DNA of 64,000 nucleotides, taken from contig CAWKEH010000007.1 in NCBI GenBank assembly GCA_963848595.1, forward strand, positions 53,231-117,230, read 5' to 3'. This stretch comes from an uncultured Alphaproteobacteria bacterium. GTDB taxonomy: Bacteria; Pseudomonadota; Alphaproteobacteria; Acetobacterales; Acetobacteraceae. The position numbers and the translations under genes were made by a program. Positions within the stretch are counted from its first letter, which is position 1, and each line of letters starts with the position of its first letter. A model generated the notes under the pieces. That model ran no database searches, was not told where the DNA came from, and saw nothing but the letters and a program-made list of their open reading frames with translations. Shown piece after piece: positions 1-64,000 of the stretch.

Positions 1-111
1 TTGGGGGGGCGCGGCAAAGGTGCTCGTCATGACTGAAAAGGAATAGAGCAGCGCTCCGCGGGCGGGAACCCCTATTCCTCGCGGCGCACGGCAAGGTAAT
101 CTAGGGTGTTC

Positions 112-199
112 GGATGGGTGGCCGAGCGGTTTAAGGCAGCGGTCTTGAAAACCGCCAACCCGCAAGGGTTCGTGGGTTCGAATCCCACCCCATCCGCCA
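112..199 (+). tRNA. tRNA-Ser (anticodon UGA)
   Basis: Cloverleaf readable by eye: acceptor GGATGGG/CCCATCC, anticodon stem GCGGT/ACCGC with loop CTTGAAA (anticodon TGA), long variable arm, T arm GTGGG-TTCGAAT-CCCAC, encoded CCA. Confidence 0.9.
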
Positions 200-250
200 C
201 AAAACACAAAAAGAGTTGCCCGCGCGCCCGCGCGCCATTACCGTGGCGCC

Positions 251-916
251 ATGAACGCGCTCGCGCCGCCGCTGCCGCGGCTCCTTGTCGAGGTCGTGCA
301 CGATCTGGTCTGCCCGTGGTGCTACCTCGGCTTCCGGCGCCTGCAGCGCACGCTCGTGCGGCGCCCCGACATCCTCTTCGACCTCGCCTGGCGCAGCTTC
401 CTGCTCAATCCCGACATGCCACGCGCCGGCATGGCGCGCGCCGACTACGTCCTGCGCAAGTTCGGCGGCGAGGATCGCGCCCGTCGCCTCTACACTTCCA
501 TCACCGAGATCGGCCGCGCCGAGCAGGTCGAGTTCCGCTTCGAGCGCATCCGCCGCACGCCCAGCAGCGTGGATGCCCATCGCCTGGTGCGCTGGACCGA
601 GCGCCAGGGCCGCGGGCGGGAGACGGTCGAGGCGCTGTTCGCCGCGCACTTCACTGATGGCCGCGACATCGGCGACCACGGCGTCCTGGCCGCGATCGCG
701 GGCGCTGCCGGGCTCGACGCCGTCGCAGCCCGGTTCTACCTGCGCGGGGACGACGACGTGGATTCCGTTCATGCCGACAATTTGCGCGCGCACCGCCTCG
801 GCATAAACGGCGTGCCCTGCTTCATCATCGCCGGGCGCCACGCCATCGCGGGGGCGCAGGAGCCGGAGGTGATCGAGCGCCTGCTCGACGTGGCGGCCGT
901 GGACGCCACGGCCTAG
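251..916 (+). CDS. DsbA family oxidoreductase (FrnE / 2-hydroxychromene-2-carboxylate isomerase-like)
   Basis: 221-aa ORF with a thioredoxin-type CPWC site near the N-terminus (VVHDLVCPWCYLGF) and a GVPCFII segment near the C-terminus, typical of this family. Confidence 0.8.
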   Translation: MNALAPPLPRLLVEVVHDLVCPWCYLGFRRLQRTLVRRPDILFDLAWRSFLLNPDMPRAGMARADYVLRKFGGEDRARRLYTSITEIGRAEQVEFRFERIRRTPSSVDAHRLVRWTERQGRGRETVEALFAAHFTDGRDIGDHGVLAAIAGAAGLDAVAARFYLRGDDDVDSVHADNLRAHRLGINGVPCFIIAGRHAIAGAQEPEVIERLLDVAAVDATA

Positions 917-1007
917 GGCCGCGCCGCCCGCCCGGACTCATCGCGCCGCGGAACGTCGTATATACTGAATCGCGCCCATCAGAAGCCCCCATGAAGGAGG
1001 TCCGTCT

Positions 1008-2615
1008 ATGCCGCTGCTGCGTTGCGCCGCACGTACCACAATACTCTGGACCACCCTTCTCCTCGCGACCGCCCTCTCGACGCCGGGCGCAACCGCCGCG
1101 ACGGCGACGGCGGACCAAGCTCAGGCCGTCGAGCGCGAGCTACACGACTGGCTTCACGCAATGCTCGGCACCGCCGTGATGCTGCCGGACCGTCCCGTCC
1201 AGCTCGTCCCTGAGGGCTCTGACTATGCCCTGCTCATCCCGTTCAACGCGAACACGGCGATCACCGGCCATCTCGCGCCCCAGGACGACGGGCGTTGGCT
1301 GCTCTCCGACGTGAAGCTTCCTTCGCCCGCCACCTTCACGCTCGATCTTCCCGTGCCTGCCCAGGGAAACGGGACGGCGAACGGGACCGCGCCAGAGCGT
1401 GCGGCAACGCGCACCTACCAGTTCAGCGTCGCCCGGCAGGAGATCACCGGGACCTTCGATCCGAGCTACAAGACCGCGAGCAGCCTTCATCATCGCTTCG
1501 AGGAGTTCCAGCTCAGCTCCAGCGGCGCCGGCATCCGGCAAACGACGCAGACGGCGCATGTCGCCGGCCAGACCACGGTAACCCCTGTCGCGGACGGCCG
1601 CTTCGACATCGCCTCCGAGAGCGCCTTCGACGGCTACGTCATGGACAACAAGCCGGAGGGAGGCGGCGTCGCCGTCCACGTAACGGCCGACCACGGTCAT
1701 ACGGAGGGCCAGATCAGCGGGCTCGCGTCCGATCAAGGCCCCGCGTTCCTGCGCGACGCGATCGGCTTCGTCACCAACGTCCTTCCAACGCTGTCCAAGA
1801 GCGGCCCGCCGGACCTGACAGCCGAGCAGCGCGCGCAGCTTCGCGGCCTGCTGGACGCGCTCGACGGGATCGCCTCCGGGCTGCACGCGGACTACGGGTT
1901 CGAGAACCTGCAAGTGCAGGCCGGCTCCCTCGGCGGCGTCGCCCGGCGCGCGCACCTCGACATCGGGGGCCAGGCGCCTAACAGCGTGCTCAACGTCTAT
2001 CTCGACCTCGGGGTGGAAGGCTTGAGCATCCCCGGCCTGCCCCTCGGCCCTTATGCCGACCTCGTGCCGACCGAGATCCACGTCAGGCCTACCCTCGCAG
2101 GAATCGGGACGAAGGAGTTGCTCACCCTCGCGCACCAGCTCCTCGATGCGGCGGACCGGAGTGCTTCGGATGGGAGCCAGGACACGCCCAGCCCCGCGCC
2201 CCTCTTCGCCCATGGCGGCATCGTCGCCGGGCTGGATGCCGTGTCCTTTAATCTCGGCCCCACCCGGTTCACCGGGCACGGCACGGTGACGATGACGAAG
2301 CCCGACGCCTATGACGGTCAGGGCCAGGTCGCGGCCACCAGCTTCGAAGCGCTGATGGATCGGGCGAAGCAGGATCCGACGATGGAGCAGGCCCTTGCCC
2401 TGCTCACCATCGCGAAAGGCATCGGCCGCACCAGCGGCGACCAGCTCGTCTGGGACATCACCTACGAGAACCGAAAGGTGCTCGTGAACGGCGTTGACAT
2501 CTTGGCGATGGCGGGCGCCGCAGGCAGCAACGGCGGCAGCCACGCGCGACCCTCCGGACGGCCGTCCGTGCCACCGCCCGCGCCCAGCCCGCCTGCCAAG
2601 CCCCCGCCGCAGTAG
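1008..2615 (+). CDS. hypothetical secreted protein with Pro-rich C-terminal tail
   Basis: 535-aa ORF with an N-terminal hydrophobic signal-like segment (TTLLLATALSTPGATAATA) and a PPPAPSPPAKPPPQ tail. No family recognisable by eye. The antisense ORF 1140..2726 is judged a GC shadow. Confidence 0.55.
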   Translation: MPLLRCAARTTILWTTLLLATALSTPGATAATATADQAQAVERELHDWLHAMLGTAVMLPDRPVQLVPEGSDYALLIPFNANTAITGHLAPQDDGRWLLSDVKLPSPATFTLDLPVPAQGNGTANGTAPERAATRTYQFSVARQEITGTFDPSYKTASSLHHRFEEFQLSSSGAGIRQTTQTAHVAGQTTVTPVADGRFDIASESAFDGYVMDNKPEGGGVAVHVTADHGHTEGQISGLASDQGPAFLRDAIGFVTNVLPTLSKSGPPDLTAEQRAQLRGLLDALDGIASGLHADYGFENLQVQAGSLGGVARRAHLDIGGQAPNSVLNVYLDLGVEGLSIPGLPLGPYADLVPTEIHVRPTLAGIGTKELLTLAHQLLDAADRSASDGSQDTPSPAPLFAHGGIVAGLDAVSFNLGPTRFTGHGTVTMTKPDAYDGQGQVAATSFEALMDRAKQDPTMEQALALLTIAKGIGRTSGDQLVWDITYENRKVLVNGVDILAMAGAAGSNGGSHARPSGRPSVPPPAPSPPAKPPPQ

Positions 2616-2623
2616 GCGCTCGT

Positions 2624-2734
2624 GGTCTGATGCCGACGCTTGGTTCCCAAGCGTTGGCTGAATCAGACCACCAGAGAGTCGCTGGTGGTGCGATGCCGAC
2701 AGATGGTGGGAACCATCTGTCGGCATCGCACCAC
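2624..2734. repeat. tandem long hairpins (REP-like / bidirectional terminator) between convergent genes
   Basis: Hairpin 1 (2624..2669) is ggtctgatgccgacgcttgg / ccaagcgttggctgaatcagacc. Hairpin 2 (2685..2734) is a perfect 23-bp stem, gtggtgcgatgccgacagatggt-ggga-accatctgtcggcatcgcaccac. Confidence 0.75.
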
Positions 2735-2816
2735 TAGGCCGCCTTCGCGCCCTGGCTCGCGAGGCGGGTGAGCTGCTGCAGCACGCTGCGCCCGGCGCGC
2801 AGGCGCTCGGCGACAG

Positions 2817-5800
2817 TCATGTCCTGGACGAGTGCCAACTTGTGGTCCGGGCGCAGCCGCATCGCCGCGCTGTCGCGCTTGCCGCCGCCCGAGAGCCCCC
2901 CCTTGAAAGCCACTGCACGAGGCCCGCCGGGTTGCCGAACTGATTGCCGCGGAACCCCAGCACCATCCCCTTGGGGCCGGCTTCCAGCTTCTCGACGCCG
3001 GCCTCGCGGCAGAGCCGCTTGAGTGCCACCACTTGCAGCAGGTTCTCGACCTCCTCCGGCAGCGGGCCGAAGCGGTCCACCAGCTCCGCCGCCATCGCCT
3101 CGCCCTCCGCGTCGGAGGTGAGCGCGCCGATGCGCCGGTAGAGGCCGAGGCGGACGGGAAGCTCGGCGACGTAGGTGTCCGGGATCAGCACCGGCAAGCC
3201 GAGCTGAATCTGCGGCGTCCAGTCCCGGTCGGCGGCCTTCGCCCGGCCCCGCTCGGCGCGCAGCTCGGCGACCGCGTCCTCAAGCATCTGCTGATAGAGC
3301 TCGATGCCGACCTCCCGGATGTGGCCGCTCTGCTCGTCGCCGAGCAGGTTGCCCGCGCCGCGGATGTCCAGGTCGTGGGACGCCAGCGTGAACCCGGCGC
3401 CCAGGCTGTCGAGCGTCTGCATCACCTCGAGCCGCTTCTGCGCGGCCGGCGAGAGGCGGTGGCTCTGCGGCCAGGTCAGGTAGGCGTAGCCGCGTTGCTT
3501 GCCGCGGCCGACCCGCCCGCGGAGCTGATAGAGCTGGCCCAGGCCGAACATGTCCGCCCGGTGGACGACGAGCGTATTCACCGCCGGCATGTCGAGGCCG
3601 CTCTCGACGATGTTGGTGCTCAGCAGGATGTCGAATTTGCCGTCGCTGAACTCGGTCATCACGCGCTCGAGCTCGGTCGGCGCGAGGCGGCCGTGGGCCT
3701 GGATCATGCGCGCCTCGGGCACGATCTCGCGCAGGCGTTCGGCCATGCGATCCAAGTCCTCGATCCGGGGCACGACGCAGAACACCTGGCCGCCGCGGAA
3801 CCGCTCGCGCTGCAGCGCCTCGCGGATCACCACCCCGTCGAACGGCGTGATGAAGGTGCGAACCGCGAGCCGGTCCGCAGGCGGCGTCGCGATCAGGCTC
3901 ATCTCGCGAACGCCCGTGAGCGCTAGCTGCAAGGTGCGCGGGATGGGCGTCGCCGTGAGCGTGAGGACGTGGACGTCCGCCCGGAGCTGCTTGAGCCGCT
4001 CCTTGTGGGCGACGCCGAAATGCTGCTCCTCGTCCACGACGAGCAGGCCTAGATCGGCGAACTCGATCCCCTTGGCGAGCAGCGCGTGCGTGCCGATCAC
4101 GATGTTGACGGCACCGTCCTTGAGGCCGCGCCGGACCTCGGCTGCTTCTTTCGCCGGCACCATGCGCGAGAGCTGGGCGACGCGCACGGGGAGACCCTCG
4201 AAACGGGCCGAGAACGTCCGGAAGTGCTGCCGCGAGAGCAGCGTGGTGGGCACGACAACGGCGACCTGGGCGCCGCTCATGGCGGCGACGAAGGCGGCCC
4301 GGAGCGCCACCTCGGTCTTGCCGAAGCCAACGTCGCCGCAGATCAGCCGGTCCATGGGCCGGCCGCTCGCCATGTCCTCCAGGACGTCCGCGATGGCGCG
4401 CGTTTGGTCCTCGGTCTCGACGAAGGGGAAGCGTGCACAGAACTCGTCCCACGTCCCTTCCGCGGGTGCCAACGTCGGCGCCTCGCGCATCCGGCGCTCG
4501 GCCGCGGTGCGGATCAGCTCGCCGGCCATGTCGCGGATGCGCTGCTTCATGCGCGCCTTCCGCGTCTGCCACGCGGCGCCGCCGAGCTTGTCGAGCGCCA
4601 CGCCCGCGGTCTCGCTGCCGAAGCGGCTCAGCAGCTCGATGTTCTCGACGGGGAGGTAGAGCTTCTCGTTGCTGTCGTAGAGGAGGCGCAGGCAATCGTG
4701 CGGCGCCGGGTCGATGCGCAAGGTCTCCAGCCCGTCGTAGCGGCCGATGCCGTAATCCTGGTGGACGATCAGGTCGCCCTCGGCCAGCTCGGTGGCCTCG
4801 GCGATGAACTCGTCGGCACGCTTGCGCCGGCGCGGCGGACGGCTGATGCGCTCGCCGAGAAGGTCCTGCTCGCCGACGATCGCCGCCCCGCCTCCGGCAG
4901 CGTCGCCGATGAAGCCGCGCTCCAGGCCGAGGACGATGACGGGAACGACCGGGGCCGGCAGGGCCAGGCACGCTGCCCAGCTCTCCGCGGCCTCGGCGCG
5001 GAAGCCGTTCTCGTGCAGCATGTGCTGCAGTCGCTCGCGCGAGCCGCGCGTCCAGGCGGCCACGACGAGCCGCTTGCCCCCGTCCTTCTGGCTAGCGTCC
5101 TTCTGGCCAGCCCAGGCGGTAGCCTGCTCGCGTAGCTGGTCGAAGACGCCTGAGCCGATCTGGCCGCCGGCCTTAGTGAACACGGTGCCCGGCCGCCCGC
5201 CCGCGTCGGCCCCGGCCGCGCCCGCCGGCTTGCCATAGGGGCTGAACTGGACCGGCTGGGCAGGTGCGAGCATCGCGTCCCACTGCGCCCGATCGAGGTA
5301 GAGCCGGCCCGGCGGCAGCGGGCGGTAGGGCGTCTCGCCCTCGCGCGCCGGGGCGCGGCGGGCGTCGTAGTGGTCCGCGATCATCTCGAGCCGTGCCGCG
5401 AGCGCCTCCTCGGCTTGGTGATCGAGGCTCGCGGCTGGGTCAGGCAGGTAGTCGAGCACGGTCTCCATGTGCTCGTGGAACAAGGGCACCCAGTGCTCAA
5501 GGCCGGGATGCCGATGCCCCTCGGAGACCGAGACATAAAGCGGATCGCTGGCCGCACCCGGCCCGAACATCTCGCGATACCCTTCCCGGAAGCGCGAGAT
5601 GCTTGCCGGGTCGAGCGGGACCTCGGAGACGGGGCGAAGGGTAAGCGCTTGCAGCCGGTCGGTGCTGCGCTGGGAGGCCGGGTCGAAGCGGCGTATGCTC
5701 TCGATCTGATCGCCGAACAGGTCGAGCCGCACCGGTGCCGGCTCGCCCGCGGGGAAGAGATCGAGGATGCCGCCACGGCTCGCGTATTCGCCCGGCTCCA

Positions 5801-6239
5801 TCACGGTGCCCGCCCGGTTGTAACCGTTCGCTTCGAGGAAGCGGATGACGAAGTCCGGGTCGGCCGTACCGCCCGCGCGGAGGCTCAGCGTAGCACCCTG
5901 GAATGCATCGCGCGGCGGGACGTGCTGGACGAGGGCGTTCACCGTGGTGAGAACGATTCGGGGCTTCGTGCCGGGCGGTTCCACGAGCCGCGCCAGGGTC
6001 GCGACGCGCTCGCTCACGATTTCCGGGTTGGGGGAGACGCGGTCGTAGGGCAGGCAGTCCCAGGCCGGGAAGCGCACGACTTCGACCTCGGGGGCGAAGA
6101 AGGCCAGCGCTTCGGCGAGCCGGGCCATGCGCGCATCGTCGCGGCAGACATGGAGCACGCTGCCCCGATGGTCGCGGCGGCGCTGGGCGAGGAGGAGGGC
6201 GTCGTAACCCTCAGGGGCGCCGTAGAGAGTCGCAGTCAT
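2817..6239 (-). CDS. mfd: transcription-repair coupling factor Mfd (3' end apparently frameshifted; restored reading would end at 2734)
   Basis: 1140-aa ORF with a UvrB-homology N-terminus, a CarD/TRCF domain and superfamily-2 helicase motifs (GDVGFGKTEVA, DEEQHFGV, TATPIPRT). The last ~30 aa are nonsense, while another frame encodes a typical Mfd tail. Confidence 0.93.
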   Translation of the reverse strand: MTATLYGAPEGYDALLLAQRRRDHRGSVLHVCRDDARMARLAEALAFFAPEVEVVRFPAWDCLPYDRVSPNPEIVSERVATLARLVEPPGTKPRIVLTTVNALVQHVPPRDAFQGATLSLRAGGTADPDFVIRFLEANGYNRAGTVMEPGEYASRGGILDLFPAGEPAPVRLDLFGDQIESIRRFDPASQRSTDRLQALTLRPVSEVPLDPASISRFREGYREMFGPGAASDPLYVSVSEGHRHPGLEHWVPLFHEHMETVLDYLPDPAASLDHQAEEALAARLEMIADHYDARRAPAREGETPYRPLPPGRLYLDRAQWDAMLAPAQPVQFSPYGKPAGAAGADAGGRPGTVFTKAGGQIGSGVFDQLREQATAWAGQKDASQKDGGKRLVVAAWTRGSRERLQHMLHENGFRAEAAESWAACLALPAPVVPVIVLGLERGFIGDAAGGGAAIVGEQDLLGERISRPPRRRKRADEFIAEATELAEGDLIVHQDYGIGRYDGLETLRIDPAPHDCLRLLYDSNEKLYLPVENIELLSRFGSETAGVALDKLGGAAWQTRKARMKQRIRDMAGELIRTAAERRMREAPTLAPAEGTWDEFCARFPFVETEDQTRAIADVLEDMASGRPMDRLICGDVGFGKTEVALRAAFVAAMSGAQVAVVVPTTLLSRQHFRTFSARFEGLPVRVAQLSRMVPAKEAAEVRRGLKDGAVNIVIGTHALLAKGIEFADLGLLVVDEEQHFGVAHKERLKQLRADVHVLTLTATPIPRTLQLALTGVREMSLIATPPADRLAVRTFITPFDGVVIREALQRERFRGGQVFCVVPRIEDLDRMAERLREIVPEARMIQAHGRLAPTELERVMTEFSDGKFDILLSTNIVESGLDMPAVNTLVVHRADMFGLGQLYQLRGRVGRGKQRGYAYLTWPQSHRLSPAAQKRLEVMQTLDSLGAGFTLASHDLDIRGAGNLLGDEQSGHIREVGIELYQQMLEDAVAELRAERGRAKAADRDWTPQIQLGLPVLIPDTYVAELPVRLGLYRRIGALTSDAEGEAMAAELVDRFGPLPEEVENLLQVVALKRLCREAGVEKLEAGPKGMVLGFRGNQFGNPAGLVQWLSRGGSRAAASATARRCGCARTTSWHSSRT

Positions 6240-6548
6240 CTATCGTTCCTCGGCCGCCTCGCGAATGGCCCGAAGCATGGGCGAGTCCAGCTCGTCTGGT
6301 ATGGGCCGGCGGCCGGTCAGCCAGTCGGCGAGATCCACGTCCGGCAGCTCCATCACCGCCTCCAGGGCGTCCAGCTCCGCATCACTGAAGCGCGCGATGC
6401 GCGCCTGCACGAAGCCGCCGACGAGCAGGTCGTTCTCGTAGGTGCCGCGATGGGTTGCCCGGAACAGGAGACGGCGGCGGCGGGTGTCAAGGGGTTCGGG
6501 ACTTGGGAGCATGGGGCCGCGCAGCATATAGAGGCGAGTTCCTACCAC
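6240..6548 (-). CDS. sdhE: FAD assembly factor SdhE (succinate dehydrogenase assembly factor 2 family)
   Basis: About 100-aa ORF with the RRRLLFRATHRGTYENDLLVGGF motif typical of SdhE/DUF339. It sits between mfd and recG as in many alphaproteobacteria. The start may be an internal Met. Confidence 0.8.
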   Translation of the reverse strand: MVGTRLYMLRGPMLPSPEPLDTRRRRLLFRATHRGTYENDLLVGGFVQARIARFSDAELDALEAVMELPDVDLADWLTGRRPIPDELDSPMLRAIREAAEER

Positions 6549-6565
6549 TGTCAGCCCAGCATCCT

Positions 6566-8620
6566 GTGGACGCCGATCCGCTCCTGCCTCTCCTCGCCCC
6601 TGTGACCAGCCTGCGCGGCGTCGGCCCGGAGACGGCGTCGCGTATCGAGCGGGTGGCCGGCGGCGTGCGGGTCATGGACCTGCTGCTGCACATGCCGGAG
6701 GGTTACGTTGATCGCCGGGCCAGTCCGCGGCGGCTCGCCGAGGCACATCCCGGCCAAGTCGTCACGGTCGAGGTCCAAGTCGTTCAGGTCGAGCCGGGAA
6801 CTGGCCGCCAGCCCTGGCGCGTCCGCTGCACGGACGGGACGGCGGGACTGCACCTCGTCTATTTCCACCAGCGCCCGCCACGCCACGCCACGCCCGGCGC
6901 GCGCCTGGTGGTCTCCGGCAAGCTCGACAGCTACGGCGGGCAGCTTCAGATGGACAAGCCGGATCACGTCCTCCTCGCTGCGCAGCGGCACCTGCTGCCG
7001 CCCGTCGAGCCGGTGTGGCCGCTGACCGCCCGGCTGTTCCCGAGCCAGCTCCGCGCCGCCCTGTGGAGCGCACTGGAGCGGGTGCCGACCCTCCCCGAAT
7101 GGCACGACCCGCACCTGATGCGGCGCGAGGACTGGCCGGGCTTCGCCGAGGCCCTACGCGAGGTGCAGGCGCCCACCGCGCCACCGCGCGAGGTCGCCCG
7201 GCAGCGCCTCGCCTACGACGAGCTGCTCGCCCACCAAGTGGCACTCGCCTACGTCCGCACGCGCGAGCGGCAGCGGCCTGGCCGATCCCTGCTCGGCGAC
7301 AACAGGCTGCGCGAGGCGGCGCTCGCCCGGTTCGGCCAACCGCTCACGCCTTCGCAAGAGCAAGCCTTCGCGGAGATCGACGAGGATCTGGGCGCCCCGC
7401 GCCGGATGCTGCGCCTCCTCCAAGGCGACGTGGGCAGCGGCAAGACGCTGGTAGCCCTGCTCGCCATGCTCCGCGCCGCCGAGGCGGGCGCCCAGGCCGC
7501 GATCATGGCGCCCACGGAAGTGCTGGCCCTGCAGCACCACCGCACGCTGACCCGGCTCTGCCCCATCCCGGTCGGGCTGCTCACCGGCTCGGTCAAGGGC
7601 GTCGCCCGGCGCAATTTGCTCATGCAGCTCGCCAACGGCAGCCTGAAGCTCGTCGTCGGCACGCACGCCTTGTTCCAGGAGAGCGTGCGCTTCCGGGACC
7701 TCGCCCTTGCCGTCATTGACGAGCAGCACCGGTTCGGCGTGGATCAGCGCCTCAGCCTCGGGGAGAAGGGCGAACGGACGGACGTTCTCGTGATGACCGC
7801 GACGCCGATCCCGCGCACGCTGCTGCTGACGCAGTGGGGCGAGATGGAGGTGAGCCGCCTCACTGAGAAGCCGGCCGGGCGGCAGCCGGTCCGCACGACC
7901 CTGCACTCGCTCGCCCTGGAAGAGGAATTGCTCGCCGGCATCGCCCGCGCCCTCGACCGGGGAGAGCAGATCTACTGGGTCTGCCCGCTCGTCGCCGAGA
8001 GCGAGCTGGTGGACCTCGCCGCGGCCGAGGCACGCTTCGCCATGCTGCACGAGCGGTTCGGCGACCGGATCGGCCTCGCGCACGGACGACAGGACGCGGC
8101 GGTGCGCGACGCGGCGCTCGCGCGGTTCGCGTCCGGGGACACGCGGCTGCTGGTCGCGACGACGGTGGTCGAGGTGGGCGTGGACGTGCCCGAGGCGAGC
8201 GTCATGGTCGTGGAGCACGCGGAGCGATTCGGCCTCGCCCAGCTTCACCAGCTCCGCGGCCGGGTCGGGCGCGGCGCGGCGCAGAGCTACTGCCTGCTGC
8301 TCCACGAGGACGGGCTGACGGACACGATGCGGCGGCGGCTCGCGCTGCTGCGCGACACCGAGGACGGATTCCTGATCGCCGACGAGGATTTCCGCCTGCG
8401 GGGCGGCGGCGAGTTGATGGGCAAGCGGCAGTCCGGGCTGCCGGGCTTCCGCGTCGCCGACCTCACCGTGCACGACGGATTGCTGCGCATGGCGCGGCAG
8501 GACGCGGCGGTGCTGCTGGAGCGCGACCCCAAGCTAGAGACGCCGCGCGGCCGGGCGATGCGGCTGCTGCTGCGGCTGTTCGAGCGGGGACCGGCGCTCA
8601 GGACGTTGGGGTCGGGTTAG
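6566..8620 (+). CDS. recG: ATP-dependent DNA helicase RecG
   Basis: Wedge domain plus helicase motifs (GDVGSGKTLVA, DEQHRFGV, TATPIPRT, QLHQLRGRVGRG). A GTG at 6566 gives the usual N-terminus (LLPLLAPVTSLRGVGP). The longer ORF from 6455 overlaps sdhE. Confidence 0.9.
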   Translation: MDADPLLPLLAPVTSLRGVGPETASRIERVAGGVRVMDLLLHMPEGYVDRRASPRRLAEAHPGQVVTVEVQVVQVEPGTGRQPWRVRCTDGTAGLHLVYFHQRPPRHATPGARLVVSGKLDSYGGQLQMDKPDHVLLAAQRHLLPPVEPVWPLTARLFPSQLRAALWSALERVPTLPEWHDPHLMRREDWPGFAEALREVQAPTAPPREVARQRLAYDELLAHQVALAYVRTRERQRPGRSLLGDNRLREAALARFGQPLTPSQEQAFAEIDEDLGAPRRMLRLLQGDVGSGKTLVALLAMLRAAEAGAQAAIMAPTEVLALQHHRTLTRLCPIPVGLLTGSVKGVARRNLLMQLANGSLKLVVGTHALFQESVRFRDLALAVIDEQHRFGVDQRLSLGEKGERTDVLVMTATPIPRTLLLTQWGEMEVSRLTEKPAGRQPVRTTLHSLALEEELLAGIARALDRGEQIYWVCPLVAESELVDLAAAEARFAMLHERFGDRIGLAHGRQDAAVRDAALARFASGDTRLLVATTVVEVGVDVPEASVMVVEHAERFGLAQLHQLRGRVGRGAAQSYCLLLHEDGLTDTMRRRLALLRDTEDGFLIADEDFRLRGGGELMGKRQSGLPGFRVADLTVHDGLLRMARQDAAVLLERDPKLETPRGRAMRLLLRLFERGPALRTLGSG

Positions 8621-8696
8621 AAAAGGCCTTCAGCTTAGACGGCCTTCGTCAACCTCCGATCTTGGAATGATTGGAGCATCTGCATGGCGTGCCTGC

Positions 8697-9687
8697 TCAG
8701 ACGCCCTCGTAAACCAGTCTCGTGAAGAAGCCGGGGTCGATCACGAAATTGCCGAACTTGTCATCGAACGCGGCTGTCGGCTTGGCCGCGACAGTCTCAT
8801 CGCGCGAACGTCCCTGCTTCTTAAGCGCGGCGACCTTCTCGCGGATGGTGACGAGCATGTCGCGGAATTCCTTGAGCTCGGCCTTGGTGCCGACGGCTTT
8901 GCCGTGACCGGCAATGATAATGGTGTCGTCCGTCGTCGCGGCGAGGTTGGCGTCGGACGCCGCGATCATCCCGTCGATGCTACCGCCGGTCGAGTAGTCG
9001 ATGAACGGGTAGATGCCATTCCAGAAAGTGTCGGCCACGTGAACGACGTTTGCCTCTGTGAACGTCACAGAGATGTCGCTGTCGGTGTGCGCCGGGCCGT
9101 AATGCTTGAGCGCAATCGTCAACCCGTTGAGTCTGAGGCTACGCTCGCGGGCAAACACCTCGCTGGGAATTCCACCTGTCGGCAGCGGGAGGAAGTTGTA
9201 GTCCCAATCCTCCACGCGCTGTACCTGCGACAGGGTACTTGCGCGTGTTCTCCTGAGCTATGATCTTGGCGCCCGCCGCGTTGAGCCAAGCGTTGCCGTC
9301 GGTATGATCGAAGTGCCAGTGGGTGTTGATCAGGTGCGTGATCGGATCGGCGCCGAGGCCTGCGAGAGTCCTGGTCAGCTGCGGGCGTGAGACACCGATG
9401 CCGGCATCGATCAGCACCTTGCCGTCAGGGCCCGTCAGCACGGCGACGGCGCCGCCCGAACCTTCGAGCACGGCGATGTTGTCGCGTAGCTTGTGGGTGA
9501 TGATCGGCGACGCGGCGGCGCTGTCCTTGATCAGGCTGACGAGGCCGCGCGCCTCCGCGAACACCTGGCGTGGCGTGAGCCACGCTCCCGCGGCAGCCGC
9601 GCCGCCGACGCAGCAAAGGCAAAAGCCACGTCGAGACAGAAAACCTCTCCCTGGAACTCCCACGGCACCGTCGCTCCCGTCTCGCAT
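8697..9687 (-). pseudogene. MBL-fold metallo-hydrolase with Tat-like signal, interrupted by a frameshift near 9233-9235
   Basis: The N-terminal part (SRRGFCLCCVGGAAAAGAW, HWHFDHTDGN) lies at the end of ORF 9139..10680. The C-terminal part (HTDSD, GHG) lies in ORF 8697..9215. The frames switch at a CCC run. Confidence 0.7.
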
Positions 9688-9698
9688 CGCTCGGTCTT

Positions 9699-10532
9699 TC
9701 AGCTCTCGATGAAAGTCAGGAGATCGGCGTTGATGGTTTCGGCCTGGGTGGTCGGCATGCCGTGCGGGAAGCCCTTGTAGGTCTTCAGCGTGCCGTTCTT
9801 CAGCAGCTTGGCTGACAGCGGCCCGGCGTCGGCGTAGGGAACGATCTGGTCGTCCTCGCTGTGCATCACCAGCACCGGCACGCCGATCTTCCGCAGATCG
9901 GCGGTGAAATCGGTCTGCGAGAAAGCGACGATGCCGTCGTAGTGGGCCTTGGCGCCGCCCATCATGCCCTGGCGCCACCAGTTCTGGATGATGGCCCCCG
10001 AGGCCTTCGCGCCCGGCCGATCGTAGTTGTAGAAGGGACCGGCAGCGATAGCGTGGTAGAACTCCGAGCGGTTGGCCGCGAGCTGGGCCTGGAAGCCGTC
10101 GAAGACGTCCTTGGGCAGACCTCCCGGATTGGCCGCGGTCTTCACCATCAACGGCGGCACCGCGCTGATGATCGCGGCCTTCGCCACCCGGCCCTCGCCG
10201 TGCCGCGCGAGGTAGCGCACCACTTCGCCGCCGCCGGTCGAGTGGCCGACATGGATCGCGTCCTCGAGACCGAGATGCGCCGTGACCGCGGCGAGGTCGT
10301 CGGCGTAGTGATCCATGTCGTGGCCCTCGCCGACCTGTGACGAGCGGCCATGGCCGCGGCGGTCGTGGGCGATGACGCGGTAGCCCTTGCCGAGGAAGAA
10401 CAGCATCTGCGCGTCCCAGTCGTCGGCCGACAGAGGCCACCCGTGGCTGAACACAATGGGTTGCCCCTTGCCCCAGTCCTTGTAAAAGATCTCCACGCCG
10501 TCTCTCGTCGTGACTGTAGCCATCGGTACCAT
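9699..10532 (-). CDS. alpha/beta hydrolase (non-haem chloroperoxidase-like)
   Basis: 277-aa ORF with [12 protein letters not shown], the nucleophile elbow GHSTGGGE and a C-terminal HG, typical of this subfamily. The start may be the MATVTT Met at 10523. Confidence 0.85.
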
Positions 10533-10680
10533 CTCCGCTGTTGGTGCGAGCTACCGGACCGCTTTGCGATCGGCTCGCGTCTTCTGCTTTTGCCGCAATT
10601 GCGACGTTCGGCGACGGTGCTGAAGCCGCACCCGCCGCGGCAACGCCGCCGATCAGGACGTCGCGGCGACGGTCGGTCAC

Positions 10681-12378
10681 TCAGCTCGAAGCGACCGAGC
10701 GGTCGAGGAAGTCGTGTATCATCGGCGCCATGACGTCGAGCTTATCTTCGAGGGCGAAGTGCCCAGTGTCCAGCAGGTGCAACTCGGCCTTGGGGAGGTC
10801 GCGCAGGTAAGGACCGGCCCCCGCCGCCGGAAAGATCTTGTCGTTCTTGCCCCATACGATCAGTGTTGGTGGCTGATACTTGCGAAAGAATGCCTGGAAT
10901 TCCGGGTAAAGCGGCACGTTCGTGCCATAGTCGTAGAAGAGATCGAGCTGTATGTCTCTGTTGCCGGGCCGATCCAGCAGGGCTTGGTCGTGCACCCAGT
11001 TGTCCGGACTGATGTGCGACACGTCGCTCACGCCGTCGGTGTATTGGAACTTCGTGGTCTCTGGCGCCACCAAGAAGTCGAGCGCCCGCCGATGCGCCTC
11101 CGACCCGTCCGCCCAGTACGCCTTGATGGGATCCCAGAATGCCTCGAGCCCCTCGGCATAGGCGTTCCCGTTCTGCACGATCAACGCAGTGACACGCTCG
11201 GGGTGCAGCAATGCCAGGCGGTAGCCGACGGGTGCGCCGTAATCCATGACGTACATGGCATAGCGCGTGGCCCCGAGGTGCTGCAGCAGCGCGTCCACGA
11301 GGCTCGCGTAGTGCGCAAAGGTATAGGAGAATTGCGTGTGGTCAGGCGCGGCGCTCTGGCCGAAGCCCGGGTAGTCCGGCGCGATCACGTGATAGCGGTC
11401 CGCCAACGCCGGGATCAGGTTTCGGAACATGTGCGACGATGTCGGAAAGCCGTGCAGCAGGACCACGACCGGGCCGGTCGATGGGCCAGCTTCCCGATAG
11501 AACAAACTGATTCCGTCAACGGTCGCGGTCCTGTAGTGCGTCACGTTCCCTGTCTCCTGCAAAGGTGGCTGCGCACGTGCGGTCGTGAGTCCCGCATCGG
11601 CGGCGACGCAGGTCAGGAGAGTGACGGCAGCTGCGACTGCGAGCCTCCTGCGGGTCATCTCCGGGTCCTCTCCTTCGGGCACGAGCCGTGGATCCAGCGC
11701 GGCGCGCGATCCGTTCGTCATCGATGCGCTGCGCTCGCCGGCCCGACCGAGCCTCGGGTCGAGTTCTCGGTGCGGACCGAACTTGCCCGAGATCAGGGCA
11801 TGAGCGGTGTTAGGTGTTGCTAAGAGCTGCTCAGCAATGTTCAGCGCCATCCCTTCGGCATGCAGGCCTCGCTTGGCCCCGAACGGACCGGCTATCGCAG
11901 TGCCTCGTGAAAGCCCGGCATGTTCCGCGCCAACAGCCGTCTCTGCGGGGGCGCCGTCGAAAGCCGGCGGGATGGGGTGAGTTTTCCTGACGGCAACCTG
12001 CTGTTCCGCAGCGTCCGCGGTGACGACAGGAGCGACGAAGCAGTAGCCCCGGCCCGGGATGTTGGCGATGTATCGAATCCGATCTGGTCGGCATCCTAGG
12101 GATTTCCGCAAGGCCGTCAGGTGCACGCGCGGAGTGCCTGGGCTTACCCTGACGTCGGCCCACACACGGGCGATGAGCTCGTCATGCCGGACGACTTGCC
12201 CCGCGCGCTGCACGAGTAGGGCCAGGATGTCGAAGGCCCGACTGCCAAGCGGGACCGGAAGGCCATGCCGCTGCAGTGATCGCTCCGTCAGGTTGAGTCG
12301 GAACGGGCCGAAGACGAACGTCCGGATGCCCGAGGCGTCGGGCGAAGCAGCGTCTGGCCGCCGGCTGGTCTGCTCCAT
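10681..12378 (-). CDS. OmpR/CadC-type winged-helix DNA-binding domain fused in frame to a TM/signal segment and an alpha/beta hydrolase domain
   Basis: Residues ~20-118 look like a wHTH ([34 protein letters not shown]...GRGYCF). Residue 241 onward is [24 protein letters not shown] followed by an alpha/beta hydrolase ([17 protein letters not shown]). There is no in-frame stop between the two parts. Confidence 0.6.
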
Positions 12379-12722
12379 GGTCAGCCTCCGATGCCAATGG
12401 CTGCATAGCGAAGCCGGCTATGTAACCATGCGGTGACTGCATTCACTGTCTGCCTGTCAATCCGGTCAGTCAAGTAATTTGATGGGGGGTGCGCCGCGGC
12501 GCGTACAGCCACTTTGACGAAACCGATCCTGCCAACAGCAGCCCAGCCAATCGGCTCAGGAACGTAATCGATGCTGGCCAGGCCCCTCACCAAGAACCCT
12601 CCTCCATTGGCCCTCGCCAGTGCGCTCGGGCACGTGCGCATCCTTCGGTTCATGCATGCTTTGCGCCCGTGAGATCAGCGTGTTATGTATGCAGTCATTG
12701 AGGGGACATTCGCGATCGGTGA

Positions 12723-14117
12723 TTGGAAACGATGATGAGTGATTGGGTGCCAAGCCTGGGCGGCGGCTCGAAGCCTCGCTACATCGCCATAGCGGAGGCG
12801 ATCCAAGGTGACCTGGCCAAAGGCCGGCTGCTCCCCGCCCAGCGGTTGCCCGCACAGCGGCAACTGGCCCGTCTGCTCGGCCTGGATTTCACGACAGTGG
12901 CACGGGGCTATGCGGAGGCCCAGCGACGTGGCCTGATCAAGTCCCGCGTCGGAGAAGGCACCTTCGTTTCCGGCTCGCCGACACCTGGCAACGGGCCGGG
13001 CGCACGCGTCGAGGCCGGCGACTTCTCGATGAACATGCCCCCGGAGCCCGGCGACGTGGCGCTCTGGACCAGGCTTGGCTCCGGTTTGGAACCGATGGCC
13101 CACGATCTCGCGCGCGTGCTCCGCTACCAGCGCTTCGGCGGGACAGACGCCGACAAGCAGGCGGCCGTCGACTGGCTGGGTCGGCGCGGTGTCGCAGCGG
13201 GGCTAGACAGGGTCTTCGTTGTCCCCGGTGCCCATGCGGCGTTGCTGGCCGCGCTGACGATCCTGTCGGGCCGGGAGCACGGGGTCGTTCTGGCGGAGGC
13301 GCTCACCTACCCCGGCGTGAAGGCGATCGCGGAGCAGCTTGGTCTCGAACTGGTCGGGCTCCCGACCGATCAACACGGGCTGTTGCCCGGCGCGTTCAGC
13401 GAGGCATGCCGCCGCCACAAGCCGAAGGCGCTCTACCTGAACCCGACGCTCTCCAACCCCACGACGCGGACAATCCCGATCGAGCGCCGACGGGAGATCG
13501 CCGCGATCGCTCGAACCAACGGGATTCAGATCCTGGAGGACGATCCCTACGGGGTGATCCCCATCGAAGCCCCGCCGGCTTTTGCATCGGTGGCACCCGA
13601 CGTGACCTGGCATGTTGCGACACTGTCGAAGTGTCTTGGAGCAGGACTGCGCGTCGCCTACGTCGTCGTGCCCGACGCACGTTCCGGCTGGAATTTCGCA
13701 GCCGCCGTCCGGACGGCGAACGTCATGGTCTCGCCGATCACAGCGACACTGGCGACGCGATGGATCAAGGATGGAACCGCGGACGCGCTCTTGGCCGCCA
13801 TTCGGGCGGAATCCCGCGAACGCCAAACCTTGGTCGCGACGATCTTGCCGAGCGATCTCGTCACGACTGACCCTGCCGCGTTCCATTTCTGGCTGACCCT
13901 GCCGCCCCGATGGAGCCGGTCCGCGTTCGTGGGGCACATGGCTTCGAGCGGCCTCGGTGTCGTCGCGAGCGACGTATTCGGGACGGGCAACTCTCTTCCG
14001 GAAGCCGTCCGCATCTGTCTCGGTGGACCAGCCCCGCGCTCCGCCGTCCAGACCGCACTCGAATTTGCCGCACATGCCCTGTCCGAGTCCCCGACCCGTG
14101 CGGCCAGCTTCCTGTAG
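12723..14117 (+). CDS. MocR/PdxR-like GntR-family regulator with PLP-dependent aminotransferase domain
   Basis: N-terminal GntR-type HTH (RLPAQRQLARLLGLDFTTVARGYAEAQRRGLI) followed by an aminotransferase-like domain (TLSKCLGAGLRVAY). An ATG at 12732 is an alternative start. Confidence 0.8.
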   Translation: METMMSDWVPSLGGGSKPRYIAIAEAIQGDLAKGRLLPAQRLPAQRQLARLLGLDFTTVARGYAEAQRRGLIKSRVGEGTFVSGSPTPGNGPGARVEAGDFSMNMPPEPGDVALWTRLGSGLEPMAHDLARVLRYQRFGGTDADKQAAVDWLGRRGVAAGLDRVFVVPGAHAALLAALTILSGREHGVVLAEALTYPGVKAIAEQLGLELVGLPTDQHGLLPGAFSEACRRHKPKALYLNPTLSNPTTRTIPIERRREIAAIARTNGIQILEDDPYGVIPIEAPPAFASVAPDVTWHVATLSKCLGAGLRVAYVVVPDARSGWNFAAAVRTANVMVSPITATLATRWIKDGTADALLAAIRAESRERQTLVATILPSDLVTTDPAAFHFWLTLPPRWSRSAFVGHMASSGLGVVASDVFGTGNSLPEAVRICLGGPAPRSAVQTALEFAAHALSESPTRAASFL

Positions 14118-14304
14118 CGCCTTTACCGCAGGCTAGGCATGATCTTTGTAGGTCGAGAGCTGGGCAACAGGGCGATACCAAACGCACCGTAACAACACTT
14201 AGCACCGCGGCAGAAAGAGAACAGACCTAACTTATGCCCCGGCCGGAAAACGGACTGCAGGTCACCTCTCGTCTCAGGTCACGCGCCATATTACGGTATA
14301 GTCT

Positions 14305-14532
14305 ATGCCTCAGACCGTTCGCATCCCTATACCGGTGTCTCCCGAAGCTGCCGCAGCTCTGAGTGGTGAAGACAGGCTGCGTGAGGTTGGGCAGCTCGTG
14401 TCGGCGCTCGTTCTTCGAACTCCAGTTGCCGCGCAAGAACTCTCCGCGGACAGTAACTTCTTAGCTCTGTTGCTGCAGACCCGAGCTGAACTTGCGGAGT
14501 GGAAGCGCGAGCGTGCGTGTCGTCGTCGTTGA
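14305..14532 (+). CDS. small hypothetical protein, possible antitoxin of a decayed PIN toxin-antitoxin pair
   Basis: 75-aa ORF in a less GC-rich patch. Its 3' end overlaps the start of a PIN-like N-terminal remnant in another frame. Confidence 0.4.
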   Translation: MPQTVRIPIPVSPEAAAALSGEDRLREVGQLVSALVLRTPVAAQELSADSNFLALLLQTRAELAEWKRERACRRR

Positions 14533-14647
14533 CGCAAACCTTGTCGTCAGTGCCGCGCTGAAATCTGCGTTAACGCTCGCATTACCCCTGTTGGCCGCGA
14601 CGCCCGAGCGTCAGCCGGAGAACCCGCTTGCTGCGCCTCGCACGTAG
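14513..14647 (+). pseudogene. truncated PIN-domain toxin remnant
   Basis: A GTG-initiated frame reads VRVVVVDANLVVSAALKS, the classic PIN N-terminal strand with its catalytic Asp. It degenerates after that and stops after 44 aa. Confidence 0.4.
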
Positions 14648-14680
14648 CTGCATGGTGTCCCCAAAACACAGGGGGGAGAG

Positions 14681-15617
14681 TTGACCATGCTCCGCATCAT
14701 CGGTTTCCTCGCGGCCGCAGCAGTCGCCTCGCTTCCAGCTGCCAGGGCGCAGAGCGCTAACCAGGAGCTGCGGGAGGACCTGAAGATCAATCCGAACGTT
14801 CCAGTCATCTCCGACGTCGCCTTCCCCTCGCTCGCCTCGCCTCCCCTGACCATCGCCGGGCAGCTGCGGGTGCCGGCGACGGGCGCGGACAAGTATCCCG
14901 CGGTGGTGATCGTCCACGGCTCCGCGGGCATAGACAGCCGCAACAAGTTCTACGCCGATGCCCTCAACCTCGCCGGCATCGCCACGCTGGAGATCGATAT
15001 GTGGGCGGCGCGCGGCTGGCTCGGCGGCGTCACCGGCCGCCCGGCTGGCGTGCCCGAGACGCTGCCGGACGCCTACGGGGCGCTGAAGTTCCTGGCCGGG
15101 CTGCCGCACATCGATGCATCGCGCATTGGCATCACGGGATTCTCGTGGGGCGGCGTCGTGACCATGCTAACCGCGACCGCGCCCTACACGAACCAATACA
15201 CCGGCGGCGCGCTGAAATTCGCCGCCCACGCGGCGAACTACCCGGTGTGCTGGGTCTATAACCACGTGCCGGGCTACGAGTTCAGCGCGTTCACCGGGGC
15301 GCCAGTGTTCATCCAGGCCGGCCAACTCGACCAATATGATCGTCCCGACTTCGTGCCCCGACCTCGTCGCGTCGCTCACCCCCTACGACCGGACGTTCAT
15401 CTCCGCCGTGGTCTATCCGGGGGCAACCCATGCCTGGGATCGCCTGCAGCCGGCGGAGACCGTGACCGACCCCTATTCCCACCTGGGCCAGGGCGGCCAG
15501 GTCGAGTTCGTGCCCAATCCTCCCGTCGCGGCGGTGTCCCGTGCCGCGACCGTGGAGTTCTTCGAGCGCGCCTTCGGCCTCCAGCCGAACCCTCCAGACG
15601 GCAAAGCAGGCGAGTAG
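14681..15617 (+). pseudogene. dienelactone hydrolase family protein (secreted), frameshifted near 15336-15352
   Basis: Signal peptide, then VVIVHGSAGID and GFSWGG in the frame of ORF 14681. The C-terminal part (CPDLVASL...YPGATHAWD) lies in the frame of ORF 15336..15617. Confidence 0.7.
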
Positions 15618-15637
15618 CCCAATCGGGGCGCCCCGGC

Positions 15638-16105
15638 GTGAGCGGTCGCGAATACCCGGCGCGTCCCCTGGTCGGGATCGGCGTCATCGTCCTCCGGCCC
15701 GACGCGGTGCTGCTGGTCCGGCGGGGCCGCGCGCCGGCGCTCGGCGAGTGGAGCGTGCCCGGCGGCGCGCAGAAGCTCGGCGAGACCGCGGTGGAGGCAG
15801 CCCGGCGCGAGCTCATGGAGGAGACGGGCCTCGCCGTCGGAGCGCTCCACCTCGTCGCGCACGTGGACAGCATCCATCACGACGCCGAGGGGCGCATCCA
15901 ATTCCACTACACGATCCTGGACTTCGCGGCCCATTGGCAGAGCGGCGATCCGTGGGCGCAGGGCGACGTGACCGATGCGCGCTTCGTGCCGTTCGAGACC
16001 TTGGAGAGCCTGAGCCTCTGGAGCGAGGCGGTGCGCGCGATCGCGGCGGCGCGCCGCCTGCTCAGCTCCGACGCCGGTGCGAGCGGGAAGGCGGGCGGGA
16101 GTTGA
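15638..16105 (+). CDS. NUDIX hydrolase
   Basis: Nudix box GGAQKLGETAVEAARRELMEETGL. A GTG start at 15638 is in the same frame as the read-through of the upstream broken gene. Confidence 0.8.
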   Translation: MSGREYPARPLVGIGVIVLRPDAVLLVRRGRAPALGEWSVPGGAQKLGETAVEAARRELMEETGLAVGALHLVAHVDSIHHDAEGRIQFHYTILDFAAHWQSGDPWAQGDVTDARFVPFETLESLSLWSEAVRAIAAARRLLSSDAGASGKAGGS

Positions 16106-16358
16106 GCGTGAGTGCTGCGCCCCCGCACACGAGGCCGAACGCCGCCGGCAGCAGCCAGACAGGGCGGATGAGCAGCGGCTTCTCGACCCACTCCCACATC
16201 CAGTCGGCCGTATGCTGCGGCAGCCACACCAGCCAGTCGTGATTCAGGAGGGCGAGGCCCTGGGCGAGATCCAAATCGTCCGGCACCAGCGCCGCGAGGG
16301 CGAACGCCGTCACGAGCAGGGCCGCGGCCAGCACCGCGAAGATGCGCGACGCCAGCAT
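16062..16358 (-). CDS. small hypothetical membrane protein
   Basis: The internal Met of ORF 16062..16511 gives ~98 aa with two hydrophobic segments. The upstream part of that ORF is actually the tRNA-Lys gene. Confidence 0.35.
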   Translation of the reverse strand: MLASRIFAVLAAALLVTAFALAALVPDDLDLAQGLALLNHDWLVWLPQHTADWMWEWVEKPLLIRPVWLLPAAFGLVCGGAALTLNSRPPSRSHRRRS

Positions 16359-16453
16359 CACCTGACGAGAGCCTCGGGCTCTTCTGCCCGTTCGGGCAGA
16401 TACCAGGATGGCCGTCGCAAGAAGATCATCACGGTCTCTCTCTACCACGCTCG

Positions 16454-16526
16454 TAGGCCCGGCGGGACTCGAACCCGCGACCCCAAGATTAAAAGTCTCG
16501 TGCTCTACCAACTGAGCTACAGGCCC
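16454..16526 (-). tRNA. tRNA-Lys (anticodon UUU)
   Basis: The reverse complement reads GGGCCTGTAGCTCAGTTGGTAGAGCACGAGACTTTTAATCTTGGGGTCGCGGGTTCGAGTCCCGCCGGGCCTA. The anticodon loop is CTTTTAA and no CCA is encoded. Confidence 0.88.
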
Positions 16527-16581
16527 AGGCCGGTTAGAGCGCCGCGCGGCCTACTTGGTCAAGCCGGACCGCGCCGAACGG

Positions 16582-17136
16582 TCAGCTCCCCTCGTCGGCG
16601 GCGACGCGCATCTTAACGATGCGGTCAGGGTCCTGCACCATGCCGTTGGGACCGCTGCCCTTCTTAATGTCCCTGACATACTCCATGCCCTGAACCACCT
16701 GGCCCCAGATGGTGTATTGCCCGTCGAGCGACGGCGCGGGGTCGAGGCAGATGAAGAACTGGCTGTTCGCGCTGTTCGGGTCGCTCGTGCGCGCCATGCC
16801 GCAGGTGCCGGTCAGGAACCGCGCCTTGTTCGTGAACTCGGCGGGCAGGTCCGGCAGCTTGCTGCCGCCCGTGCCCGTCCCGGTCGGGTCGCCGCCCTGG
16901 GCCATGAAGCCGGCTATCACGCGATGGAACGGCGTGTTGTCGTAGAAGTGCTGCGCGCAGAGCGTCTTGATGCGCTCGACGTGCTTGGGCGCCAGCTCCG
17001 GGAGCAGCTTGATGACGACGCGGCCATACTTGATGTCCATGTAGATCGTGTTCTGCGGGTCGAGCGTGCCTTGGGCGTTCGCGTCTGACATGGCGGCTCC
17101 GATCAGGGCTGTGAGAAGGAGGTAGCGGCGCTGCAT
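16582..17136 (-). CDS. peptidyl-prolyl cis-trans isomerase, cyclophilin type, with signal peptide
   Basis: Cyclophilin motifs FHRVIAGFMAQGGDP and SANSQFFI, with an N-terminal signal MQRRYLLLTALIGAAMSDANA. Confidence 0.88.
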   Translation of the reverse strand: MQRRYLLLTALIGAAMSDANAQGTLDPQNTIYMDIKYGRVVIKLLPELAPKHVERIKTLCAQHFYDNTPFHRVIAGFMAQGGDPTGTGTGGSKLPDLPAEFTNKARFLTGTCGMARTSDPNSANSQFFICLDPAPSLDGQYTIWGQVVQGMEYVRDIKKGSGPNGMVQDPDRIVKMRVAADEGS

Positions 17137-17213
17137 CGTTCTCTCCTTGGGCGGTCTCCCTAGTGGCCACTTGGGCTGGCCGCCCGGGTTCAAGCAGGTC
17201 TTGCGCGCCAGGG

Positions 17214-17726
17214 CTAGCCTGGTTCACCCCGTCGCACCTTGTTGAGCACGCGCTCCAAGGTGAGCGGCGGCACGAAGGACGACACGTCCCCGCCCAGCCG
17301 CGCAATCTCCTTGACGAGGCTCGACGAGATGAACTGGTGGCGCTCGCTGGCCATCAGGAACACGATCTCGATCTCCGGGTCGAGGCGGTAGTTCATGCCC
17401 GCCATCTGGAACTCGTAGTCGAAGTCCGTCACCGCGCGCAGGCCGCGGATGATGACCTGCGCGCCCGCTTGCCGCGCGAACTGGACGAGCAAGCCCTGGA
17501 AGCTCACGACCTCGATCGCGGTGCCCGTGCGCCGGGCGATGAGGTCCGCCTCGGCGCGGACGAGCTCGACGCGCTCGTCGAGCGTGAACAGCGGTCCCTT
17601 GCCCACGCTCTCGGCGACGCCGATGACGAGCCGGTCGAGCACGCGCGCCGCGCGGCCGATGATGTCGATGTGCCCGTTCGTGATCGGATCGAACGTGCCG
17701 GGATAGACGCCGGCGCGCTCAGGCAT
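17214..17726 (-). CDS. coaD: phosphopantetheine adenylyltransferase
   Basis: [18 protein letters not shown] nucleotidyltransferase signature, ~170 aa, and an 8-nt overlap with the gyrA stop. Confidence 0.93.
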
Positions 17727-20481
17727 CGTCGCTCTCGGGGGGGGTCTCGGGAACGATCTCCGGGACGCCCTCGCCGTCCGGGTCCACCACGAGCGACACG
17801 GTGGTCACGTGCTCGCCCTCGCCGACCCGGAACAGCATCACGCCCTGGCTCGCCCGGCCCGTGACGCGCACCTGGTCCACGGGCACGCGGATCAGGCGCC
17901 CGGCATCGGTCACGAGCATCACGTCGTCGCCGTCGCGGACCGGGAAGCTCGCCACGACGGCGGCGCCGTTGCCGTTGCGCGCGGCGAGCAGGATGTTGGT
18001 GATCCCCTGCCCGCCCCGGCCCGTCACGCGATAGTCGTAGGCCGACGACCGCTTGCCCAAGCCGCCGCTGGTCACGGTGAGCAGGATCTCCTCCTGCTCC
18101 GCCAGCTCCGCGACCCGCTCGGGCGGGAGCGTTATGTCGGCGACCTGCTCCCCCAGCTCCTCGGCCTCCGCAGCCACCTCGGCAGCGGGCTCGACGGAGG
18201 CCTCCTCCTCCACCCGGCGCCGGGCCTGGCGCAGGAAGGCGGCGCGCTCCTCCGTGGTGGCGTCCACGTGGCGCAGGATGGAGAGGCTGATCACCTCGTC
18301 CCTGCGTCCCAGCCGGATGCCGCGCACGCCCGAGCTGTCGCGCCCGCTGAACACGCGGAGTGCGTCGCTGGTCGCCTGGAACCGGATCGCCCGGCCCAGC
18401 TTTGTGGCGAGCAGCACGTCGTCGCCCTCGCGGCAGGTCGCGACGCCAATGAGGCGGTCGCCCTCATCAAGCTTCATGGCGATGAGGCCAGAGGCGCGCA
18501 CGTTGCGGAAGTCGGAGAGCTTGTTGCGCCGCACGCCGCCGCTCGTCGTCGCGAAGACGAGGTGCAGCCCCTCCCACAGCGTCTCGTCCTGGGGCAAGGG
18601 CAGCACGGCCGTCACCTCGTCGCCGCCCAGCTCCGGCAGCAGGTTCACGAGCGCCCGGCCCTTCGCCGCCGGGCTGGCCTCGGGCAGGCGCCAGACCTTC
18701 TCGCGATACGCCTTGCCGCCGCTGCTGAAGAACAGGACCCACTGGTGCGTGTGCGCGTTGAAGCTGCGCGTCACCACGTCGTCCCCGCGCGTCGTCGCCG
18801 CACTCCGGCCGCGGCCGCCGCGGTTCTGGGCGCGGAACACGTCGAGCGGCGTCCGCTTGATGAAGCCGTCGCGGGTGATGGTCACGACCATCTGGCCCGG
18901 CTCGATCAAACTCTCCTCGTCCTGGTCGGCGACCGCGTCCACGATCTGGGTGAGGCGCGGCGAGGCCAGCTCGGCGCGGACAGCCAGCATCTCGTCGCGC
19001 ATCACCTCCAGCCGCCGCGGGCGGCTCGCGAGGATGGCGAGCAGCTCCTCGATGCGCGCCGCGACCTCGGCCATCTCGGCCTGAATCTTCTCGCGTTCCA
19101 GCCCGGTGAGGCGTTGCAGGCGCAGGTCCAGGATGCCGCGGGCCTGGGTATCGGTGAGGCGCACGCGGCCGTCCACGACCTGGTTGCCGGTATCGGCCAC
19201 GAGCGCCAGCAGCGGCGCCACGTCGGCGACCGGCCAATCCCGCGCGAGCAGCGCCACCCGCGCCGTAGCCGCATCGGCGCTCGCGCGGATCAGCGCAATC
19301 ACCTCGTCGATGTTCGCGACCGCCAGCGCCAGGCCGATGAGCAGGTGTGCCCGGTCCCGCGCCTTCCCCAGCTCGAAGCGGCTGCGCCGGAGGATCACGT
19401 CCTCGCGGAAGGCGATGAAGCACTGCAGCGCGTCCTTGAGGCCCATCAGGCGCGGCCGCCCCTGGTCGAGCGCCAGCATGTTCACGCTGAATCCGGTCTG
19501 CAGCTGCGTGAAGCGATAGAGCTGGTTGAGCACCACCTCCGGCGTCGCGTCGCGCTTCAGCTCGATCACGATGCGCATGCCGTCGCGGTCGCTCTCGTCG
19601 CGGATGTCGGAGATGCCCTCGACCTGCTTGGCGCGCACCAGCTCGGCGATGCGCTCCTGCAGCGTCGCCTTGTTCACCTGATAGGGGATCTCGGTGACGA
19701 CGATGGCGTCGCGGTCGCGCCTGATCTCCTCGATGCTCGCCTTCGCGCGGAGGATGACGCTCCCGCGCCCGGTCTCGAAGGCGCTGCGGATGCCGGCCCG
19801 GCCCAGGATCAGCCCGCCCGTCGGGAAATCGGGGCCGGGGACGATCTGCATGAGCTGGTCGAGCGAGACGCCGGGCTCGGCGATGATCGCGAGCGTGGCG
19901 TCTATGATCTCGGTCGGGTTATGGGTCGGGATGTTGGTCGCCATGCCCACGGCGATGCCGTTGGCGCCGTTGATCAGCAGGTTCGGGTAGGCGGCGGGCA
20001 GGACACGCGGCTCCTCCGCGCTGTCGTCGTAGTTCGGCCCGAAATCCACCGTGTCCTTGTCGATGTCCGCGAGCAGGTGGGTGCTGGCGCGGGCGAGGCG
20101 GACCTCGGTGTAGCGCATGGCCGCGGGCGGGTCGCCGTCCACGGAGCCGAAATTGCCCTGGCCGTCGATGAGCGGCACGCGCATGGAGAAGGACTGCGCC
20201 ATGCGCACGAGCGCGTCATAGATCGAGGCGTCGCCATGGGGGTGATACTTGCCCATCACGTCGCCGACGACGCGCGCCGACTTGCGGTGCGGCTTGTCCG
20301 CCGTGTAGCCGCTCTCCTGCATGGCGTAGAGGATGCGCCGATGGACGGGCTTGAGCCCGTCGCGGGCGTCCGGCAGCGCGCGGCTGACGATGACGCTCAT
20401 TGCGTAGTCGAGGTAGGAGCGCCGCATCTCCTCCTCGAGCATCACGGGGGGTGATGCCGGCGTCTCTGTGGTATCACTCAC
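17719..20481 (-). CDS. gyrA: DNA gyrase subunit A
   Basis: 920-aa ORF with the N-terminal [27 protein letters not shown], the active-site region AAMRYTE, and C-terminal beta-pinwheel repeats. Confidence 0.96.
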
Positions 20482-20534
20482 GATCAGTCTGCCTAGTCCT
20501 GCCTGCTTATGGTCCTACCGAACGGCTAACCCGT

Positions 20535-20640
20535 TCCATCACGCCCGGCCTGGTACCGGGCATCCATGTCTCCGAGATGGAGGAACATACCCTGACGCGG
20601 AGCGCCGAATCTGGCCTCCGCCACGGCATCTTACATGGTG
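20535..20640. repeat. short GC-rich intergenic repeat (family translating as PGLVPGIH)
   Basis: cacgcccggcctggtaccgggcatccatgtc resembles, in inverted orientation, gtcatgcccggactcgatccgagcctccacgac at 31190..31310. Confidence 0.5.
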
Positions 20641-20869
20641 TCTCAACCTTCCGGAACCAACCTAGGCTGTCACAGTCGCTGTGCTCAGAACTGATTTGGG
20701 CATAACCGAGAAAGAGGGTCGAGGACGGCCGAGCCTTCGCCATCACGTGTTCTGATCAAGCTGGTTGCAGATTGCTGTACAAGCCTTTCAGCCGCTTTCC
20801 CCGCAGAATTTCCAATGGGGAGACGTGAATTCTCGTTGACAAGACCGGCATCCCAAGGCAAATTGTAGA

Positions 20870-20897
20870 CCGCCCCGCCAAAGATATGGCGGGGCGG
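20870..20897. repeat. GC-rich hairpin left of the DndB-like cassette
   Basis: ccgccccgcc-aaagatat-ggcggggcgg is a perfect 10-bp stem. It shares the GGCGGGGC/GCCCCGCC core with the hairpin at 22654..22691. Confidence 0.7.
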
Positions 20898-20964
20898 CCC
20901 TGAAACCACGGACGGGTATGTCCTGGAAAGCCTTCCTGTCCGCAGCCATTGAGGGATATGATGA

Positions 20965-22269
20965 GTGCTTCCAGCTCGATCAAGCTGCCTATCACCTGCA
21001 TCCGCGGGCATTCGGGCCCGCATATGCAATCGTTCCAGACAGTTTGCCTTCCAAGCCAGCTTCTCTCGGTACCTTGGCCACGACCCGCGGCCGAGCAACT
21101 GGCGCAACCTGCCATCGACCCTTCGCCAGGCGTACGAGGAATATCAGCGCAAGACGAAACTTGCTCGTGCCGAGAGTATCAGCAAGTATATTCGCGAGCG
21201 GCTCTCGCCCAATGCAGTCCCTGAACATGTCGGCGGCTTTCCAAGCCTGAGCATCGGTGTTACCGACGTACCCGTCTTCGAACCGCTCCGCCAGCGTGCG
21301 GGCGTGACAATTGCGGATGGTGTTCCTTTGGACGATTCCGTTGGAACACTTTACCTCGACGTTGGCGCGAAGCACGTCCGCATGTTGCTCGACGGTCTGG
21401 CTCGGTACACAGGCGCCATGGAGTTGGTCGATGCGGGCGAGGATGTTGATGACTGGTTCTCGTTCGCGCTGACGATTTACGCCCCGACGGCCTCCCGAGG
21501 CTCTCTCAACCTGCGGACGTTGTCCCAACTCTTCTTCGACTTCAACTATCGCGTGACGCGCGTGCCGCCATCCCTAGCGCTCGCACTGGATCAAGCTGGG
21601 GTATACTCGCAGATTGTAGAGTGGCTGAAGGATCAGCCCGTCATCACAGACAATGGGGGTATGCAGCAATCAGGCGCTAGCCTCGGGACGAAGTCCACCG
21701 CCTTCGTCGTGCGCCGCGTCCTACATGGGTTCGTCACGATCGCTGCCGAAGGCGAGAAGGCGCTCAACAAGGGTTCGAAGAACCAGGACATCCGCAACCC
21801 GCGAACCACGCAAGAGAACATGTGGAACACTGCGGAGAAGATCCGCGACTTCCTCTCCCGCTTCGCGACCGCTATGGGAAATCGTTTCGTGGAGACCGAC
21901 AGCATTCACCTGACCCGGCTCGGATGGGAAGCAATCGGCATGATCGTGCACGATGCCGTCATCCGTGCCGATATGTCGGAGGCCGACCTCGACCGCTGCG
22001 TCGCTGCGCTGGCAGCAATCGATTGGTCGCGGACCAACCGCGACTGGTTCGGAATGATTGGCATCGCGGAGCAGGATGAGCAGGGTAATCCGATCCTCGA
22101 CGCGAACGGTCGCGAGCGTGTCGTCATTACTGGTGGCAAGGGTGACCAGGGCTTGCGGCGTGCGATCAGTTACTTGCGCCGGAAGACAGGCGTGCGCCGG
22201 GCGTCGAAGAGCGAAATCGCCGCATTCGGCGATGAGGAGCAGCAGGACTTGCTTGAGGAGGTTGCGTAA
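20965..22269 (+). CDS. DndB / DGQHR-domain-like (ParB/Srx fold) protein with degenerate DGLAR motif
   Basis: 434-aa ORF in a visibly less GC-rich segment. The order of motifs mirrors the DndB/DGQHR family: QRKTKLARAESISKYI, FPSLSIGV, MLLDGLARY where DGQHR normally sits, then SQLFFDFNYRVTRVPPSLALALD where the Q-F-D-N / S-L-D block sits. Confidence 0.6.
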   Translation: MLPARSSCLSPASAGIRARICNRSRQFAFQASFSRYLGHDPRPSNWRNLPSTLRQAYEEYQRKTKLARAESISKYIRERLSPNAVPEHVGGFPSLSIGVTDVPVFEPLRQRAGVTIADGVPLDDSVGTLYLDVGAKHVRMLLDGLARYTGAMELVDAGEDVDDWFSFALTIYAPTASRGSLNLRTLSQLFFDFNYRVTRVPPSLALALDQAGVYSQIVEWLKDQPVITDNGGMQQSGASLGTKSTAFVVRRVLHGFVTIAAEGEKALNKGSKNQDIRNPRTTQENMWNTAEKIRDFLSRFATAMGNRFVETDSIHLTRLGWEAIGMIVHDAVIRADMSEADLDRCVAALAAIDWSRTNRDWFGMIGIAEQDEQGNPILDANGRERVVITGGKGDQGLRRAISYLRRKTGVRRASKSEIAAFGDEEQQDLLEEVA

Positions 22270-22649
22270 TGACGTTCACCGGAGGAACGCTCCCTGGACC
22301 TCACGCGGGAGATATGTCGCCGCTCACCGCAGCCCTGAGACCGAAAATCCGTTTGGAACCCGCACAACGGGCGCAAGCGCGGCGGTTGCGTAAGAAGGGT
22401 TGGGAGATTGTACGGATAGCTGCACGGCTGGGTGCCCCAGTCGAGGAGGTCGAGCTTGCGCTCACCACGATCCGCACCCTTAACCCGTCGCCCACGCGAA
22501 AGTCCTTAAACGGCACCGTGGAGGCTCACGCGTTCGTCTTGGGCGAAGCCGAGCACGGCGAGGCGATATGGCAGACGATAGATCGCCTCTTTGCTGAACT
22601 CGCCTTCCGCCGCGCTGCTGCGGGCGCGCCTATAAGCCGGCCGAGGTGA
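22269..22649 (+). CDS. small helix-turn-helix protein coupled to the DndB-like gene
   Basis: 126-aa ORF whose start overlaps the upstream stop (TAATG). It has an HTH-like segment, AQARRLRKKGWEIVRIAARLGAPVEEVELAL. Confidence 0.55.
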   Translation: MTFTGGTLPGPHAGDMSPLTAALRPKIRLEPAQRAQARRLRKKGWEIVRIAARLGAPVEEVELALTTIRTLNPSPTRKSLNGTVEAHAFVLGEAEHGEAIWQTIDRLFAELAFRRAAAGAPISRPR

Positions 22650-22653
22650 AGTC

Positions 22654-22691
22654 GGTTTGGCGGGGCTCGCACGATGCAGCCCCGCCAACCG
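22654..22691. terminator. hairpin right of the cassette (terminator-like, no T tract)
   Basis: ttggcggggc-tcgcacgatgca-gccccgccaa is a perfect 10-bp stem lying 5 nt after the HTH gene stop. Confidence 0.55.
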
Positions 22692-22786
22692 AAACCGGCC
22701 AGGGTTCCTTTCGCAGACCGTTGCCTTTTACAGAAGTTCGTACTTCACGTCAGTTGCCATGCGAGCGCAACCATCTCGTTTCGACT

Positions 22787-22870
22787 TAAAACGGTATCTC
22801 GTCGTCCAGGTCGCTGCCGCCGCTCGGCGCCTCCCACGACGGGCCGCCACGATCGCCGCCATCGCCCGCG
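22787..22870 (-). pseudogene. 3'-terminal fragment of an ssb gene
   Basis: The minus strand reads ...[20 protein letters not shown]-stop. 58 of 66 nt are identical to the 3' end of the intact ssb at 25337..25402. Confidence 0.75.
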
Positions 22871-22918
22871 GCGCCCGATGCACGCACGACCCCCCGACGC
22901 ACGCGGGGACGGACGCGC

Positions 22919-23302
22919 CTACGCCACCTCCCGAAGCTTGGCCCGCGCCGCCTCGGTCAGGAAGCGCGAGCAATTCGTGGTCGCCCGGTCTATGGCGTCG
23001 AGCACATCCTGGGGAAGCATCACGTTGACCCGCACGGCGGGAGCCGGCTTAGCGGGCACATCCACCAGGAAGGCCACGGCCTCGCGGTTCTCGGGCGTGG
23101 CCATCACCGCGTCCAGGCCGGACGGCTCCGGGACCGCCTCGCCGTCCTCCATGCCCTCGACGTGCAGCGCCAGCGGCTCAGCCGCCATGCGGCGCGCCTC
23201 GTCCAGCGTCCGGCCCGCGGTCACGCAACCAGGGAAATCGGGGAAGTCCACCCCGTAGTCGCTCGCCCCGTCCTTGCGCAGCAGCGCGATGTAAGCGGTC
23301 AT
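22919..23302 (-). CDS. hicB: HicB-family antitoxin (no adjacent hicA)
   Basis: 127 aa. The N-terminus is YIALLRKDGASDYGVDFPDFPGCVTAGRTLDEA (HicB fold) and the C-terminus is RHH-like, VNVMLPQDVLDAIDRA. Confidence 0.8.
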   Translation of the reverse strand: MTAYIALLRKDGASDYGVDFPDFPGCVTAGRTLDEARRMAAEPLALHVEGMEDGEAVPEPSGLDAVMATPENREAVAFLVDVPAKPAPAVRVNVMLPQDVLDAIDRATTNCSRFLTEAARAKLREVA

Positions 23303-23457
23303 AGTCTCGGCCCTCTCAACTCAACCGTCTAGTATGCCGGATCAGAAGTTCGTCGGCCCTTGCCGGCGTGCCTCTGATCGGTCGGCATGCTGAAAACAAA
23401 GAGTCTAGTGGCTCGAAATCGGAGTTCGCCAGCATGGCGAACTTCGAATTCGGGACA

Positions 23458-23775
23458 CTAGGCCGCTGCCTGCGCCGCCGCGACCGCCTCCGCGACCGCC
23501 TCCGGGCTGCGCGCGATTACCAGCAGCAGCGTGCGCGCGGCTGGATCGGGGCGGCGCAGCCCCTGCTCCCAGTCGCGCACCGCCGCGACCGCGAGGCCGA
23601 ACCGCTCTGCGAACGCCGGGCGGCTCAAGCCCATCCGCTCCCGTGTGGCGCGCACGTCCACCGCGCCGGGCGGCAGGTGCACGCGCGCCGGCTCCATCTC
23701 GCCGCGCAGGATGGCGGCGGCTTCCTGCATGGAGGCGATCAGCTCGCTGGTGATGTCGGTCGGCTCGGTTGCCAT
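23458..23775 (-). CDS. XRE-family HTH antitoxin (HigA-like)
   Basis: 105 aa with an HTH (GLSRPAFAERFGLAVAAVRDWEQGLRRPDPAARTLL). It lies immediately downstream of the RelE/HigB-like toxin. Confidence 0.8.
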   Translation of the reverse strand: MATEPTDITSELIASMQEAAAILRGEMEPARVHLPPGAVDVRATRERMGLSRPAFAERFGLAVAAVRDWEQGLRRPDPAARTLLLVIARSPEAVAEAVAAAQAAA

Positions 23776-23779
23776 CGCT

Positions 23780-24118
23780 TTATCTCCTTTGCTGCGCGGC
23801 CGCCTTGAACTCGGCCACGACCGCCGCCATCGCCCGCGTCTGCTCCGGCGTCGGATTCACCAGTTCATTCTTGCCGTAGATCAATAAGGCGAGGATCGGC
23901 ATCGCTTCGTCGAACACGTAGTAGATCACGCGGAATGCACCGCGCTTGCCGCGCCCCTCCGGGGCGAAGCGCAGCTTCCGCACGCCGCCGGTGCCGGGGA
24001 TCACGTCGCCCGCGAGGGGATCGCTCGCCAGCACTGTGACCAAGTCCGCCCGGTCCTCGCGAGAGAGCAGAGCGTCCGCTCGCCGGGAGAAGATCGGCGT
24101 CTCGAGGACCGCGTGCAT
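23780..24118 (-). CDS. RelE/HigB-like type II toxin
   Basis: The GDVIPGTGGVRKLRFAPEGRGKRGAFRVIYYV...YGKNE signature, with the toxin gene upstream of the antitoxin (hig-type order). The start is taken at MHAVLETPIF. Confidence 0.8.
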   Translation of the reverse strand: MHAVLETPIFSRRADALLSREDRADLVTVLASDPLAGDVIPGTGGVRKLRFAPEGRGKRGAFRVIYYVFDEAMPILALLIYGKNELVNPTPEQTRAMAAVVAEFKAAAQQRR

Positions 24119-24175
24119 CTCCGCTCCTATACAGCACTGCTGTATTTCCTTCAATTACGAAATACCGCGCGAGCA

Positions 24176-24470
24176 TCAGGGGAGCATCCCCTCCAACTCC
24201 CTCATACTCTCCCTGATCTCGTCCTCCAGCCTCACCAACTCCGCCAAGATCTTCCGCGGCGCGCGGTGCACGACCTCCTCCCGCGCCGCTTCCTTGTAGC
24301 GGTTCAGCGACAAATCCCACCCGGCCGCCGCGATCTCCGCCTTCGGCACGACGAAGCTCCGCGCCGTGCGCGGCCTCTCCCGCTCCGCCTCGTCGCGCTG
24401 CGCTTAGCGCGCCAGCACGTCCGGTAGCTTGTTCTTGGCGTGCTCGGCCTCGTCTAGCGCCTCGCTCGAA
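24176..24470 (-). pseudogene. C-terminal remnant of a type I restriction-modification methyltransferase (HsdM)
   Basis: The minus-strand frame reads ...SFVVPKAEIAAAGWDLSLNRYKEAAREEVVHRAPRKILAELVRLEDEIRESMRELEGMLP-stop, a typical HsdM tail. There is an in-frame TAA at 24404..24406 and no methylase core upstream. Confidence 0.6.
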
Positions 24471-24594
24471 CCCCCCATCGCGCTCGCACGAGCAGAAACC
24501 CAACCGTGGCAATCGCGTCACAGCGCGCGCTCACGGCCCGACGCGATCACGCAGCACTTGACGCCCCTGGGCCACAAACCCCCAATTCGCCCCC

Positions 24595-25302
24595 ATGTCC
24601 TCCACCCCCGCCCTCCTCGACCCAGCCGACCGCGCCCGCCAGCGCGACGAGGACGCGCAATACTACCGCCAGGTCCTGCACAAGTTCATCGCCATGGGCA
24701 CCGACCTCGCCGAGGCCGTCCACCGCCAAGCCCTGGCAGAACCCGCCGCCGCCGCCCAAAGCGCTCCCCAGACCCAGCCCGAGGACGAGCCCGCAGCACC
24801 CAGCCCCAGCCCGAGCCAAGCGATCACCTTCGACTGCCTCGCCCGCACCGTCCGCCGCACCATCGCGCTTGCCCGCAAGCTCTCCGAGCCCGCCCGCGAG
24901 GCGCCCAGCCCGAAGCTCCACCTGAAGGAGTGCCCAAATGAGCGCCGCACGGACCGCGCCGAGACAGCCGCCCTCCATGCCGAGCCGTGGGCCGAGCCGT
25001 GCGAGCGCCCCGAGGGAGCCGATTGCGACGCCGACGAGGACCTTGACGACGACCTCGACGAGCAGTCACTCGCCGACCTCATCGCGAGCCTGCGCCACGA
25101 CACCGGTCTCGCCACCCTGACCGACGCCGAGCTCCGGCAGCATCCCACGCCCCCAAAGGCGCAAGGAAGCGCATACGAGGGCGTCCCAAGCGAGAGGTGC
25201 GACCGCTGCGCCCGGACCTCCAGAGCAAGCACACGAGCAGGGAGCACTGACCACCCCGACTCGGCACCGTCACGCCCCGGCACCGGCCCGCCGGACCCCT
25301 GA
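24595..25302 (+). CDS. hypothetical acidic protein
   Basis: 235-aa ORF with plausible coding character (helical N-terminus, a low-complexity linker, and a DADEDLDDDLDEQSLADL acidic patch). The antisense ORF is Ser/Arg-rich junk. Confidence 0.45.
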   Translation: MSSTPALLDPADRARQRDEDAQYYRQVLHKFIAMGTDLAEAVHRQALAEPAAAAQSAPQTQPEDEPAAPSPSPSQAITFDCLARTVRRTIALARKLSEPAREAPSPKLHLKECPNERRTDRAETAALHAEPWAEPCERPEGADCDADEDLDDDLDEQSLADLIASLRHDTGLATLTDAELRQHPTPPKAQGSAYEGVPSERCDRCARTSRASTRAGSTDHPDSAPSRPGTGPPDP

Positions 25303-25336
25303 TCCGGGTCCCCGGCCGCGAAAAATCTCCCGAACC

Positions 25337-25852
25337 TTAGAACGGTATCTCGTCGTCCAGATCGCTGCCGCCGCCCGGCGCATCCCAGGACGGAGCGCCA
25401 CCGCGCCCGGCGCCGGCCGGCGCCCGCTCGCGCGGGGCGGAGGGGCGCGACTGGAAGCCGCCGCCCTCGCCACCGAAGCTGCCCGCGCCCTCGCTGTCGC
25501 GGTTGCTGTCGAGCAAGGTCAGCTCGCCGCGGAAGCGGTCAATCACCACCTCCGTCGTGTATTTCTCCTGGCCCTGCTGGTCGGTCCACTTCCGGGTCTG
25601 CAAGCTGCCCTCGACATAGACCTTGCGGCCCTTGCGCAGGAACCGCTCCGCCACGTCCGCCAGCCGCTCGTTGAAGATGACGACCTTGTGCCACTCCGTG
25701 CGCTCCTTGCGCTCGCCGGAGGCCTTGTCGTTCCACGTGTCGCTCGTGGCGAGCGTCAGGTTCACCACCTTGCCGCCGTTCTGCATAGTGCGGCTCTCCG
25801 GGTCCTTGCCCAGATTGCCCACCAGGATCACCTTGTTCACCGAACCAGCCAT
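25337..25852 (-). CDS. ssb: single-stranded DNA-binding protein
   Basis: The N-terminus is [19 protein letters not shown], followed by an OB fold, a Gly-rich linker and the acidic tip DLDDEIPF. It is divergent from uvrA. Confidence 0.95.
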
Positions 25853-25966
25853 TGCGCTCCACCCTCCAAGACTCGCGCGAGCATACCGGCCCGGCCCCAT
25901 TACAGCCAGACCATCACAGCCAGATACGGGGTTCCATCCTTCCGCGCGAGATGCCACATATGGGGT

Positions 25967-25981
25967 GAACAACCCCAGAAC
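25967..25981. promoter_or_regulatory. alphaproteobacterial-type SOS (LexA) box
   Basis: GAAC-aacccca-GAAC (GAAC-N7-GAAC) lies 20 nt upstream of the uvrA ATG, in the ssb/uvrA divergent region. Confidence 0.65.
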
Positions 25982-26000
25982 ACCAGGGCTTCCCCCCGAC

Positions 26001-28847
<2,847 letters not shown>

Positions 28848-28852
28848 GAGAA

Positions 28853-28876
28853 GGGCGGCACCCGCAGGTGCCGCCC
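28853..28876. terminator. bidirectional stem-loop terminator
   Basis: gggcggcacc-cgca-ggtgccgccc is a perfect 10-bp stem between the convergent uvrA and PEP-CTERM genes. Confidence 0.7.
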
Positions 28877-28901
28877 CTCCTTCAGCGTGCGTCAGGTGGG
28901 A

Positions 28902-29528
28902 CTAGTGCGCCTTGCGGCGGCGTGCGAGGCCGAGGCCGAGGAGCCCGGCGCCGAGGACGGCCATGCTGGCCGGCTCGGGCACCGGCGAGGGACTATCCGG
29001 CGGCACCGCGAGCGTGCCGGCCAGCGACACCGAGTAGCCGCCCGAGCCGTTGCCGCTGCGCGTCAGGTCGAGGCGCAGGCTCGCCGCCTCGTTCGGGTCA
29101 TAGGACCCGAACTCCGGCGTGTAGGTGCCGAGGAAGTAGAGGTCCAGGAACCCGGTCGTGCGCGTGATCACCTGCACCGTGCTCGCCGTGAACGTGCCGA
29201 ACGCGGACGCTGCCCCCGAGCCGGTCACGGTCAGGCTCGACGCCCCGCTGCCCATGCCCGAGGGAATGCTGATCGGGCTGGGGCTGAAGGTGAGCAGCTG
29301 GGTCAGGCCGGAATTGCCGCCCGTCAGGCCGAGGAAGCTGCCCGAGCCGACCGAGTAGAAGCCGTTGCCCGGCGCGGTGAAGCTGGTCACCGCGCTCAGC
29401 GAACCGGGGTCGGGCGAGACACCTCCCGAGCCCAGGGTCAGCGACCCGTTGAGCGGCACCGCGCCAGCCGCCCCAGCCCACACCAGAGCCGCCGCCGCAA
29501 CGCCCCATTTCGTAACAGAACTCAGCAT
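28902..29528 (-). CDS. PEP-CTERM sorting-domain protein
   Basis: Signal peptide, a Gly/Ser/Thr-rich body, and the C-terminal VPEPASMAVLGAGLLGLGLARRRKAH (PEP motif, TM segment, basic tail). Confidence 0.8.
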   Translation of the reverse strand: MLSSVTKWGVAAAALVWAGAAGAVPLNGSLTLGSGGVSPDPGSLSAVTSFTAPGNGFYSVGSGSFLGLTGGNSGLTQLLTFSPSPISIPSGMGSGASSLTVTGSGAASAFGTFTASTVQVITRTTGFLDLYFLGTYTPEFGSYDPNEAASLRLDLTRSGNGSGGYSVSLAGTLAVPPDSPSPVPEPASMAVLGAGLLGLGLARRRKAH

Positions 29529-29715
29529 GTCCCACTCCGCTTCACCACCGGGAGGCAATCCGTGCCGCCCACGCCACCACAGAAGCAATCGCCGTGCCAG
29601 GTTAGGGTTCTACAATGTCGTCAATGCGTTAGGCAAATGCCGCCCGTCGAGCATCACGGCGAGTGTAAAATCCACCGACTCTTTGCTGAACCTGTTCGAC
29701 GACGGGCCGCGCCGC

Positions 29716-30453
29716 TCACGGCCTGCCACGCGCAGCGGCGGCGGTGACGGCGAGCCGGTCGGCGACGCCGCGAGGCCGCCCATCCTTGCCGCCACGGCGC
29801 AGGTCTCGCCGGGCGAGCGTGGCGACGAGCACGGCGCTCAGCGCCCGGCGTGGCACTTGCTCGTGGCCGCGCGCCGCATCTCCCTCGGCGAGCCAGCGCC
29901 GCCCCTCGGCCTCCAGCACGACACGGGGGTCGCCGGCGCCGGGCGGCGGCAGAACGGCGCGGCCGCTTGCGGCGAGGGCGGCACCGTGGCGCAGGATCCC
30001 TGCCGCACCGTAGGCGGCGCCGTAAGCGCGCGCGGTCGCCAACGCATCCCCCTCCGCTCCGAGCGCGCGCGCGGCAGCCACGGCAATGCCGCCGGCCGTC
30101 ACGAGGACGTAGTCCCGCCACTCCTGCAAGGTCGTGCTCTCGCCGGCCTCCGCCTCGCGCCCGTCCACCATCGCGAGCAGGTCGGGGCGCGCGAGGCGCC
30201 CGTCGTCCAGCGCCGAGCTGAGCGGCGAGGCGATCTCGTGCGCCCGGCGCGCGCCTTCGATCACCTCGCGCCACCATTGCAACCGCATCAAGGCAACAAG
30301 CGGCTCGCGCGCCGCCTCCCTAGAGCGCGCGATCTCGTGATTGAAGGCGTAGAGGAGGAACAAAGTCTCCCGTGCGTCCGCAGGCGCGAACAGAGCGGTC
30401 AGAAAACGGTCCGGATCATGCCTGCGGGTGATCTCACCAGGGCGTGACAGCAT
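29716..30453 (-). CDS. squalene/phytoene synthase family protein
   Basis: 245 aa with FLLYAFNHEIARSRE and LMRLQWWRE helices, typical of the small alphaproteobacterial members of this family. Confidence 0.65.
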   Translation of the reverse strand: MLSRPGEITRRHDPDRFLTALFAPADARETLFLLYAFNHEIARSREAAREPLVALMRLQWWREVIEGARRAHEIASPLSSALDDGRLARPDLLAMVDGREAEAGESTTLQEWRDYVLVTAGGIAVAAARALGAEGDALATARAYGAAYGAAGILRHGAALAASGRAVLPPPGAGDPRVVLEAEGRRWLAEGDAARGHEQVPRRALSAVLVATLARRDLRRGGKDGRPRGVADRLAVTAAAARGRP

Positions 30454-30548
30454 GAGCCGCAGATGGCGGCAGCGGAAGGCGGCGGCAACCTTGACGCCCG
30501 GCGCGGGTGGTGGCCAAGGTTCGGCCCCCTCACAAGTGGAGAGACGCC

Positions 30549-31151
30549 ATGGCTTTCGAGCTGCCTCCCCTGCCCTACTCTCACGGCGCCTTGGCCGGGC
30601 GCGGCATGTGCCAGGAGACCCTGGAGCTGCACCACGACAAGCACCACCAGGCCTACGTCACTGCGCTCAACGGCTTCGTCGAGAAGGACCCGTCGCTGCA
30701 GGGCAAGTCGCTCGACGAGATCGTCAAGATGACGCATGGCCAGGCCGACAAGGCGCCAGTGTTCAACAACGCGGGCCAGCACTGGAACCACACGTTGTTC
30801 TGGCAGATGATGTCGCCCGAGGGCGGCCGCATCCCAGCCAAGCTGGAGAAGAAGCTCACCGAGGATTTCGGCAGCGTCCAAGCGTTCAAGGACCAGTTCA
30901 AGACCGCGGCGACGGGGCAGTTCGGCTCTGGCTGGGCTTGGCTCGTGCAGGGTCCGGACGGCAAGCTCAAGGTGACGAAGTCGCCGAACGGCAGCAACCC
31001 GCTCGCCACCGGCGAGGGCAAGGCGCTGCTCGGCGTGGACGTGTGGGAGCACAGCTACTATCTCGACTTCCGCAACCGCCGGCCCGACTACGTGCAGAAC
31101 TGGCTCGACAAGATCGCCAACTACGAGTTCGCCGAGAGCCGGATGAGCTAG
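30549..31151 (+). CDS. sodB: Fe/Mn superoxide dismutase
   Basis: MAFELPPLPY...LELHHDKHHQAYV...FNNAGQHWNH...DVWEHSYYLDFRN. Confidence 0.93.
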   Translation: MAFELPPLPYSHGALAGRGMCQETLELHHDKHHQAYVTALNGFVEKDPSLQGKSLDEIVKMTHGQADKAPVFNNAGQHWNHTLFWQMMSPEGGRIPAKLEKKLTEDFGSVQAFKDQFKTAATGQFGSGWAWLVQGPDGKLKVTKSPNGSNPLATGEGKALLGVDVWEHSYYLDFRNRRPDYVQNWLDKIANYEFAESRMS

Positions 31152-31189
31152 CCGATCGGACGCTCTGCGCTCCGATGCTGACCGTCCCC

Positions 31190-31310
31190 TATCGCCGTAG
31201 CCGTCCCCGGACTTGATCCGGGGATCGGGCCCAGCCATCCACGACTTCGCCGCGCGCCTGAGGTCGTGGAGGCTCGGATCGAGTCCGGGCATGACGATGC
31301 GGGGAGGACA
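31190..31310. repeat. GC-rich intergenic repeat with internal palindrome (same family as 20535..20640)
   Basis: ccccggacttgatccgggg is a palindrome. The reverse strand translates as MPGLDPSLHDL...WMAGPDPRIKSGDG, the kind of spurious peptide such repeats give. Confidence 0.5.
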
Positions 31311-31425
31311 AGGCACGAGTTAGGCGGCGGCTCAGGCGTCACGGCCGTCCGTCGCGCCGAAGGACGAAGAGGCCCGGCGCGCCCTCGCCCGCTACCGGGC
31401 GGCAGCGACCGGGCTGCTCCTGTTC

Positions 31426-32616
31426 ATGGTTGCCGTCATGCTCGGGAGCTACGCGCTCCCGCCAGGCTGGCTGCGCTCGCTGCTCGAATCCGGTGCCAAG
31501 GCCGGCGTCATCGGCGGCCTTGCGGACTGGTTCGCGATCGTCGCCCTGTTCCGCCACCCGCTCGGCATCCCGATCCCGCACACGGCGATCCTGCCGCGTC
31601 AGAAGGCTCGGCTCGGGCGGGCGCTCGGACGCTTCATCGCCGGGCACGTCATCACCGGGGCGGAGGTGGGCCGCGTCGTCGCCCAGCTCGATCTGCCCAC
31701 GATCTTCGCGCGCTTCCTCGAAGACCCAGTGGCGGCCCGGCCAGCCGCGGTAGAGCTGACGGCGCTTCTGCCTCGGCTGCTGTCCTCGGTCGAGGACGGC
31801 CGCGCGCGGCGGATGATCGCTCGCCTGGCGCCCCGGCTCGTCGGCGGCGCAGGCGCAGGCCGGGTAGTCGCCGGCGTGCTGCGCAGCCTGGTCGAGGGCG
31901 GCCGGCATCAGGAAGTGCTAGGCTTCGTGCTCGGCGAGCTGCGGCACGGCCTCGATGCGCGCGAAGCGAACCTGAGGACCTCGATCGAGGAGAGGGTCCG
32001 CGAGAAGGGCGGCGTCCTCGTCGGGTGGGCGCTCGGCGCGCAGATCGCGGCGCGGGTGATGGCGGCCGTGCGCGAGGAGCTCGACCGGGCGGGGCCCGAG
32101 GGCTCGGCGCTGCGCATCGCTTTCAACGAGTGGGCGCACCAGGAGATTGACAAGCTGGAGAGCGACCCGGAGCGCGCTCGCGAGATCGGCACGGCGCTGC
32201 GGCGCTTCGTCGGCCACGCCACGGTGCAGGCCTGGCTCTGGGACGTGTGGTCGCGGCTGCGGCTCGCGCTGGAGCAGGACGCAGCCAACCCGTCGGGCCG
32301 GACCCAGCAGCTTGCCGAGGGCGCGCTCGCCAACCTTGGCGGCGTGCTCGCGCGCGACCCGCAGGCGCGCGCGCGCCTCCAGGCCGCCGTCGAGAGCGTG
32401 GTCGCCACACTGCTGCCGAGCGCGCAGGCGCAGCTCTCCGACTTCATCGCGCGCGTCGTCGCCAACTGGGATACGGGAACGATCACGCGCCGCCTTGAGC
32501 TCTCGGTCGGCCGCGACCTGCAGTTCATCCGGGTGAACGGGACGCTCGTGGGCTTCCTCGTGGGCGCCGTGCTCTATGCCGGGCTGCGGCTGGTGTTCGG
32601 GACGGCGACGCCCTGA
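31426..32616 (+). CDS. DUF445-family membrane protein
   Basis: GGLADWFAIVALFRHPLGIPIPHTAILPRQKARLG signature plus a C-terminal TM segment. The first ATG lies inside a hydrophobic segment, so the true start is uncertain. Confidence 0.75.
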   Translation: MVAVMLGSYALPPGWLRSLLESGAKAGVIGGLADWFAIVALFRHPLGIPIPHTAILPRQKARLGRALGRFIAGHVITGAEVGRVVAQLDLPTIFARFLEDPVAARPAAVELTALLPRLLSSVEDGRARRMIARLAPRLVGGAGAGRVVAGVLRSLVEGGRHQEVLGFVLGELRHGLDAREANLRTSIEERVREKGGVLVGWALGAQIAARVMAAVREELDRAGPEGSALRIAFNEWAHQEIDKLESDPERAREIGTALRRFVGHATVQAWLWDVWSRLRLALEQDAANPSGRTQQLAEGALANLGGVLARDPQARARLQAAVESVVATLLPSAQAQLSDFIARVVANWDTGTITRRLELSVGRDLQFIRVNGTLVGFLVGAVLYAGLRLVFGTATP

Positions 32617-34673
32617 ACCGCTTCCTGGAACGCGGTCCGATCAGATGGAGGCGAAGGCGCTGCCATGGCGAGCGCGGCGGCGAGGTCCTGCAAGTGGTAG
32701 GGCTTGTGCAGGACAGGCAGTCCGTCCGCTTCGGCGTTGCCCTGATAGCCGGTCGTGAGCAGCACGCGCAGGCCCGGATGGCGCCGCTTCGCCTCGCGGG
32801 CAAGCGCCGCGCCGTCCATCCCGCCCGGCATGATGACGTCGGTCAGCAGCAGGTCCACGCCCGAGGCGCCCGGCGCGTCTCCCGAATCCGTTTCGTCGAG
32901 CGCAGCGAGCGCCGCCGCCGCGTTGGCGACGCGCCGGGCGCGATGCCCGAGCTGGTCGAGAAGCGCGCATACGAGCTCCGCGACCGAGTCGTCATCCTCA
33001 CACACCAGGACGGAGAGGCTGCGATCCGCTGGCGATAACGGCGGCGCCGGTGGGACTGGATCGGTCGGCAGCACGCCCGCGGCGACGGGCAGCAGCAGGC
33101 TCACCGTGGTGCCCCGCCCCGGGGCGCTCCGCACCTGCACCGCGCCGCCGCTCTGCCGCGCGAAGCCATAGACCTGGGCGAGGCCGAGCCCAGTTCCCTG
33201 GCCCGGCGGCTTGGTCGTGAAGAATGGCTCGAACAGGCGATCCACGATTTCGGGCGCCATGCCCGTGCCCCTATCGCTGACCGAGAGCCGCACGAACCCG
33301 CCATCCAAGCCGTCAGGATCGTGATCCGGCGCGAGCTGCACCGCCTCGGCCGCGATCAGCAGCTCGCCGCCGCCGGGCATCGCGTCGCGCGCGTTGAGCG
33401 CGAGGTTGAGCACCGCGAGTTCCAGCTCCGCCGAATCCGCGTGGATAGGGGGCAGGTCGGCAGCGAACCGCGTGCGCACGCGCACGTCGCCGCGCAGGGC
33501 ACGGGAGAGCAGATGACGCGCCTGAGCGTCGAGCCAGGGGCCGAGCGCGATCAGCTCGGGACGCAGCTTCTGGCGCCGGGCGAAGATGAGCAGCCTGCGC
33601 GCCAATTCGGCCCCGCGCCCCGTCGCGTCGCGCATGGCCTCGATCAGCTTCAGCCGGTGTCCGGGACCGCCTTTGGCGCCGTCCGCGCGCTCCAGCAGCG
33701 CGAGGCCGCTCGTCACGACCTGTAACAAGTTATTGAAGTCGTGCGCAACGCCGCCCGTGAGCTGCCCCAAGGCCTCCAGCTTCTCCGCCCGGCGTAGCCG
33801 CTCCTCGGCTTGGCGCTGCTGCGTCACATCCCGCGCCATGCCCAGCAGGCGCGCGATGCGCCCGGCGGCGTCGCGGAGCGGAGTGACGATCACGTCGAAG
33901 GTCAGCGTCTTGCCGCGGGACGGTACGGTCGTCGTGTAACTGTGAGTTCGGCCCAGCTCGATGCAGCGGCGGAACTCCGCACGCGCGACCTCCGCAACCT
34001 GCGGATGATGGAACGCCTCGGGCGGCTTGCCAGCAATCTCCGCGCTGCGCACGCCCAAGATGCGCTCGGCCTCGGGATTGATGCCCTCGTAGGCCAAGCT
34101 GCCGCCCTCGGCCACGTTCACGACGAACAGCGGTTCTGGAAAACTCTCGAAGTAGGCGCGGAAGCGTGCCTCGCTCGCGCCCAGCTCGGCCGTCCGCGCC
34201 TCCACCCGGCGCTCCAGCTCCTGATTCAGCTCGCGCAGCAGCGTCACGGCCTCCTCACGCGCGGCGACCTCCTCGCGCACCTGCAGTTGGCGCCCCCGCG
34301 CGCGGAGGGCGGCACGAGCCGCGGTGGCCAGCGCCTCGGCTACGAGCGGCCGCTCCAGCAGGACCGCGTTGCCGAGAGAGTTGAGCAGCGCCGACTGCGC
34401 CGCCGAGCGGACGGCGCGTGGCATGCCGAGGACGAGGAAGGGCAGGTCCGACCAGCTCGGCTGTCCGGCGACCCAGGTCAGCAGCGCCCCGAGCGCAGGT
34501 CCGGCCAGGGCCTCCTCGGTCGCGACGACGGCGCTCGCCCGGTCGCCCAGTATCGTGACCAAGGTGGCGAGATCGGCGCAGCTTATGACCGTCGTGCCGA
34601 GCGCGGTGAGCACGTCGGCGATGACACCAGCATCCCGGCCGCGCGGGGCGAGCACGAGGATGCGCTGCGTCAT
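32574..34673 (-). CDS. hybrid sensor histidine kinase / response regulator with N-terminal pseudo-receiver and PAS domain
   Basis: HisKA H-box ([13 protein letters not shown]), HATPase N/G boxes ([15 protein letters not shown]), and a C-terminal receiver ([15 protein letters not shown]). The N-terminal receiver-like fold lacks the acidic pocket. Confidence 0.88.
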
Positions 34674-34677
34674 CGCC

Positions 34678-36141
34678 TCACGCCTCGTCCAGCCCCGGCA
34701 CGCCGAGCAGGATAGCACCCGGATCGCGAAGCTGCTCGCTCAGCTCCAGCCCGCCAGCATGGCCGATGAGCAGCTCGCGCACGGTATGCTCGTGCGGCAG
34801 CATTCGCGTCTTCGTCGCGTGGATCGCCCGGCGCACCTCGCCGCCGACCAAAAAGTAGCGCAGCACCAGCACAGTGTCGGCCAGGTAGCTCACGTCCACG
34901 GCAGAGATCTCGCCCGCGGCGCCGCGCAACCCGAGCACGAGCAGCGTGAGGCAGCCCTGCTGGTTGAGGTAGCTGAGCAGCTCATGAAGCTGCAGCAGCA
35001 GGAATCGCTCGCCCGGCATCGCCTGCAGGAACCCGTCGAGGCTGTCGAACACAAGCGCGCGCACCTTGTCCCGCTCGACGGCCTCGCGGACCTTCGCGAT
35101 GAACTCCCCCGGCGAGAGCTCCGCCGGGTCAGCCTGGTGGAGCGCGAGCGTGCCTCGGTCGAGCCAGGGCTGCAGGTCGCAGCCGAGCGCCCGGCATCGG
35201 GCGAGCAGCGTCGAACGACCCTCGTCGAAGAGGCAGATCTGGCCGGTCATCCCGGCTTCCAGCAGGGCGACGAGGCAGCGGGTAGCTAGCAGCGTCTTGC
35301 CGGCGCCTGCAGGACCGGTGATGAGCAGGTTGGTGCCGGGCACCAACCCCCCGCCGAGCAGCGCGTCGAGCCTCGGCAGGCCTGTCGTGATGGGCGCGCC
35401 GAGGAAGGCGGTGCGGTGCTCGGCAGCGATCAGCCTAGGGAAGACGCGGATGCCGCCCGTGACGATCACGTAGTCGTGCCAGCCGCTGCGGAAGGTGCTG
35501 CCGCGCAACTTCACTACGCGCAACCGGCGGCGCTCGGTGCCGAACTCCTCGCCGACCTGCTCCAGCACGACGACGCTGTTCACCATGCTGTGGAGCTGCG
35601 TGGCACCCTCGCTGACAGTCTGATCGTCGAGCAGGAGGGCGGTGCAGCCCTGGGTGATGAGGAACTCTTTGAGCGCGAGCATCTGCCGCCGGTAGCGCAG
35701 CGGGTCCTGGGCAAGCACGCGCATCTCGCTGAGGCTGTCGAAGACGACGCGGATCGGACGGGCTTCGGTGACCTGGCGCATGACGGCGCGGATGGTCTCG
35801 CCGAGCTCGAGCTCGCTCGGCCGGAGCACGCTCTGCTCGGCCATTGGATCGAGCGCGGCCTCGCCGACCAGCTCGCGCAGGGCGAGGCCACCGAGGTCCC
35901 AGCCGTGGCTCGCGGCGGCGGCGTGCAGCTCATCCGCGCCTTCGGACAGGGTGAGGTATAAGCCGCTCTCGCCCTCGGCGAGTCCCGCAAGCAGGAACTG
36001 GAGCGCGAGCGTGGTCTTGCCGGTGCCGGGGCTGCCCTCGACGATATGGGCACGCCCGCGGACGAAGCCGCCGCAGAGGACATCATCCAGTCCGGCGATT
36101 CCCGTCTTCGCCCGCGCCTCATCCATCGAGCTGGCCTCCAT
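34678..36141 (-). CDS. KaiC-like double RecA-domain ATPase
   Basis: Two KaiC/RecA-like halves, each with a Walker A motif (GSPGTGKT, GPAGAGKT). Its stop lies 4 nt before the kinase start. An ATG at 36126 has better Shine-Dalgarno spacing. Confidence 0.85.
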   Translation of the reverse strand: MEASSMDEARAKTGIAGLDDVLCGGFVRGRAHIVEGSPGTGKTTLALQFLLAGLAEGESGLYLTLSEGADELHAAAASHGWDLGGLALRELVGEAALDPMAEQSVLRPSELELGETIRAVMRQVTEARPIRVVFDSLSEMRVLAQDPLRYRRQMLALKEFLITQGCTALLLDDQTVSEGATQLHSMVNSVVVLEQVGEEFGTERRRLRVVKLRGSTFRSGWHDYVIVTGGIRVFPRLIAAEHRTAFLGAPITTGLPRLDALLGGGLVPGTNLLITGPAGAGKTLLATRCLVALLEAGMTGQICLFDEGRSTLLARCRALGCDLQPWLDRGTLALHQADPAELSPGEFIAKVREAVERDKVRALVFDSLDGFLQAMPGERFLLLQLHELLSYLNQQGCLTLLVLGLRGAAGEISAVDVSYLADTVLVLRYFLVGGEVRRAIHATKTRMLPHEHTVRELLIGHAGGLELSEQLRDPGAILLGVPGLDEA

Positions 36142-36294
36142 CCCTCCTCAACAGGTTCTCGGGCACGAGGTTGCCGGAGGGGACCAGTGACGCTCACATC
36201 GTGTTCGGAAGGTTCTACGGTGCGTCTGGGCATCTTGGACCAGAGCCGCGGCGCATCCAGGCCGTTAACTGACAGAGAGCGCACGCGCGAAACT

Positions 36295-36318
36295 AGACCT
36301 CACAGGTCTGTGAGGTCT
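36295..36318. promoter_or_regulatory. perfect palindrome upstream of the KaiC-like operon
   Basis: agacctcaca-ggtc-tgtgaggtct is a 10-bp perfect inverted repeat about 155 nt upstream of the ORF start. Confidence 0.4.
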
Positions 36319-36356
36319 ACTGCAACGCTCGCCCGTGATGTTGCTTAGAGCAGATC

Positions 36357-36450
36357 GCAGGACGCTTGGGACAAGCGTTCTGCGTGAAGATGCTCGTCAA
36401 AAAGAAGGCTACAGCACTTCGCGTCCCAACCGGGACGCGAAGTGCTGTAG
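36357..36450. repeat. tandem long hairpins, second copy of the architecture seen at 2624..2734
   Basis: Hairpin 1 is gcaggacgcttg-gga-caagcgttctgc. Hairpin 2 is the perfect 19-bp stem ctacagcacttcgcgtccc-aacc-gggacgcgaagtgctgtag. Confidence 0.7.
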
Positions 36451-36543
36451 TGCGGCGCTGCCGCCGTGCCCGACGCGCTCGCGGATGAGGCCGCGAAGTA
36501 CCCTACCGCGCAGGCGCGCGGCCCGGCAGCCTGAATACGAAGC

Positions 36544-36873
36544 CTACTGCCGGCCGAAGCCGGAGGACTGGCGGAAGACCACTCCGCGCCCCTGGCGGCG
36601 TAGGCCGGCGCGCCAGCGGCGCCAGCGCAGCGTCGCCCAGGCCACGACCGCGGCGAGCAGCGCCACGGGGAGGAGCACGGCGGCGACCGAGATCGCGAGC
36701 GCGGCGATCGCGAGGCCGCCCGCGACGAGGGCGAGCAGTGCGGCGCCGACCAGGATGCGGAGCGACAGTGGCGGCCCGGCGACGCCCCGGAAGCGCCCGT
36801 CTGGCAGCATGTCGAGCAGGGGAGGACGACGCTCCATGCGGAGGCACGTGGCCACGCATCCCGGCCAGGTCAA
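36544..36873 (-). CDS. small hypothetical membrane protein
   Basis: About 100-aa ORF with two strongly hydrophobic helices and an Arg-rich tail. No family recognised. Confidence 0.35.
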   Translation of the reverse strand: MTWPGCVATCLRMERRPPLLDMLPDGRFRGVAGPPLSLRILVGAALLALVAGGLAIAALAISVAAVLLPVALLAAVVAWATLRWRRWRAGLRRQGRGVVFRQSSGFGRQ

Positions 36874-36912
36874 GCCCTACCCGCCTTGAGCGTGCGGCGC
36901 TATATCGCGCCC

Positions 36913-37170
36913 ATGCGCACGCTCATCCTCGCCGGTCTCCTCGCGGCCGGTTCCGCCTTCGCGCAGGCTCCCCCCGTCCGCGCCGACATCGGCGCCGATG
37001 CGGCCTGGGCACGGGCAACCGCGCCGGACCAGACCGTGGGCGCCGCTTACGCGACCCTGACCAGCCCAGTGCCAGACCGGCTCGTCGCCGTGCAGACGCC
37101 GATCACGCCTTGCGCCGAGCTGCACACGATGACGATGGACGGCGGCGTAACGCGGACAAGCGGGCCATGA
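36913..37170 (+). pseudogene. copper chaperone PCu(A)C, C-terminally truncated
   Basis: Signal peptide plus GAAYATLTSPVPDRLVAVQTP...AELHTMTMDGGV, then an abrupt end. The second Cu-binding half of the family is absent, and the stop overlaps the SCO start. Confidence 0.6.
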
Positions 37171-37748
37171 TGCGCCGCCGCCTCCTGCTCCTCGCGCCGG
37201 CCGGAGTTCTCGCCGGCGGGCTCGTGGGAGCCGGCGCTTGGTGGGCGACGCGCGCCGCTCCGGCGCCTACGATTGGCGGCCCGTTCCGCCTCCTGGACGG
37301 CGACGGACACGGCTTCACCGAGCATAGCCTCGTCGGCAAGGCATCGCTGGTCTATTTCGGCTACACGCACTGCCCCGATGCCTGCCCGACCGCGCTGCAG
37401 GACATGGCGAACGCCGTGGACAGGCTGACGCCCGCCGAGCGCAAGCAGGTGCAGATCGTGTTCATCACCGTGGACCCGGCGCGCGACACGCCCGCGGTGA
37501 TGAAGAGCTACGCCAGCGCCTTCGGCCCCGAAGTCGAGGGCCTCACCGGTTCGCCCGGCGCCATTGCTCAGGCGGCGCGCGAGTATCGCGTGTATTACGC
37601 CCGTCACAACGAGAAAGGCGGCGACTACAGCATGGACCACAGCAGCATCATCTATCTCATGGACAAGCAGGGCCAGTTCGTGAGCGTCTTCACGCAAGAG
37701 ACGACGCCTGACGAGATGGCGTCCGAGCTGCGGAAGGTCATAAGCTAA
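37167..37748 (+). CDS. SCO1/SenC family copper chaperone / thiol-disulfide oxidoreductase
   Basis: FGYTHCPDACP CxxxC motif and a downstream DHS, with an N-terminal TM anchor. Confidence 0.88.
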   Translation: MMRRRLLLLAPAGVLAGGLVGAGAWWATRAAPAPTIGGPFRLLDGDGHGFTEHSLVGKASLVYFGYTHCPDACPTALQDMANAVDRLTPAERKQVQIVFITVDPARDTPAVMKSYASAFGPEVEGLTGSPGAIAQAAREYRVYYARHNEKGGDYSMDHSSIIYLMDKQGQFVSVFTQETTPDEMASELRKVIS

Positions 37749-37769
37749 CCGCCTCCATCGGCCGGGCAC

Positions 37770-39486
37770 CTAATCCGCTGATTCAGGCTGCGGCACGCGG
37801 GCTTGCTCCGTCCGGACTGGATGAATGCGAAACAGGGCAGCCATATCGGAGTGGCTCACGAGCGTCAGCCGCTCGGGCAGAAGCTTCGTCAGCTCAGGAG
37901 CGCCGCCCGCGTCGAGAAGCAGGACGTAATCGAAGTTCCTCTCCCATCCAGCAACGTAGGGAGATTGGAGGCGTTCGGTCTGGGATAGCCGCTCGACGCC
38001 GAGCAGGTGGTAGCTCGGTACCTGGCCGCTCTGCATCGAGATCTGCCTGTAGGGTGGAAGAACCTGAAGCGGCTGCTGCCATGGGGTGGTGAACAGCAGC
38101 GGCCAGAACGCCTTGTGCTCAATCAGGAGCAGCGCGGCCATGTGGAACTCAGTGCGTGTCAGGGCGGTGATGAAGCGCCCGGCCGGAACCCGGTTCCAGT
38201 AAGCTGGGTTGTCCTTCGGTGTGACCGCGACGACCAGCACTCGGCTCCCCGGCCCTACGGAGACGATGCTCGCCCGCAACTCGCGTAGGTCCTCATTGTG
38301 CTGCGCCCATACCAACGAGAGCACTGTCAGGCGGGCAGCGAACAAGCATGTGAAGAAGGCGGTGGCGAGAACGGCGCAGCGCCGCGGTAGGCAGGACGGC
38401 GAAAACCCGGCAAACAGCAAGAACCCGAGCATGATCGGGAAGCGCGCATCGAGCCACCCACCGGCTCTCGCTCCGAAAGGACAGGCCGTGTAGAGCACGA
38501 TGAGCACGGCCAGCGCGACGCGAACTCCGGACCGGCAGCGTTCCGTGAGCCGTGCGGCAACAAACATATACGAATAGGGGCACTGCGGCGGCCGCCGCGA
38601 GATCGAGCGGCAGGTTGTAGGTTAGGAACGGCTCGGCGAGATCGAACAGCTTCAGGCTGGCAGGCAGCCATAGAGCACCTGAAGCCAGCGACGGCTGAAG
38701 CGGCGAGCACGTGTAGAGCAGCAGCGCGGGCAGAAAGATCACTGCCGTCGGCGCCCGTCGGAGAGCGAGTCGCAGCATGGCAGCTTTGGGCGATCCAACC
38801 CGCCAGTGCAGCCAGAGTAGCTCGATCTCCTGGGCGGCGATCAGCACGAGAAGCAGCAGCACGCCGCCGAGATGCGCGAGGAAGGTGATCGCGCAAGCGG
38901 CAGCGCAGGCCAGCCCGGCGCGCACCGGCCGTCGATCCCCGAAGCGCGCCCAGAACGCGGCCGTCAGCAGCGCGAGGCCGACGCTGATCAGGAAGTTCAG
39001 GAAGCCGAGGAGGAGCACCGCATTGTAAGCGATCAGCCCGGAACAGAGCGGCCAGAGCCGCCATGTGCCGAAGGTCGCGCGGCTGTAGGCGAGCGTGCCG
39101 AGCACGGGCAGGAGCAGGGCAAGGCCGATCACCATGCGTCCGGCGATGTGCACCGGGAACACGCGCAGCAGCGGCGGCAGCACGAGATCGATGGCCAGGT
39201 TCGGGATGACTTGCCAGTGCGGTTCATACATCCGCGACAGCACCGCGTCCTTTGAGCCGAAAGCGAGCACGAAGGCTCGCGCCAAGTGATTGGGGTAATC
39301 GAGGAGCGGCGGCACGTCGGTCAGCAGCAGGGGCGCCAGGAGGAGCAGGCACAGGCCAAGATGAATCCCGCGCCACGTGACCCAACCTCTTGCGACCTGC
39401 AGTGGAGACGCCGCCATGAGCGGAGAACCTCGCGCGAGTGATGTCATTCGCGGGGCAGACCGCACGATTTGCCCCGCCCAGATCAT
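37770..39486 (-). pseudogene. large polytopic membrane protein of unknown function, frameshifted near 38560-38580
   Basis: The N-terminal 300 aa (multi-TM, PPLLDYPNHLARAF) lie in ORF 38293..39486. The continuation (MFVAARLTERC..., more TMs, then a soluble C-terminus) lies in ORF 37770..38567. Confidence 0.6.
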
Positions 39487-39756
39487 TACCGGCGAATCAT
39501 TGCGGAGCGATTAACAGTGCTCCGTTCTCCAGCGAGATTGCCCGAGGCTGCAAGAAGCCGCGTGCGAGCTCGCTAGGGGGGTGATGCTGGCAGGTGGACC
39601 GTGTGCCCCGCATACTCCTCAGTGCGGGGATAGCGCGTCTCGATAGCCCGATCGACGGCAGGCGTGTAGCGGCTATCGTAGAGGGGCATCCCACGTTCTC
39701 CCTGCGTGATGACGAAGGCGAACGCGCAAGCGTCAATCATGCTGACGATCCGCCGC

Positions 39757-41155
39757 TCATCCCATCGCCCGGGTACTCGCCAGCTCGGCGAAGATCGCTG
39801 GTTCCCAGGGTACCTCCTTCCCAGCCTTCATGAGCAGCACCATGTCATCCGACAGGATGGGCGCCTTCGCAGCCCTAATCCGTTCCAGTAGCGTGCCGAG
39901 CTGCTGCATCCGTGCCGGGTCGGCGGCGCCGAGGTCACGCGAGGCAGGCAGGACCAAGACCTGCGCCAGCAACGCCATGGACACTAGGAAGGCGGCAGCG
40001 CCCCCAGGGTAGGCCCCTCCCCCGCCCAGTCTCAGCGCCTGCTCGAGAATCCCCGCAGAAAGGATGCCGGTCAGCACGCTCAGGAGGCACATCCACTCGA
40101 TCATGTAATTCATGTTGCCGCCCGCCTTGCCGAGCGTCAGCAACGTGCAGGTCGAGAGGCCGAGGTAGAGCGTCAGGATAGCCAGGCAGCGTGTCGCCTC
40201 GCTGGCGGCGAGGGTATGCCGGAAGGCCGCAAGGCTGGCCCAGGCGTGCTGGGACGCGAGGTGCCGCCATGTCGCGACGGCTCCGGCGACCGCAAGGAGC
40301 AGGAAGACGAGCTGCGGCGATGCCGCCAGGACCGCGTTGCCAGCAGCTTCCAGGCGGTAGCGATTGAGATTGTACAGGACGATGTGGCGCAGGAAGCCGC
40401 CATCCGTCTGCGAGGTCAGGACCAGCAGCGCCGCCGTCGCCAAGAGCAGGCCAAGGAACGACGCTCTGACCGTGCGCCAAGGCGTCGCCGCCAGCAGGAC
40501 GGGCACGGTGGCCAGCGGCGCCGCAAGACTGGTCTGCTTGGTGTAGATGGCGAGGACGAACACGACCATGGCGGAGTAGAGCAGCCAAGGCCGCGCCAAT
40601 GACCGCACAGCGCACCAGACACCGAGGAAGCTGAGCATGATCGCCAGCATGTCCACTCGCAGCATCGGGGACCAGATAACGACCGGCCAGAAGCAGAAGA
40701 CCCCAAGCCCAGCGATGGCGGCGCCGAAGATGCTCGCGAGCCGTCCCACTCCCTCCCGCACGATACGGAAAGCGAGGGCGGCAGCCACCATCCCGATCCC
40801 GAGGGATGAGGCCAAGGAAATGCTTCGCCCGGCGGCAAGGACATCGAGTTCTCAGGAGCGCCGCGGCGTGAAGTAGGAGATGGTAGAGCGGCGGGTAGTG
40901 GAACACGATAAAGGGGAACTTGGTGATGTCACCATACATCCGCGCGCCTGGGATCAGCATGGCCTGCTGCCAGACGATGCCTTCGCCGTAGTCCAGCTCG
41001 TAAGGGTATCGGACAGCCGCCACCGCGTAGGCTAGATAGACGGCGAAGTGCGCGGCCATTGCCGCGACCGTGAGCGCGAACGCGGCAAGCACGCAGTGCC
41101 GGACCGATACTCCCGTTGCGGTCCCAGGCGCAGCCATGCGGCGCAGCACTGTCAT
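39757..41155 (-). pseudogene. polytopic membrane protein, probable GT-C-type glycosyltransferase, frameshifted near 40850-40862
   Basis: The N-terminus (YPYELDYGEGIVWQQAML...FHYPPLYHLLL) lies in ORF 39935..41155. The sensible continuation (ELDVLAAGRSISLASSLGIGMV...) lies in ORF 39757..40815. Confidence 0.6.
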
Positions 41156-41176
41156 GATCCGGCCGCCCCTGACCGC

Positions 41177-41815
41177 TCAGCGTCCAGGTCGTGCGCGCAC
41201 GAGCATCTGCTTGCCCATCGGCTTGATCGGCGAGGCCAAGTATGCGCCGATCAGCCAGGGCCAGGCCGGCAGCCGCGACTTCACGGTCAAGGGCATGAAG
41301 CGAGGCACCACATCGAGCACCTGATACCCGTTGGCGGTCAGGAAGTCGGCGAGGCTGATATGGGAGTAGGCTGTCACATGCGTGTAGTCGTCCCAATAGT
41401 CCCGGTATGCGTAGCGGTAGTTCGGCTGCACGATGGTCAGCGTTCCCTGCGGGGAAAGCTTTCGCCGCAACCCGTCCAGCACGCGGGCGAAGTCCGACTG
41501 CGGAAGGTGCTCGAACAGGTTGCTGGCCAGGGCGAAGTCCACTTCCCCGTCCTGCAGGACGCCCAGGTCCATCACGCTGCCGATGATCGGCTCCACGCCG
41601 CGCGCCAGGAAACGAGGGAACTCGGGCCAGGTGTCGAGAGCGATGCGGCGCCTCGCTACCACTTGATTGATGAAGCCGCCATAGCCGCAGCCCATGTCCA
41701 GCACGCAGGCATCAGGCGGAACCAACCGGCTGAAGTGGAACCGCCATAACGCCCGCCAGACCACGTCCCGCTTGGCATCCGGGGTGAGGCGCGATTCGTG
41801 ATAGCCTGCGTTCAA
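41177..41815 (-). CDS. class I SAM-dependent methyltransferase
   Basis: VLDMGCGYGGF SAM motif I. The likely TTG start overlaps the stop of the upstream glycosyltransferase gene. Confidence 0.75.
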   Translation of the reverse strand: MNAGYHESRLTPDAKRDVVWRALWRFHFSRLVPPDACVLDMGCGYGGFINQVVARRRIALDTWPEFPRFLARGVEPIIGSVMDLGVLQDGEVDFALASNLFEHLPQSDFARVLDGLRRKLSPQGTLTIVQPNYRYAYRDYWDDYTHVTAYSHISLADFLTANGYQVLDVVPRFMPLTVKSRLPAWPWLIGAYLASPIKPMGKQMLVRARPGR

Positions 41816-42915
41816 CGGAGAACCTGCCGCCAGCCGAAGATGATGCCCAGGATCATGTGGCATCCCACCTTGAGCGCACGCAGGTTGCTGGCGTTGCCCC
41901 CCTTGCTGGCGCCCACGCGCGGGTGAAAGGTGATCGGGCACTCGACCACCAGGAGGTCGGAGCGCAGCGCCACGTCGAGGAAGTGGGCGTTGAACTCCAG
42001 GTTCACGCGCGGCTCCAGGACCGGCAACAGGCGGAGCAGTGCCTCCCGGCGACATAGCTTATACGTCGTGCCGACATCCGTGATCGTGCTCTTGCCAAGA
42101 TGCTTGGCCTCCAGGAGCTTTCCAACGAACAGGTTGCCATAGTACATGAATGTGCTGAGCTGGGTCTCGTATTGCCGCAGCCGCTCGATCGTGCGCGTGC
42201 CGTTGACGATGTCTGCATGAGGTGCGTAGGCCAGGAACTTGTCGAGGTCGTGAGCCCGGAACGTGCGGTCACCCTCGCAGAGGACGATCAATTCAGTGTC
42301 GTCGAGCTTCACCGCTTCTGCGAGACAGCGATGGACGCAGTTCCCGTAACCCTGCCGCCTCTCATTGATGGTGATCGCACCCGCTTCCCGCGCACGCTCG
42401 AAGGTTGAGTCGGTGCTGCTATTGCTCACCACGATCACGTTGCGCACCAGCGGATGGGCCAGGAAGTCGCGCACGGCCGCCGCGATGCTCTGCTCGTCGT
42501 TGTAGGCGGTCAGGGCAACGGTTACTTGGTGGCCTTTAAGCGAATCGCACCGGACCTCCGCCGCACGCCGCTTGCCCGGGAACAGCACGAACAGGTCGGT
42601 CAGCATCAGTGCGAACCCGGCCATGACCGGCATGCCGCTGTGCCAGACGATCCACTCGTTGACCGGCAGCAGCGCCTGGTTCAGCCCGAGCATGTAGCGC
42701 GGGAACACCATCAGGATGCCGAACCCATACATCCCGAACCCCGCGCAGACGCAAACGACGCCATAGAGCAGCAGCGGAAAGCGCCGAACCTGCGCCAGCG
42801 CGTCCCGTGCCGCGTGGGGCAGCTTCGCGGCACGGTTGATGGCCGAAGCCTGGGTCACGTTTGCCTTCGCCTGATCGAGGTTGGCGCCTATTGGAAGCGC
42901 CAGCCTAGCTTGCAT
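41812..42915 (-). CDS. family 2 glycosyltransferase with N-terminal TM segments
   Basis: VTVALTAYNDEQSI, SNSSTDST and CEGDRTF (DxD-like) motifs. Confidence 0.8.
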   Translation of the reverse strand: MQARLALPIGANLDQAKANVTQASAINRAAKLPHAARDALAQVRRFPLLLYGVVCVCAGFGMYGFGILMVFPRYMLGLNQALLPVNEWIVWHSGMPVMAGFALMLTDLFVLFPGKRRAAEVRCDSLKGHQVTVALTAYNDEQSIAAAVRDFLAHPLVRNVIVVSNSSTDSTFERAREAGAITINERRQGYGNCVHRCLAEAVKLDDTELIVLCEGDRTFRAHDLDKFLAYAPHADIVNGTRTIERLRQYETQLSTFMYYGNLFVGKLLEAKHLGKSTITDVGTTYKLCRREALLRLLPVLEPRVNLEFNAHFLDVALRSDLLVVECPITFHPRVGASKGGNASNLRALKVGCHMILGIIFGWRQVLR

Positions 42916-42963
42916 TGGTTGAGCAAACGTTACCTTGCATCAGCCGAGCGGGCCTGCTCGCTA

Positions 42964-43518
42964 TCACCCCCGCCAATATACGTGCAGGCCTGGCGCGGCG
43001 AACACGGTCCAGCCCAGCACCGCGGCCACGACCACGATCTCAGACGGCGACCCGGTGCGGCAGAGCGGCACGGCGACGCTGCCGCGCAGCGGCCAGGCCA
43101 GCGGCAGCCCGGCGGGCGTGAGCAGGTCCGCGCCGAGGTGGGAGAGGTAGCCAACGACGAGCGGCGCCGACACCGCCCGGCTAATCCCGTGCGCGTGCAG
43201 CAGCAGCGAGGCGCCCAGCACGGCGAGCAGGGAGTGCGTCGCGCCGCGATGGCCGAACGCCGCTGCGAGCGGTCGCGAGAGCATCCGAAGCCGCCGCCCC
43301 ACCCAGGATCGCGGATGATCGAGATCGGGCAGCAAGCTGCCGCCGGCCGCAAGGGCGAGCGCCGTCGGATCGAGCGCGGACGCGCCAAGGTGAGGCGCTG
43401 CCCAGGCCCATGCCGCCAGGCCAAGCGCCGCATGTGACCCCGCCAGCACGCCCTCAGGTGCCTCGATCGTGCAAATCCGGACCTCTACGCCGATCCCCCC
43501 ACAGGGAGAGAGCGGCAA
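42964..43518 (-). CDS. membrane-bound metal-dependent hydrolase (YdjM/DUF457-like)
   Basis: PDLDHPRSW and HRGATHSLL motifs with several hydrophobic helices. The start is uncertain. Confidence 0.65.
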   Translation of the reverse strand: MPLSPCGGIGVEVRICTIEAPEGVLAGSHAALGLAAWAWAAPHLGASALDPTALALAAGGSLLPDLDHPRSWVGRRLRMLSRPLAAAFGHRGATHSLLAVLGASLLLHAHGISRAVSAPLVVGYLSHLGADLLTPAGLPLAWPLRGSVAVPLCRTGSPSEIVVVAAVLGWTVFAAPGLHVYWRG

Positions 43519-43659
43519 CCTCTATTGCCCGGCTCGGATTCCGTGGACAAGCCTTCTCCATGCACAGCCCTCGCGCAAGCGCCGCACTGGGATGCCCCTG
43601 TGACCGGGCACGAGCTCGCTAAGGCTTCCTTAACCTGCGTCCGGCATGCTCGCCGCCTG

Positions 43660-44922
43660 ATGAGTATCGTTCAGGACGAACCAGGCTGCGCCCGGCCGAG
43701 AGTTGACTGGTTCATGCTGGGATTCGGCTGCGCCGCGTCGCTGCTGGTCGCCGTCATGGTCTGGCGCGTGACTTGGGCGGTTGCCGAGCCCGCGGCCCGC
43801 GATGCGCTGCTCGTGCGCGCCACCATCAACCTTTGGGAGGGAGGCACGCTCGCGCGCGCTGGCCAGGTCGCGACGATCTTCGATCCCTCTTCATACTGGC
43901 ACGCGCTCCAGGCGATTTTCGGCCATGGCTTCCCGCTGCGCACGTGGAGCTATCCGCCGACGATGCTCCTGCTCGCCGTGCCCTTGTCGTTCCTGCCCGT
44001 TATCGCCGCCTTCCTTGTCTGGAATGCGATAGGGACCGCTCTGCTCTGGCTTGGCGCACGGGCGGCCGGTCTGACGCGTTCGGCGAGCCTCCTCGCGCTC
44101 GCCAGCCCCGCCGCTCTGGGGAATTTGCTCGCTGGGCAGAACGGCACCCTATGCGCGGCGCTGCTGCTGCCAGGGCTGATGCTGCTGGATCGGCAACCCT
44201 GGGCCGCGGGGGCGCTGCTGGGCGCTCTCATCCTCAAGCCGCAGCTCGCCGTGCTGCTGCCGGTCTGCCTGCTCGCTTCCCGGAACTGGCGTGCCCTGGC
44301 CGCCGCGGCGCTGGTCGCGTCGGCGCTCGCGGGCCTGAGCGCACTCGCGTTCGGCCTAGGGAGCTGGACCGGGTTCATAACCCAGGTCATGCCGTTCATG
44401 CGCCGCGAGATCCTGGAAGCGCCTTGGTTCGGCGGCGCCTATCAATCGATGATGGCGACGCCCTTCATGGCCGTGCGCTGGGCCGGCGGGTCGCTCGGAA
44501 CCGCCTACGTCGTGCAGGCTGTCTCCTCTCTGGGCGCCGTCGCACTGTGCTGGCGGGCATGGCGCCGGCCCGGCACGGACCCTCTGACGCGCGCCGCACT
44601 CACGCTCGCGCTCACCTTCCTGGCTACACCCTACGGCTATTCCTACGACATGCCCGCCCTCGCGGCGGCGCTGATCGGCCTCGCCGTCCGGGATGGGCCG
44701 TGGCGAGGCGAGGCGCGCGTCCTGTTCGCCCTTGCCTGGCTCTGGCCAGGCTGCAGTGGCTGGCTCGGAGCCATGCACATGCCGCCGCTCGGTCTCGCTA
44801 CCGTCGTGTCTGCTGTCGCGCTGGCCCTGCGAGCGCAGCGCCGGGAGGGTGTCCCGGCCAGACTCGACCTCACCCCGGCGACGCAGGACCCAGCGGCCTT
44901 CACGACCTCGGTGGCGGCTTGA
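43660..44922 (+). CDS. glycosyltransferase family 87 (DUF2029) membrane protein
   Basis: Many TM helices, SYPPTMLLL and ILKPQLAV motifs. The ATG at 43660 is chosen over the longer ORF from 43525. Confidence 0.7.
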   Translation: MSIVQDEPGCARPRVDWFMLGFGCAASLLVAVMVWRVTWAVAEPAARDALLVRATINLWEGGTLARAGQVATIFDPSSYWHALQAIFGHGFPLRTWSYPPTMLLLAVPLSFLPVIAAFLVWNAIGTALLWLGARAAGLTRSASLLALASPAALGNLLAGQNGTLCAALLLPGLMLLDRQPWAAGALLGALILKPQLAVLLPVCLLASRNWRALAAAALVASALAGLSALAFGLGSWTGFITQVMPFMRREILEAPWFGGAYQSMMATPFMAVRWAGGSLGTAYVVQAVSSLGAVALCWRAWRRPGTDPLTRAALTLALTFLATPYGYSYDMPALAAALIGLAVRDGPWRGEARVLFALAWLWPGCSGWLGAMHMPPLGLATVVSAVALALRAQRREGVPARLDLTPATQDPAAFTTSVAA

Positions 44923-45991
44923 AGCGAAACAACCGGTAGGGCTGCGTGCGCGTGCTGCCCTTGGCGTGCCAGATCGCCATGTCCTGGATGTCGCTCGCGG
45001 TGACGAGCAGCGAACCGTCCGGCATCTCGGCCATGCTGTCGGGCCAGAGCAGCCGCTCGTCCTGCACCACGATCTGCAAGCTGTGATCCGGTCGGCGGAG
45101 CTTCACCGAGTTGTCTTCGGGGCTGGTCGTGTAGAACCGCCCGTCGCGCGCGATCCAGTATCCGTCGGCGACGACGGTGGGGCCGACCGTGTGCACGTTG
45201 GGCTCGCCGGTCTGCAGGCTCGCCGCGTCCGCCGAGTAAAGCGTGTGCCCGGTCAGCGCCTGCCAGTAGAGCGTCTTGCCGTCCGTGGTCAGGGCGATGC
45301 TGTCGGCGGCGAACTGGGGGCCGCGGCCGTCCGGGCGGCGCAGTTCCTGACCGTCCACGACCACCTTAACGCCGGGCTGAACCTGCGTGCTCGGGTCGCC
45401 GGCGAGCAGACGCAGCACCTTGCCGGCGCGCAGGTCCACGACGACGAGCGCGCCCGTCGCGCCGGAGTCGGTGAGGTAGGCCCAGCGCCCGTCGGGGCTG
45501 ACACGCACGTCGTTGAGGTAGCTTCCCTGGGGTGCGGCGTCGGTGCCGAAATGGATGGCCTGGACGATCTGGTTGGTCTTCAGGTCCACCTTGAGCAGCT
45601 TCGGCCCGTCCGGGATGATGAATTCCAGGCCCGGCGCCGCCGGGTCGAGGATCCAGAGAAAGCCCTGCGGGTCAACGGTCACGCTCTGGACGCAGATGAA
45701 GTGGTCCTTAGGGTTGAGGGGCTGGGCGTTGCGCCAGGCGTTCCACTCCGCATTCGGATACGGGGTGAGCTGCCCGTTCTTCAGCTCCGCGACGGATATG
45801 GGAACATCCTGCTCCCACCGCGGGAAGCAGAGGAAGATGCGGCTGTCGCGCGCGCAAGCAACGCCGGTGCCCTGCATCTCATACTGAGCGACCTGCTCCA
45901 GCGTGGATGTCGGCGCAGGGGCCTGGGCAGCTGCCGTGCCGGTGAGAGCGGTGGCGGCAGCGAAGACGAGGGCGTCGCGACGGGCGATCAC
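44900..45991 (-). CDS. major royal jelly / yellow family protein (secreted beta-propeller)
   Basis: Signal peptide, then SVTVDPQGFLWILD, YLNDVRVSPDGRWAYLTDSG and ALVVVDL, typical of bacterial MRJP/yellow homologues. Confidence 0.7.
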   Translation of the reverse strand: MIARRDALVFAAATALTGTAAAQAPAPTSTLEQVAQYEMQGTGVACARDSRIFLCFPRWEQDVPISVAELKNGQLTPYPNAEWNAWRNAQPLNPKDHFICVQSVTVDPQGFLWILDPAAPGLEFIIPDGPKLLKVDLKTNQIVQAIHFGTDAAPQGSYLNDVRVSPDGRWAYLTDSGATGALVVVDLRAGKVLRLLAGDPSTQVQPGVKVVVDGQELRRPDGRGPQFAADSIALTTDGKTLYWQALTGHTLYSADAASLQTGEPNVHTVGPTVVADGYWIARDGRFYTTSPEDNSVKLRRPDHSLQIVVQDERLLWPDSMAEMPDGSLLVTASDIQDMAIWHAKGSTRTQPYRLFRFKPPPRS

Positions 45992-46035
45992 GGATGGCCT
46001 CCGGAATGTCAGCCCCGCGCTAACGCCTCGTCCGT

Positions 46036-46587
46036 TTAAACGTTGCCCTGCTCGTCGCGAGGCACGTCATCGTCAGGACGGTGATAGAGCGCCGCGCACT
46101 CGTCGCCGAGCACGCGGCCGACCACCTGGAGGTCGCCGCGATAGGCGTCACGGATGAAGTTCATCGTGTCGAGATGGCGATCCTCGAAATACATCCGATG
46201 CACCTGGTCGCGCTCGGCGCCGTGGACGATGCGGCCGACGTGCGCCCAGATGCTCGCCATGGTGCACATGCCGCAGGCTTGCAGCGTGGTGTAGAGCACA
46301 GCGCCGCGAAGGTCGTCGCGGCCGAGCGCCGCGCAAGCCCGGCGCATGGCGACGATCTCGGCATGTGCCGTGGGGTCGTGGCGCAGTCCGACCTCGTTGT
46401 GTCCCTCGCCGACGACCTGCCCGTCGAGCACGATGACACAGCCTATGGGTGACGCGCCAGGCGCGCCAGCGCCTTGCCGGGCGAGCGCGAGCGCTTCGCG
46501 CATCCAACGGAGGTCGTCCGCGGTCGCCTCGCCCGCCGGGGCTGCGCCGGGCGAGGCGCGATCGCCGGGTGCGGAACCGATGCTCAT
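46036..46587 (-). CDS. nucleoside / nucleotide deaminase (CMP/dCMP-type zinc-binding)
   Basis: HAEIVAMRRA plus the second zinc-ligand motif ACGMC. Its start overlaps the upstream stop (ATGA). Confidence 0.75.
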   Translation of the reverse strand: MSIGSAPGDRASPGAAPAGEATADDLRWMREALALARQGAGAPGASPIGCVIVLDGQVVGEGHNEVGLRHDPTAHAEIVAMRRACAALGRDDLRGAVLYTTLQACGMCTMASIWAHVGRIVHGAERDQVHRMYFEDRHLDTMNFIRDAYRGDLQVVGRVLGDECAALYHRPDDDVPRDEQGNV

Positions 46588-46901
46588 CGCGCCGCCCCAG
46601 CCAACGCCGCCTCGGCCCGGCGTACGGCCGCGAGCGGCACGCGCGCGCGCCCGACGACCTGGCCGCCGACGACGGCGAGCCAGGCCACCCCTTCCGGCAC
46701 CGGGGGACGCAGCTCGACGACGTGCCCCTGTTCGTCGAGCGCCACGGCACGGTAGAGCTGCCACCCGGCACGCAGCGGCCCTCGCAGCCGGATGACGCGG
46801 GCGCGCGCCGCACCCTCGTCGTCCAGCCCAATCCATTCGAGCGCCCGCGCGCCGTCCTCTACCCGTCCCCGCGTCCAGTGAAGGCGCGGAGCGGCGGTCA
46901 C
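46584..46901 (-). CDS. hypothetical protein, tightly coupled between EF-G paralogue and deaminase
   Basis: 105-aa ORF with a GTG start 1 nt after the EF-G stop and an ATGA overlap with the deaminase. No recognisable family. Confidence 0.4.
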   Translation of the reverse strand: MTAAPRLHWTRGRVEDGARALEWIGLDDEGAARARVIRLRGPLRAGWQLYRAVALDEQGHVVELRPPVPEGVAWLAVVGGQVVGRARVPLAAVRRAEAALAGAAR

Positions 46902-46902
46902 C

Positions 46903-48999
46903 TTAGGCCGACTTAGCCATGATCTCGTCCGCGATGTTGCGCGGCACCGGATCGTAGTGGTGGAACTGCATGGTGAAGCTCGCGCGTCCCTTCGTCATAC
47001 CGCGCAGGTTCGAGATGTAGCCGAACATCTCCTTGAGCGGTACGTGGGCGCGCACGATCACCGTGGAGCCGCTGCTCTCCTGACTCTGGATCACGCCGCG
47101 GCGGCGGTTGAGGTCGCCCACCACGTCGCCGACGTGGTCCTGCGGAGTCGTCACTTCCACGTCCATGATCGGTTCCAGGATAATGGGACCTGCTTGCTTC
47201 ATGCCCTCGCGGAATGCGGCCTTGGCCGCGATCTCGAAGGCGAGCGCCGAGCTGTCCACGTCATGATACTTGCCGTCCACGAGGCTGAACCTGAAGTCCA
47301 CCGTAGGGAAGCCGGCGAGCACGCCCGTGTCCGACTGGACGCGGATGCCCTTCTCGACCGCCGGGATATACTCCTTCGGCACCGCGCCGCCGATGACCTT
47401 GTTCTCGAACTGGATGCCCTGGTTCCGCTCCAGCGGCTCGAACACGATCTTCACCTCGGCATACTGGCCGGAGCCGCCCGTCTGCTTCTTGTGGGTATAC
47501 GTCTCGGTGTAGGGCCGGGAGATGGTCTCGCGGTAGGCCACCTGCGGCGCGCCGATGTTGGCGTCCACGCCATACTCGCGGCGGAGGCGGTCAATGATGA
47601 TCTCCAGGTGCAGCTCGCCCATCCCGGAGAGGATGGTCTGCCCCGTCTCCTGGTCCGTGCGCAGCCGCAGCGAGGGGTCCTCGCCCGCGAGCTTCTGCAG
47701 GCCGAGCGTCATCTTCTCGACGCCCTCCTTGGTCTTCGGCTCCACCGAGATGTCAATGACCGGGACCGGGAACGCCATGCGCTCCAGCACCACCGGGTCC
47801 GCGGACGCGGCCAGCGTATCGCCCGTCGCGGTGTCCTTGAGGCCGACGAAGGCAGCGATGTCGCCCGCATGAACTTCCTTGATCTCCTGGCGCTTGTCGG
47901 CATGCATCTGGAACATGCGGCCGATGCGTTCGCGGTTCTCTCGCGTGGTGTTCAGCACCGTATCGCCGCTCTTCAGCGTGCCGGCATAGACGCGCACGAA
48001 GGTAAGCGTGCCATACTTGTCGTTGATGATCTTGAACGCGAGCCCGGCAAACGGCGCTCCCGGGTCGGCCTTGATGCGGCGCCGCTCCTCGCCCTCGTCC
48101 TGGCCTTCCTCGGCCGCGACCGCGATGCCGGGCACGTCCACGGGGCTGGGCAGGTAGTCCACCACCGCGTCGAGAAGGGGCTGCACGCCCTTGTTCTTGA
48201 ACGCCGTGCCGCACAGCACCGGGCGGAAGGCGCCGGAGATGGCGCCCGCCTTGATGCAGCGCTTCAGCGTCTCGACCGAGACGTCGCCCTTGTCGAAGTA
48301 TTCCTCCATCGCCGCGTCATCCATGCTGAGCGCGGTATCGAGCAGCGTCTGGCGATGCTCGCGGGCGCGCTCCTCCAGGTCGGCCGGGATCGGCTCGTCG
48401 TGGAACTTCGCGCCCAGCTCGCCGCCTTCCCAGATGATCGCCTTCATCTCGACGAGGTCCACGACTTCCCGGAACTGATCCTCGATGCCGATCGGAAGCT
48501 GCAAGGGGAGTGCTACGATGTCGAGCTTCTCCTTGAGCGTGTCGAACGCCCGGTAGAAGTCGGCACCCGTGCGGTCCAGCTTGTTGATGAAGATGATGCG
48601 CGGCACGTTGTAGCGGTCGGCGAGGCGCCAATTGGTCTCGCTCTGCGGCTGCACGCCGGCCACGCCCTCGATGATGAACACCGCGCCGTCGAGCACGCGC
48701 AAGGACCGGTTGACCTCGATGTTGAAGTCAATGTGGCCGGGCGTGTCGATGATGTTGATGCGATAGCCCTTCCAATCGCAGGTGACGGCGGCGGAGGTGA
48801 TCGTGATGCCGCGCTCGCGCTCCTGCTCCATGTAGTCGGTCGTGGTGTTGCCCTCGTGCACCTCGCCGATGCGGTGCGACTGCCCCGTGTAGTAGAGGAT
48901 GCGCTCCGTCGTCGTCGTCTTGCCCGCGTCGATGTGCGCGGTGATGCCGATGTTGCGGATCTTGTCGAGGGCGGTAGCGGTGGACGTTGCGGCAGACAC
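46903..48999 (-). CDS. elongation factor G paralogue (outside the str operon)
   Basis: G domain [28 protein letters not shown] and NKLDR, followed by domains II-V. A GTG at 48999 is preceded by GGAGG. The longer ORF extension is not coding. Confidence 0.88.
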
Positions 49000-49154
49000 G
49001 GGGAAGCCTCCATGCACGGCGGGCGCGGCAAGGCCCCGGCCCCGCGCGCCCGCGTGAATCGTCTCTTCGAATGCTGGAGCGATATGCGCTCGCCCCCCTC
49101 GGTTTGCAAGCCTTCGTAACGCTCTGACACACAGATCTCGACTATCCTGCCGGC

Positions 49155-50450
49155 ATGGACAGTCGCCCGCACACGGCACTCGCCCGCTTCGGCCTTGGCC
49201 GCCGCGGCGTCGAGCCGCTCCCCGCCGATCCCACGGTCTGGCTCGCCGCCCAGCTCAGTCCCGCGCCAGCGCCGGAGGTGCCTCCCGGTGGTGCCGACGT
49301 CGCGGCCGCATTCGCGGCGCTCGAGGAGGCGCGACGCAACCGGCCGCCTCCCGACCAGCCCGGACCGCCGCGGCTGATCTACGAAGCCGAGATCGCAGCG
49401 CTCGCCGACCAGGCCCTCACGACGGACCAGCCCTTCCGCGAGCGTCTCGTGCGCTTCTGGGCCAATCACTTCACGGTCAGCATCCGCGCCGGGCGGGTCG
49501 CGCCCTTCGTCGGCAACTTCGTGCGGACAGCGATCCGGCCGAACGTGACGGGCCGCTTCGCCGACATGCTGCTTGCCGTCATGCGTCATCCGGCGATGCT
49601 GCTCTACCTGAACCAGGCCGGCAGCATCGGCCCCACCAGCCCGGCCGGGCTGCGCACCGGCCGCGGCCTCAACGAGAACCTCGCCCGCGAGTGCCTCGAG
49701 CTGCACACAATCGGCCCCGACGCCGGCTACACGCAGGCGGACGTGACGAGCTTCGCGCGCATCCTCACAGGCTGGGGCGTGCAGCGCGAACCGCCCGACG
49801 CCGGGTTCCGCTTCCGCCCGGCCGCGCACGAGCCGGGCGAGCAGACGCTCCTGGGACGCACATTCCCGGACGGCGAGGCGGGCGGCATCGAGGCCCTTCG
49901 CTTCCTCGCCGAGCACCCGGCCACCCATCACCACCTGGCCACCAAGCTCGTCCAGCACTTCGTCGCGGACGATCCCGGCCCTGGCGACGTGCGCGCCGCC
50001 GAGACGGCGCTGCGCGACACGGGCGGCGACCTCGGCGCCGCCGCCCTCGCCGTGACGCGCCTGCGCGCCGCGTGGACGCCGCTCGCCAAGCTGCGCGCGC
50101 CGCAGGATTTCGCCATCGCCGCCCTGCGCGCGGCTGACATTTCGCCCGAGCGCCGCCCACCGCTCCCCGGCATCGCCGCCGGTCTCGGCCAACCGTGGTT
50201 CGCGGCGCCCGCCCCCAACGGCTGGGGCGACCGCGCCGCCGACTGGTCCGGTCCGGAGGCGGTGCTGCGCCGGGTGGACTGGGCCTACGGCTTCGGCGGG
50301 CGCGACGATCTTCCCGAGCCGGATGCGATGGCCGAGGCGGCGCTCGGCCCGCTGCTCCGACCGGCCACGCTCACCGCCATCCGCCGCGCCGGGTCGCGCC
50401 GCGACGCGACGGCGCTCCTCCTCACCTCCCCCGAGTTCCAGAGGCGCTGA
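49155..50450 (+). CDS. DUF1800 domain protein
   Basis: [22 protein letters not shown] and [12 protein letters not shown] signatures. It is paired with a DUF1501 gene, as is usual. Confidence 0.8.
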
Positions 50451-50451
50451 A

Positions 50452-51633
50452 ATGCTTATCACCCGCCGCTCCGCCCTTCTCGGTCTCGCCGCCGCAGCGA
50501 GCCTCGGCCGCGTCCACCTCGCGCTCGCCGCGGCACCCACGGACCGGCGCCTCGTCGTCGTGCTGCTGCGCGGCGCGCTCGACGGCCTCGCTGCCGTCCA
50601 GCCCTACGGCGACCCGGCGCTGCGCGACCTCCGCCCCAGTCTCGCCCTCGGCGAACCCGGCACCGAGGGCGGCGTGCTCGACCTCGGCGGCCGGTTCGGC
50701 CTGCACCCGGCGCTCGCCGAGCTGCACGGGATGTATAGCGCGGGCGAGCTGCTGCCCGTCCACGCCGTCGCCGGTCCCGTGCGCAGCCGCAGCCACTTCG
50801 AGGCGCAGGACATCCTGGAGAGCGGCGGCGATCACCGCCTGGACAGCGGCTGGCTCAACCGCGCCGTGCAGGCGATGCCGGACCACGGCGCCGAGGCTGC
50901 GCTCGCCGTGGGTACGCAGACGCCGTTGCTGCTGCGCGGCGCGGCGCCGGTAAGCGCCTACGCGCCGCACGTTTTCGCCGAGCCGACGCCGGACCTCTAC
51001 GCGCAAGTCGCAGCACTCGCGGCGGACGACCCGGTGCTCGGCCCGGCTGTCCGCGCGGGGCTTGAGGAGCGGGCGTTCGCTCACGATCACCTTAGCAGCG
51101 GATCCGACGTGGCGGACGCGCGCGACCGCAACGCCTTCCCCACCCTCGCCCGCGCCGCCGGGCAGCTTCTCGCCGCAGCGGACGGGCCGCGCGTCGCGGC
51201 ATTGGAACTGGGTGGCTGGGACACGCACGCCGCGCAGGCGAGCCGGCTCGACGCCGCGCTCCGCACGCTGGACGCGGGCCTAGTCGCCCTCCGCGACGGG
51301 CTGGGCGCGACCTGGGCGAAAACCGCGGTGCTGATCGTCACCGAGTTCGGCCGCACGGCGCGGGCGAACGGGACGGGCGGCACGGATCACGGCACGGCCG
51401 GATGCGCCTTCGTCGCGGGCGGCGCGGTCGCGGGCGGGCGCGTGCTCGCCGACTGGCCGGGGCTGGGTGCTGGCCGGCTCTACGAGGATCGGGACCTCGC
51501 GCCGACGATGGACGTGCGGACGGTGGCGAAGGGGCTGCTGGCCGAGCACCTCGGACTGCCCGGCCCGGCGCTGCTCGCGGTGTTTCCAGGAAGCCGGGGG
51601 GCGGAGCCCGTGCGGAGACTGATCCGGGCGTAA
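50452..51633 (+). CDS. DUF1501 domain protein with Tat signal
   Basis: MLITRRSALLGLAAAASL twin-arginine leader, ELGGWDTHAAQ and TEFGRTARANGTGGTDHG. Confidence 0.8.
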   Translation: MLITRRSALLGLAAAASLGRVHLALAAAPTDRRLVVVLLRGALDGLAAVQPYGDPALRDLRPSLALGEPGTEGGVLDLGGRFGLHPALAELHGMYSAGELLPVHAVAGPVRSRSHFEAQDILESGGDHRLDSGWLNRAVQAMPDHGAEAALAVGTQTPLLLRGAAPVSAYAPHVFAEPTPDLYAQVAALAADDPVLGPAVRAGLEERAFAHDHLSSGSDVADARDRNAFPTLARAAGQLLAAADGPRVAALELGGWDTHAAQASRLDAALRTLDAGLVALRDGLGATWAKTAVLIVTEFGRTARANGTGGTDHGTAGCAFVAGGAVAGGRVLADWPGLGAGRLYEDRDLAPTMDVRTVAKGLLAEHLGLPGPALLAVFPGSRGAEPVRRLIRA

Positions 51634-51738
51634 CCCGCAAGGCTATTTGCGCCGCGCGATCACCTGCCGTATCAAACTCTCAGAACGAAGAACGCGGCGA
51701 GCGCACCCGGTCGGGCGCAGCATGGGAGGAAACGCCCC

Positions 51739-52947
51739 GTGATCACCACCTTTTACATGCCAACGCGCATTGTCGCGGGGCAGGGTTCGCTTGCCACAGT
51801 CGGCACCCTCGCCTGCGACCTGAAAATGTCAAGGGTGCTGCTGGTATCCGACCCCATCATCTCGCAGCTTCCGTTCCATGGTGACGCGCTGACCGCGCTG
51901 ACGGACGCCGGGCTGGAGGTCTCGCGCTTCGACGAGTGCGGTATCGACGCCCGCTGCTCGCACATTGACGATCAAGGCGAGCGGGTCCGGCGCGAGGGGA
52001 TCGACGGCGTCGTCTGCATCGGCGGCGGCTCGGTGATGTGCACCGGCAAGGGGATCGCCATCGTCGCCACGAACCACAAGCCCATGCGGGACTGCACAGG
52101 CGTCGGCCGGTTCGACCGCAAGGCGCTGCCGATGATCATGGTGCCGACGACGGCGGGGTCCGGCTCCGAGGTCTCGCAATGGACCATCGTCAAGGACGAG
52201 GAGCGGCATCTCAAGCTGCTCGGCGGCGGGCCTCTGAGCTTCCCAGACGCCGCGATCCTCGACCCGGTGACGCTGTCGTCGCTGCCGATGCGCGTTGCAG
52301 CGCTGCCGGCCGTCGATGCGCTGACGCACGGCGTCGAGGCCTATCTCAGCGGCATCGCCTCGCCGCTCACCGACGCCGTGGCACTCGCCGCCGTCCAGCT
52401 CCAGTTTGGCTCGTTGCGCGCCTCCATCAACTCGGACGACGAGCGCGCGAGAGAGAACAACCTGGTCGCCTCGTGCATGGCGAACGTCGCCTGCGGCAAT
52501 GCCCGGCTCGGCCACGGCCATGCCCTGTCGCTGCCCATGGAAGGCCACCTCGACCTGCCGCATCCCTACGGCGTCGGCGTGCTGCTGCCGCACGTCACTG
52601 CGTTCAACCTCACCGTGCTGCCGGAGAAGGTCAAGCCGCTCGCCGAGGCGCTCGAGGTCGAGACCGCGGGCCTGACGCGCGTCGAGATGATCGAGGCCTG
52701 CGCCGCGAACATCCGTGCGCTCTACGCCGACATCGGCTTCCCCGACCGCTTCACGCCCGAGCAGGTCCCAAGGCAGCGCGTCCGCGAGATGGCTGAGCGC
52801 TCCGTGCCGGGCCTCTACGCCGGGATCGCCGCGGCGGAGTTCGACCCGGCGTCGGTCAACGATCACACCGTGATCGCCTGCCCCTCGGCCCGCAAGATGA
52901 CGGTGCTCCAGGCCCAGCACATCTTCGAGCGCTGCCTAGCTGCCTGA
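51739..52947 (+). CDS. iron-containing alcohol dehydrogenase family protein
   Basis: GGGSVMCTGK glycine motif, PTTAGSGSE, and metal-ligand His residues (HGHALS). Confidence 0.85.
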   Translation: MITTFYMPTRIVAGQGSLATVGTLACDLKMSRVLLVSDPIISQLPFHGDALTALTDAGLEVSRFDECGIDARCSHIDDQGERVRREGIDGVVCIGGGSVMCTGKGIAIVATNHKPMRDCTGVGRFDRKALPMIMVPTTAGSGSEVSQWTIVKDEERHLKLLGGGPLSFPDAAILDPVTLSSLPMRVAALPAVDALTHGVEAYLSGIASPLTDAVALAAVQLQFGSLRASINSDDERARENNLVASCMANVACGNARLGHGHALSLPMEGHLDLPHPYGVGVLLPHVTAFNLTVLPEKVKPLAEALEVETAGLTRVEMIEACAANIRALYADIGFPDRFTPEQVPRQRVREMAERSVPGLYAGIAAAEFDPASVNDHTVIACPSARKMTVLQAQHIFERCLAA

Positions 52948-52986
52948 GCGGCTCCCAGACGAACAGCATCGCGAGGAAGACCGGAC

Positions 52987-53907
52987 ATGGCATCGCTGAT
53001 CCTGCACCACTACGACCTGTCGCCGTTCAGCGAGAAGGTCAGGCTGGCCTTCGGCTATAAGGACCTCGACTGGCACGCGGTCGAGGTGCCGATCTGGCCG
53101 CCCAAGCCGAACCTCATGCCGCTCACGGCTGGGTATCGCCGCGCCCCGGTGCTGCAGGTCGGCGCCGACGTGTATTGCGACACGCTGCTCATCCTGCGCG
53201 AGATTGACCGGCGCCATCCCGAGCCGACCCTCTACCCCGACGGGCAGCGCGGCCTCGCATCGGCCCTGAGCTGGTGGGCGGACAAGACGACCTTCGTGCC
53301 GGCCGCGACACTGACCACGAGCATCATCGGCGACAACATCCCGGCCGAGTTCATCGAAGAGCGTAAGACCTTCATGAACCACGATTTCAGCAAGGCCGCC
53401 TCGCTCAGGGAGCTGCCGCTCAATCGCCAGCGCATGCACGCGCACATGACGTGGCTGGCAGACATGATGCGGGACGGACGTCCGTTCATGCTGGGTGCAA
53501 AAGCCTCGGCGGCCGATCTCTCCGCCTATCATACGATCTGGTTCGCCCGGAAGAACGGCGGCGCGGCAGCCGAGGCCATGCTTCCCCTCGATTCTCTGCG
53601 CGGCTGGATGGACCGCATTGCCGCCTTCGGCCACGGGCGCCGGCACGAGATGAGCCCCGAGCAGGCCCTGGCGGCGGCGCGCAACTCCGAGCCTGACGCG
53701 CCCCAGATCGCCGCCGACGCGGACCCGTCGGGGCTGAAGCCCGGCCAAGCGGTCGTGGTACGCACCGACGACACCGGCCGCGACCCGATCCAGGGCACCC
53801 TCGTCGCCGCCGACGCCGAGGAGGTCGTGATCCGGCAGGAGAACGACCGGGTCGGCATAGTTAATATCCACTTCCCTCGCGCCGGCTACGACGTGCTCGC
53901 TGCCTGA
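52987..53907 (+). CDS. glutathione S-transferase family protein
   Basis: N-terminal thioredoxin-like GST fold (LHHYDLSPFSEKVRLAF, APVLQVGADVYCDT) with a longer C-terminal extension. Confidence 0.7.
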   Translation: MASLILHHYDLSPFSEKVRLAFGYKDLDWHAVEVPIWPPKPNLMPLTAGYRRAPVLQVGADVYCDTLLILREIDRRHPEPTLYPDGQRGLASALSWWADKTTFVPAATLTTSIIGDNIPAEFIEERKTFMNHDFSKAASLRELPLNRQRMHAHMTWLADMMRDGRPFMLGAKASAADLSAYHTIWFARKNGGAAAEAMLPLDSLRGWMDRIAAFGHGRRHEMSPEQALAAARNSEPDAPQIAADADPSGLKPGQAVVVRTDDTGRDPIQGTLVAADAEEVVIRQENDRVGIVNIHFPRAGYDVLAA

Positions 53908-53917
53908 GGAGGCTCCG

Positions 53918-54514
53918 ATGAGGATTCTCAGCAACACGACATCCCCCTACGCGCGCATCGCCCGCATCGCCCTCGCCGAGAAGGGCTTCGACCTGGCCCC
54001 GACGCAGTTCGTCAATCCTTGGAACGACGACCCGGACCTGCTCGCACTCAACCCCGCCGCGCGTGTTCCGACCCTGGAGGCGGATAGCGGCCTCCCCATC
54101 ACGGAGAGCCTGCTGATCCTGCTCTGGCTCGAGAAGAAGGTGCCCGAGCCCTCGCTGCTCGACGGCCCGCTCGATCACGTGATCTCGCAGGCGGGCCGGG
54201 CCATGGGCGTGATCGACGCCATGGTGCACACCATGGTCGGCGTCTTGCAGATGGACCCGGATTGGGGCGAGACGCGCGTCGGGCTGCGCCGCCGCCGTTC
54301 GATCGTCAACGGGATGGGCGCTCTCGAGGTTGATCCGCCGCGCTACATCGTCGGCGTGCCGAACGTGGCGGTGATGACCGCGGTCGTGGCGCTCGACTAT
54401 CTCCGCCTGCGCTTCAAGGACGCGCCCTGGGTCCAACCGACGCCGTCGCTCGACGCGCTGCGCCGGCAGGTCGCTGAGCGCCATGCTTACGCCGCGACCG
54501 AGCCACACCTGTGA
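53918..54514 (+). CDS. glutathione S-transferase family protein
   Basis: SPYARIARIALAEKGF, RVPTLEADSGLPITESLLIL. Confidence 0.75.
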   Translation: MRILSNTTSPYARIARIALAEKGFDLAPTQFVNPWNDDPDLLALNPAARVPTLEADSGLPITESLLILLWLEKKVPEPSLLDGPLDHVISQAGRAMGVIDAMVHTMVGVLQMDPDWGETRVGLRRRRSIVNGMGALEVDPPRYIVGVPNVAVMTAVVALDYLRLRFKDAPWVQPTPSLDALRRQVAERHAYAATEPHL

Positions 54515-54552
54515 CGGACTGAACGCAACATCATTCAACGAGGAGAGCCGGC

Positions 54553-54972
54553 ATGGCCACGACGGACGACAACAAGCAGCTAGTCCGCGACTACTTCAAG
54601 GCGTTCGTGGCAGCCGACGAGACCTGGTGGCGCGACCACATCGCGCCGGGCTTCAAGCGGCACGACCCTGGCCTGCCGTTCGAGGTTGTCGGCCCAGCCG
54701 GCATCAGGAAACTCGCGGACGCGCTGCTGCCTGGCATTCCTGACATGGAGCTGCCGATCGAGGATCTGGTGGCCGAAGGCGAGAAGGTACTGGCGCGGCT
54801 GCGCGTGCGCGGCACGCACAAGGGTGACCTCATGGGAATTGCGCCGACGGGCCGCAAGATCGACATCGCCGTGCTTGACCTGTTCCAGATCCGCGACGGC
54901 AAGCTGATCGAGCACTGGGCGCTGCTCGACAACCTCGGCATGCTGCGCCAGCTCGGCGTGACCTCGATCTGA
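54553..54972 (+). CDS. ester cyclase (SnoaL-like)
   Basis: 139 aa. NKQLVRDYFKAF...GTHKGDLMGIAPTGRKI...DGKLIEHW is typical of the SnoaL-like ester cyclase family. Confidence 0.8.
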   Translation: MATTDDNKQLVRDYFKAFVAADETWWRDHIAPGFKRHDPGLPFEVVGPAGIRKLADALLPGIPDMELPIEDLVAEGEKVLARLRVRGTHKGDLMGIAPTGRKIDIAVLDLFQIRDGKLIEHWALLDNLGMLRQLGVTSI

Positions 54973-55076
54973 CAGCACGGGCGTCTATCAATCGCGGGGG
55001 ACTACAGCTCGCGGCGAGTCATGTTGACCCGGATGCGTAGCCGCCGCAGACAGGCGGGCGAGTCCGGGAAAACATC

Positions 55077-56326
55077 ATGGACCAGCGTCCGCCCAGCCCC
55101 AGCACCTCCGTCTCCGAGCAGCGCCAATGGGACCGCCTCATGGCTATGGCCCGCCTCGGCGCCATCCCTGGCGACGGCGTGAACCGCGCCTGCCTGACCC
55201 CGCTCGACCGCGAGGCAAGGCGCCTGCTCTGTGCCTGGGCCGCAGAGGCAGGCGCCTCCGTCAGCGTGGACGCCGCCGCAAACCTCTGGCTGCGCCGTGA
55301 GGGAACGGACCCGCCGCCCCCGTCGTGACCGGCAGCCACATGGACACCCAGCCCCAGGGCGGCCGCTTCGACGGCATCTACGGCGTGATCGCCGGCCTCG
55401 AAGCCGTGCAGGCCATACAGGACGCGGGCCTGCGCACCCGGCGCCCCATCGAAATCGTGGCCTGGACCAACGAGGAGGGCGGGCGGTTCGCGCCGGGCTG
55501 CATGGGCAGCATGGCTTGGTCCGGCCACACGCCCCTCGCCAGCTTCGCCGACGTGCGCGACCCGGCGGGCGAGCGCTTCGCCGATGCGCTCGCCGAGCAC
55601 CTTGCCGCCGAGGCCGACCTGCCGCGCCGCCCGCTCGGCTCCGAGCCCCACGCCTACCTGGAGCCGCACATCGAGCAAGGGCCGCGTCTGGAGCGCGAGG
55701 GCGTCGCCATCGGCGTCGTTACCGGCATCCAGGGCAGCCGCTGGTTCACGGTGACGCTCACAGGCGAGACCGCGCACGCAGGGACGACACCGCTCTGCCT
55801 CCGGCGCGATGCCGTGCAGGGCTTCGTTCGCGCCGCCGAAGCTCTCAACCAGCGCATGGCCGATCCCGAGGATGTGCTGCGCTTCACCATTGGCCGGATC
55901 GCAGTGCGGCCGAACACGAGCAACTCCGTCGCCGGCCGCGTTGAGTTCACGATAGATCTCCGCCATCCTGACGCGGCCGTCCTAACCACGCGCGGCGACG
56001 CCATCGAGGGCACGGTCAAGGCCACCATCGGCGACGCGCTCGCCGCCGCGGTGCGCGAGACGTTCCGCGCGATGCCGACCGAGTTCCCGCCGCTCGTGGC
56101 GAACGCGGTCGAGGATGCGGCGCACGCAGAGGGGCTGGGCGCAATGCGGATGTCCTCGGGCGCGTTCCACGACGCGCAGTTCGTTGCACCAATCTGCCCG
56201 GCGGGGATGCTGTTCGTGCCGTGCCGCGGCGGCATCAGCCACAACCCGGCGGAGTATGCCTCGCCCGAGGCGCTCGCCGCCGGCACGCGCGTCCTCGCCC
56301 GCGCTCTCGCCAGGCTCGCCGCATGA
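55077..56326 (+). pseudogene. hydantoinase/carbamoylase-family amidase (M20 Zn-hydrolase), frameshifted in a C5 run at 55317-55321
   Basis: The N-terminal 83 aa (WDRLMAMARLGAIPGDGVNRACLT...NLWLRREG) and the rest (TGSHMDTQPQGGRFDG...WTNEEGGRF) are in different frames, joined at ccgccgcccccgtcg. Confidence 0.75.
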
Positions 56327-57465
56327 CGGACGCCATGATGGATCCGGCCGCGCTGCCGTTCGACACCGAGGGATTCCTCGACCGGCTGCGTAGCTGGGTC
56401 GAATGCGAGTCTCCGACGTTCGAGCCAGATGCCGTCGAGCGGATGCTTGACGTCGCCTGCGAGGATCTGGTCGCGCTCGGCGCCGGGATCGAGCGCATCC
56501 CTGGCCGGGACGGCTTCGCGGGCTGCCGTCGCGCCCGGCTGCCGCATCCGCGGCCGGGAAAGGGCATCCTCGTCCTCGGCCACCTCGACACGGTGCACCC
56601 GGTCGGCACGCTCGCCGCACTTCCGTGGCGGCGTGAGGACGCCCGGGTCTATGGGCCCGGCATCCAGGACATGAAATCGGGCATCCTGCTCCACCTCGAA
56701 GCGCTGGCGATGCTCGCGCGCGCGGGCGTCGAGACGTCCCTGCCCGTCACCGTGCTGCTGACGCCGGACGAGGAAGTCGGCAGCCCTAGCACACGGGCGC
56801 TGATCGAGGCCGAAGCGCGGGGGCACCGCGCCGTGCTGGTCCCGGAGCCGGCGAATCCGGGCGGCGGCTGCGTCACGGGGCGCTACGCCATCGCGCGGTT
56901 CCGGCTCGAGACGATCGGTCGGCCGAGCCACGCCGGATGGGCGCTCGCCGCCGGGCGCTCGGCGATCTCGGCCATGGCCCGGCGCATCCTCGCGATCGAG
57001 GCCATGACCGGGCCGGACTGCACGTTCAGCGCCGGCGTGATGCATGGCGGGCGTTGGGTCAACTGCGTGCCGACGCGGTGCGAGGCCGAGGTGCTGACCA
57101 TGGCCAAGCGCCAGGCCGACCTCGACCGCGGCATCGCGCGGATGATGGCGCTCGCCGGCGAGGAAGGCGGCGTCGTGCTCCGCGTCGAGCGGGGCGTCAC
57201 CCGGCCGGTCTGGGAGCCGGACGCCGGGTGCCGCGCGCTGCACGCTCGGGCGCAGGCGGTCGCGGCGCGGCTGGGCCGCACGCTGCCGGGCACCTCCGCG
57301 GGCGGCGGATCGGACGGCAACTTCACGGGCACCATAGGCGTGCCCACCCTCGACGGGCTGGGCGCGGAAGGCGCTGGGCTGCACACGCTGGAGGAGCACA
57401 TTCTATGGGAGAGCCTGCCGCGCCAGGCGCGGCTCGCCGCCGGGCTGCTGACGGCGATAGAGTGA
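56323..57465 (+). CDS. M20 family metallopeptidase (glutamate carboxypeptidase-like)
   Basis: GHLDTVHP, GPGIQDMKSG, PDEEVGS and GGGSDGNF. There is an ATGA overlap with the upstream gene. Confidence 0.85.
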   Translation: MTDAMMDPAALPFDTEGFLDRLRSWVECESPTFEPDAVERMLDVACEDLVALGAGIERIPGRDGFAGCRRARLPHPRPGKGILVLGHLDTVHPVGTLAALPWRREDARVYGPGIQDMKSGILLHLEALAMLARAGVETSLPVTVLLTPDEEVGSPSTRALIEAEARGHRAVLVPEPANPGGGCVTGRYAIARFRLETIGRPSHAGWALAAGRSAISAMARRILAIEAMTGPDCTFSAGVMHGGRWVNCVPTRCEAEVLTMAKRQADLDRGIARMMALAGEEGGVVLRVERGVTRPVWEPDAGCRALHARAQAVAARLGRTLPGTSAGGGSDGNFTGTIGVPTLDGLGAEGAGLHTLEEHILWESLPRQARLAAGLLTAIE

Positions 57466-58121
57466 AGCGCTCCTGGCCCGTCCGCGTCGCCCTCGCACAT
57501 GGGCACACGCTCGCCGCGGCGCTCTGCGGCGCCGTGTTGTTCGCCGCGCTGAGCATCGCCGCCGTGCCCGGCCGGCTGATCATGGCGTGGGACGGATTTG
57601 CGCTCTCGCTCATGCTTCTGGTCGGCGCTCGCGCAGTGAGGGCGGCGCCGGGCGACATGACGGCGAACGCGGAGGCGCAGGAGGCCGGCGAGTGGCTCGT
57701 GTTCTGGGTCGTTGTGCTGGGCATCCTCGCGAGCATCGCGGCCGTGATCTCGGAGTTCTCCGGCCTCAAGGACGTCTCGCCTGGCGTGCGCGGCTTGCGC
57801 GTCGCGCTCGTCGCGGTGACGCTCGGCTTGAGCTGGCTCGTCACGCACGTCGTCTTCGCGCTGCGCTACGCATACGAGTATTACGAGGCGGCGCCCCGTG
57901 GCGGCTTGCGCGGCGGCCTCGACTTCCCCGGCGGCGAGCCGCCCGATTACTGGGATTTCCTCTACTTCGCCATCGTGATCGGCATGACCTTCCAAGTCTC
58001 GGACGTGCAGATCACGGACCGCAAGCTGCGCCGGCTCGCGACGGTGCACGGACTCCTGGGCTTCCTATTCAACACGGTTATCGTGGCGCTGACGGTGAAT
58101 TTGGCGGCGGGGCTGCTGTGA
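57462..58121 (+). CDS. DUF1345 membrane protein
   Basis: YWDFLYFAIVIGMTFQVSDV signature and several TM helices. The GTG start overlaps the upstream stop. Confidence 0.75.
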   Translation: MKRSWPVRVALAHGHTLAAALCGAVLFAALSIAAVPGRLIMAWDGFALSLMLLVGARAVRAAPGDMTANAEAQEAGEWLVFWVVVLGILASIAAVISEFSGLKDVSPGVRGLRVALVAVTLGLSWLVTHVVFALRYAYEYYEAAPRGGLRGGLDFPGGEPPDYWDFLYFAIVIGMTFQVSDVQITDRKLRRLATVHGLLGFLFNTVIVALTVNLAAGLL

Positions 58122-58194
58122 GGGTTAGTGCTCCACCTTCGAATCCCACACGCCTATTCCGTCATGGCTGGGCTTGATCCGCTGGCGTCGAGCA

Positions 58195-58674
58195 CTACGA
58201 CCTCAAATCCTGGGGCACCTTCCCGCCGTTCTCCGCCAGCTTCTGCATGACCTGCTTGTGCAGCCACATGTTCATCTCGGCGGAGCCGTTCATCTGGCCG
58301 GTGTAGCCCAGTTCTTGGGCGAGCTGCTTCCGCGCGTCCAGGCTGCTGTCGAGATCGAGGAGCTTCATCAAGTCAACGATGGAGTGGCGCCAGTCGAGCT
58401 TCTGGGGCGCCTTCGACGCGAGGCTGGTCAGCACGGCCTCCACGTCAACGGCCTGCTGCGGCGCCGCTGGCGGCGCGCCGCTGCTCGGCGCCGGAGCACT
58501 GCTGGACGCCGGAACACTGCCCGGCGCCGGAGCGGCAGGGGCCGGAGCCGGCGTGAACGGGTCCTGCGGGGTAGCAGCGGCAGCCGCCGGGGCAGCCGCC
58601 GGCTGTGACGTGGGCTGCGCGCTGGCCGGGTGAGTTCCGAGGATCTTGGACATGATCGAGCCGAAGACACTCAT
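58195..58674 (-). CDS. DUF3597 domain protein
   Basis: MSVFGSIMSKILG N-terminus, an Ala/Pro-rich linker, and the conserved C-terminus LDWRHSIVDLMKLLDLDSSLDARKQLAQELGYTG...WLHKQVMQKLAENGGKVP. Confidence 0.8.
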   Translation of the reverse strand: MSVFGSIMSKILGTHPASAQPTSQPAAAPAAAAATPQDPFTPAPAPAAPAPGSVPASSSAPAPSSGAPPAAPQQAVDVEAVLTSLASKAPQKLDWRHSIVDLMKLLDLDSSLDARKQLAQELGYTGQMNGSAEMNMWLHKQVMQKLAENGGKVPQDLRS

Positions 58675-58855
58675 GGGGTTGCTCCCTTCATCAACGTTGC
58701 GCTGTGACACTTGGTCTGCGACGGCCTCGGCGCAAGCGGTCGCGGCAGTGGACAACGCTCTGGTTAGAAATCCGGCCTTTTCGTCATGATGCCTTGATCA
58801 GAAGCGACGGCTGCGCTCTCAAAGCAGGACACGGTCATCGTGAGGTAATGGTTTG

Positions 58856-58876
58856 GCATAGCCCCCTACCCTATGC
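58856..58876. promoter_or_regulatory. candidate RcnR/DmeR-type operator
   Basis: gcATAG-CCCCC-TA-CCCTATgc, a G/C tract flanked by an AT-containing inverted repeat, lies 15 nt upstream of the repressor ATG. Confidence 0.4.
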
Positions 58877-58890
58877 TAAGCTAGGGTCTC

Positions 58891-59169
58891 ATGACCCACA
58901 CCATTCGCGAGAAGGGCAAGCTGCTGGCGCGCGTGCGCCGCATGAAGGGTCAAGTCGAGGCCATCGAGCGCGCGCTGGAAGCGGAGGCCGGATGCGAGCA
59001 CGTGATGCACCTGATCGCCGGCGTCCGCGGCGCCATGGCCGGGCTGATGGCGGAGGTCGTCGAGGACCACGTCCGCACGCACCTGCTGGACGCCGACGCG
59101 CCTCCCGGCGCGCTCAAGGCCGAGGCCGCCGAGCAGCTCATGGGCGTCGTCCGCACTTACCTCAGATGA
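58891..59169 (+). CDS. CsoR/RcnR-family metal-sensing repressor (DmeR-like)
   Basis: 92 aa with His3, Cys35 (AGCEHVMH), His60 and His64 (EDHVRTH), giving the H-C-H-H fingerprint of the Ni/Co-type RcnR. It lies directly upstream of a CDF transporter. Confidence 0.85.
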   Translation: MTHTIREKGKLLARVRRMKGQVEAIERALEAEAGCEHVMHLIAGVRGAMAGLMAEVVEDHVRTHLLDADAPPGALKAEAAEQLMGVVRTYLR

Positions 59170-59179
59170 GGACCCCGGC

Positions 59180-60175
59180 ATGAACGGCATCGCCACCACC
59201 CTGGAGCATAGCCACGTCTTCCTCGGCGAGGGGCACGAGCGCGCCGAGCGCCGGACCTGGGCCGTCATCGCGCTGTGCGGGGCCATGATGATCCTGGAGA
59301 TCGTGGGCGGCCTGCTGTTCGGCTCCATCGCCCTCATCGCCGATGGCCTGCACATGTCCACGCACGCGGGCGCCCTGCTGCTCGCGGCGCTCGCCTACAG
59401 CTACGCCCGCCGGCACACGCACGATCCCCGCTTCACCTTCGGCACCGGCAAGCTCGGCGACCTCGCCGGGTTCAGCAGCGCCATCGTGCTGCTGATGATC
59501 GCTCTCCTCATCGGCTACGAGGCCGTGAGCCGCATCGTAGCACCAGTGCCCATCCGCTTCGGCGAGGCGATCCCCATCGCGGTCCTCGGCTTGGCGGTGA
59601 ACGTCGCGAGCGCCTGGCTGTTGAGCAGCGGCCACCATCACGGGCACGGGCATGACCATCATTACGAGCATGAGCACGGCCACGGGCACGATCAAGACCA
59701 TGATACGGAGGGGCACGGTCACGACCACTCAGGCGCAGCGCATCGCGACAACAATTTGCGTGCGGCTATCACCCATGTCCTTGCTGACGCCGCCGTCTCG
59801 ATGCTGGTCATCGTCGGGCTGCTCCTGGCCCGCGCTTTCGGCTGGCTCTGGATGGACCCGCTGGCGGGCATCGTGGGCGCCTGCGTCATCGCGAGCTGGT
59901 CCTACGCGCTGATCCGCGACGCCGGCGCTGTGCTGCTCGACGTGGTTCCCGACCGAGGCGTGGCCGAGGGTGTGCGCCGGGCGGTCGAGGCGGAGGGCGA
60001 CCAACTGACCGACCTGCACCTGTGGCGGCTAGGGCCAGGGCACCTCGGCGCCATTCTCGCCGTCGTCACCGCCCTGCCGCGCGGGCCGGACTACTATCAC
60101 CGCCTGCTCGCGCGCTTCCCGGCGCTGTCGCACGTCACCGTCGAGGTGCAGCACCCGCCGGCGACGCCGGCCTGA
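59180..60175 (+). CDS. dmeF: CDF-family Co/Ni efflux transporter (DmeF-like)
   Basis: Six TM helices, [12 protein letters not shown], a His-rich cytoplasmic loop ([25 protein letters not shown]), and HVLADA. Confidence 0.85.
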
Positions 60176-62394
60176 GATGCCACTGGCGCAGCAGCAGCGC
60201 GTTCGCGACCACGCTGACGCTGCTCAGCGCCATCGCGGCGCCCGCGACGACTGGGCTGAGCAGCCCGAACGCCGCGAGCGGGATGCCGACGACGTTGTAG
60301 GCGAAGGCCCAGAACAAACCTCGGCGGATCGTGCGGTAGGTGCGGCGCGAGATGTCGAGCACCCCCGCGACGAGCGCCGGGTCGCCCCGCATCAGGGTGA
60401 TGCCCGCCGCGTTCATCGCCACGTCGGTGCCCGTCGCCATGGCGATGCCGACGTCGGCCGCGGCGAGTGCGGGCGCGTCGTTGATGCCGTCGCCCACCAT
60501 CGCGACGACCTGACCTCCCGCACGCAGCTTTGCGACCGCCTCGGCCTTGCCCTCGGGCAGCACCTCGGCGACGACCTCCGCGATGCCGAGCGGCGCCGCC
60601 ACGGCCCGCGCAGCGCCCCATCCGTCGCCGGTCAGCATCGCCGCCGCGACGCCCTGTTCCCGCAGCGCCGACACCGCCGCCCGCGCGGACGGCTTCACTG
60701 CGTCGCCGAACCCGATGAAGCCGAGGACGCGCCGGTCCGGCGCGAGCTCGGCCAGCCAGGACACCGTTCGCCCGGACGCCTCCAGCCTCGTCGCCTGGGC
60801 GTCCAGGGAACTCGTCGCGATCCCGTTCTCCTGCAGCAAGCGCCGGCTGCCGAGGATCAGCAGGCGTCCCCCGACGTCGCCGGAGACGCCGCGCCCGGCC
60901 AACGCGCGGAACTCCGTGGCGCGCCCCTGCTGACCTAGGCCAGTGCCCGCGCGGCGCCGCACCGCGGCGGCAAGCGGGTGCTCGCTGAACGCCTGGAGCG
61001 CTGCGGCCAGGCGCAGCACGTCGGTCGGCTCGACGCCTGGAACGGCGGCGAGATCCGTCACCTCCGGGCGGCCTTCGGTCAGGGTGCCCGTCTTGTCGAA
61101 GGCGACGAGTGTCACGGCGCGCGCCCGCTCCAGCGTCTCCGCGTCCTTGATGAGGATGCCGTGCCGGGCGGCAGCGCCGGTGCCGACCATGATCGCAGTC
61201 GGCGTGGCCAGGCCGAGCGCGCAGGGACACGCGATGACCATGACCGCCACGGCGTTTAGGATGGCTGCCGTCGGGTCCCCGGTCGCCGCCCACCAGCCCA
61301 CGAACGTGATGAGCGCGATCCCTAACACGATCGGCACGAAGACGGCGCTCACCCTGTCCACCAGGCGCTGGATGGGCGCCTTCGACGCCTGCGCGCCCTC
61401 GACCAGGCGCACGATCTTCGCCAGCGCCGTTTCGGCCCCGACCGCCGTCGTCGTCACGACCAGGACGCCGTCCGTGACTGACCGAGCCGCCCGTCACCCG
61501 GCTGCCCGGCGCCTTCCCAACCGGGAGGCTCTCGCCCGTTAGCATCGACTCGTCCACGCTGCTGCCGCCCTCGACGACGCGCCCGTCCACGGGAATGCGC
61601 TCGCCGGGCCGCACAACGACGATGTCGCCGACCCTAACCTGGGCGAGCGGCACCTCGACCTCGGCGCCGCCCCGGTGGATAAGCGCCTTGTCCGGCCGCA
61701 ATCCCATGAGCGCGCGGATGGCGGACGCGGTCTGGCCCTTCGCGCGCGATTCCAGCCACTTGCCGAGCAGGATGAAGGTGATGATGAGCGCCGAGCTCTC
61801 GAAATAGAGCGCAGGCGCGTGCCCGGCAGCGGCGCTGAGCAGGTCATAGGTGCTCAGGCCCCAGGCTGCAGACGTGCCCAGGGCGACCAGCAGGTCCATG
61901 TTGCCGGTGAGCGCCCGCACGGCCTTCCACCCGGCGACGTAGAACCGCCATCCCAGCCAGAACTGGACCGGCGTCGCCAAGGCGAACTGCACCCAGCCCG
62001 GCAGCATCCAACGCAGGCCGAGGAAGTGGCCGATCATCCCGGCCAGCAGTGGCGCCGACAGCGCTGCGGCCAGGGCGACATGCGCCAGCGCGCGACGGCT
62101 CTGGGCGCGAGCGGCGTCAGTCTCGCCCACCGGCGCTCCCGTCTCAGCCACTGGACTCGCCGCATACCCAGCCTCGGCGACAGCGGCGATCAGGTCGTCG
62201 ATCTGCATCGCGCTCGGCAACGCGGCAACGCGCGCCCGCTCAGTCGCGAGGTTAACCTCGGCCGACAGCACGCCCGGCACCCGCCGCAGCGCGCGCTCGA
62301 CCCGGCCAGCGCAGGAGGCGCAGGTCATGCCCTCGATCCCAAGGTCCAATTCGACCCGGTCCGCCGCTGGCTTCTCGATAACGCCAATGTCCAT
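60135..62394 (-). pseudogene. heavy-metal (probably Cu) translocating P-type ATPase, frameshifted near 61479
   Basis: HMA domain [15 protein letters not shown] and TM/actuator parts lie in ORF 60097..62457. The CPC motif, DKTGTLT and GDGINDAP lie in ORF 60135..61457. The junction is at VTGGSV / [12 protein letters not shown]. Confidence 0.8.
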
Positions 62395-62424
62395 CGCACG
62401 CCTCCCGGCGCCCTCAGCTGCCAC

Positions 62425-62458
62425 GGCAGGTGGGGTTTCCCATGATGGGAAGGTCAAG
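62425..62458 (-). promoter_or_regulatory. MerR/CueR-type promoter-operator
   Basis: The minus strand reads CTTGACC-TTCCCATcATGGGAA-ACCCCACCT. That is a -35-like TTGACC followed by a perfect 7-1-7 palindrome inside a long spacer, about 40 nt upstream of the ATPase ATG. Confidence 0.6.
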
Positions 62459-62495
62459 CGCGCTGCGATGTCACAGTGCCGTGATGTGCTGGCAG

Positions 62496-63560
62496 TCAGC
62501 CTGCGACGGTGAAGCGGTAGGCGATCGTCTGCCGGTAGGTCGCGCCGGGGCGCAGCACGATGGACGGGAAAGCGGGGTGATTTGGCGCGTCAGGGAAGCC
62601 TTGCGCCTCGAACGCGAAGCCGGCCGACTGACGGAACGCGATTCCGCCCCTGCCGACCACTGTCCCGTTCAGCTGGTTTCCGGAATAGAGCTGGAGGCCG
62701 GGCTGGGTCGTGAGGATCTCAACCTGGCGCCCGCTGAACGGGTCGCGCGCGCTCGCGACGAGCCGCGGCTGGTCGGTTCCGCCGCCGTCGAGGGCGTAGC
62801 AGACGTCGTAGCCTTGGCCGATCAGCAATTGCGGGTCGGCCTCGCGGATGCGCGCGCCGAGGGCGAGCGGGCGGCGGAAGTCGAACGGCGTCCCCGCCAC
62901 CGGCTGTATCTCTCCCGTGGGGATCTGCTTCTCGTCCGTCGGCAGGAAAGCGGCGGCGTGGATCATCACTTCGTGGGAGAGGATGTCGTGGCGCTCGACG
63001 CCTGCGAGGTTGAAGTAAGGATGGGCGCTGAGATTGGCGATCGTGGGCTTATCGGTGGTCGCTTCGAGCGCGAGGCGCAGCGTGTCGCCGTCCAACGCGT
63101 AGGTCGCGCGCACGGTGAGCGTGCCGGGAAAGCCCTGCTCGCCGTCCGGGCTGACGTGGGACAGGGCCAGGCGCGGCGCCTCCCCGCCTTGCGCCTCCTC
63201 GACCCGCCAGAGGACCTCGCCGAACCCGACCGGGCCGCCATGCAGCGTGTTGCCCCGGTCGTTCGTGGCGAGCTGATAGGTGCGGCCGTCGAGCTCGAAC
63301 CGGCCGCCGCCGATCCGGTTGGCGCAGCGCCCGAGGACCGCGCCGAACGAGCCGCCGGAGGTCGCGTAGGCGGCCGCGTCCTCCAGCCCGAGCAACACGT
63401 CACTCCGCCCGTCGCCCCGGTCGGGCGCCTCGATGGCCACCATCCGCGCGCCGTAGTCGGTGATACGGACGCGCAAGCGGCCGTTGTCGAGCGTATGGAC
63501 GTTGGCTTTGCGACCGTCCGGGAGCGACCCGAACGGCTCGGCGTCGAGAGAGAGCGACAT
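62496..63560 (-). CDS. galM: aldose 1-epimerase (galactose mutarotase)
   Basis: [24 protein letters not shown] and [14 protein letters not shown]. The start is at MSLSL, preceded by AAGGAAG. A Met 6 codons upstream is also possible. Confidence 0.85.
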
Positions 63561-63676
63561 AGGCGCTTCCTTCTGCATGACGCCGTGCCTAGAGCACATT
63601 CCGACATAGCGCACGCTCCGCTGAATACCAGCCTGATACAGAGCCACGCCGTGGACGTACAAGTGCCAAGGTAGCG

Positions 63677-63982
63677 CTAATCCCCTTCTGGCGACGTCTG
63701 GGCAAGCCGATACTCCTGGAAACACGCTGCCGTCCCGCCCGTCTCAAACGTTTGAGCGAGGCACTCGGCAGCCTCCGGGTAGTAGGCCGCCATGCTGGCC
63801 TTGCAGGCGGCGATGCTCGCCTGGTCGGTCCCGGCCGCGCAGTTCTGCACGGAGTGGGGGAAGTCGGCGCCGAGCAGGTTGCGCAGGATCATGAGGTGAC
63901 GCGCGTAGGGCTGCGTGTCAGAGAAGGGCAGCCAGGTGGCGCTGTTCGCGGCAAGCGCCGCGTCGGAGGGCCTATCCCGCAC
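63677..63982 (-). CDS. hypothetical Cys-containing protein (may extend beyond the window edge)
   Basis: 101-aa ORF near the window end. No recognisable family. Confidence 0.3.
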   Translation of the reverse strand: MRDRPSDAALAANSATWLPFSDTQPYARHLMILRNLLGADFPHSVQNCAAGTDQASIAACKASMAAYYPEAAECLAQTFETGGTAACFQEYRLAQTSPEGD

Positions 63983-64000
63983 GTGCGAGACAACGTAGGT

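Follow-up and report, generated by a model that had tools for sequence, protein, structure and literature searches.

What does a gene resembling the phosphorothioation regulator DndB do at a locus that carries no DNA-modification genes? Such a gene lies, together with a small downstream gene, in the window (the whole 64,000-nt stretch of DNA analyzed here). A preliminary description had read the pair as a 434-aa DndB/DGQHR-like protein with a degenerate motif and a 126-aa helix-turn-helix (HTH) partner, plausibly acting as a non-catalytic DNA-modification sensor or regulator or as a minimal defense or partition-like module.

Family and reading frame of the DndB-like gene

The large ORF as annotated (20965..22269, 434 aa, GTG start) matched Pfam PF14072 (DndB) over residues 56-365 (E=3.5e-14), and its score of 53.1 bits exceeded the gathering threshold, which is 29.1. 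A precomputed match to the same family was present in all 62 homologues, and the gene body showed 60-76% identity to 57 homologues. The TIGR03233 DndB equivalog gave only 29 bits against a cut-off of 328 (residues 183-364 only), and the TIGR03187 DGQHR domain gave 33.7 bits against a cut-off of 58.85; membership in the DndB family (PF14072) thus stood, but assignment to the DGQHR domain or to DndB proper did not. In the Pfam search of the DndB-like protein, no significant domain other than DndB, no effector domain and no C-terminal HNH (DUF1524) nuclease domain was reported. Just a DndB model in PADLOC-DB v2 matched the large protein (30.7 bits) and no described system was recovered, in line with the earlier view that the locus fits none.

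We take PF14072 to belong to the ParB/Srx-like superfamily (ParB clan). For structural comparison, the orthologue P0004, which is intact, was modeled with AlphaFold2 (pLDDT 84.9). Since Foldseek returned nothing among PDB structures at E<0.5 for the DndB-like model and the HMM profile found nothing among PDB sequences, the evidence for a ParB-like fold consists of the Pfam profile and weak matches in BFVD. There, the P0004 model matched an unnamed protein (E=1.2e-4), the best matches included a "DNA-sulfur modification-associated protein", and a Marseillevirus DndB-like protein was found at E=4.4e-3, with ParB/Spo0J only at E>0.2. Nothing useful was found in PHROGs, no match in the INPHARED phage genomes and a single plasmid in PLSDB.

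The DGLAR motif had been considered a degenerate version of DGQHR. Among 129 full-length family members, however, more than 100 carry DG[LIVM][AG]R (DGLAR in 56, DGLGR in 36), and DGQHR is confined to the two most distant matches. The motif is a fixed signature of the subfamily, not a sign of decay. The subfamily is rare, with 292 clusters among 1.84 billion representatives, and one of its stand-alone members forms the core of the locus.

The N-terminus of the 434-aa protein did not withstand comparison with the family. The family-conserved N-terminus is encoded from an ATG at 20958, in a frame other than that of the 434-aa ORF, giving the following arrangement:

20958..21071, plus strand: native N-terminal coding segment, 38 codons, MMSASSSIKLPITCIRGHSGPHMQSFQTVCLPSQLLSV (three-frame translation, family alignment, tblastn)
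21072..21073, plus strand: frameshift site, one extra C (GTA-C-CTT) compared to homologues
21073..22269, plus strand: remainder of the DndB-like gene (398 codons and the TAA stop), read in the annotated frame and otherwise intact
21391..21405, plus strand: DGLAR motif, residues 143-147, the subfamily version of DGQHR, with D, G and R invariant

With one base corrected, the protein aligned from residue 1 to those of L001, L005, L006 and other loci (tblastn), and the alignment of the window with L001 DNA had a single-base gap in L001 exactly at 21072/21073. Because the extra C moves reading into the frame of 20965, residues 1-36 of the 434-aa ORF are spurious, an artefact of the frameshift. Programmed frameshifting was ruled out; a slippery sequence is absent and all orthologues are in frame. 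Given the shifted frame, the window copy is probably a recent pseudogene or an assembly error. The insertion after codon 38 would split the conserved N-terminal strands from the remainder of the protein, and the window copy is probably non-functional.

The partner gene and its genomic setting

The second gene of the cassette was described by a single feature:

22269..22649, plus strand: small partner gene, 126 aa, ATG start, with a helix-turn-helix-like core at about residues 30-68

As first noted, its start overlaps the stop codon of the DndB-like gene (TAATG); a Shine-Dalgarno sequence, AGGAGG, lies at 22256-22261. Comparison with L001 gave 37, 26 and 84 substitutions at codon positions 1, 2 and 3, a pattern that supports a gene. 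The 126-aa gene is real and is translationally coupled to the DndB-like gene. Nine homologues of the protein were found, and each copy whose locus was examined closely follows a DndB-like gene; beyond the window, this arrangement recurs in five other genomic settings. Since the 126-aa gene is a conserved partner in other genomes, the objection that the two genes are not found together elsewhere does not apply. The pairing is nevertheless not general to the family; most DndB-like members are without the 126-aa gene, which is confined to one sub-clade. The protein had no match above cut-off among Pfam/NCBIfam families and none in PADLOC-DB v2. A profile of the nine homologues matched the HTH protein 2lvs_A (E=2.7e-4, positions 23-67), and an AF2 model had helices at 31-68 with pLDDT of about 90 (whole-model average 64), for which the Foldseek list held mostly HTH domains, all at E>0.4.

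The cassette stands out in base composition, as previously remarked, with a GC content of 0.57-0.63 compared to about 0.70 in the flanks. Third-codon-position GC was 0.73 and 0.68 for the two cassette genes versus 0.95 for gyrA, which supports a foreign origin, and we conclude that the two-gene cassette was horizontally acquired. The immediate neighbors are gyrA, coaD, HicB, XRE, a RelE-like gene, ssb and uvrA. None of the 50 other ORFs in the window matched PADLOC models at 1e-10, and the reported absence of dnd, ssp and dpd genes from the window was upheld. The same was true beyond it: across about 40 loci, dndCDE, dndA/iscS, dpd and ssp partners were found neither in the gene lists nor in the 25 most frequent families.

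The neighborhood had also been likened to a defense island. A 56-aa ORF (24176-24346) aligns with the terminal part of type I methyltransferase M subunits (tblastn against plasmids, 55-59% identity, E ~1e-10), so the restriction-modification (RM) remnant is real; a comparison to the L051 type I HsdM was negative. Its link to the cassette did not hold, however. The toxin-antitoxin genes and the RM remnant form a separate 2.55-kb insertion (22851-25335). A 66-nt stretch of the ssb 3´ end is directly repeated on either side of it, and the syntenic locus L001 lacks the insertion. Judged from this arrangement, the insertion is later than, and unrelated to, the cassette.

Palindromes upstream of the family

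DNA homology between copies in different contexts begins about 155 nt before the start codon, at the distal of two palindromes. The upstream region of the window contains:

20799..20820, no strand assigned: distal operator-like palindrome O1, CCCCGC-AGAATTTCCA-ATGGGG, 22 bp, N10 spacing
20836..20841, plus strand: -35-like hexamer TTGACA, downstream of O1
20870..20897, no strand assigned: proximal palindrome O2, a perfect 10-bp hairpin, CCGCCCCGCC-AAAGATAT-GGCGGGGCGG
20898..20957, plus strand: conserved leader, AACC(A/G)CG..ACGGG..GGAAGC..CGCAGC, from the upstream sequences of close homologues

The family consensus is T-CCCCG(C/T)-N10/11-(G/A)CGGGG-A. The right arm of O1 has one mismatch to (G/A)CGGGG; the core of O2, CCCCGC-N10-GCGGGG at 20873-20894, is an exact match. 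An upstream palindrome in nearly every family member is new here: 28 of 35 loci have it within 230 nt (at -110 to -185), a count that rises to 30 with two cases lying further upstream. The background was 10 matches in 566 kb, or 0.004 per 230 nt, although the 35 loci are phylogenetically related, such that a binomial treatment overstates their independence. Spacing was N10 in 22 of 34 sites and N11 in eight. In the window alone, the pattern was not above chance (2 matches versus 2.5 expected), and its significance thus comes only from positional conservation across loci. Different upstream repeats were present in L054 and L056.

A TTGAC/TTGC-like hexamer follows the distal palindrome by at most 24 nt in 12 of 28 loci. 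In the upstream region of the window, a convincing -10 was not found and a consensus sigma-70 scan gave no full promoter. The leader ends in a Shine-Dalgarno GAGG (20951-20954), and RNAalifold gave it a weak structure (-3.7 kcal/mol) from a poor alignment. The 126-aa protein was rejected as the binder of the palindromes, as the motif is also present in many loci without the small gene.

Candidate roles of the cassette

DndB itself offers the closest comparison. In S. enterica, the footprints of DndB in its own promoter cover two palindromes, TACG-N10-CGTA, the first at about -72 to -40 and the second close to the transcription start, at roughly -14 to +4 (PMC4507180), and this autoregulation is ATP-modulated according to Xia 2019, as cited in PMC10853773. 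Binding of both ATP and GTP is known for a DndB-like protein. DndB, the regulator of dndBCDE phosphorothioation in Salmonella enterica and Streptomyces, and the window protein have in common PF14072, a similar size and the conserved order of the YQR, DGxxR and QxFxDxN motifs. Both genes are also preceded by a pair of inverted repeats whose arms are 10 nt apart; the first lies before the promoter and the second at the start site, an architecture known here from sequence. Unlike DndB, the window locus is without dndCDE, dndA or any modification genes, the protein falls below the TIGR03233 equivalog and carries DGL(A/G)R in place of DGQHR, and the putative operator arms are CCCCG(C/T) instead of TACG. 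The window family is, in addition, stand-alone and mobile, with a dedicated 126-aa partner in one sub-clade. The regulatory role in the preliminary description gains support from a conserved operator-like palindrome that appears to be inherited with the gene, in an arrangement like that of the footprinted DndB operators.

With moderate confidence, we favor the cassette as a mobile, self-contained DndB-type autoregulator. By analogy with DndB, the DndB-like protein would be a sequence-specific DNA-binding autorepressor, a dimer of which would bind two 22-bp palindromes, T-CCCCG(C/T)-N10-(G/A)CGGGG-A, one upstream of the -35-like hexamer and the other over the transcription start region. As the gene moves, these sites would be inherited along with it. 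The putative ParB-like module at the N-terminus retains the YQR and DG..R positions, with Gln-His replaced by Leu-Ala/Gly, such that nucleotide is probably still bound, modulating DNA binding, yet poorly hydrolyzed. In the sub-clade of the window, the coupled 126-aa HTH-like protein would be co-expressed and is probably a co-regulator. DNA binding, autoregulation and nucleotide modulation by the DndB-like protein are most likely, but the palindromes could instead be explained by a host factor or as hairpins with a purely structural role. Since self-regulation alone is without evident selective value, some further activity must exist.

It is possible, if unlikely, that the cassette is a minimal defense module of one or two genes, directed against phages or plasmids. 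In it, a ParB/Srx-type NTPase or nuclease activity would let the DndB-like protein sense or attack DNA or nucleotides of foreign origin, with the small HTH protein as its regulator. Many copies adjoin defense genes, including type I RM (L051), AbiV (L053), a BglII-like endonuclease with MT-A70 (L003/4, L052 and L053), Abi_2 and TIR_2 (L054/55) and DarT with Macro (L050), and scattered CBASS, Cas1 and DrmD matches lie near distant family members. Plasmids and islands carry the cassette, and ParB-superfamily conflict proteins have been proposed as nucleases or nucleotide-degrading effectors (PMC10853773). However, a census of neighbors with Pfam and PADLOC (96 flanking ORFs in 27 other genomes) gave mostly housekeeping genes and no recurrent defense or other partner, and the toxin-antitoxin and RM genes of the window belong to the unrelated later insertion. 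The protein itself argues against the module as well, with no effector domain beyond DndB in Pfam, no PADLOC system match, and Leu-Ala/Gly throughout the subfamily at the Gln-His that is tied to NTPase activity in related families; the window copy also tolerates a frameshift. The DUF262 proteins GmrSD, SspE, DndI and BrxU have a ParB-like N-terminal module with YQR and DGxxR (PMC11662687), putatively in common with the window protein, but their motif is DGQQR and they end in a DUF1524 HNH nuclease, whereas Pfam reported no significant domain besides DndB in the window protein. DpdB of the 7-deazaguanine Dpd system is likewise a DndB-like, ParB-superfamily protein; it is described as the ATPase partner of a transglycosylase, not a solitary gene, and no DpdA/TGT or other dpd genes lie near the family copies examined.

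Somewhat less likely still, the DG[LIVM][A/G]R proteins could be an unrecognized class of self-contained, mobile ParB-fold DNA switches with their own CCCCGCA-type palindromes. Once loaded there in a nucleotide-gated manner, they would go on to affect other DNA, for instance through the silencing or exclusion of mobile competitors, making this a new single-gene defense or MGE-competition system (two-gene with the HTH partner).

There is a slim chance that the protein acts on mobile elements as a ParB/KorB-like clamp or silencer, with the palindrome as a parS-like loading site for spreading or sliding and the small HTH protein as a KorA-like factor. Like KorB-KorA and ParB-parS, the cassette combines a ParB-superfamily protein, an adjoining, putatively cognate palindrome, a small HTH-like partner and some copies on plasmids with relaxases and replication genes (others are on islands), and O1 in L052 and L053 sits in a divergent promoter region common with the RM operon. 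Unlike those systems, it has no significant sequence or structural match to them and no adjacent ParA; on the plasmids, a separate ParA is encoded elsewhere, along with ParG or an RHH protein. Phosphate-motif residues, which are important in ParB, are replaced here, many copies are chromosomal between housekeeping genes, and the small partner is missing from most members. The analogy, that to KorA included, would be functional only and is speculation.

An equally small probability attaches to the palindromes being structural hairpins, namely an insulating terminator and a 5´-UTR stem-loop, instead of operators, with a non-regulatory protein. Perfect stems of 9-16 bp are present in several loci; O2 and part of the O1 copies form perfect hairpins, their loops being variable, and the L022 copy, with a T-run after its stem, resembles an intrinsic terminator. 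Hairpins homologous to O2 in L001, L002, L003, L006, L050, L051, L052 and L053 differ in their stems yet remain complementary. What speaks for operators is that the arm CCCCG(C/T) itself is conserved across phyla, at 32-100% protein identity, with fixed N10/11 spacing around A/T-rich centers that are often not self-complementary. In distant loci, the promoter spacer contains isolated half-sites, TGCGGGGA, and upstream of the operon on the AT-rich cyanobacterial plasmid pEu4 the CCCCGCACA repeats are direct, not inverted. A search of 20400-23400 found no Rfam family, only a single chance miRNA match.

Finally, DndB family membership and the dispensability of DndB in about half of dnd systems (PMC10853773) would suit a regulator orphaned when its dnd, dpd or ssp modification cluster was lost, but this is very improbable, and a dnd remnant is largely refuted, given that the entire subfamily, across the more than 40 loci examined, is without modification partners; the protein also scores below both the DndB equivalog and DGQHR cut-offs, and has its own conserved motif and operator-like palindrome.

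These results correct the public annotation of the 434-aa protein, whose N-terminus is false through a frameshift, and indicate that DndB-family proteins also exist outside DNA-modification clusters, in a rare stand-alone subfamily that, along with its own palindrome, moves among plasmids, islands and chromosomal locations. The defined 22-bp site provides a testable handle on the role of the DndB/ParB-like fold outside phosphorothioation. If the protein acts on foreign DNA, the cassette would be a new minimal system; otherwise, it would be one more autoregulated accessory gene.

A DndB-like subfamily and its copy in the window

The gene pair put forward in the preliminary description was borne out, as was its resemblance to DndB.

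Features of the gene pair (window coordinates)
20965..22269, DndB-like ORF, 434 aa, GTG start
22256-22261, strong Shine-Dalgarno sequence AGGAGG for the second ORF
22269..22649, small partner ORF, 126 aa, ATG start, with a TAATG stop/start overlap

The larger ORF matched PF14072 over residues 56-365 (E=3.5e-14, 53.1 bits vs a gathering score of 29.1), yet fell below the NCBIfam cut-off for the DndB equivalog, TIGR03233 (29 vs 328 bits), and was likewise excluded from the DGQHR-domain proteins by the curated cut-off of TIGR03187 (33.7 vs 58.85 bits). It is not a DUF262-HNH enzyme. PADLOC returned only a weak DndB match for this ORF and no match for the 126-aa protein, and the cassette belongs to none of the systems PADLOC describes. 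No solved structure resembling the DndB-like model was found, and a BFVD search with the model gave weak DndB-like matches. The region is GC-poorer, as had been noted (0.57-0.63 vs ~0.70 in the flanks), and third-codon-position GC is 0.73 in the DndB-like gene and 0.68 in the small gene vs 0.95 in gyrA; composition thus marks the pair as foreign DNA.

We found 62 relatives of the DndB-like protein, 57 of them at 59-76% identity and ~420-435 aa long. When 1.84 billion representative proteins were searched with a profile, only 292 matched at E<=1e-3 (110 at E<=1e-30). The family is rare, and so far removed from canonical DndB that canonical members are hardly recovered. The DGLAR motif, previously read as a degenerate site, is a subfamily signature rather than decay: among 129 full-length members, the motif is DGLAR in 56, DGLGR in 36 and DGLQR in 4, the others being DG[LIVM]xR variants, with DGQHR confined to the two most distant matches. 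The D, G and R of the motif do not vary, and neither do YQR and GQLFxDxN. In related ParB/DUF262 proteins, the positions at which Gln-His is replaced here are linked to NTP hydrolysis; we reasonably infer from the replacement that the DG[LIVM][A/G]R module would bind nucleotide but hydrolyse it poorly.

Alignment of the relatives revealed a conserved N-terminus, MxSxxxSIKLPIxCIRGRSGPHLQxFQTxCxPSQLISxLGHDPRS, that is missing from the window ORF and is encoded there in a different frame, from ATG 20958 (or 20961) to 21071 (MMSASSSIKLPITCIRGHSGPHMQSFQTVCLPSQLLSV). Compared with the DNA of L001, the syntenic locus, the window carries one extra base (GTA-C-CTT, positions 21072/21073), and a one-base deletion restores a protein aligning from residue 1 with homologues at many loci. 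The first 36 residues of the 434-aa protein, both as initially read and in the NCBI-sourced P0001, are therefore out-of-frame. From the native start, translation would end at 21224; the lost segment comprises two strands and a helix (pLDDT ~95) in the model of an intact orthologue. The other 398 codons are undamaged, and the frameshift is therefore either a recent lesion or an assembly error; the window copy is probably dead. Programmed frameshifting is unlikely, because a slippery sequence is absent and the orthologues are in frame.

Partner gene and genomic settings

Relative to L001, the 126-aa ORF has 37/26/84 substitutions at codon positions 1/2/3, which marks it as a genuine gene. Only nine homologues were found in 5.8 billion proteins, and each copy whose locus was read lies directly downstream of a DndB-like gene. 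Automated gene calls under-report the pairing, since the L050 copy is uncalled and the L052 copy frameshifted. No small partner was found behind the DndB-like gene in L002/7, L003/4, L005, L006, L051 or ~27 more distant loci; the proposed two-gene module is thus real but restricted to a sub-clade, and the DndB-like gene by itself forms the core unit. The helix-turn-helix (HTH) assigned to the partner is suggested, not proven, by a profile match of positions 23-67 to the HTH protein 2lvs_A (E=2.7e-4). In the predicted model, helices 31-68 reach pLDDT ~90 (whole-model mean 64), and the Foldseek list consists mostly of HTH domains, every one at E>0.4.

Settings of the DndB-like gene and copies of the small partner
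L001: partner between gyrA and ssb
L003/L004: beside BglII-like endonuclease with MT-A70 (divergent RM neighbours, 5656-7143)
L050: beside DarT and Macro; partner 9290-9661, adjoining DarT-Macro, near gyrB, gene not called
L051: beside type I RM system and integrases
L052: beside BglII-like endonuclease with MT-A70 (6065-7810); partner 9299-9665, 2x-coverage contig, broken by two frameshifts
L053: beside BglII-like endonuclease with MT-A70 (4764-6503); partner on 41-kb circular element
L054/L055: 15-kb RepA/MobA plasmid, beside Abi_2 and TIR_2; partner present
L056: partner behind DndB-like gene
L057: cyanobacterial plasmid without dnd genes
Further loci: between housekeeping genes such as polA

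The divergent neighbours in three contexts are a BglII-like endonuclease, an MT-A70 methyltransferase and a 68-80-aa gene (uncalled in L003). In L057, a P63C-domain gene directly precedes the stand-alone 'DndB' and may be another facultative partner. Two cassette copies, L005 and L006, occur on one Acidocella MAG chromosome (OY843765.1); they are 92.6% identical over 1385 nt, beginning ~155 nt upstream of the start codon, and near both lies a 2.58-kb segment (99.96% identical, inverted orientation) that is probably an IS element.

The gene order in L001 is gyrA, DndB-like, small gene, ssb, uvrA, with nothing else between. The window carries a 66-nt direct repeat (22785-22850 and 25336-25401, 89% identical), a duplication of the ssb 3' end with its DLDDEIPF tail and stop, on either side of a 2.55-kb segment containing HicB, an XRE/RelE-like pair, the end of a type I M-subunit gene (a remnant) and a 235-aa Pro/Ala/Asp-rich ORF (24595-25302) with host-like third-codon-position GC (0.85) and no Pfam family. 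The segment has the look of an element integrated by targeting the ssb 3' end, with no integrase left in it. Since the ssb repeats bracket the toxin-antitoxin and RM genes, what had been taken for a defence-island neighbourhood is a later, independent insertion. Upstream of HicB, a 39-aa ORF (23316-23435) is present but no intact HicA was found. Between the HicB-like and XRE antitoxin genes is an inverted repeat (23405-23461, 27-nt arms with 85% complementarity, 3-nt loop).

That the cassette is a minimal defence module is unlikely, if still a reading of some weight: defence genes are scattered among 96 flanking ORFs of 27 genomes, and the census of these ORFs gave no recurrent partner (maximum 4-5/96, generic ATPases).

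Palindromes upstream of the DndB-like gene

Family members have in common an upstream palindrome, T-CCCCG(C/T)-N10/11-(G/A)CGGGG-A, kept even in 32-39%-identical members from Bradyrhizobium, Sphingomonas, Brevundimonas and Planctomycetota.

Upstream elements (window coordinates)
20799-20820, O1, distal operator-like palindrome, one arm mismatch
20836-20841, TTGACA hexamer
20873-20894, O2, proximal operator-like palindrome

The palindrome lies <=230 nt upstream in 28/35 non-redundant loci and further upstream in two more, against a background of 10 matches in 566 kb (0.004 per 230 nt); the nominal binomial P of ~1e-60 is inflated by relatedness of the loci. Of 34 sites, 22 have an N10 spacer and 8 an N11 spacer; the centre is rich in A/T and frequently lacks self-complementarity. 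In 12 of the 28 loci, a TTGAC/TTGC-like hexamer comes no more than 24 nt after the palindrome, and distant members have an additional TGCGGGGA half-site in the presumed promoter spacer. DNA similarity between copies in differing contexts starts at the distal palindrome, ~155 nt upstream of the start codon. Within the window, pattern matches are consistent with chance (2 found vs 2.5 expected); the sole other match, CCCCGCATACTCCTCAGTGCGGGG at 39606-39629, has N12 spacing. The AT-rich Euhalothece plasmid pEu4 (L057) carries two direct CCCCGCACA-type repeats, CCCCCGCACA and TTCCCGCACA (6950-7000), upstream of the operon and its P63C-domain gene.

The divergent promoter region shared with the RM operon contains the distal palindrome in L052 and L053, so the DndB-like protein might also regulate this adjacent BglII-like/MT-A70 operon. 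A ParB/KorB-like clamp or silencer acting from such sites seems improbable to us. We give equally little credence to the palindromes being purely structural hairpins. In close members the second copy is a perfect hairpin ~85 nt before the start codon, whose stems vary among loci with complementarity retained. The leader that runs from the proximal hairpin to the start codon (20898-20957) is conserved in close homologues as AACC(A/G)CG..ACGGG..GGAAGC..CGCAGC, and the divergent L054 and L056 have a related hairpin with an ACGGG segment after it; the leader may be a 5'-UTR element, with weak RNAalifold support.

A candidate autoregulator cassette

To our knowledge, S. enterica DndB is the only characterised family member. 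It footprints two TACG-N10-CGTA palindromes within its own promoter, of which one lies upstream and the other close to the start site (PMC4507180), and the architecture described above resembles this arrangement. Its autoregulation is reported to be modulated by ATP, according to a passage of PMC10853773 citing the work. ATP and GTP are bound by a DndB-like protein. An orphaned dnd regulator is very improbable. As had been claimed, the usual partners are lacking, with 0/50 other ORFs of the 64-kb window matching a PADLOC model at 1e-10 and the remainder being housekeeping (e.g. mfd, recG, EF-G, CopA).

With moderate confidence, we favour an autoregulator cassette of DndB type that is mobile and self-contained. 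It would consist of an operator-bearing promoter and a DG[LIVM][A/G]R DndB-like gene, plus a translationally coupled HTH-like partner in a sub-clade, and the one-base insertion would disable, or mis-assemble, it in this genome. Homology and the cis-element together suggest DNA binding, autoregulation and nucleotide modulation by the DndB-like protein. What appears new is that these DndB-like proteins form a stand-alone subfamily marked by a variant motif, a putative operator of its own and a small partner not described before. This family is uncharacterised, but its predicted operator makes it directly testable.

Follow-up and report, generated by a model that had tools for sequence, protein, structure and literature searches.

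In the genome studied here (G000, an assembly of 3.87 Mb), the 3' end of ssb occurs a second time across a 2.5-kb segment of accessory genes, and the question arises how this duplicate originated. A sequence-only reading had regarded it as the likely footprint of site-specific integration by a genomic island that later decayed. The window, i.e., the whole 64-kb stretch of DNA that was analysed, presents both copies within a variable locus that is framed by core genes:

17719 to 20481, minus strand: gyrA, core gene and left anchor of the variable locus, an ORF of 920 aa
22786 to 22850, minus strand: orphaned tail of a chromosomal-type ssb (last 21 codons and stop), 89 % identical to 25337 to 25401
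25337 to 25852, minus strand: intact chromosomal ssb (PF00436, E 6e-37), its last 65 nt being the other repeat copy
26001 to 28847, plus strand: uvrA, core gene and right anchor, an ORF with start codon

A repeat search of the window aligned 22785-22850 with 25336-25401 over 66 nt in the same orientation, with an identity of 89 % and an offset of 2551 between the copies. The repeat spans the last 21 codons and the stop codon of ssb, includes a perfect block of 20 nt and ends 1 nt beyond the stop codon; the ssb-derived stretch has a length of 65 nt (fragment 22786-22850, resident ssb 25337-25401). The 20-mer AACGGTATCTCGTCGTCCAG had exactly two occurrences in the window at up to 3 mismatches, for which shuffled sequences predicted none, and these two copies were the only ssb-tail sequences in the whole assembly. 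Outside the 66 nt, similarity to the resident ssb was not significant (P about 0.33 in comparison to GC-matched genome segments). The duplicate is real and unique to these two sites, but its original placement at 22787 to 22852 was one base off: the stop codon is located at 22786-22788 in the fragment and at 25337-25339 in the resident gene.

On the minus strand, the fragment reads in frame through the ssb tail into the stop codon (20 residues read, the tail of the intact gene having 21), thus the coding of the C-terminal residues was described correctly, and frame and stop are both preserved. Seven substitutions were present in the 65 ssb-derived nucleotides, of which five fall on the third base of a codon (binomial P = 0.045, with n = 7 only). 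As the differences are mostly at third codon positions, they point to two alleles rather than to decay in situ. The fragment encodes the chromosomal-type tail PSW(D/E)AP...DLDDEIPF, in its case with PSWEAP, and had, e.g., an identity of 91.5 % over 59 nt to the chromosomal ssb tail of L087 from another genus. Pfam revealed no OB-fold domain in the fragment and its upstream frame, it does not qualify as an ssb gene and is most likely non-functional. For comparison, two metagenomic relatives, L177 at congener level (89-92 % nucleotide identity) and L168 at family level (81 % in uvrA), and the congener G001 were used; the contig of G001 ends 2.7 kb left of the antitoxin gene and does not present the fragment junction. 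The OB-fold part of the resident ssb is 98 % identical to G001, and its tail has 5 differences to L177 in 66 positions. A look-up of the exact resident protein gave no record. The adjacent uvrA has identities of 94 % to G001, 89 % to L177 and 81 % to L168, while gyrA has 92 % to L177 and 77 % to L168 with a uniform GC3 of 0.88-1.0.

The left side of the fragment is made up of the following features:

20482 to 20669, no strand: native upstream region of gyrA, covered by the 92 % alignment to L177 that extends from inside gyrA to 20669
20870 to 22691, plus strand: DndB-like two-gene cassette of low GC with flanking hairpins (DndB-like gene 20965-22269, ORF126 22269-22649)
22692 to 22785, minus strand: spacer from the cassette hairpin to the fragment, sharing CCATCTC with the sequence downstream of ssb in L168

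The left edge of the variable region is at about 20645-20672; there, the alignment stops at the hsdR stop codon of L177. The DndB-like gene matches PF14072 (DndB, E 3.5e-14), and the GC content of the cassette is 0.60 versus 0.69 in the window. Its counterpart was found in L168 (5913-7657, 69 % nucleotide identity) in the order gyrA - DndB cassette - intact ssb - uvrA, without a second ssb tail. As the same cassette is followed by an intact ssb in L168, the fragment occupies exactly the position of a chromosomal ssb end. From the end of ORF126 to the ssb stop, L168 has 73 nt, this genome 136 nt to the stop of the fragment. The heptamer CCATCTC lies almost equally far from the stop codon in the spacer 22692-22785 and in L168; beyond this heptamer, the downstream flank of the fragment had no homology to the ssb-gyrA spacers of relatives. 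On this weak, positional evidence the spacer is probably the 3' flank of the truncated ssb. The sequence-only reading had proposed a search for empty sites with gyrA followed directly by ssb and uvrA: L168 indeed has the flank without the bracketed segment, but with the cassette between gyrA and ssb.

This arrangement bears on an alternative offered with the original claim, namely that the fragment is the relic of a second ssb carried by a plasmid, an ICE or a phage and later deprived of its 5' part. Mobile elements often carry ssb, second ssb genes are present in some genomes of the family, and outside L168 and this genome the homologues of the adjoining cassette are plasmid or ICE cargo; in 300 family genomes the cassette was not found. 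However, the fragment has the chromosomal position relative to the cassette, as in L168, and a chromosomal tail of the PSWEAP type, while the second ssb copies in the family, as checked for the divergent ones of L054 and L057, lack the PSW(D/E)AP motif, and none of the plasmid-context cassette loci has an ssb tail. An element-borne origin is a remote prospect.

To the right of the fragment, profile searches and the comparison with relatives confirmed the gene content described for the bracketed segment, i.e., hicB, an antitoxin/toxin pair, an hsdM remnant and a hypothetical gene:

22846 to 23326, minus strand: hicB segment from an R-M/TA island (hicB 22919-23302 with 73 nt of downstream and 24 nt of upstream sequence)
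23458 to 23838, minus strand: HTH (MqsA/HigA-like) antitoxin, gene 23458-23775 plus 61 nt upstream, with matches to HTH_3 and MqsA_antitoxin
23780 to 24154, minus strand: RelE/HigB-like toxin candidate of 124 aa, weak match to PF06296 (E 0.008)
24167 to 24468, minus strand: 3' remnant of hsdM (type I methyltransferase), 85 % identical to the hsdM 3' end of L177
24525 to 25321, plus strand: dispersed repeat of about 0.75 kb with an ORF of 235 aa (24595-25302)

L177 has an intact type I R-M/TA island in the order ssb-MPAB-hsdM-hicB-antitoxin-hsdS-hsdR-gyrA; its nucleotide identity to this genome is 92 % in the flank with gyrA and 89 % in that with ssb and uvrA. Three parts of the window, 22846-23326, 23458-23838 and 24167-24468, match this island at 85-92 %. 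The hicB segment, encoding a protein of PF15919 (HicB_lk_antitox, E 5e-26), is 91 % identical to L177 7482-7964, and the antitoxin segment is 92 % identical to L177 7940-8318 and 91 % to G001. In comparison to L177, hsdS, hsdR and most of hsdM are absent, and the low-GC cassette and the ssb tail are present instead. The order of hicB and antitoxin gene differs from L177, thus one or more additional rearrangements within the island have to be assumed. Between hsdM and the antitoxin gene, the content varies (a toxin gene, none or hicB): the interior of the toxin candidate is precisely deleted in G001, and L177 has hicB at the corresponding position. The hsdM remnant is 88 % identical to the end of the G001 gene, which carries N6_Mtase and HsdM_N, and 1.45 kb of G001 at hsdM are absent here. 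The island parts are 88-91 % identical to G001, like the neighbouring core genes, thus the island has to be seen as old in the genus and as decaying independently in each lineage, reflected in the toxin deletion in G001 and the hsdM deletion of 1.45 kb in this genome.

Two components of the segment were considered as markers and rejected. A paralogue of hicB is located at C5:70686-71079, with an alignment running through the hicB stop, but the homologues of hicB are scattered TA genes, of which none adjoins an ssb tail. The dispersed repeat is present in the genome in about 20 full and about 12 partial copies that are 78-94 % identical, have unique flanks each and mostly intact ORFs; a bridging repeat was seen solely at the copy in the window, hence the dispersed repeat does not mark islands with flank repeats. 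ORF235 as hidden recombinase was dismissed as well, as it had no match in Pfam or PHROG and its AF2 model has a helical N-terminus and disorder in the remainder (pLDDT 63). The junction of this repeat with ssb is common to G001. With about 30 copies located just downstream of convergent genes, this ORF-bearing repeat is perhaps of more interest than the scar.

To locate the junction at the inner end of the fragment, the fragment was compared with both the resident ssb (25392-25410) and the island spacer, the latter taken from L177 and from the window copy at 23809-23843:

22846 to 22850, no strand: microhomology GCCAC of 5 nt, common to the ssb parent and the island-spacer parent

Left of GCCAC the sequence follows ssb, from GCCAC onward it follows the spacer between hicB and antitoxin gene (L177, window 23814-23838). 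The ssb gene was broken 63-65 nt before its stop codon and joined to the middle of this spacer, thus parental sequences were identified on both sides of a single breakpoint: ssb tails on one, the L177 spacer and the window copy 23814-23838 on the other. The latter duplicates 22846-22870 (25 nt, 96 %), and as this piece is present twice, two copies of the island spacer contributed. A longer ssb homology of about 95 nt was rejected: alignments (blastn) to ssb tails of other genera ran on to 22875-22881, where the frame is Gly-rich, but L177 places 22846-22918 in the hicB-antitoxin spacer. In DNA of 70 % GC, a microhomology of 5 nt is by itself modest evidence. In the conserved core flanks, gyrA and ssb-uvrA, neither identity nor GC3 showed a step indicative of a homologous crossover.

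An ssb tail next to the hicB spacer, with 25 nt of this spacer occurring twice, is also the product expected from a tandem duplication in situ of a 2551-bp unit from the hicB spacer to the ssb tail, the left copy of which then underwent deletion and neutral decay. But directly 3' of the stop codon the two tails diverge completely, the resident one being followed by ORF235, the fragment by another 3' flank and the cassette. This immediate divergence excludes a simple tandem duplication; the third-position bias of the tail differences, as between functional alleles, and the context of the left copy, which is that of L168, argue against the idea, and we give it hardly any credence.

The junction also bears on the classical integration, in which an integrase-bearing island with a 66-nt mimic of the ssb 3' end would have inserted into ssb, the repeats would represent attL and attR, and the integrase and other genes would have been deleted later. 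Its merits are a direct repeat that corresponds precisely to the final 21 codons with their stop and includes the perfect 20-nt block, a cargo of TA and R-M type and the existence of a relative without the bracketed segment (L168). A regenerated target gene with a displaced 3' fragment is well known for integrase-mediated tDNA islands (Islander database, PMC4383910); dusA-specific integrases (PMC4482086) belong to the same kind of system. Like these islands, the locus has an intact target on one side and a same-orientation 3' copy, ending at the gene end, across an accessory segment. Unlike them, it has no integrase, its distal boundary is not an element end but lies in the spacer of an operon devoid of hsdS and hsdR, and instead of an identical att core the two parents share the 5-nt microhomology. 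The statement that the bracketed segment lacks an integrase held for the whole 64-kb window, in which no tyrosine or serine recombinase (PF00589, PF00239) was present, the nearest being 180 kb away; none was found in the 5.6 kb of the island in G001. The intact island of L177 is located next to ssb, without integrase and without ssb repeat. The sequence-only reading had proposed a search for a recombinase associated with similar ssb-end repeats. Among 301 family genomes, two ssb tails close together were found only in this genome, and about 95 ssb loci had no other tail duplicate, no tblastn match to the eight integrases of the genome and no ssb-adjacent integrase; ssb as target was thus not recurrent. 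No paper with the wording 'end of ssb' came up in a text search of the literature that combined it with integrase or genomic island. The interpretation of the duplicate as footprint of incoming DNA stands insofar as DNA was joined into the 3' end of ssb; its site-specific nature is not supported. With a junction in mid-operon, no repeat in L177 and no ssb-tail duplicates in relatives, the 2.5 kb are not a discrete decayed element. The junction anatomy largely refutes site-specific integration, which we regard as improbable.

From the comparison of the haplotypes, we consider it likely that the fragment is the scar of an illegitimate, homology-facilitated recombination between two haplotypes of the variable ssb-gyrA locus. 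The 65 nt would be the severed 3' end of a chromosomal ssb at the seam of the two. One haplotype, as in L168, would have the DndB-like two-gene cassette directly downstream of ssb and would have contributed the left part: the gyrA upstream region, the cassette, the ssb 3' flank and the last 21 ssb codons. The other, intact in L177 and partly preserved in G001, would have TA genes embedded in a type I R-M operon downstream of ssb, and the right part would derive from it: hicB, antitoxin, toxin, hsdM remnant, the ORF235 repeat, the full ssb and uvrA. Presumably a cell of one haplotype took up DNA of the other, perhaps by transformation, GTA or conjugation; at one end this DNA would have undergone homologous recombination within a core gene of the flanks (gyrA, or ssb/uvrA), and the other end would have been joined illegitimately at GCCAC, without need for an integrase. 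Directly visible are the breakpoint with the parental sequence on either side of it, the loss of hsdS and hsdR in comparison to L177 and the allele-like divergence of the tails. There is a slight preference for the cassette-plus-tail block as the DNA that came in and took the place of the hsdS-hsdR end in a resident island, because congeners carry the island, none was found with the cassette and the GC content of the cassette is 9 points lower. For the cassette haplotype no pure example is known at congener level, L168 being a family-level relative with 69 % identity in the cassette.

Homology-facilitated illegitimate recombination, with a one-sided homologous anchor and a join at microhomology, is known from natural transformation of Acinetobacter baylyi and Streptococcus pneumoniae. 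The locus resembles these cases in the gain of DNA and the loss of resident DNA between conserved genes, and in the proposed ends, one in homologous core sequence and the other at a microhomology of few bases, here GCCAC, for which no recombinase is needed. In contrast to them, the event was not observed but deduced from comparative anatomy in an uncultured MAG. The locus also resembles the defence hotspots flanked by core genes, in which type I R-M systems embed TA or abortive-infection genes: the cargo between ssb and gyrA varies (DndB cassette, R-M plus TA, ordinary genes), while the borders of the interval stay constant, one at the stop codon of ssb and one about 188 nt upstream of gyrA. 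In contrast to such hotspots, ssb-gyrA harbours defence genes in this genus-level group only. Enlarged ssb-gyrA gaps were present in 6 of the 12 genera initially checked, none with tail repeats; the gap fillers in other genera are ordinary metabolic genes, and most genera have those or nothing.

The assembly is a MAG of 77 % completeness, probably from long reads, and a chimeric join of co-occurring strains or species with the two haplotypes in a metagenome bin could mimic such a scar. Close relatives including G001 are 'MFD09603' bins from a single sample, and several related MAG ssb genes have frameshifts typical of a long-read consensus. However, assemblers switch haplotypes in long shared sequence, not at a microhomology of 5 nt, and such a join would need to bring together, correctly oriented, two separate sites of one locus. 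Both the duplicated 25 nt of spacer and the independent internal deletions are in keeping with a biological history. An artefact is very improbable.

The junction may also have created a small chimeric ORF of about 33-40 aa just downstream of hicB, which would start at a GTG lying in frame in what was once the hicB-antitoxin spacer and read on through the ssb tail. That it encodes a free peptide with the SSB C-terminal tip, retained as a decoy, is a far-fetched idea; if true, titration of SSB-interacting proteins by the peptide would explain the intact frame and stop. Several prophage-type non-SSB proteins in the same family also end with ...DLDD(E/D)IPF. SSB-tip mimicry may be a used strategy in the family, and these tails on phage-type proteins are perhaps of more interest than the scar.

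The ssb-tail scar is an ordinary kind of feature. In an annotation, the fragment should be entered as a pseudogene remnant and recombination scar, not as an att site, and the 2.5-kb segment should not be named an integrative island; a duplication of the 3' end of a target gene alone is not diagnostic of integrase activity. The essential ssb survived because the incoming or the resident DNA supplied a complete copy. With both parental haplotypes identifiable in environmental relatives and the breakpoint resolved to 5 nt, the locus is a natural and cleanly resolved example of defence cargo that was reshuffled beside essential genes without a dedicated recombinase.

The last 21 codons and the stop codon of ssb (25337-25401, minus strand) are present again at 22786-22850, in the same orientation, at an offset of 2551 bp and with 89 % identity; the sequence-only reading had placed this fragment one base off. 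A perfect 20-nt core occurs in two places only in the window, with none expected, and no third ssb tail was found in the 3.87-Mb assembly, an uncultured Acetobacteraceae MAG with a completeness of 77 %. The fragment translates in frame through the stop codon, like the tail of the resident ssb, and beyond 66 nt its similarity to the resident gene is not significant. Seven substitutions and no indels separate the two ssb-derived stretches of 65 nt, five of the seven at third codon positions (P = 0.045), and directly past the stop codon the sequences diverge completely. Together, the third-position bias, the lack of indels and the divergence past the stop codon speak against an in-situ duplicate under neutral decay; the substitution pattern points to functional alleles of different lineages. 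From the ssb tail of L177, a contig of a metagenomic relative, the resident tail differs at 5 positions, the fragment at 9.

Between the two copies are located:
22919-23302, hicB
23458-23775, HTH antitoxin
23780-24154, RelE-type toxin (weak match)
24167-24468, 3' remnant of hsdM
24595-25302, 235-aa ORF (ORF235)
The earlier description of this segment as TA-rich holds for toxin-antitoxin genes, not for base composition: its GC content of 0.70 is genome-like, and the foreign-looking composition belongs to the block to its left (20670-22785, GC 0.60). The segment had also been said to lack an integrase; indeed, tyrosine and serine recombinases are absent from the whole 64-kb window.

ORF235, situated beside ssb, was considered as a substitute for an integrase and rejected: it is part of a dispersed repeat of about 0.75 kb (window 24525-25321), and neither a transposase nor a Pfam or PHROG match was obtained for the ORF or its family. 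In the genome, about 20 full and about 12 partial copies share 78-94 % identity; congeners have many more. Besides about 25 others, further copies in the genome of the window (G000, contigs C6 to C8) are:
C8:61949-62686
C6:26584-27330
C6:590090-590824
C7:506864-507586
Every copy has a promoter-like CTTGACC-N17-TTTATCCT and unique flanks. The ORFs of 216-267 aa are mostly intact and end in PGTGPPxP; the right-hand neighbour is a convergent gene in 15 of 20 copies, within 16-135 nt in ten. The family was found in Acetobacteraceae MAGs only, and the AF2 model of ORF235 consists of two N-terminal helices and disorder (pLDDT 63). A bridging repeat is found at just one other copy, C6:211500-212291: a direct repeat of 163-203 nt (82-83 % identity) flanks it, with arms about 1 kb before and just after it. 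Probably an insertion sequence, a 1270-bp stretch at C6 (about 22049-23318) recurs inverted and with 100 % identity at C7 (about 187043-188312); its two sites lie a few kb away from two separate copies of ORF235.

The plus-strand sequence is GGGCC-GCCAC-GATCGCCGCCATCGCCCGCGG... in the fragment region, GGAGC-GCCAC-CGCGCCC... in the resident ssb and ACTCG-GCCAC-GACCGCCGCCATCGCCCGCG... in the spacer of a type I restriction-modification and toxin-antitoxin (R-M/TA) island, both in L177 and in the window's own copy at 23809-23843. Left of GCCAC the sequence is that of ssb, from GCCAC rightwards that of the hicB-antitoxin spacer, so the 5-nt microhomology GCCAC is the breakpoint. On the island side it lies mid-operon, away from any element end. 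A 25-nt piece of the spacer is present twice in the window (22846-22870 and 23814-23838, 96 %) and once in L177, so two island-spacer copies contributed to the locus as it stands.

L177 was reached via the closest antitoxin homologue (91 % aa identity) and is similar to the window at the level of a congener, with 92.4 % identity over gyrA and its upstream region to window position 20669 and 88.9 % over ssb-uvrA. From ssb to gyrA it carries an MPAB-like gene, hsdM, hicB, antitoxin, hsdS and hsdR, without an integrase and without an ssb-tail repeat. The window matches this island at:
22846-23326, hicB with 24 nt upstream and 73 nt downstream, 91 %
23458-23838, antitoxin with 61 nt upstream, 92 %
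24167-24468, hsdM 3' end, 85 %
The hsdS and hsdR genes are missing from the locus in the window. Gene order is hsdM-toxin-antitoxin-hicB in the window versus hsdM-hicB-antitoxin in L177, which calls for an additional rearrangement inside the island. The gene slot flanked by hsdM and the HTH antitoxin (window 23776-24166; L035:3060-3090 in the congener G001; L177:7384-8000) varies in these three congener-level genomes: a RelE-like toxin in the window, an interior-deleted toxin in G001, hicB in L177. The hicB of the window lies outside this slot, downstream of the antitoxin.

G001, with about 91 % identity to the window, shares ORF235-ssb-uvrA, hsdM and the antitoxin. Its hsdM is nearly complete with N6_Mtase and HsdM_N, while 1.45 kb of hsdM are lacking in the window's genome; conversely, the toxin interior is precisely deleted in G001. 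The island parts have 88-91 % identity to G001, the level of the flanking core genes; hence the island is old in the genus and has been decaying independently lineage by lineage. The G001 contig stops 2.7 kb left of the antitoxin, with the distal end of the island outside it.

The block left of the fragment holds a two-gene cassette, a DndB-like gene and the 126-aa ORF126. A look-up of homologues of the DndB-like protein yielded L168, a 122-kb metagenomic contig with the order gyrA, DndB-like, ORF126, 73 nt, intact ssb, uvrA. Nucleotide identity to the window is 77 % for gyrA, 69 % for the cassette (window 20873-22624), 76 % for ssb and 81 % for uvrA. L168 has no second ssb tail; it is a relative with the flank but free of the bracketed segment. 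In the window, 136 nt separate the ORF126 stop from the fragment, and a CCATCTC is common to both at nearly equal distance from the ssb stop. By the L168 arrangement and the 136-nt spacing, the fragment stands in the place of a chromosomal ssb 3' end. Its L168-equivalent position and the chromosomal-type PSW(D/E)AP motif led us to reject the alternative that it is left over from an element-borne ssb. In other contexts the cassette is cargo of plasmids or ICEs, with ParA, RPA, integrases or a T4SS coupling protein as neighbours, and these loci carry no ssb tail; among the cassette loci found, only the window's genome and L168 have it in the chromosome between gyrA and ssb. It was not found in 300 family genomes, including the congeners G001 and G002, the ssb locus being missing from the assembly of G002. 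The contigs with DndB-like genes (L169-L176) are mostly plasmid- or ICE-like and also show a Xer-like integrase, DarTG and a type I R-M system with two integrases.

Across the family, ssb and gyrA are 40-860 bp apart in many genera and 1-9 kb in others, the longer gaps holding ordinary genes (AMP-binding enzymes, PTS components, cold-shock proteins, an AcrB pump). Integrase, TA or R-M genes were not among the top families in these longer gaps of other genera, nor was an ssb-tail duplicate found in their ssb-gyrA gaps. A scan of 301 family genomes for DLDD(E/D)IPF-stop revealed two nearby tails only in the window's genome; the remaining double tails belonged to non-SSB proteins or to second ssb genes far away. 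A search for a recombinase linked to ssb-end repeats had been proposed; tblastn with the eight tyrosine recombinases of the genome gave no match in about 95 ssb loci. From the gaps, the scan and this null result, the ssb end is not a recurrent attachment site in Acetobacteraceae. Integration by an integrase at an att site, the earlier explanation of the repeat, is not supported in view of the missing recombinase, the mid-operon microhomology breakpoint, the repeat-free island of L177 and the lack of recurrence in the family.

Non-SSB proteins ending in an SSB tip (...DLDD(E/D)IPF), several of them prophage-type, occur in other Acetobacteraceae genomes:
L058:4004-4816, minus strand
L060:3248-4024, plus strand
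L062:4004-4549, minus strand
L063:3473-4024, plus strand
L066:3623-4024, plus strand
L067:4004-4549, minus strand
Several match phage families of unknown function (phrog_3634, phrog_21613, phrog_2698), with weak matches to DUF669 and phrog_378; these proteins may mimic the SSB tip or be phage SSBs of a non-canonical type. One genome has two full uvrA-ssb copies on one contig, same strand, 141 kb apart (L069/L070; G285:C19:29808-37834 and 170807-178833), which stem from segmental duplication or else from an assembly artefact. In several related MAGs, ssb is frameshifted between its OB-fold and its DDEIPF tail (L035:5640-5760, the 3' part of the G001 ssb; L110, L112, L131), probably because the long-read consensus is wrong in the GC-rich Gly linker; indels in these MAGs therefore need caution.

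Quite probably, two haplotypes of a single variable locus have been combined in this genome, joined at the microhomology. The left half would be L168-like (haplotype H2: gyrA upstream region, cassette, ssb 3' flank and ssb tail), the right half L177/G001-like (H1: R-M/TA island, ssb and uvrA). Homology-facilitated illegitimate recombination would be the simplest mechanism: incoming DNA would recombine at one end within a core gene of the flank and be joined illegitimately at the other, and the cell would stay viable because a full ssb is retained. Neither identity nor GC3 showed a step at which the homologous crossover could be placed. We lean towards the cassette-plus-tail block as the incoming DNA, replacing the hsdS-hsdR end of the resident island, since the island is present in congeners, whereas the cassette, foreign in composition, was not found there. 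The reverse direction, in which a genome with the cassette received island DNA together with the ssb of that DNA, fits the anatomy of the locus equally well. There is a small possibility of a chimeric assembly behind the junction. The repeat itself is real, with its anatomy resolved; it would be of an ordinary kind, a gene end orphaned when a variable locus underwent illegitimate recombination.
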